The position numbers and the translations under genes are program-made. Below the pieces are notes generated by a model that was not told where the DNA came from, did not search any database, and saw nothing but the letters and a program-made list of their open reading frames with translations. A stretch of 24,331 bases of DNA from a virus (lineage: Duplodnaviria; Caudoviricetes): IMG/VR virus record IMGVR_UViG_3300022932_000024, positions 1-24,331 of that record; one strand, written 5' to 3'. Below, in pieces: positions 1 to 24,331 of the stretch. The number at the start of each line of letters is the position of its first letter. Position 1 is the stretch's first letter.

Positions 1-8
1 AGAGGGTG

Positions 9-36
9 TCATTATAAGGTATGTTAATTCTGCGAG
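9..36 (-). promoter_or_regulatory. Possible promoter element at the end of the holin gene (CTCGCAGAATTAACATACCTTATAATGA)
   Basis: Perfect TATAAT hexamer at 16..11 on the minus strand just after the holin stop; no canonical -35 at 17 nt spacing; single copy in this window. Confidence 0.25.
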
Positions 37-446
37 TTGTCCAAAAGCCGAGGATCTGTACCAGAGCCCGGAGTTTCGGTTTCAACGTCAAGAACTATAC
101 GATCCTTGTTTGCTAGTTCGCTTATCGGAGTATCAAGCAGAACATCGCTGACATTTAGGCCATCGCGACTAACCGTGAGACTAAGATCACCATCCTTGGA
201 GCGATCGGAGTTATCATACACTGTCTTACTAATTTTAAGTAATGTACCGAGTAAAGTATCGATAACAAGAACCGTTCCAGATACCTCAAGAACAAACCCC
301 CAATGCCAAATAGCAGCAAGACCAGCATAAGCAACACCTAATGCCGGAATGTAGATCTGTGCAGCATCCTTGAGGAAGTCATACACCTTAGGTGCAAAAA
401 TCCAACGAGACTCATTAGCTTCAACACGGCTATTTGAAATAGACAT
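24..446 (-). CDS. Holin (Dp-1-like family), about 140 aa
   Basis: Start moved from the ORF track to ATG at 446 (AAGGAG RBS at 458..453). Sequence YDFLK..AQIYIPALG..Y.GLA.IW.W...V.GT...IDTLLG.LL.IS...Y has two hydrophobic helices and matches the pattern I recall for Dp-1-type holins; lies at the end of the tail module. Confidence 0.8.
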   Translation of the reverse strand: MSISNSRVEANESRWIFAPKVYDFLKDAAQIYIPALGVAYAGLAAIWHWGFVLEVSGTVLVIDTLLGTLLKISKTVYDNSDRSKDGDLSLTVSRDGLNVSDVLLDTPISELANKDRIVLDVETETPGSGTDPRLLDNSQN

Positions 447-456
447 AAATATCTCC

Positions 457-1269
457 TTAACTGGGCATCTTCCAAATGCCATCTTTTTTGACGAAAGGTA
501 ATCCAATTTTCCATTCGCCGGAAACTTTAACATACGGAATACCATACTTCCAGAGACCACCAACTTTAACCCAAACAGGGGCAAGTGTGGCTACTGTAAG
601 GACCGCTGACGATGGAGAATATCCTCCTGCGGAGCCGTTATGTGCATAAACTCTAAACGAATATGTTTTACCAGGAACAAGTCCTGTCAGTACTCGTGTC
701 AAGTTATTAGCAATATCGTCAACAAACGCTCCGGTACCGTCACTAGTTTCATAACGTCTAACTAAATAATGATCTATAGCGGCGCCACGATTATCTGATG
801 AAGCTGCCCAAGTAAGTCTCATACTGGTAGGTAGAATTTCACTAGCTACTGGTGTACCAGGGGTAGTTGGCGGTTTTGGAATACGAGGCGGATCTATTGT
901 ACTACCACCATCAGCATAAGAAAATGCGTTAGGCCAGTTTACACGTTGCAATGTTGATATAGAACCAACAAAACCCTCAGAGTTATGTCCAACGTTAACC
1001 CCCCAGGGTCCATCATACCATCTTTGACCACCAGCAGGAACACCCGAGGGCATAGTACCGGAATGTCCGCCACCACCCATTCCAGCTATTTCACCAGTTT
1101 GGCTACCCACATAACCCGAGTAAGAAGAAGATCCTCCTCGGTTAATAGCCTGCACCCAGTAGTATATAGTAGAATAGTTTCCTGCTTGATCCTGAGACAC
1201 AAGATCAGCATAAAGGTTATAATCTGTGGTTGGGGCAGAAGAACGCCGACTAACGCGTAAAGTAGCCAT
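457..1269 (-). CDS. Minor tail protein with fibronectin type III domain, 270 aa
   Basis: AGGAG RBS; N-terminal beta-rich domain (SQD.AGNYSTI); FN3 signature P.TPGTP...I.PTSMRLTW..S.DN.G..I..Y...LTGLVPGKTYSFRVYAHN..G.S..S; C-terminal triple (aromatic)VK..G.WK repeat. Confidence 0.85.
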   Translation of the reverse strand: MATLRVSRRSSAPTTDYNLYADLVSQDQAGNYSTIYYWVQAINRGGSSSYSGYVGSQTGEIAGMGGGGHSGTMPSGVPAGGQRWYDGPWGVNVGHNSEGFVGSISTLQRVNWPNAFSYADGGSTIDPPRIPKPPTTPGTPVASEILPTSMRLTWAASSDNRGAAIDHYLVRRYETSDGTGAFVDDIANNLTRVLTGLVPGKTYSFRVYAHNGSAGGYSPSSAVLTVATLAPVWVKVGGLWKYGIPYVKVSGEWKIGLPFVKKDGIWKMPS

Positions 1270-1279
1270 ATATTACTCC

Positions 1280-1525
1280 TTACGCTAGCGTCTTGATATG
1301 AATATCGCCGTCTTGTCCATCAGTGTTCACAGGATCAACTGCACTAGTGGTAATACCAGCAGCGCTTCGATAACCAGCTTTACCTATAGGAATAAGACCT
1401 CGAACTCCAGCTATTAAATCTCTAGTTCTGTTTATCTCTCGCGCACCAAATCGAACTCTACCCTCTTCTCCAGTGTTTGGAACGAGTGGATATCCCGCAG
1501 CTGTTGCGTCATCTCCTACAGCCAT
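1280..1525 (-). CDS. Small tail-module protein, 81 aa (probable minor tail protein)
   Basis: Strong AGGAGG RBS; fills the gap between neighbours; ends in GQDGDIHIK, a G.DGD motif typical of fibre segments. Confidence 0.7.
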   Translation of the reverse strand: MAVGDDATAAGYPLVPNTGEEGRVRFGAREINRTRDLIAGVRGLIPIGKAGYRSAAGITTSAVDPVNTDGQDGDIHIKTLA

Positions 1526-1538
1526 AGTTACCTCCTTT

Positions 1539-1868
1539 CTAAACTGCTAAATATTTACCGTCACGAATAAAACCATGCATACCACAGCAAGATGGCCAAT
1601 ATATGGATGCTTCTATGTGTAGCGGCTCAACGGAAATAAGATCGTGAGCCGCTACACCAGTAGGAGTCCATCCACCATAGTCTCGAGTATTAGTAGCATT
1701 TTCTTTTCTAACCGGATCAACGTTCATGTCACAATTATGCCAGACCCAAAGACACTCAATTAAATGATCGTGATCTTCTATACCACAAACCCAAGAATAT
1801 GCCACATCATATGAAAGCATATCTACTTGAATCTGACGAGAAAGAAATCCCCATAATATCACACTCAT
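1539..1868 (-). CDS. Cys/His-rich probable metal-binding protein (DUF6527-like), about 109 aa
   Basis: ATG at 1868 overlaps the upstream TGA (ATGA coupling); motifs WHNC and PLHIEASI..P.CCGMHGFIRDG.Y. Family resemblance is from memory. Confidence 0.6.
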   Translation of the reverse strand: MSVILWGFLSRQIQVDMLSYDVAYSWVCGIEDHDHLIECLWVWHNCDMNVDPVRKENATNTRDYGGWTPTGVAAHDLISVEPLHIEASIYWPSCCGMHGFIRDGKYLAV

Positions 1869-3505
1869 ACTGTGTCCCAAGTTTCTGTAGTAAGGTCATC
1901 CCAAACTTCAGCACTAGGCCAAGCATACCAAGAACCAGCAGTAATAAGAAGTTTCACAGCAAGTGTCGGATATGCTCGATCACCTTCAGCATCGGAAGCA
2001 AATATCTGCTCTGTAACACGCATTTGCTGAGATACTTTATCACTGTTACGAATCTCTACAAGATCCCCTAAATGATAATCTCTCCCATAAACATACTGAG
2101 AGTTCTTGGCGATTTCACCGTCAAATGCCGCAAAATTAGTATTTTTAGCAAGCTCTTCTTTACCCTTTTGAGTAAGAAGTGCATTAAGTGCTGCGTCTTC
2201 AGTAGGCTCATATGCTTGCGATGCGGTTATTGCTGCTAAAATGTCAGCCTTTTCGGCAGCAGAGACATGAAGCCCCTGGGCATTTACTGCATCAATAATG
2301 TTGTTTTTATCTGTTGTGGTTGCGGCAGTGTTATTAGAAAGAAACTGTTTGATTGAAGTAATATCCGCAGTTATTAACCGAGTTAAAAGACTCAGTCGAT
2401 TTAGTGCATCTTTCTGGTCCTGCGTTGCGCTGGGAAGTGCTTTAGCAGTATTGACTGAGGCTAACTGAGGAGCAGTGAGTGAATATGTAGTAGCAATTGC
2501 TGCATTTATGTTTACGATATCCTGCGGATAAAGTCGATCCATCTGCGGAATTTTAGATAAAGAATTACCTTGAAGTTCCGTAGTTGTTTCTATATTTTTT
2601 GCAATGGCTACGGCAACTTCTTGTGCTTCACTAACAATATAAGGTAACGGAATCATCGCTGAGCGATCAGCAAAACGAATATCATTAGCGTCAACGTGTA
2701 ATACTTTACGATCAAATCCAGATATAGAACTATCTACACCATCAGCATATACCAGAGCTGAACCATCAGGACTAATAACATTTGCTACGTTTTTGTAAGC
2801 TGAGATACTTGTCAAATAAGCAACATTGGTGAGGTTGTCTAGTTCTGGTGCAAATATGACATTCTTTAAAGTTGTCTGTAAAGTAGTACGGTCATTACCC
2901 GAATATACATTAAACATTAACTGCGATGTATCACGGTTTCGTACAAGTCTAAATCCCAGATCATAAATATCACAGAGCTGTTTAATCGCACTGTATAGTG
3001 TCATTGGGGGTATGTTGAGAGTAACGGGCGTTGCGGGTTCAGGAATCGTGTCTGCAGGATACATAGATCCAGGAGTATAAAAAGGAAGCTTATCTCCAAC
3101 ATTTATAGATCCGTCAATTGCAACATATTTGAATATCTGACGAATGATCGCAGCAGGTAGTTGATCAGTAAAATACCAGTTCAAATCTTTAACGTCTGAA
3201 TTTGGTACGAGAGTACGAGCAACACGATCATTAAGAACTTCTTCCAGGGACGGGCCACTTATATTTAAGTAGACCCGTCCCTGATCGTCTTGTTTATCTA
3301 ACACGTTCTCAATAGTCATTACTCTATCAGACTCATTGATTGCCAATTTAGTACCGACGGTAAGTCGGTTTCTAGCATTTAGAGTAGAAGGAATAACAAG
3401 TTGAAAATCGCCATAAGCAGCAAATCGCTCTGTCCAAATAAGTGATTCATACAAATCAAAAATAGCAACACGACGGAGTTGGCTATCTAGAACAAATAAA
3501 TCCAT
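1865..3505 (-). CDS. Baseplate hub/Tal-like minor tail protein (ReqiPepy6 Gp37-like), 546 aa
   Basis: Follows Dit with 1-nt overlap; N-terminal YESLIWTERF..YGDFQL and C-terminal Y.YGRDY.LGDLV motifs typical of this family. Confidence 0.85.
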   Translation of the reverse strand: MDLFVLDSQLRRVAIFDLYESLIWTERFAAYGDFQLVIPSTLNARNRLTVGTKLAINESDRVMTIENVLDKQDDQGRVYLNISGPSLEEVLNDRVARTLVPNSDVKDLNWYFTDQLPAAIIRQIFKYVAIDGSINVGDKLPFYTPGSMYPADTIPEPATPVTLNIPPMTLYSAIKQLCDIYDLGFRLVRNRDTSQLMFNVYSGNDRTTLQTTLKNVIFAPELDNLTNVAYLTSISAYKNVANVISPDGSALVYADGVDSSISGFDRKVLHVDANDIRFADRSAMIPLPYIVSEAQEVAVAIAKNIETTTELQGNSLSKIPQMDRLYPQDIVNINAAIATTYSLTAPQLASVNTAKALPSATQDQKDALNRLSLLTRLITADITSIKQFLSNNTAATTTDKNNIIDAVNAQGLHVSAAEKADILAAITASQAYEPTEDAALNALLTQKGKEELAKNTNFAAFDGEIAKNSQYVYGRDYHLGDLVEIRNSDKVSQQMRVTEQIFASDAEGDRAYPTLAVKLLITAGSWYAWPSAEVWDDLTTETWDTV

Positions 3506-4326
3506 TACAGCCCTCCATACTTGTCTGTATATGCTATTGAATAAGGAATCACCGCCCCTGAGGCAAGTACACGAAGTTTATTTAATCCTGGGAAAAGATT
3601 CAACCAGTTAGCAGAAGGATCTATTCCGTAAACAACTTCTTGATCCGAACCCAAATGGGTAAGGATAGCATACTTATTTCCAGGAACTGTACTTATCTTT
3701 AGAGTATCTCCAGCGACCATTGCAATAGCAATAGGCATTTGTTTGGCGATGTTATCTTCCGGAGTATTGTATATTGTAAGGTTTGTTATTGTACGGTTTA
3801 CATTTAAAGTAAACACAAATCCAGTTTCCACAGAACCCACGTAAGTTAAAGGTGATTCTGTAGTTCCCGCAGTAGTATTACCATTAAAAGTTTTTGGCGT
3901 TGTGTCAACAAAGTTAGAATTTTCACAAATTATAGATATTGTAGCATCAGGATCTCGAGTAAAGCGGGGCGAGTCGAAAGATTCCACCCGCCCCGCTATG
4001 TTAACTACGAGCCCATCATCTTCATAGAATCTGAGATTAACGTTTGTTTTTGGCATAAAAAACGTATAAAGTCTACGTCTAATATCCCTAACATTTGTAG
4101 CTACGTAGTCTGGTTCATACCCAAGAGTAAATACTAGATTTCTTTTATCTCGTCGAGCAGACTGAAATGCGCTTAAATCTTGTCCTGCAAAATCAGAATA
4201 TACCAAAGTAGCTTTAACCGGATCAAGACCAGTAATGTCTTCGATCGTGATTCCTTCGGTATAGTCAGTAAGGGAGAGTGTGAGTAACTTTCCTTGGTCG
4301 TTACGTGCTTCTACTTTAACCAACAT
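3505..4326 (-). CDS. Distal tail protein (Dit), 273 aa
   Basis: Immediately downstream of tape measure; size and motifs I.DITGLDPVKA, RNLVFTL, I.GRVES, WL.L.PG.N fit the Dit family. Confidence 0.85.
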   Translation of the reverse strand: MLVKVEARNDQGKLLTLSLTDYTEGITIEDITGLDPVKATLVYSDFAGQDLSAFQSARRDKRNLVFTLGYEPDYVATNVRDIRRRLYTFFMPKTNVNLRFYEDDGLVVNIAGRVESFDSPRFTRDPDATISIICENSNFVDTTPKTFNGNTTAGTTESPLTYVGSVETGFVFTLNVNRTITNLTIYNTPEDNIAKQMPIAIAMVAGDTLKISTVPGNKYAILTHLGSDQEVVYGIDPSANWLNLFPGLNKLRVLASGAVIPYSIAYTDKYGGL

Positions 4327-7300
4327 TATTTATCCAACTCTCCCTTCTTAACTGCAATTAGATTCTTAGTATTGCGATATGTTTCAACTTCAGAGATAGC
4401 CTTCGGCGAATTATTAATCTGCGTGAAGTTAAGCACTGTGCCTTCGTTTGACGGAACACCGTCAGCATCAGTAGCAACACGCATATTTTCTTCATAACCA
4501 AAGTTTGCCGCATTTGCATTAGACCTTGTGTTGTCCAAAGAAATAGCATTAGTGCCTAGCATACCATTGATCTGAGATGCGTCTTTCTTAACTGCTGAAA
4601 GATCCAACACAGGTCGAATAGTAGGCGTTACATCCATATTATTAGATACAGCACTGGCGATATTAGCCATAGACTTAGTTACAGCAGCAACAGCAGTACT
4701 TCCAATAAGGTCACCGGCTTTGTTCACTTCATTAGTGCTTGCGATCATCTCATTAACGAGACCTTCAATCGAGAAAGCCGCGATTTTCTTGAACTCCTTT
4801 GACGGAGAAGCAATACCAAGAGCATTCTTAGCACCCTTGATAAGTGCATTACCAATCTTTTCACCAGCCTTCTTGATAGCCGATCCGCCAGCTTCAATAG
4901 CAGCAGTAATACCGTTCACAACAGCATTAAACAGGTTTGTTCCAGCGGTTGTGAATTTAGCAGTATTATTTGTGATATAATCACTTAACCCGTTTATGAA
5001 GCTAAGTATCATATTACCACCAGCAGCAATAATGTCAGGCAGTTTAGCTGCCATGGCATTTATGAAGTTGATAATTATGTTTGCACCCTGAGTAACTATA
5101 CCCCCAATGTTATCAGCTATACCCTTAAGTATGCCTGTAACAATTTGAAGACCTGCGTCAACAAGTAGCGGTACAAGAACAATCAAAGCCTCTACAAGAG
5201 AGACAATGAGCAAAGTCGCTACCCGAATTATCTCAGGAACAACAGTACCAATTGCAGCAAGCATGGCCATAAGGAGACTGACAAAAGCGCCAATTAACTT
5301 CGGTGCTGATTCTCCAATAGTTACCGCCATAGCGACCATACCATTACCAATAGCAACAGCAAGTATTGGTATCTGAGAAGCAAAAGCCTGTATACCCTTA
5401 GTGAAAAGAGTAATACCAGCCCCACCTACAGCTACCAAAAGTCCGATACCAACTGCAAGAGCCGCTATACCCGCAGCTGCCAGATATACTCCAGTTCCAA
5501 GTGCGAGAATACCCACGCCAAGAAGCAAGAATCCTACAGAAGCAGGAATTAAGAGTAGACCCATAACCGCCAATATACCAAGACCTGCAGCAAGGATACC
5601 AAGACCAGTACCTAATGCATCCCACTTCAATGTTCCAAGAAGCTTCAAAGAAGGCACAAGAACAGCAAGAGCCCCAGCAACGACAAGCAATGCTACTGCG
5701 CCAACTGCAGCAAATGTAAATGCATAAGCAGCGGCGGCCAATATACCAAGAGAGCCAGCAAGAACAACCATACTGCGACCAATATCGTCCCAGCTCATTG
5801 TAGCAACAATCTTAAGCGCACCAGCAAGAACTGTAACAGCAAACGCAATAACAAGCATAGCTGCTGCACCCAGAAGTGTAATCGGATTACCCATTAGTCG
5901 AACTGCAACCAATAGTACAGCAATTGTCACAGAAAGAGCAACAAGAGACTTAACCATGTTATCCATGTTGATCATACTCAATATAGCCACAGCTCCAGCA
6001 AGTCGTAAGACTGCGGAACCAATAAGCAACATTGCAGCAGCACCAATTATAATGTTTGCTGCATTCTTCTGCATTATTAGTGCAAGAAGAGCAACAACAC
6101 CAACTAGTGCTCCAAGTAGTATTATAACTGCTCCTAGTCCCTGGGCAAGATTTGCCAAAGGAATAAACGCAAGAGCAACTACTGAACCAACAAGAATAAG
6201 AACTGCCTGTGCCATAAGTATCATAGCGCCAGCACCAGCAAGAATTGCAGGTCCACTCTTTGCCATAACGTCAGCGACAACAGACAAAGCAAGAGTAAGT
6301 GAAGTTAGAAGCACAACAACAGCAGCAAGACCTCCGGCCATCTTCTCTATAGGAAGAAGAGAAAGCAAAGCCACGGCTGCAGCAAGAACAAATATAGCGT
6401 TGGCAATGGCGACTAGAACTCCCGCCAGAATCACCATATCAAATATACCCTTAGCTCCAGTCATTGCTGACATTTCTGCAAGAGCAAGCATGATAGCTTT
6501 CATCATTCCCACAATAGCCAAAGAAGCAGCTATCATCTTACCGCTATCCACAAGACTCAAGAGCAATGCCGACGCAGCAAGTAGAGCAACAGATATTGCA
6601 ATTTCTTTAAGAGTTTTAGCATTGGTATTGATTTCAAGAGCTTTAAGGTTTGTACGCAGAGAACCAAATATAAGGTCGAACTGGGTTACAAATCCACCAC
6701 CTAAAGCGTTCAAGGTGTTTTTAAGGTTACCCATAAGTGTGCTAAGCAGACCAATAAACAACGCACCATTCAATCCAGAAATAGCGTCATCGAAGTTTAA
6801 TTCACCAAATAGACCCTTTACAACCTTGACCATACCCGATACAGCATCGCCAATTGCTTTAAACACAGGCTGTAAAAATTGCCATACAGCATTAGCAGCA
6901 GAGACTATTCCATTCCAAAGGCTTTTAAAGAAGTCCCCTAATACTAAGAGACCCTTAAAACGCTCACCAATATCTCCAAGGAACTTGACGAAAGCGGGAG
7001 CCCCCGGGTTTTCTAAGAAAGACCATCCATCGGATAGAACCCCAAAGAAAGTCTGCAATAGACCAATAGGAACAGCAATAACGCTTTTAAGAACACTAAA
7101 GAACTTAGTGAGTCCCTCTCCGCTCTTTATAGCTTTATCAACACCTACAAGCCAACGACCAATTTTTGCTGTAAAGTCACCAAAACCGTCGCCACTGTCG
7201 TTAGTTATACCGATAAGATCGGCAAGTAACCCTACAACTCGAGATATAATCTGCCATCCAATAGAGAGAATAGCAAAGAACCCAGCCGCAGTTTCACGAA

Positions 7301-8519
7301 TATTAATAAACTGATGTGTAGTCGGCACAAGGAGTGCAAAGAACGTGGCAAAAGCCTGTCCCATATCCTTTACCATCTGTACAGTCGGCGTTGGGAATAT
7401 AGCACTAAAACCCTGCCCAATAGCTTTACCTATTTGGGACACAATTTCAAATATATAACCCAGAGCTCGAACAAATGGTTCTGCTGCAACAGCATACTGA
7501 GAAAGGTCAAACTTAGCGATGTTTTCGAGAAGTTTGACTAGTCCTCCTGCAGCTTTCCCCTGTAGTTCTCCAATACCTATCTGAATCGGTTTGATTGCTG
7601 CTGCAACTTGGTCGAGAACCGGAGTAAGAGCATTCATTACAACACGAAGTGATTCAAAATATGGCGTAGCAGAGTTAGCACCAATGCGAGAAAGTGCAGC
7701 CTTCATGTTTGAAAGCGCACCAGTAAAGGTTTCATTAGCTTTAGCTGCGTTAGCACCAAAGGTGTCAAGCATGACCTGAGAGAACTGAGCAAAGCTAATC
7801 TTACCCTCAGAAACCATCTTTCGAACAGCTTCTTCAGAGACGCCCATAGATTTAGCAAGAAGTGCCGCTGCATTAACACCACGAGAAGCAAGACTTAGTA
7901 GATCGTTACCATACACACGTCCGTTACCTGCGATTCCCTGGAAAATACGAGCAATATCCCCGTAGTTACTACCCGTCTGAGCAGCAACGCCAGCGATAGA
8001 GCGCAGAGTCTCATAAAGACCATTACCAGCGGTAATACCTGATGCGCCGAACTGTGCAGCAGCTGTAGCTGCTTCATCAAGTCCATAAGCCGTCCCAAGT
8101 ACTGCCTGAAGTGACGCTGCCATGGTTGCTTCAATATCAAGGCCTAAACCACGGAACTGAAATTTAGCTTGCTCGAGGGCTAGTGCTCTTCGCTGACCGC
8201 CTTCTACGATTGGGCTAAGTATGGCTGCGCCAATATTCTTACCAGCGTTAATTGCTGACTGGGTGAGGTTAGAAAGTACGTTAATACCAATTATGCCAAG
8301 AATACTGAAAGCATTAGATATAGATTCTACACCTTGAGCTATGCTTCCAAGGTTCATACGGTCGGCAGCATTCTGAATGCTGTTAAGACCGGAGGTTGCC
8401 CCGTCAAGTTTTAGGTTATTTTGTAAGTCAATTAGTGACTTGTTAGTATCAGCAACTCCTGCCTGAAACTGGTCATTGTTAAATCGCATGTTAACAATGC
8501 GATCGTCAATAGTGCTCAT
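4326..8519 (-). CDS. Tape measure protein, 1397 aa
   Basis: Longest ORF; Ala/Gly/Leu-rich helical composition; tape-measure N-domain (GTAYGLDEAATAAAQFGASG...VRKMVSEGKISF...ANETFTGALSNMKAALSRIG); long hydrophobic repeat region; upstream of Dit. Confidence 0.95.
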   Translation of the reverse strand: MSTIDDRIVNMRFNNDQFQAGVADTNKSLIDLQNNLKLDGATSGLNSIQNAADRMNLGSIAQGVESISNAFSILGIIGINVLSNLTQSAINAGKNIGAAILSPIVEGGQRRALALEQAKFQFRGLGLDIEATMAASLQAVLGTAYGLDEAATAAAQFGASGITAGNGLYETLRSIAGVAAQTGSNYGDIARIFQGIAGNGRVYGNDLLSLASRGVNAAALLAKSMGVSEEAVRKMVSEGKISFAQFSQVMLDTFGANAAKANETFTGALSNMKAALSRIGANSATPYFESLRVVMNALTPVLDQVAAAIKPIQIGIGELQGKAAGGLVKLLENIAKFDLSQYAVAAEPFVRALGYIFEIVSQIGKAIGQGFSAIFPTPTVQMVKDMGQAFATFFALLVPTTHQFINIRETAAGFFAILSIGWQIISRVVGLLADLIGITNDSGDGFGDFTAKIGRWLVGVDKAIKSGEGLTKFFSVLKSVIAVPIGLLQTFFGVLSDGWSFLENPGAPAFVKFLGDIGERFKGLLVLGDFFKSLWNGIVSAANAVWQFLQPVFKAIGDAVSGMVKVVKGLFGELNFDDAISGLNGALFIGLLSTLMGNLKNTLNALGGGFVTQFDLIFGSLRTNLKALEINTNAKTLKEIAISVALLAASALLLSLVDSGKMIAASLAIVGMMKAIMLALAEMSAMTGAKGIFDMVILAGVLVAIANAIFVLAAAVALLSLLPIEKMAGGLAAVVVLLTSLTLALSVVADVMAKSGPAILAGAGAMILMAQAVLILVGSVVALAFIPLANLAQGLGAVIILLGALVGVVALLALIMQKNAANIIIGAAAMLLIGSAVLRLAGAVAILSMINMDNMVKSLVALSVTIAVLLVAVRLMGNPITLLGAAAMLVIAFAVTVLAGALKIVATMSWDDIGRSMVVLAGSLGILAAAAYAFTFAAVGAVALLVVAGALAVLVPSLKLLGTLKWDALGTGLGILAAGLGILAVMGLLLIPASVGFLLLGVGILALGTGVYLAAAGIAALAVGIGLLVAVGGAGITLFTKGIQAFASQIPILAVAIGNGMVAMAVTIGESAPKLIGAFVSLLMAMLAAIGTVVPEIIRVATLLIVSLVEALIVLVPLLVDAGLQIVTGILKGIADNIGGIVTQGANIIINFINAMAAKLPDIIAAGGNMILSFINGLSDYITNNTAKFTTAGTNLFNAVVNGITAAIEAGGSAIKKAGEKIGNALIKGAKNALGIASPSKEFKKIAAFSIEGLVNEMIASTNEVNKAGDLIGSTAVAAVTKSMANIASAVSNNMDVTPTIRPVLDLSAVKKDASQINGMLGTNAISLDNTRSNANAANFGYEENMRVATDADGVPSNEGTVLNFTQINNSPKAISEVETYRNTKNLIAVKKGELDK

Positions 8520-8902
8520 TTAGCAATCACCTCCTTCCAGACAGATTCTGCTATGTCATCAAATATGGGTTGGATAGCAGGGTTGATAAAGTCATACCCT
8601 CTAACATACCCACCCGTTCCGGTAGCATGTCCGTATTGGAGTAATATAACAACTGGTATATTATCTGCCATATGAGTGTTAGTCCACTGCACCGACCACT
8701 GTCCGTTGTCGCTTGAAATAATATAATCCCAAGAAGCCGCTGTCTCACCAGTATCGTTTGGGGTAACACTTCTAAGAGCGTCAACCCCTCGCTGCCCGTA
8801 TGCTTCAAGAGCGTTAAAAAGATCATTCTTGAGCATACGGGCAAGGAAGTTTTCAAGGTGTTGAAATCCGCCGTTATGTGTAAAAGTTAATCCTTTGGCC
8901 AT
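8516..8902 (-). CDS. Neck/tail-completion protein (HK97 gp10-like), 128 aa
   Basis: TP.DTGETA.SW and LQYGH.T..GGYV.G.DFINPA motifs characteristic of HK97-gp10-like proteins; ATGA overlap with tape measure. Confidence 0.75.
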   Translation of the reverse strand: MAKGLTFTHNGGFQHLENFLARMLKNDLFNALEAYGQRGVDALRSVTPNDTGETAASWDYIISSDNGQWSVQWTNTHMADNIPVVILLQYGHATGTGGYVRGYDFINPAIQPIFDDIAESVWKEVIAK

Positions 8903-8933
8903 TTCAACTCCATTCTACTTCCATTTTGATTAT

Positions 8934-9146
8934 TTAGCTATCTTCTGTTTCCGGAGGTGATATTGCTTCTGGCGCGTCCGGCGGAGGAACAACGATTGGA
9001 TCGGGAACCTCATCGAATTGTGCTGCAAGAGCGGTGTCATCTAGAATAGCAAAAGTCATTCCAGATTCGTCGATAAGTTTATTCAACGAAATACCCATGT
9101 CAACAAACACTTCTCTGCGATAGACTCGCTTTGATCGATAAGCCAT
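8934..9146 (-). CDS. Small acidic protein, 70 aa, possibly fibre-associated chaperone
   Basis: AAGGAG RBS; directly downstream of the fibre gene; Pro/acidic C-terminus. Confidence 0.6.
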   Translation of the reverse strand: MAYRSKRVYRREVFVDMGISLNKLIDESGMTFAILDDTALAAQFDEVPDPIVVPPPDAPEAISPPETEDS

Positions 9147-9156
9147 TACTTCTCCT

Positions 9157-10959
9157 TTATCTTAGTATCTCTTGATTCTCGGAAGCGCGACGTCCAGCTG
9201 CAAACGAGACGCCATTCCAGGACCACCAGGTGGCAGTCCCCGAGTATGTGGCAATCCAACCCATACCATCTCCACCATTTGTATTACTGGACAATGGCGT
9301 TTGGGTGGTATTTATATCCATTCTACCAGTTGCTCCGGTAGCAACAATCAAAGATATTGCTCTTTGTCTTGTTCTCCATCTTCGCGGAAGAAAGGACATC
9401 AGTACACCGGTCGTTCCATTTCCCCATAGACCTTTTAAAAAGACAAGACCGTCTGGGGTTCTAAGCATACCGGGAACGGTCCATGCTGTATTTGGAGCAT
9501 CGTAAGCTGTCCAACTTGAAAGCCCTGCTGGAGCTAACCAACCAGTGGTATTTGGACCAGGGACAGGGACGTCTTTAAGATTACTTAAAGAAATTCTGTA
9601 GTTGGCACCAACAGCAACACCGTAATTTAGAATTTTACCAAATCCACCGGCGCCTGCAGCATTTGAAATTCGGCAATACATATATACATTAAGACACCAA
9701 AGAGGAAAGTGTCTACCAGCAAGAGCCCCCGGATAATATGCACTCATATCGGCCATAGTGCCAGCAGCGACAACAGCTGGAGTTGTAATTAATCCTTCAA
9801 AAAGAATAACTCCATCTAAGTCTATAGTATATCCAATTCGACTGACACGAGTTGGTGAACACCCTGGAAGTTGATTGCTAACTGTGTTTGCTGTTGTTGC
9901 AGGTCCGGCAGTCCACACACTATGTCCAGCGACCAAAGAAATTGGAACAAAAGTGCCATATCCAGCCGCTCTAAAAACAACATTATATAGAGAGAAATAT
10001 GATGTAGCACCCGCACCAACTATTGGTCCCATACGAACTGTACCATCGTCAGCACAAACATAAATTGTTTGATTACCGCCAGCATTAGCACAAGTAAATA
10101 CTTGATCATACGCTGGACGCATAGCAATAGGTAGTGTGCAAATTATTTGACCATTAACGAAAGAAGTTGCCGTTAAAAGACCTTCAAGAGATACAATTCC
10201 CGTAGATGACATGGTACATAGAACATAACCGTTACCCATTATAGTATTAAAACCAGTAAGTGTTTGTTGTTCTGAGTATTCTTGTGCTGGGTCTTGTAGA
10301 AGATGAGACGCATAAGTACCTATTGTGCCGGCAGGAATTGGCGCTGCCCACACCGGTAGCCAAGACAATTTTGTAGAAATATCTCGACCTGAGATATAGT
10401 AGGTACTTCCTACTCGAGTAACAAGAACCGAATCACCAGCACGGATATCCATGTCTTGAGCATCTGAAGTAAAATGCACGTTTGTTAGAATTGTGCCATC
10501 TGTTAATGTAACTGTTGGTAGGCCAAAGAACCATGCCGAAGATACAACACCTTTAAAAGATACACCGGTTGTCGGAGAGATAGCCTTATTATTTAAAACA
10601 TCATCTAGAACTTTTGGAGTAACAGCTCTAGAAATATCTGTTCCGGCAATACCCTCAACAGAGGTTGCTAACTCTATCAAACCTCTACGAGATTCTGTAG
10701 AAGTCAGTGCAGCAAGACCAGAAGGCGTTACAACTCGAACATCATCGGTTCCTGCAATAGTTTCTATTGAAGTGGCTAACTCAACCAAACCTGAAACATC
10801 AGTAGTCGCTGCAATGGGATATACTTTACCGGCGTCGTATGTACTGCCATCGTGACGTGTGAGAATAAGGTTTCCATCAACATCAACAGTACCAGATGTA
10901 ATGGTTCCTGCTTCAATAGCAAGCATTCGGTCTTTGGTAAATACTTGAACTGTTCCCAC
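9157..10959 (-). CDS. Tail fibre / receptor-binding protein, 600 aa
   Basis: GTG start with AAGGAG RBS; two copies of the GL.ELAT..E..AGTD..R.VTP..L fibre repeat; three C-terminal G.V.(L/F).GL modules. Confidence 0.8.
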   Translation of the reverse strand: MGTVQVFTKDRMLAIEAGTITSGTVDVDGNLILTRHDGSTYDAGKVYPIAATTDVSGLVELATSIETIAGTDDVRVVTPSGLAALTSTESRRGLIELATSVEGIAGTDISRAVTPKVLDDVLNNKAISPTTGVSFKGVVSSAWFFGLPTVTLTDGTILTNVHFTSDAQDMDIRAGDSVLVTRVGSTYYISGRDISTKLSWLPVWAAPIPAGTIGTYASHLLQDPAQEYSEQQTLTGFNTIMGNGYVLCTMSSTGIVSLEGLLTATSFVNGQIICTLPIAMRPAYDQVFTCANAGGNQTIYVCADDGTVRMGPIVGAGATSYFSLYNVVFRAAGYGTFVPISLVAGHSVWTAGPATTANTVSNQLPGCSPTRVSRIGYTIDLDGVILFEGLITTPAVVAAGTMADMSAYYPGALAGRHFPLWCLNVYMYCRISNAAGAGGFGKILNYGVAVGANYRISLSNLKDVPVPGPNTTGWLAPAGLSSWTAYDAPNTAWTVPGMLRTPDGLVFLKGLWGNGTTGVLMSFLPRRWRTRQRAISLIVATGATGRMDINTTQTPLSSNTNGGDGMGWIATYSGTATWWSWNGVSFAAGRRASENQEILR

Positions 10960-10971
10960 ATCGTCTCCTTT

Positions 10972-11751
10972 CTAAAGAGAACTTAACTGGTATGTATCAT
11001 CGCCAAGAAATATAACAGTTTCATAAGTTAATTCAACGGTATCTTCGTTAATCATATGTACGGCATATTCAGGACCAGCTATAGTTGCAGTACCGTCTCC
11101 ATTATCAGTTACTCTAAATATAGCATTAGCTTCAAAGAATTCTAAGATCTCTTTGATCGTAGGCATACTTGGGTTTAAAAGAGCCGTTCCATATAAATGA
11201 TCTTCAAGCCATTTTATAGTTGCTGGATATGCTTTTGTAGTATCAATTATAAAATGAGATGTAGCACGAGCATCCGGTATAACAACAGGAGTAGTAGATA
11301 TAGACCAGCTAAATAAATTAGGATCTATTACTCCACTATTAGAAACATTAGATCGCTCTGTTGGAGTAGCTAAAGCGTTATAAACAAGATGTATTAAATA
11401 TCCCTTGTTTTCATTTATCTCATCCGCAAGTTTTGTTCTATAAGAAAAATTGAATTTCTTACGTCGTTGGTTTGAAAAACCATATTCATTATATCCATCA
11501 TACTCTTCGAATTCATCAGGAAAAGTAAATGCACTAAGTATAGCAGCAAAATCACCTATACCAAGTTCAGTAGAATACCGGTTTCCATCAACAAATATGA
11601 TTTTTCCTGTTGATGTATCGCTTTCTAATTCGCTGACAGAAATCAACCCATTCCAAGGCACACCGGGGCCGATCGTAGGGTAAAAAACGCCATGATCGAC
11701 CCCTATTTCATAACGACGAGATTCAAATGTATCCCACTCTAATCTAGTCAT
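10972..11751 (-). CDS. Major tail (tube) protein paralog 3, 259 aa
   Basis: N-terminus MTRLEW...YEIGVDHGVFY...VPWNGL...AFTFPDEFE...FSYRT...IHLVY aligns by eye with 13574..14452. Confidence 0.85.
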   Translation of the reverse strand: MTRLEWDTFESRRYEIGVDHGVFYPTIGPGVPWNGLISVSELESDTSTGKIIFVDGNRYSTELGIGDFAAILSAFTFPDEFEEYDGYNEYGFSNQRRKKFNFSYRTKLADEINENKGYLIHLVYNALATPTERSNVSNSGVIDPNLFSWSISTTPVVIPDARATSHFIIDTTKAYPATIKWLEDHLYGTALLNPSMPTIKEILEFFEANAIFRVTDNGDGTATIAGPEYAVHMINEDTVELTYETVIFLGDDTYQLSSL

Positions 11752-11768
11752 ATGAAACTTCCTTTATA

Positions 11769-12962
11769 TTAATTCCATGTTTTAAGCAGTGAACGAGAAA
11801 AATCTACAAAACTTTCCCAGCTATAATTATTACCATCTACACTGGGGAAACTACCATCAAAATATGTTCCTAATATTGCTGATTTTTCTAATAATCCATT
11901 ACTAAATATAACAACGCTATTAGCAGAAGACGGCGATTTAACAACAACATTAAGTTTAGCCCTATTTGTTAAAGCTGGAAAACTTCCACTAGTAATAGTC
12001 AGAAGTTTTTTTTGTCCAGGCGCAATGACAATAGTAGGTCCATAATAAATTTCGGGACTTCCCAAAGATTTAGAAGCAACTATAGATAAACATAATGTAA
12101 TTTCATTTGAAGAAAATGGTACTTCAACTTCCATGGACGCTGACCAAATATCATTTGGTACCGTTACATGATTATCCATATCAAATAATATTATATCATT
12201 TGTATTTTTAGCGTCAATCAGTGTTAAAGTACCACTTGATAATCCTCCAGATGGCGATACCCATCCTGGACCAATTCCAAAACGAGGATTTCTTACTTCA
12301 TTTATACGTTGATAACCTTCAGGTCCAAGACTGCTAAATAATGTTAATAATTCAGTTACTAACGGCATTCTAGGCTCAGACAAAGATGTTCCGTAAAGAA
12401 TATCCTCTATATATTTAAGTAGTCCCTTTGGTGTGGTTCTAGAATCAATAACAAGATGTGCTGTTGGTCTAATACCCGACATTACAGGAGGAGTAGTGGT
12501 AATTGACCAACTCAAAGAAATAGGGTCTGTAGAACCGCCAAGACTCGTGCGATCACGACTTGACGGTCCTGCTAGAGCTCCATATACTAAATGAATTTTA
12601 TAGCCTAGGTCTAAGCCTGAAATATCATTTCCGACTTTAGTACGGTAGCTAAGACTAAATGGTTTACGAGGTTGCTGAGTTGCTGTTAACCCAGCGTATA
12701 AAGTTTTAGCGCCATCGCATACACCAAATTCAGCCGGAGCTGAGAACGCTTCAATAGTCGCTTCAAACTCTTCTGTTTCAGAGATGTTCAGGTACTTTAT
12801 ACCGTCAAGATAAAAAGGTTTTGGTCCGCCACCTTGAGATGACTCTTGGATTGACTTAAGACCATTCCATGCCACGCCTAAGCCATTTACATATAGGACA
12901 CCACGATCAACGCCCGATTCAAAATATCGCTCACCAATTTTACCCCATAATAATTTAGTCAT
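11769..12962 (-). CDS. Major tail (tube) protein paralog 2 with C-terminal extra domain, 397 aa
   Basis: MTKLLW..IGERYFESGVDRGVLY...WNGL...IKYLN...EEF.ATIEAF...LSYRT...KIHLVYGALA.PS aligns with the major tail protein; about 180 aa beta-rich C-terminal extension. Confidence 0.85.
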   Translation of the reverse strand: MTKLLWGKIGERYFESGVDRGVLYVNGLGVAWNGLKSIQESSQGGGPKPFYLDGIKYLNISETEEFEATIEAFSAPAEFGVCDGAKTLYAGLTATQQPRKPFSLSYRTKVGNDISGLDLGYKIHLVYGALAGPSSRDRTSLGGSTDPISLSWSITTTPPVMSGIRPTAHLVIDSRTTPKGLLKYIEDILYGTSLSEPRMPLVTELLTLFSSLGPEGYQRINEVRNPRFGIGPGWVSPSGGLSSGTLTLIDAKNTNDIILFDMDNHVTVPNDIWSASMEVEVPFSSNEITLCLSIVASKSLGSPEIYYGPTIVIAPGQKKLLTITSGSFPALTNRAKLNVVVKSPSSANSVVIFSNGLLEKSAILGTYFDGSFPSVDGNNYSWESFVDFSRSLLKTWN

Positions 12963-12973
12963 GACACCTCCTT

Positions 12974-13540
12974 TTATCCTCTAGTGCCCATTTGCGCTTT
13001 ACGCTGTTGGTTCATCATTCTACGGCTGTTTATAGACTCACGACGACCCACCTTTTTAGGAGGAGCATTCTTGAGGTTTATTACTTTAATTAGTGCTAAA
13101 AGTTTGTTTAAATGCCAAGTTTCACATTCAAAAGGAATTGTTAGAGCAACCATCCAGTGATATATTATCTCGGATGTTACAAATTCCCCAGTGTTTCTAG
13201 GCTTGCTAGCTGGATCTTCATTGAAGGTGGTAGCCGTCATTTTACGATCAATGTATTCGCTTATAGCTTTGTAATTTTCAGGCGTTAAAATTGTGAAAAC
13301 TTCTTCAGGAGTCTCATCAGATAAATCCATACATTTTATGTAAAGAATTGTATCTTCTTCTGTCTTTTCTTCTCTACCAAGAAAAGGACGTGTAGTGATT
13401 GACTCCCATTTTGATAGGGAGACCAGAGAATGCTCAAGTTTTAATACTGCGCCGGCAATAGCAGGACTTTCTTCGAATTGCTCGGTTCCTTCGTTCCATA
13501 ATGAAACTCCAGGTTTATCTGGAACAGTAAGCTTAAGCAT
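12974..13540 (-). CDS. Probable tail assembly chaperone, 188 aa
   Basis: Directly after the major tail gene, AAGGAG RBS; LEHSLVSLSKWES, TSEIIY.WM...IPFEC..WHLN motifs and basic C-terminus. Confidence 0.7.
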   Translation of the reverse strand: MLKLTVPDKPGVSLWNEGTEQFEESPAIAGAVLKLEHSLVSLSKWESITTRPFLGREEKTEEDTILYIKCMDLSDETPEEVFTILTPENYKAISEYIDRKMTATTFNEDPASKPRNTGEFVTSEIIYHWMVALTIPFECETWHLNKLLALIKVINLKNAPPKKVGRRESINSRRMMNQQRKAQMGTRG

Positions 13541-13573
13541 TCCCTGATCTCCTTTCTCAAATCTAAATCACAC

Positions 13574-14452
13574 TTAGAAAGTGTAACCCCAGTCAGTATC
13601 AACATCATCGGGGAACGAGTAGCCGTTAGCCGGGAAGGCAGTGACAAGCTCATTCTTAGTGATGGTGACTGCACCAGTCTTGGTAACACCATTAATCTTG
13701 TAGATGACACCCGGAACAGTCGGGATCGTGATGACCTTAGTGGTACTATTGTACGTCGGAGCAACCGGAGTAGCTTCAACAATAGCGCCATTAAACAGAG
13801 CAAAGACCTCCGCAGGAAGCGGAAGACGAGGCTCTGCCCCAATGGTACCATACAGGATGTCCATAAGAGCATTCAGTGCGGCAGCGTCAACACGCTTCGA
13901 GTTGATGGTAAGCGTGGCAGAAGGCTTGTACTGCGTTCCATCAATCTCACCAACTTCAACAGCAGTCGTGGTGAATTCCCAAGAAAGCGCGAGCGCCTCA
14001 GGAGAATCATTTACCGTTGCACGAGCCTTCTCGGAGGGTGCAGCAAGTGCTCCCCAGACAAGGTGAATCTTAAATCCGTAGTCGGTACCATCGATATCAT
14101 TACCGATGAGAGTGCGGTACGAAAGACCGAACGTCTTGCGGCTCTGCTGTCCAATGGACACGCCTGCGACGGGGGAAGCTGTACCATCGCACTGCTCGAA
14201 CTCGTCAGGATATGTGAATGCCTCAATGGTGCCACCGAACTCTTCAGCAGCAACAAGGTTGAGGTACTTAATGTTATCCGCGTACTGCGGAGTAGCTTCG
14301 GCGCCAGAGGGAGACTCGGTTACAGTCGTAAGACCGTTCCAAGGCACACCACCAACGTAGTTACCACCCGCATCTGGGATGTAGAGAACACCGTGGTCGA
14401 CACCGGTTTCGTAGAACCGCTCACCTACCGCGTCCCATTTCAAACGAGCCAT
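13574..14452 (-). CDS. Major tail (tube) protein with C-terminal Ig-like domain, 292 aa
   Basis: AAGGAG RBS; phi13-like tube motifs WNGLT.VTESPSGAEA...YADNIKY; follows tail terminator; GC-rich codon usage like the capsid gene, consistent with high expression. Confidence 0.92.
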   Translation of the reverse strand: MARLKWDAVGERFYETGVDHGVLYIPDAGGNYVGGVPWNGLTTVTESPSGAEATPQYADNIKYLNLVAAEEFGGTIEAFTYPDEFEQCDGTASPVAGVSIGQQSRKTFGLSYRTLIGNDIDGTDYGFKIHLVWGALAAPSEKARATVNDSPEALALSWEFTTTAVEVGEIDGTQYKPSATLTINSKRVDAAALNALMDILYGTIGAEPRLPLPAEVFALFNGAIVEATPVAPTYNSTTKVITIPTVPGVIYKINGVTKTGAVTITKNELVTAFPANGYSFPDDVDTDWGYTF

Positions 14453-14464
14453 TATACTCCCTTT

Positions 14465-14794
14465 CTAGAAGTAAACGTTAAAAACGTCATGATTGAGTTG
14501 CCCTGAGATGAAAAACCGGTTATGGGTAGACATAGGCAAGGCTGCTACTTTATCTGGAATATCGGAATCGACATCCTCAGTGATAACAGTAACTGTGTAG
14601 CGTTTAGTATTGGCAAAGGGCAAGTTGTCGGCGAACTGACTTCTAGAAGTTTCTCGCTCATAGACAATTGCAGGATAGACCATGCTGAGATTATTAGGTG
14701 GCTGAAAATAAACTTTTCCAGTCATAGTCTCAGTTTCAGGATCTGTAATAAGAGTTCTTAAAATTGCATCCAGGTCAAGCCGGGAACGGGCCAC
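14465..14794 (-). CDS. Tail terminator / head-tail joining protein, about 109 aa
   Basis: VYFQPP....M.YPAIVY motif; position just before the tube gene; start placed at GTG 14794 after AGGTGG (ORF track start 14806). Confidence 0.75.
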   Translation of the reverse strand: MARSRLDLDAILRTLITDPETETMTGKVYFQPPNNLSMVYPAIVYERETSRSQFADNLPFANTKRYTVTVITEDVDSDIPDKVAALPMSTHNRFFISGQLNHDVFNVYF

Positions 14795-15107
14795 GATACA
14801 CACCACCTAGCCTTACTTCAAGGCGAACGCCTACTGGTTTAACGTTAGACGCAATCCAGTAGGCGCCCTGGTACTTGACATATCTCATAGCAAAGTAGTG
14901 TTCCCCAGCATATGCATCACGCACAATACTAATGGTTACATCTAGGCTAAGGTCTTGATTGACCTTTTCACCTTCTCTTAAGCTCCTAGCTGGAGTAGGA
15001 AGGACGTCACCGGAAGCGGGATGCTCCACGATGACGTCCTTCCATACACTAGGCGCTGTTTCTACGTGGTCTTCGGCATAGCCGATAACGTCATGAAACT
15101 TTGCCAT
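14775..15107 (-). CDS. Head closure (head-to-tail stopper) protein, 110 aa
   Basis: Size and position after capsid; ISIV.D.YA..H...MRYV...G..W.......RL...LGGVY pattern of stopper proteins. Confidence 0.75.
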   Translation of the reverse strand: MAKFHDVIGYAEDHVETAPSVWKDVIVEHPASGDVLPTPARSLREGEKVNQDLSLDVTISIVRDAYAGEHYFAMRYVKYQGAYWIASNVKPVGVRLEVRLGGVYRGPFPA

Positions 15108-15113
15108 TTTGAT

Positions 15114-15131
15114 TAATCTAGGAGTAGATTA
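15114..15131. repeat. Perfect 7-bp inverted repeat TAATCTA-N4-TAGATTA overlapping the capsid stop codon
   Basis: Read directly: taatcta ggag tagatta at 15114..15131. AT-rich stem with no U-tract, so not called a terminator. Confidence 0.5.
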
Positions 15132-17243
15132 GTAAGAGATGTCGAAGACGCGCTCCGCGGTGTGCGGGAACGAGTAGTTGGTCGCCGGACGAGCCTCGAC
15201 CTGAGTGTCCTCGGTGATCACGACAGTCGCCGCAGCAGCCTTGTCGACTCCGTTGATGGAGTAGATAACACCAGTGGTTGACGGGATCGTGATGGTGTGA
15301 GTACCACCGTTGTAGTTCGGCTGAGCCGGGGTAACAACAGTGCCCGGGTTGCGCTTGATGACAAGAGCAGACTTCGGCTTGGTCAGCGCACCAGAGATGC
15401 GAGTCTCAAGCAGGTACTTCATCTGGTTGAAGTCGATGTCGAAGTCGTCGAAGAAGTTGATCTCTCCGCCGCGGTCTGCACCAACGGTGTAGTCAGCAAG
15501 GTTGACGATAACACCAACGAGCTCAGGAGCATCCTCCATGACCTCAACCGGAACGATGTCCTTGACACCAAGTGCCGCAGCAAGCTGCTGGCGAGTGTCG
15601 TAGAAACGACGGTTCAGGGTGTCCTTATCAAGCAGCAGATCCGAGAGAACGCGCTGCGTGGTGTAGAACGTCGGGTTACCCGAGCCCTTGTAGTCAGCGA
15701 GAGCACGCGTGATCGCCTCATTGGTCTGAAGCGCAGTCGCGCTAGCACCAAGGGTAACCACGTGCGAGTACATCTCGTCGTCCCACGCGATCGGACGAAT
15801 GTGGTCCTCGTCGATCTTGTCCTCGTCATCAGCATCGCGGCCGTCACCGATAAGGATCGCGCGAGCGATTTCCTCATCGAGCATAACGCGCATCTCAGCC
15901 TTGATCCATGCAACAACATCAATGTCGACAATGTCGATGATGTCATCCCGGTCCAGCTTCTGCTTCTTGTAGATGGTCTTCGGACCGGTCACGCGCTTCA
16001 GGAGCTTGATAACCTCGTCCTTCTTGCGGGTAGCCTTCACGTAACCCTTGGCGCGTGCCTCGTCTGCAGTAAGGTCTGCAGCAAGCGACTTAATGCGCGA
16101 GAACGGCGAGTGACGGGTGGAGCTAAGAACATCAGCAACCCACTCGGTACGACGGCTGATAAGCGAGATGCCGTTCTGGTCCAGACGGGCGTCCGGAAAC
16201 AGGAACTCAATGTCGTCAATACCATAGTCGCCATCGGCGTGCTGAAGATCCTCAGGAAGGATCTCATCGGCGTGAGCAAGGAACGTGTCCTTGAACGAAC
16301 GCTTTCCCTGGTATGCTTCCTGAACAAGCTCCTGAACCTGGCCGTGCGAGAGTTTCGTACGGTTCTGAGTGGTGCCGCCGTTAGCGGACTGCGTCTCGAA
16401 GACGTTTCGTGCCATTTCGAATCCTTCCTGGTGTGCGATAGTTAGATCTTCTGGGCTAATCCCAGAGTGCTCAACAGAGCCGTCGTTGCTCTCAAGAGCC
16501 TCGCCAACCATGTAGTGTAATACGTCTTTCTGCTCTTTGGACATACTCTCGTAGACGTCTTTGACAGTCATGTCGCCATCGGCGTGCTCGAGGTCCTCTT
16601 CCTGCTGGTTCCCCACGATGTCTCCCTCATTGTTTGTGCCATCGTTTTCCGTGGCGTCAGATTTGTTTTCGACTTCAACGTCATCGACGTTGTCCCCATC
16701 GTTGTCCTCAGAATCTGATTCAGAGTCTTCCGTATCGGTGTCCTCGTCGTCTTCATCAGGAACTTCGTCATCTTCATCATCACTATCGGAGTGAGATATA
16801 AACAGTCCAGTATAGATTTCTGCCTCAAAAGAGGACTCATCTCCATGTGCTAGACTGTCATTGACAACATCAATGAATGCTTCAGGATTAGCGCCTGCGA
16901 GTACAAGGCTAACTTCCTTAATGTTTCCATGAACGACGTCTCTACCCTTTTGGGTAAGCTGTCGTGCGAATATAGAAAGCTGGTTAACATCTCCATGCAT
17001 AACGAGCTTTTTGGCTGAATTACCGGCTGGGGTGTCATTGAAAAATGCCTGGGTGTAAACACCCTCTGGCTTATTCTTAAGAATTGCATAACCCAGAACA
17101 TTTTCTGGACTGTTATGCTGGTGCTGCCAAACAAGAGGAACTTTGGTTCCATCCTGGTGAGCAAACGCGTTTTGCTTGATGGTACGACCGTCAGAGCAAA
17201 GCAGGTCATTCTTACTGGCCCAACCACTGAAGTCAGGTTTCAT
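15129..17243 (-). CDS. Fused prohead protease - scaffold - major capsid protein, 704 aa
   Basis: aa 1-130 HK97-type protease motifs (PLVWQH, LSIFA, EVSLVLAGANP.A); aa 130-340 very acidic linker/scaffold; remainder HK97-fold capsid-like (EEIARAILIGDGR, NLADYTVG.D.GG, DFDIDFNQ.KYL.ETR.SGAL) plus C-terminal Ig-like domain; no internal stop. Confidence 0.93.
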   Translation of the reverse strand: MKPDFSGWASKNDLLCSDGRTIKQNAFAHQDGTKVPLVWQHQHNSPENVLGYAILKNKPEGVYTQAFFNDTPAGNSAKKLVMHGDVNQLSIFARQLTQKGRDVVHGNIKEVSLVLAGANPEAFIDVVNDSLAHGDESSFEAEIYTGLFISHSDSDDEDDEVPDEDDEDTDTEDSESDSEDNDGDNVDDVEVENKSDATENDGTNNEGDIVGNQQEEDLEHADGDMTVKDVYESMSKEQKDVLHYMVGEALESNDGSVEHSGISPEDLTIAHQEGFEMARNVFETQSANGGTTQNRTKLSHGQVQELVQEAYQGKRSFKDTFLAHADEILPEDLQHADGDYGIDDIEFLFPDARLDQNGISLISRRTEWVADVLSSTRHSPFSRIKSLAADLTADEARAKGYVKATRKKDEVIKLLKRVTGPKTIYKKQKLDRDDIIDIVDIDVVAWIKAEMRVMLDEEIARAILIGDGRDADDEDKIDEDHIRPIAWDDEMYSHVVTLGASATALQTNEAITRALADYKGSGNPTFYTTQRVLSDLLLDKDTLNRRFYDTRQQLAAALGVKDIVPVEVMEDAPELVGVIVNLADYTVGADRGGEINFFDDFDIDFNQMKYLLETRISGALTKPKSALVIKRNPGTVVTPAQPNYNGGTHTITIPSTTGVIYSINGVDKAAAATVVITEDTQVEARPATNYSFPHTAERVFDISY
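16413..16429 (-). promoter_or_regulatory. Candidate internal RBS and ATG (Met277) for a capsid-only product
   Basis: AGGAAGGA-ttcgaa-ATG GCA CGA in frame with the polyprotein at 16415. Confidence 0.5.
16614..16628 (-). promoter_or_regulatory. Candidate internal RBS and GTG (Val210) for a scaffold-capsid product
   Basis: GAGGGAG-acatc-GTG in frame with the polyprotein at 16616. Confidence 0.35.
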
Positions 17244-17318
17244 TAATATACCTTTTCTTCCTGGTTAATAGTTATTTGATATAGTCGTAAATCCGACTTT
17301 TATGTACTCATGGGCTAC

Positions 17319-18665
17319 CTATGTAACACCACCAGCTAGACTAGCATCCACTTCAGCTTCAAGTTCATCTAAAGTCTGTTGTAGCATAGCGTTTTTTTCA
17401 GCAAGATCCATGTCATCACTGCTAGGTTCAACAGATGGGACTACTTCAGATCCGGCAGCCTGGGGCATATTAGAGTTCATGAGTTGATCGGATTTAGGCT
17501 CAGCGTTAGGCTTAAATCCAATAGAACCACGGATTTCATTAGGCGTAAGTACCTCGTTACGACTGAATATATCAGTAGCTGCTGCAATATCAGCAAGAGG
17601 CATTGTCTTGAATGGATCACGGAAATAGAGTATACTCTGCTTCTGTGTACGCGCAGTTTTGGTAAGAAAGGAACGACGCATAGCTTCAAGAACAGCATTA
17701 ACAACCGGTGCAATCGTTCGATTGTGGTAGTTTAGCATAGCTTTTTCGTCAGCTTCACCAGTGAAAACACTTTCCGTTAGACCAAGCTGACCATAGAGCA
17801 TCTCAGTTAAGAATTTAACCTGACTGAGAAGATTGTTTTCTGCTGGTCTGTTGAGCTGTGTGATTTTCTCACTAGCATCTGTATAAGCTATACCATACTG
17901 GTTACCCTTTAGCTGGTTCTCAATATCTCTAGCGCGAATCTCAGCTGCATCGCGGCGTGACTCGTGCTTGATAGCATAAGGAAGCTGAATGATAATATCA
18001 AGTTTTCCTGAGCTCGAGGCTTCATCAATAGCGTCAAGCATACTGAGCTTTCGAATAAGCCTCTGCAGAGTGGAGTTAGGCTCATTCATTACTGAATATA
18101 GCGGGTTTTCCACAATAGCAACCATTCGCTTGGGAAGGGTTACCTCTTCTTTTCTACCCTTTTTATCGTTCCACAGTAATACACGAACATGCTGTGGGAA
18201 CCACTGAACAATTTCTCCAGTTCGAAGAGATAGAATATTATAGCCGCCAGTAGCCTTAGGATCAAGATCGGTATCAACTGGCACAATTGCGACAACGCCT
18301 TTTTCAAACATTGTCATAAATATATCTTGCCGGAAAGCTGTTGCCGCCTGGTCTATGTTGGCTTCAACTGTAAGACAATCATTTAGACCAGAATCAACGT
18401 CAGAAGCGTAGCGATTGCTTGAGTCTAGCTTAACATGCCGCATTTCAATAGCTGCCGCGTCAATACTCAAACGTGTGTATATAGATCCAATGATTGACTT
18501 ATCACCCATAGATCCAACACGTCGTCGATCAGGACGCGTACCATAAGAAGCTCCATATTGAGTTTCCATACCTCGGTAACGCTGTTCTTCATTATCACCA
18601 AAGACGTTAAAAGCGTGCGCTAAAGAATTACCAACAGTAGCTATACGGGAAAAGAGAGACGCCAT
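17319..18665 (-). CDS. Portal protein, about 448 aa
   Basis: AGGAGGTG RBS spaced 7 nt from ATG 18665; lies between terminase region and protease; HK97-like portal motifs (GLNDCLTVEANIDQ, LTPNEIR..IG.KP). Confidence 0.93.
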   Translation of the reverse strand: MASLFSRIATVGNSLAHAFNVFGDNEEQRYRGMETQYGASYGTRPDRRRVGSMGDKSIIGSIYTRLSIDAAAIEMRHVKLDSSNRYASDVDSGLNDCLTVEANIDQAATAFRQDIFMTMFEKGVVAIVPVDTDLDPKATGGYNILSLRTGEIVQWFPQHVRVLLWNDKKGRKEEVTLPKRMVAIVENPLYSVMNEPNSTLQRLIRKLSMLDAIDEASSSGKLDIIIQLPYAIKHESRRDAAEIRARDIENQLKGNQYGIAYTDASEKITQLNRPAENNLLSQVKFLTEMLYGQLGLTESVFTGEADEKAMLNYHNRTIAPVVNAVLEAMRRSFLTKTARTQKQSILYFRDPFKTMPLADIAAATDIFSRNEVLTPNEIRGSIGFKPNAEPKSDQLMNSNMPQAAGSEVVPSVEPSSDDMDLAEKNAMLQQTLDELEAEVDASLAGGVT

Positions 18666-18707
18666 TATCATTCACCTCCTTTCGAGATTTAGTAAATATA
18701 GTCATTG

Positions 18708-19169
18708 TCACCCGTAGGTTTTAAGTAGATCCTGCTTAGAAGAACTGTTCGTTTTAGCAGCATACACAATGGAAGTAGCTAGTAATACGTTAGACGCAAA
18801 ACCGGCACCCGCTTTTACTTTTGGATTCTTAGCGATTAAAGAAACGCCGGCAGTGCCGAGACTACCCCAAAGACCCGCAACCATTGTTCGACCAAGCTTT
18901 TTAGTTCGTTCGCTTGTGTCGTCACGGGTAGCCGTTTTTACACTGCCCATCTTTTTGGCATAGGCATTACGAATCTTATTCTTAAGCCGCTTACGATCGC
19001 TGAGAAGTTTTCCCCTGCTGTTTGTAGTGGTGCTGACTTTTTCAATTTTACGAGTACCCCAATGCATACCTGCAACACCATAGTGCGCAAGCACATCAGG
19101 GTCATCCGGATCTATTCCAGAATGGAGTAACGCAGAATATAATTCAACGCTCATATCATTGTTATCCAT
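18708..19169 (-). CDS. HxGVxGMxWG-motif protein 6 (putative head cargo), 153 aa
   Basis: Start moved to ATG 19169 (1 nt after the upstream TAG, AGGAAG RBS). MDNNDMSVELYSALLHSGIDPDDPDVLAHYGVAGMHWGTRK, then basic region and two hydrophobic segments. Confidence 0.8.
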   Translation of the reverse strand: MDNNDMSVELYSALLHSGIDPDDPDVLAHYGVAGMHWGTRKIEKVSTTTNSRGKLLSDRKRLKNKIRNAYAKKMGSVKTATRDDTSERTKKLGRTMVAGLWGSLGTAGVSLIAKNPKVKAGAGFASNVLLATSIVYAAKTNSSSKQDLLKTYG

Positions 19170-19170
19170 A

Positions 19171-19722
19171 CTAGTACTTCCTATTCGGGTCGTATCCGCC
19201 TGCGCGAGTGTTAATACCAACGGCAATATCGCCGGCCATCATGTTACCCACATAAGCAGCTCCCGAAGATGCTGCTACTCTAACTGCAGGAGTATTAGCA
19301 AATGCAGCTATAGATGAAATTGCTGGTCCTGCGCCACTACCAAATATCTTAGAGACAAACTTCTGTCCTCCGCTTGATTTAGCTACTTTTGAAAGAGCAG
19401 ATATACCAACGTTAGCAACTACAACTCCGCCAAGAGTACCAGCGACTTTTCCGCCCTGTCGGACATACTTGTTACGTCCAAGAACTTTATCTCGACGAAG
19501 TTTTTCGGAACCTCGAGCTGTGGATATAGAATCACCACGGTTAAGATTCTTGTTTATTCTCTTAGCTCCACCACGACCATAAACTTGCTTATCACGCTTA
19601 CGCTGATCGTTGGTGTAGTTTGGATTATCGGCGTTTAACTCTCGTTTACGCTGACCCCACTTCATGCCCGGAACACCAAAGTGAGCGAGATAATCTTCAA
19701 ATTCTTCTTCAATAGTGGACAT
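19171..19722 (-). CDS. HxGVxGMxWG-motif protein 5 (putative head cargo), 183 aa
   Basis: TGATG coupling to upstream gene; MSTIEEEFEDYLAHFGVPGMKWGQRK, basic region, Gly/Ala-rich hydrophobic C-terminal half. Confidence 0.85.
   Translation of the reverse strand: MSTIEEEFEDYLAHFGVPGMKWGQRKRELNADNPNYTNDQRKRDKQVYGRGGAKRINKNLNRGDSISTARGSEKLRRDKVLGRNKYVRQGGKVAGTLGGVVVANVGISALSKVAKSSGGQKFVSKIFGSGAGPAISSIAAFANTPAVRVAASSGAAYVGNMMAGDIAVGINTRAGGYDPNRKY
19655..19689. repeat. 35-bp direct repeat copy 1 (encodes LAHFGVPGMKWG)
   Basis: ccccacttcatgcccggaacaccaaagtgagcgag; 33/35 identical to 20948..20982. Confidence 0.85.
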
Positions 19723-20465
19723 CAAGCCCCCTGAGTTTCTTTAAGCTTTTGTTCTTTCTTAAACGCAGCTGCAGCCCCCTGATTAACAGCAAGTGTACCG
19801 GCAACCATAGAAGCGCCATAAGTCATTAAAGTACGACCAATAGGATTCTGTGTTACTGCTGCTAAGGTGTAATCAGCAGCTGCCCAAACTTGAGCACCGC
19901 GTGTGTTTGCTCCAAATAACTTGGCTACAAACTTAACACCAGTTTTGGTACGGTGAACGCTGTGAAGAGTTCGAACTAAAACATTGGCACCAATTGCAGC
20001 TCCGGTTCCAGCAAGAATGGCTTTACCAGCCTGCTGGCTTCGACGGCTTCGCTCCATGTTACGAGCTTTTGTAGAACTAACTCCAGAACGAATATCTAAG
20101 TTAACTCGATTAGCGCCAGCTCGTCCAAAGTCTTTCTTGGCGTTGTTGTATTTTGTCTGGGTGTTGCCTTCTGCTAAAACGGCGTCGGCCTTACGCTGCT
20201 CTGCTTTATTCTTAATTCCACTGATAACATGAGCAGCAGGAGAAGTGCGCTTAACAACAGAGAGAACCGGTTTCTTGTTAACCGAAAGGAAAGGAGTAAT
20301 ACGTCCTCCACCAGCCTTACGCTCAGCGCGATCCTGCTTACGACGCCCCCATTTCATACCCTCTACACCATAGTGAGCGAGAATATCATCTTCGTTACCG
20401 TCGTCAATACCTGAATGAATAAGGGCATTGCGAGCTGCCTCACTCATGTTTTCTGATTTTAGCAT
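19722..20465 (-). CDS. HxGVxGMxWG-motif protein 4 (putative head cargo), 247 aa
   Basis: GAAGGGGG RBS; MLKSENMSEAARNALIHSGIDDGNEDDILAHYGVEGMKWGRRK; highly basic with hydrophobic helices. Confidence 0.85.
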   Translation of the reverse strand: MLKSENMSEAARNALIHSGIDDGNEDDILAHYGVEGMKWGRRKQDRAERKAGGGRITPFLSVNKKPVLSVVKRTSPAAHVISGIKNKAEQRKADAVLAEGNTQTKYNNAKKDFGRAGANRVNLDIRSGVSSTKARNMERSRRSQQAGKAILAGTGAAIGANVLVRTLHSVHRTKTGVKFVAKLFGANTRGAQVWAAADYTLAAVTQNPIGRTLMTYGASMVAGTLAVNQGAAAAFKKEQKLKETQGA

Positions 20466-20490
20466 TTTTGAATGCCCCCTTCATTTAAAA

Positions 20491-21000
20491 TTATGGACCT
20501 TGAATCTTTTTGCGTGTAGCTTCGTCAGCCATGTCAACAAACGATTGTACGCTGACTGTATTGGCCTCTCTTGCGGCGATTCTATTAGGATCTAACTGAT
20601 CCTTATCAAAGTTAGATCCGGCTATCTTACTACCGATAGAAGAAGCAACAGCGAAACCGCCTAACGCAATAACCGCTTTGCCATATCGGGAAGAAGTTAA
20701 TGATCTGACGGCAAGATTAGCGGTGTTTAAGTTTTTAGGATTTAATACAACAGTCGGGGGCTTCTTTTTAAAAAGAGAAACCACATAAGCCAGACCTTTT
20801 TTCTTAACGGGGGCTGGACCATTCTTAGCAGCTAGATCAGCAAGAGTAATTGCTGCCATAGCGCCGAAAACACCACCCATAGCACCGTTTCTGAACTTTG
20901 ATCTTTTACGATCAATTTCAGCTTGTTCTTGCGGTGTTTTTCGACGGCCCCACTTCATACCTGGAACACCAAAGTGAGCGAGGGTATCTTCATCGTACAT
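20491..21000 (-). CDS. HxGVxGMxWG-motif protein 3 (putative head cargo), 169 aa
   Basis: GAGGA RBS; MYDEDTLAHFGVPGMKWGRRK; basic with two Gly/Ala-rich hydrophobic segments. Confidence 0.85.
   Translation of the reverse strand: MYDEDTLAHFGVPGMKWGRRKTPQEQAEIDRKRSKFRNGAMGGVFGAMAAITLADLAAKNGPAPVKKKGLAYVVSLFKKKPPTVVLNPKNLNTANLAVRSLTSSRYGKAVIALGGFAVASSIGSKIAGSNFDKDQLDPNRIAAREANTVSVQSFVDMADEATRKKIQGP
20948..20982. repeat. 35-bp direct repeat copy 2 (encodes LAHFGVPGMKWG)
   Basis: ccccacttcatacctggaacaccaaagtgagcgag; 33/35 identical to 19655..19689. Confidence 0.85.
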
Positions 21001-21018
21001 TAAATATCCTCGCTCACT

Positions 21019-21270
21019 TTAGTTAGTTTTTTCAGCAGCTTTAAACAATGCTGTAATTTCAAATATGTTGCCGTCATCCATTGGAGAGAACTCTTCAAAA
21101 ACACCGGTCTTCTGATTAACAGAAAAGAACGGGTCCCAAATACCCTCATCGGGATCATCGGTAAATATCTTGAAAAGCCAAACGCCATGGTAATCTATTA
21201 CCGATTGAATCTTACCTTTTGGATAACTTGAAGTTGCAATCGCTGCGGCGTTTTCTAAATCAATCAACAT
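21019..21270 (-). CDS. Putative immunity protein (Imm35/YrhB-like), 83 aa
   Basis: Overlaps the toxin-like gene by 11 nt; small, acidic, aromatic-rich; only gene in the array lacking the leader motif; pattern A..IA...GVWLF...PFFSVN.KTG resembles Imm35/YrhB as I recall it. Confidence 0.6.
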   Translation of the reverse strand: MLIDLENAAAIATSSYPKGKIQSVIDYHGVWLFKIFTDDPDEGIWDPFFSVNQKTGVFEEFSPMDDGNIFEITALFKAAEKTN

Positions 21271-22426
21271 TTCGAATCCACCTTAAAAGATAATCTTCGT
21301 TAAGATCAATATTGTCAAGACGAGTAAAGCCTACCTGTGAGAATACTTCTTGTTGTGCATTTGTCGGTTTAATTATACCAGCATCTTTAAGCATCTTTGA
21401 ATAGTCTTTTATAATATCGTCTACAGACTCGTATTTTATACTTCTCTGAGCGTCAAATACGACAGCTTTTCCGTTGACAATCTCATAAGCCATACTATGA
21501 CCACCGCCAGCGCCCCACATAACTCCTAATTCCCCACGAGCACCATTTGGTTGCTTTGCAAGAACTGAAAATATGTTATCAAGACCGCCACTCACTGGAG
21601 CAACATCAATATTATTACGAGCACCCGCTGCAAGTTTATCCGTTAAATCAAATACCGGAGTAGCTTTTCCGTTTGCTTTATTAATAGACTCTTTTAATAC
21701 CGTTTTGGCTGTGCCGAATGAGTTAGTAGAAAGAGTCTTTTTTCCAGGACGTATCGCGTTAAGCAACCCAACAGACGTTTGACCATACGCGTTAGTCGTT
21801 CTGGTAGCCATAACATCGTTGCCTCGACGGCGCATCTCATAAGCAAAAGTGGCGCGACGACAATTCATCTTTGTGCCAATACCTTTACCATACATTGGGT
21901 TGATGGGTTTAACAACTTTAGCCATGATATCGTCAACACTCATTGCGGCATGAGCAAGGTCGTCGCTTCTTTTAAAAGCAACAACACTCTTACCTTTGGT
22001 AGCAATAAAGTTTGCGCCTTTAGACGCGAGTTGCCGAAATACACCACTTTGTAATCCACTATGTGTACTTCTAGCTAAAATAATACTACCAACTGCTACT
22101 CCACCGATAAGTAGTTTTTTCTCAGTGCTTGTGAGTTTTCCATTACGCTTCTTTTCAGCGTCAGCAATTAGCTGATTCTTTTCTTTGGTAAGATCTTTAA
22201 TATCGCCGTTTATAAGACGCTGTCGAAAAGCACTATCGGTTTTTATAGCGTTCAGTGCTTTAATCTTAGTTGACATGACATTGGCTTTAGCCTGAATCTT
22301 ATCAGCCTTAGCTTCGTAAGCGGCTTTTTTGTCTCGAGCGACTTTTTCGGGGCTCTTTCGAACGCCCCATTTCATACCAAGTACGCCCGCGTGCTCAAGG
22401 GAGTCTTCTACTAAAAGGTTAGACAT
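21260..22426 (-). CDS. HxGVxGMxWG-motif protein 2 with C-terminal papain-fold toxin-like domain (Tox-PL/glutamine deamidase-like), 388 aa
   Basis: AAGGGAG RBS; MSNLLVEDSLEHAGVLGMKWGVRK; coiled coil; one hydrophobic helix; N-C189...AYEMRRRG.DV.A, GARG..GV.W..GGGH310, VFD325AQ. Confidence 0.8.
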   Translation of the reverse strand: MSNLLVEDSLEHAGVLGMKWGVRKSPEKVARDKKAAYEAKADKIQAKANVMSTKIKALNAIKTDSAFRQRLINGDIKDLTKEKNQLIADAEKKRNGKLTSTEKKLLIGGVAVGSIILARSTHSGLQSGVFRQLASKGANFIATKGKSVVAFKRSDDLAHAAMSVDDIMAKVVKPINPMYGKGIGTKMNCRRATFAYEMRRRGNDVMATRTTNAYGQTSVGLLNAIRPGKKTLSTNSFGTAKTVLKESINKANGKATPVFDLTDKLAAGARNNIDVAPVSGGLDNIFSVLAKQPNGARGELGVMWGAGGGHSMAYEIVNGKAVVFDAQRSIKYESVDDIIKDYSKMLKDAGIIKPTNAQQEVFSQVGFTRLDNIDLNEDYLLRWIRNVD

Positions 22427-22447
22427 AACACTCCCTTAAAAATATGG

Positions 22448-22828
22448 TTACTTGTCGTAAATCTTAAGTAAATCGTCTCCAGCAGAACGCTCTTCAAGAC
22501 TTTGCATAGTGACTGATCCTACAGTTGCCAATATAGCAGTAGCAGCAAGAACGCCTTTAGAGATTGGTTCGGGGTCAAGGATAGTAAGAACAGCAGCTCC
22601 AAGTGCAGCGATAGTGAGAGCGGTATCTGCTTTTCCAAGCTTAATGGTCTTTGAACTACGGTCGTCTCGATGCGCGTTCTTTCCGCGATTTTTTTCAAAC
22701 ATAGCGTTGTTAACACGCGCACGACGACTTAATGGTTTACCATTCTTTGACTCGATTTTGCGTTGCCCCCAGTGCATACCCAAAACGCCATAGTGGGCGA
22801 GGGTATCATTCTCGTTTGAAATATCCAT
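22448..22828 (-). CDS. HxGVxGMxWG-motif protein 1 (putative head cargo), 126 aa
   Basis: GAGGAG RBS; MDISNENDTLAHYGVLGMHWGQRK; basic region then hydrophobic hairpin (ALTIAALGAAVLTILDPEPISKGVLAATAILATVG). Confidence 0.85.
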   Translation of the reverse strand: MDISNENDTLAHYGVLGMHWGQRKIESKNGKPLSRRARVNNAMFEKNRGKNAHRDDRSSKTIKLGKADTALTIAALGAAVLTILDPEPISKGVLAATAILATVGSVTMQSLEERSAGDDLLKIYDK

Positions 22829-22851
22829 TAGGACTCCTCGCCCACTTAGTT

Positions 22852-24331
22852 TTACTCGAATTCGCCCTTATTGAGCTTCCATGCTATAAACGCATCCATC
22901 AAGGCAGCCACATTATCAATCTTGGCGTCTTGACGCTTCTTCATGAGTTTGCGGTTACCATTAGTATCTTCAAGAGTAATAGCGTTACCCATGGCAAACA
23001 TCATGAGTAGTTGATCGAATCGAAGCATACGCTGTTCACTTAAATGTTTAAGTTCTCCAAGAGGCACCGACTCAGTGCGAGCACCCTGGATAACCTTCTC
23101 TATACCAAATACGCCATACTCTGCTTCCCAGCGAGCAACAAATTCTTTTGCATTGTATGGATCAAATCCAAAGGCTCGAACGTCATACTTATTGAGAATA
23201 ATGAAATTCTGAAGATCATCATAGACGTCCATCATGTCCAGAATATTGCCGTTCATGACAATAAGAGTACCTTCATTTAAGAACTCTTCATACTTCTGGC
23301 GCATAGCTCCGGGGAGCTTGGTTAGCGTGTACTCTGAAATATAGCTTCGGGTTTTAACACCAAAAGAACCATCAGTCAAAGGAAATAAGAATGTGAATGC
23401 ACAGAAATCATCACCCTGTGAAAGGTCTGCACCCAAAGAGCAAGGCATGTTATCATAGAATTTATTCCTATGCACAAGAGTCTCTTCATAGGAAAAGAAG
23501 TAACTCCAACCTTCCATTGGTATACCAAAGCGCTTCGCCAGAATATCATTCTTCGAAGATGGTGCTTTTTCAGCTCGTTCTACATCCTGATGATAAGTAT
23601 CGTAGGACACAGTCTTTCCAAGGTTAGGCTGAGCCTTAAGCCACATGGCAGGATCGCCAACTTCTTCAATTTTGTCAAGTCTATACCACCAGACAGAAAC
23701 CTGAGGAGCAGGATAGTCACCCTTAAGAATGTCAGTTAATTCCATTTTGATAGTATCGCCACTACCGTTACGGACTGTACCCTCTGAGCTAATTGCAACA
23801 ATTACCCAGTCGTCAAGCTTTGATGCACCCTGCTCAATAGCACCGACTACATCTTCTCGAACATCTCCAGAGAGCCATTCGTCAATAGTTGATACTTTTG
23901 GTCGAAGTCCCTGTAGCTTGTTGACCGACATAGGTCTGATCTCAAGCAAAGAACCCGTTAGAAAGTTCTCAATACCCTTCTTTGTAGAAGCTAGCTTCAC
24001 ACGAAGTGCACGGTTACCCGTGGTGTTCTGCATTGACCCCTCAGTCAGGAACTTGAACAGGGGTCCTCGAGAACGTGTAATAGCGGTTCTGAAAGGGCTC
24101 ATTACCTCGTCGGCCTGCTTCATAGTAGGAGCAGTAGTGATCTGGTGGGTGGTCGCTGTATCGATGTTGAGGAAGTAAGATTGTATGCAGTAAGCATACA
24201 TACTCTTTGCCCCGCCTCGAGCGACAATTAAGTACTGCTTGTAGCGAACGCGCTTCTTGATCATCTTACGGACATAACGTCCACCATGATGATCTGCGTC
24301 AGGCACGTAAACACTACGTTCAACAAACTCA
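22852..24331 (-). CDS. terL: Terminase large subunit (5'-truncated by the window edge)
   Basis: Frame is open to the edge (EFVERSVYVPDADH...); Walker A VARGGAKS, Walker B STIDE, ISSEG coupling motif, nuclease motifs LGADLS.GDD, FDPYNA, KIDNVAALMDA. Confidence 0.95.
   Translation of the reverse strand, partial: EFVERSVYVPDADHHGGRYVRKMIKKRVRYKQYLIVARGGAKSMYAYCIQSYFLNIDTATTHQITTAPTMKQADEVMSPFRTAITRSRGPLFKFLTEGSMQNTTGNRALRVKLASTKKGIENFLTGSLLEIRPMSVNKLQGLRPKVSTIDEWLSGDVREDVVGAIEQGASKLDDWVIVAISSEGTVRNGSGDTIKMELTDILKGDYPAPQVSVWWYRLDKIEEVGDPAMWLKAQPNLGKTVSYDTYHQDVERAEKAPSSKNDILAKRFGIPMEGWSYFFSYEETLVHRNKFYDNMPCSLGADLSQGDDFCAFTFLFPLTDGSFGVKTRSYISEYTLTKLPGAMRQKYEEFLNEGTLIVMNGNILDMMDVYDDLQNFIILNKYDVRAFGFDPYNAKEFVARWEAEYGVFGIEKVIQGARTESVPLGELKHLSEQRMLRFDQLLMMFAMGNAITLEDTNGNRKLMKKRQDAKIDNVAALMDAFIAWKLNKGEFE

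Follow-up and report, generated by a model that had tools for sequence, protein, structure and literature searches.

The interpretation favoured here, with moderate confidence, is that six tagged genes found in the window (the whole analysed stretch of 24,331 nucleotides, IMG/VR virus record IMGVR_UViG_3300022932_000024) belong to a head-cargo system resembling the capsid-targeting sequence (CTS) of phage T4, in which processing would occur after histidine. The cargo of this system would include a virion RNA polymerase, and some of the genes would encode toxin-like enzymes. The DUF7211 tag likely addresses proteins to the assembling prohead. Since the same hydrophobic-x-His core is present in the tags and nine times in the linker of the capsid precursor, the tag likely marks head cargo.

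The tagged genes and their lineage

The sequence in the window comes from a 1706-like siphovirus, of which the 24-kb record is a fragment, about 42% complete. No RNA dataset was listed as containing it, and a single DNA run, from a leaf-litter metagenome, may be its source. All six tagged genes (c1–c6) lie on the minus strand, where the sequence-only reading had located them, bounded by the genes for the terminase large subunit (terL, 22852–24306, minus strand; PF20441, E 5e-36, phrog_9; start possibly beyond the window end) and the portal (17319–18671, minus strand; PF04860). Each tag consists of an acidic leader, L-x-His and then [YFA]GVxGM[KH]WGxRK, the DUF7211 signature; the six tag sequences are LAHYGVLGMHWGQRK, LEHAGVLGMKWGVRK, LAHFGVPGMKWGRRK, LAHYGVEGMKWGRRK, LAHFGVPGMKWGQRK and LAHYGVAGMHWGTRK. 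In the profile search all six genes exceeded the curated PF23847 (DUF7211) cut-off of 27 bits, with scores of 34.3–42.9 bits. The first gene, c1 (22448–22828, 126 aa; tag 22757–22801, His12), has a basic body with two mildly hydrophobic stretches, and is followed by c2 (21260–22426, 388 aa; tag 22355–22399, His12), c3 (20491–21000, 169 aa; tag 20938–20982, His9), c4 (19722–20465, 247 aa; tag 20337–20381, His31), c5 (19171–19722, 183 aa from the ATG; tag 19645–19689, His14) and c6 (18708–19169, 153 aa from the ATG; tag 19047–19091, His29). In c4 and c6, a second, scaffold-like LxH/SG site is located upstream of the tag (LIH/SGID at His17 and LLH/SGID at His16, respectively; the slash marks the predicted cut). 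The claimed six-gene cassette holds as regards the tagged genes, but a seventh, untagged gene for an acidic 83-aa protein (21019–21270, minus strand) lies within it and overlaps the end of c2. Similarly, the cargo bodies are variable and basic, as had been proposed, but they are not six unrelated proteins, because c1 is paralogous to c6 (32%, E 5e-7) and c4 to c5 (31%, E 9e-10). Promoter-like sites were not enriched over shuffled sequence (16 vs 14.5).

The tag is characterized by a pronounced charge switch. The leaders of the window proteins have pI values of 4.1–4.4 and the bodies 9.9–11.2, and among 205 tagged proteins the leader is net acidic in 78% and the body net basic in 98.5%. The leader is variable as well as acidic, and the invariant residues are the His and the Gly/Trp that come after it. 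The address is probably the peptide after His and not the leader, since only that part is conserved. No solved structure matched the tag or the polyprotein, and no published description of the tag was found in the literature searched, outside which most subscription papers lie.

The distribution of the tag follows that of the capsid precursor. The polyprotein matched 244 phage records (best 61%, Microbacterium phage Count) and phrog_3270 at E 1e-231; the lineage trait is the fused protease-capsid gene near terL and portal. A 33-aa tag query matched 249 of 50,697 phage records, with genus counts equal to those of the polyprotein except for 8 extra Microbacterium records, of which the one inspected was a chance match, and 3 fewer unnamed records. 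The co-occurrence of the motif with LxH-rich scaffolds, suggested as a check, was borne out by this agreement and by the tag-selected set, in which every locus with a complete polyprotein (43 loci) belongs to the window type and 209 of 295 linker His are [LIV]xH. On sequence grounds, tag and polyprotein mark one lineage. Tagged open reading frames are positioned upstream of terL or between terL and portal in 164 of 167 cases in 94 loci. There are 1 to 9 tag places per genome, with mosaic content, and about 930 in about 240 cultured or deposited genomes; the cultured relatives number more than 200, and every lineage member seems to have at least one tagged protein. The idea that tags occur in other lineages was rejected: phages Q54 and Maggie have none, and among the four tag-selected contigs without a flanking head gene (L092, L100-102, L122 and L125) two carry the polyprotein at another place, while it is missing from one record that is incomplete. 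L122 encodes the RNA polymerase of the lineage.

Histidine sites of the capsid precursor

In the 704-aa polyprotein, a single chain contains a complete S78 protease, followed by an acidic linker and a capsid domain. The prohead protease domain (residues 1–133; 16845–17243, minus strand) matches PF04586 with 30.7 bits against a cut-off of 21, and its model (pLDDT 94) has the assemblin/prohead-protease fold, with Foldseek matches to phage prohead proteases (E 1e-10, TM about 0.8) and to herpesvirus proteases (E 1e-4). The prediction of His41 and Ser90 as catalytic residues agrees with their invariance, shared by Asp85, in 94 of 94 proteases; the three predicted catalytic roles were assigned by conservation and order, not by geometry. 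The scaffold linker (16239–16847, minus strand) is followed by the HK97-type major capsid domain (15129–16238, minus strand; phrog_3270; PF05065 E 1e-4, under the cut-off), whose C-terminal module is also present in the major tail protein. The mature capsid is predicted to start at Ala325 or Ala336, which corresponds to 42.2 or 40.9 kDa.

All nine linker His (133, 151, 220, 243, 259, 271, 300, 324 and 335) are [LIV]-x-H, as the sequence-only reading had counted, whereas none of the five His after residue 345 of the same polyprotein is. Shuffling the linker 200,000 times gave at most six such sites and never seven. In 64 relatives (a set under 90% identity), 355 of 438 linker His are [LIV]xH at an L/I/V frequency of 16.7%, compared with 36 of 153 capsid-domain His at 23.9%, although the family counts are not independent because about seven linker positions are homologous. 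At sporadic, non-homologous positions the fraction is 60/104, and among singletons 19/31. His at the second position after L/I/V is the sole strong enrichment in the linkers (4.86-fold; next residue 2.0-fold), whereas [LIV]xE is at 0.99-fold. Moreover, the sites bracket the linker: the first is found 7–8 residues past the protease anchor in 60 of the 64 relatives and the last no more than 10 residues from the capsid anchor in 61. The residue after the scaffold-site His is A/S/G in 309 of 413 sites. The pattern is also common within the protease domain (210 of 416 His), and phage Maggie has an unrelated, tagless fusion protein in which 6 of 9 His conform to it, most of them located in the protease part, so beta-strand periodicity can yield it. 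The comparative evidence, namely the His enrichment and the bracketing sites, supports the view that [LIV]xH behaves like a prohead-protease site. We know of no His-specific prohead protease, and none that cuts after histidine was found in the literature search, most subscription papers being outside its scope.

The same tripeptide recurs in the portal and in the candidate cargo. The context matches of cargo with scaffold (LEHAG with LEHAD, L[IL]HSGID with VEHSGIS, LAHY with VLHY) are as described, and the portal has the expected site near its N-terminus (LAH/AFNVF at 18615–18623; LAH at residues 17–19). LxH[ASG] occurs in 67 of 89 anchored portal N-termini; a universal portal site is ruled out by its absence from the remaining 22.

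Proposed passengers, RNA polymerase and alternative readings

The one window body that matches an enzyme family is encoded by c2, which passes PF15644 (papain fold) with 27.4 bits against a cut-off of 24.1. Its Cys189, His310 and Asp325 are present, leaving the catalytic set of the toxin family intact, and a second LAH/A site (His159) directly precedes the domain; a single-sequence model (pLDDT 37) gave no usable structure. A gene of 72–83 aa comes after the papain cargo in 6 of 7 loci, and in three of them (L017, L104 and L029) it is homologous to the 83-aa gene of the window. The 83-aa protein is a likely candidate for an inhibitor or immunity protein, and its PepSY/Imm35 resemblance is a family lead only (PepSY E 0.027, under the cut-off; Atlas TM 0.61–0.64, below threshold). 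MuF-fused polymorphic toxins of temperate phages likewise combine a head-module delivery element, a variable toxin domain and a small immunity gene. The pair of c2 and its neighbour is similar to them as a head-module element with a toxin domain and a small downstream gene, but here a 15-residue tag would act as the carrier, and most of the passengers cannot be recognised as toxins; profile searches found no MuF domain in the window or in the long tagged proteins. The proposed term effector-delivery cassette suits c2, with its papain fold and inhibitor-like neighbour, but not the other window genes.

In the other five window proteins the body is rich in Gly/Ala, basic and mildly hydrophobic (best 19-residue hydropathy 1.3–1.6), and some of the bodies are paralogous; the profile search matched no enzyme or effector domain in them, and for the c5 body the Atlas search gave DUF7211 clusters alone and no fold. 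Likewise, 41 of 61 long tagged proteins have no passenger enzyme family in Pfam. These features, together with the apparent presence of a tagged protein in every lineage member, are what would be expected if the proteins were packaged and trimmed but were mostly structural, as basic core proteins that neutralise the DNA or pilot proteins that aid its passage across the envelope, with only the RNA polymerase and occasional enzymes acting in the host. This is unlikely, given the varying number of tag places per genome, their mosaic content, and the other 20 of the 61 long proteins, which carry papain, GNAT, 2H-phosphoesterase, ADP-ribosyltransferase, DUF5662 or Ntox50 domains.

A point against the favoured reading is that the residue after His differs between the two kinds of site: it is one of H/Y/F/W in 216 of 223 tags, compared with only 9 of 413 scaffold sites. 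The tag could thus be a docking peptide only, in which LxH mimics the scaffold site, the aromatic P1′ residue blocks or slows cleavage, and the cargo is loaded uncut. In the T4 CTS, Asp at position 10 stops processing but not targeting (PMC9026906), and the upstream LxH/SG sites of c4 and c6 could be the real cuts. This reading is quite unlikely: the charge switch is sharp at His, and an aromatic residue is not required, because the position after His is occupied by R and K in phage 1706 gp07 and by A in c2. Multi-tag polyproteins (L114, L149 and 1706 gp07) also suggest cutting and, together with the internal LxH sites that precede enzyme domains in tagged proteins, would fit processing into units.

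In cultured phage 1706 the tag is found only in gp07 and the RNA polymerase gp75. The first is annotated as 'structural protein', and the ReqiPoco6 record names the second '1706_gp75 structural protein'; their virion status rests on these annotation labels, and gp62 and gp71, also labelled 'structural', have no tag. The polymerase, whose gene lies outside the window, is of the single-chain DFDGD type and carries a variant tag (LxH-YGxxRxSGRYPWG), with an acidic leader and [LI]xH in 11 of 11 records examined (80 near-identical polymerases, 82–100%, being left out of the counts). As regards mass spectrometry, there was no paper on 1706 or ReqiPepy6 among the matches listed; nothing on 1706 protease cleavage or Mushu proteomics was found in literature that largely excludes subscription papers, and the available parts of PMC5883640, 10.1101/2020.01.10.891226, 10.1101/2022.11.23.517428 and PMC5759034 contain no virion proteomics. 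A protease site alone does not imply packaging, and the polymerase gene is far from the head module, so that a late protease might instead activate or destroy tagged proteins in the cytoplasm, for example in late RNA polymerase shut-off. Prohead proteases are considered to act within proheads (PMC9026906, PMC7411985), which, with the structural labels of both tagged 1706 proteins and the clustering of tagged frames around terL and portal, makes this highly improbable. Least probable of all is that LxH is no cleavage site but a structural or metal/pH-sensing motif co-assembling scaffold, portal and cargo: His is a common metal ligand, protease Cys16, Asp18 and Glu110 are invariant (His43 and His105 nearly so), and a His-specific precedent is wanting, but the sites bracket the linker exactly, with a hydrophobic residue two before and a small one after, and their spacing is irregular (11–69 residues), as in the T4 scaffold.

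Comparison with known systems and significance

In T4, the prohead protease gp21 cleaves scaffold and internal proteins behind L/I-X-E (PMC9026906, PMC7411985). Both systems have a short N-terminal signal on unrelated, basic, non-conserved passengers (IPI-III and Alt in T4), and one tripeptide (hydrophobic-x-P1) common to scaffold, shell and passengers, with many scaffold cuts, which are predicted ones in the present case; at the sequence level only, the N-terminal propeptide likewise ends in the scaffold-site tripeptide. Unlike in T4, the predicted P1 is His and not Glu, in line with the unenriched [LIV]xE of the linkers; a single polypeptide of a siphovirus comprises protease, scaffold and capsid; tags are also internal and in tandem; and the conserved stretch follows the predicted cut and would stay on the passenger, whereas the T4 targeting residues are in the removed 10 residues. 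The head ejection proteins of phiKZ and SPN3US, cut after A/S-x-E type motifs, similarly have redundant protease sites in acidic propeptides and a virion RNA polymerase, here predicted, among head proteins (PMC7411985, PMC9026906). Long propeptides and a polymerase of five subunits distinguish those jumbo myoviruses (same sources) from the present siphovirus lineage of 43–114 kb, whose members share a 15-residue tag and whose DFDGD polymerase is a single chain. A fused capsid-protease gene and a putative RNA polymerase are signatures of the 1706-like / AM-AU-AW-BI-CC-DJ-EL supercluster (bioRxiv 10.1101/842583, PMC5513430); the available parts of these sources state no tag function, LxH sites or polymerase-virion link.

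In the favoured head-cargo reading, the protease would very probably recognise hydrophobic-x-His and cut behind the His, at nine places in the window, which would release the protease itself and the scaffold and often also a short propeptide from the portal. Packaging of the tagged proteins is quite probable, and removal of the acidic leader fairly likely; the trimmed protein would then begin with the conserved peptide and, being strongly basic, would be suited to sitting on packaged DNA. The tagged proteins may well be ejected and enter the next host with the DNA. The core cargo would be the single-chain RNA polymerase, starting early transcription, and the variable cargo would include conflict enzymes such as c2, from which the untagged neighbour would protect the producing cell. 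A broader proposal is tentative: that a widespread siphovirus lineage of actinobacterial, lactococcal and gut firmicute hosts combines a His-specific prohead protease with a transferable 15-residue tag that directs proteins in general into the head, the capsid-fused protease being the cargo receptor and the cut exposing a conserved N-terminus that licenses ejection, and so delivers a single-chain virion RNA polymerase and changing enzymes (papain-fold toxins, GNATs, 2H phosphoesterases and ADP-ribosyltransferases).

If true, the head-cargo reading would explain what a so far unexplained Pfam family does, one whose presence is the mark of an entire phage lineage, and it would predict a prohead protease cutting after His and, for mid-sized siphoviruses, an RNA polymerase carried in the virion. 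Sequence makes it difficult to recognise injected head proteins, but here a short tag would list them, the tag places counted above being candidates for host takeover and counter-defence. Under the broader proposal, DUF7211 would serve as a barcode by which hundreds of injected phage proteins could be searched for. Moreover, a short tag that loads proteins into phages of Gram-positive hosts would be useful for protein delivery, as the T4 CTS is.

Lineage and gene layout

The window carries terL, seven small genes, the portal gene, the gene of a 704-aa polyprotein (prohead protease, acidic scaffold linker and HK97-type capsid domain), and head-tail and tail genes, every one of them on the minus strand; its record is a fragment, approximately 42% complete. 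Polyprotein matches were present in 244 of 50,697 phage records (Arthrobacter 95, Gordonia 55, Streptomyces 54, Lactococcus 13, Curtobacterium 7, without genus name 7, Microbacterium 4, Rhodococcus 4, and few others). According to a preprint, actinophage clusters AM, AU, AW, BI, CC, DJ and EL, Lactococcus phage 1706 and Faecalibacterium phage oengus form one lineage (bioRxiv 10.1101/842583), and the window belongs to it. Six of the seven small genes between terL and portal match the Pfam profile DUF7211, the conserved part of the tag (acidic leader, L-x-H and GMKWG-type motif). Six tagged genes in this interval is the maximum among 94 loci holding both terL and portal, a set that was not de-duplicated and includes the window; the tagged ORFs of these loci lie upstream of terL (96), between terL and portal (68) or past the portal (3).

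The G+C content of the capsid gene (15001-17000) is 51-56%, compared with 35-48% elsewhere in the window, as expected if the gene is strongly expressed and adapted to a host of high G+C. The capsid polyprotein and the major tail protein share a C-terminal module (15132-15347 and 13574-13770, both on the minus strand), with 55% over 56 aa at E 1e-14. It is probably an Ig-like or decoration domain exposed on the surface, and its capsid copy is absent in some relatives. Two more minus-strand genes (10972-11751 and 11769-12962) have starts resembling that of the major tail protein (13574-14452); tail gene duplication is described for this lineage.

The hydrophobic-x-His site of the polyprotein

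The sequence-only reading had reported L-x-H in six leaders, nine [LIV]-x-H tripeptides in the scaffold and one LxH near the portal N-terminus. These sequences are as described, the portal LAH occupying residues 17-19. All nine histidines within polyprotein residues 125-344 follow [LIV]-x, none of the five past 344 does, and 200,000 linker shuffles never gave a count above 6. The observation holds up and greatly exceeds what chance would give. For the family, polyprotein ORFs longer than 550 aa from 80 IMG/VR loci and the window were reduced to 64 polyproteins at <90% identity. The [LIV]xH form was found for 355/438 linker histidines (L/I/V frequency 16.7%), 36/153 in capsid domains (23.9%) and 0/47 in C-terminal modules; elsewhere in these loci, namely in the portal body, terL and tail proteins, the share is 14-32%. 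Among the twenty residues, His alone is strongly enriched two positions after L/I/V in linkers (4.86-fold; Tyr 1.96, Glu 0.99). The first linker site lies 7-8 residues beyond the protease anchor in 60/64 polyproteins, and in 61/64 no more than 10 residues separate the last one from the capsid anchor; the sites therefore bracket the segment that needs removal. Ala, Ser or Gly follows the His in 309 of 413 hydrophobic-x-His scaffold sites. Seven site columns are homologous across many relatives, and the 49 sporadic columns still give 60/104 (singletons 19/31). At the portal N-terminus, the site is present in 67/89 anchored sequences, the remainder having Asn, Gly, Arg, Ser, Gln or Met at the His position of the same helix.

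The protease looks intact, judged from its sequence and its model (pLDDT 94), for which both herpesvirus assemblins and prohead proteases of phages were structural matches. The predicted catalytic residues His41 and Ser90, named already in the sequence-only reading, are invariant together with Asp85 in 94/94 sequences. T4 gp21 cleaves after L/I-X-E, with many cuts in the scaffold and a single cut in internal proteins (PMC9026906). Therefore, the linker pattern has the expected form, with His replacing Glu. LxH is very probably the maturation site. Within the protease domains themselves, 210/416 histidines are [LIV]xH, which may reflect self-digestion sites or strand periodicity. In an unrelated protease-capsid fusion, Arthrobacter phage Maggie gp7 (L341:3704-5287), 6/9 histidines have this form, one at the protease end; His-directed processing may extend outside the tagged lineage, or the pattern may be strand periodicity. 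The fusion protein of phage Q54 has 2/5, its first 270 residues lacking His; the tag is absent from the Maggie and Q54 genomes. In one relative (L138:4499-6451, minus strand) protease-scaffold and capsid are two in-frame ORFs with one stop codon between them, which may be an error of sequencing, a case of read-through or a genuine split.

Distribution and content of the tagged proteins

Scanning viral contigs with the tag only gave at least 164 listed stretches of about 3,800 estimated, from which 70 distinct loci with flanks were obtained. The co-occurrence of motif and LxH-rich scaffold, a check proposed earlier, was borne out: a whole polyprotein was present in 43 of the 70, all 43 of this type, with 209/295 linker histidines as [LIV]xH, and most other loci hold a close terL or portal. 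Judged by the polyprotein, terL and portal of this lineage rather than by profiles for other capsids, six loci on four contigs lack a head gene in their flanks. Two of these contigs carry the polyprotein elsewhere and one, 65% complete, is without it; their neighbouring genes resemble this lineage, and one locus (L122) encodes its polymerase. When phage records were searched with a 33-aa stretch of the tag (E up to 10), 249 records matched at 932 places. Compared as genus counts rather than record lists, tag and polyprotein agree except in Microbacterium (12 vs 4) and in records without genus name (4 vs 7); one extra Microbacterium match, when read, was a chance match inside an ATPase. The co-occurrence is one evolutionary event within one lineage and not proof of a functional link.

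In a set of 205 distinct tagged proteins, 78% have a net acidic stretch of ten residues ahead of the His, and 98.5% have a net basic body; 181 carry the tag within the first 60 residues of the frame, and 11 have several tags. One frame (L114) holds four tagged units, and another (L149) is likewise multi-unit with a papain domain at its end, which suggests polyproteins cut at tags. The 61 longest proteins (≥230 aa) were scanned for domains: DUF7211 matched in 60, and the passengers were PF15644 papain-fold (7), 2H phosphoesterase (7), GNAT (3), DUF5662 (2, one with Ntox50) and a weakly matching ADP-ribosyltransferase (1). The earlier idea of an effector cassette holds for a minority of genes; in the window, c2 alone has such a domain. 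The other five bodies (with paralogue pairs c1/c6 and c4/c5) are basic and mildly hydrophobic. The papain-fold domain of c2 has Cys189, His310 and Asp325 and is preceded by a second LAH/A site. An untagged gene of 72-83 aa lies 3' of the papain cargo in 6/7 loci; three of these genes are homologues of that for the window's 83-aa candidate immunity protein, whose fold is PepSY/Imm35-like at scores below thresholds; in the seventh, the neighbour has 139 aa and ends in its own tag.

The 2H phosphoesterase (LigT-like) is fused ahead of the tag with LxH sites between (L082:1960-3576; also L004, L015, L018, L053, L089, L091, L103); relatives with this fold break down the cyclic-nucleotide signals of defence systems. 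DUF5662, an internal tag and a variable C-terminal domain (Ntox50 in L092) follow one another in L092:9455-10408 and L122:5134-6057, which are surrounded by replication genes and distant from the head module. A third LxH-headed class has YDPxKAxEYY in place of GMKWG; its gene sits between those of the portal and the polyprotein (L082:11190-11840, L083:10324-10965, L084:7397-8008 and others) and is absent from the window. Hydrophobic-x-His directly precedes its motif in 9/11.

Comparison with T4 and the RNA polymerase

The residue after the His is His, Tyr, Phe or Trp in 216/223 tags vs 9/413 scaffold sites. Either such residues are tolerated by the protease and kept for a putative binding role, or cleavage of the tags is slow or does not take place. 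They are not obligatory, since c2 has Ala, and gp07 of phage 1706 Arg and Lys. Because the tag is conserved C-terminal to the His, this segment would remain on the mature protein, whereas in the T4 capsid-targeting sequence the targeting residues belong to the removed part (PMC9026906). The system would work like the T4 sequence but is not a member, because the predicted P1 residue is His instead of Glu, the conserved part lies on the other side of the predicted cut, and the protease is fused. In literature searches, whose coverage omitted most subscription journals, neither the tag nor a head maturation specific for His was described in any paper found.

The lineage's RNA polymerase, with matches in 251 records, carries a DFDGD motif, which the preprint also describes (bioRxiv 10.1101/842583). 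Its N-terminus has an acidic leader, [LI]-x-H and [YIV]G-x-x-x-x-SGRY[PE]WG in 11/11 records read. In phage 1706 (55 kb read), tags are limited to gp07, which has two, and the polymerase gp75; gp07 is a 'structural protein' in RefSeq, the same label for gp75 comes from the ReqiPoco6 record, and the tag is missing from two other proteins called 'structural', gp62 and gp71. The 1706 labels reportedly stem from virion LC-MS/MS by Garneau in 2008, with 15 proteins in total. If that total holds, the probability that both tagged proteins are structural by chance is p ~0.04.

Summarizing, there is good reason to regard the tagged proteins as packaged; removal of their leaders appears fairly likely, and for ejection of the cargo we lean only slightly towards acceptance. 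The polymerase is the strongest candidate for an essential cargo.
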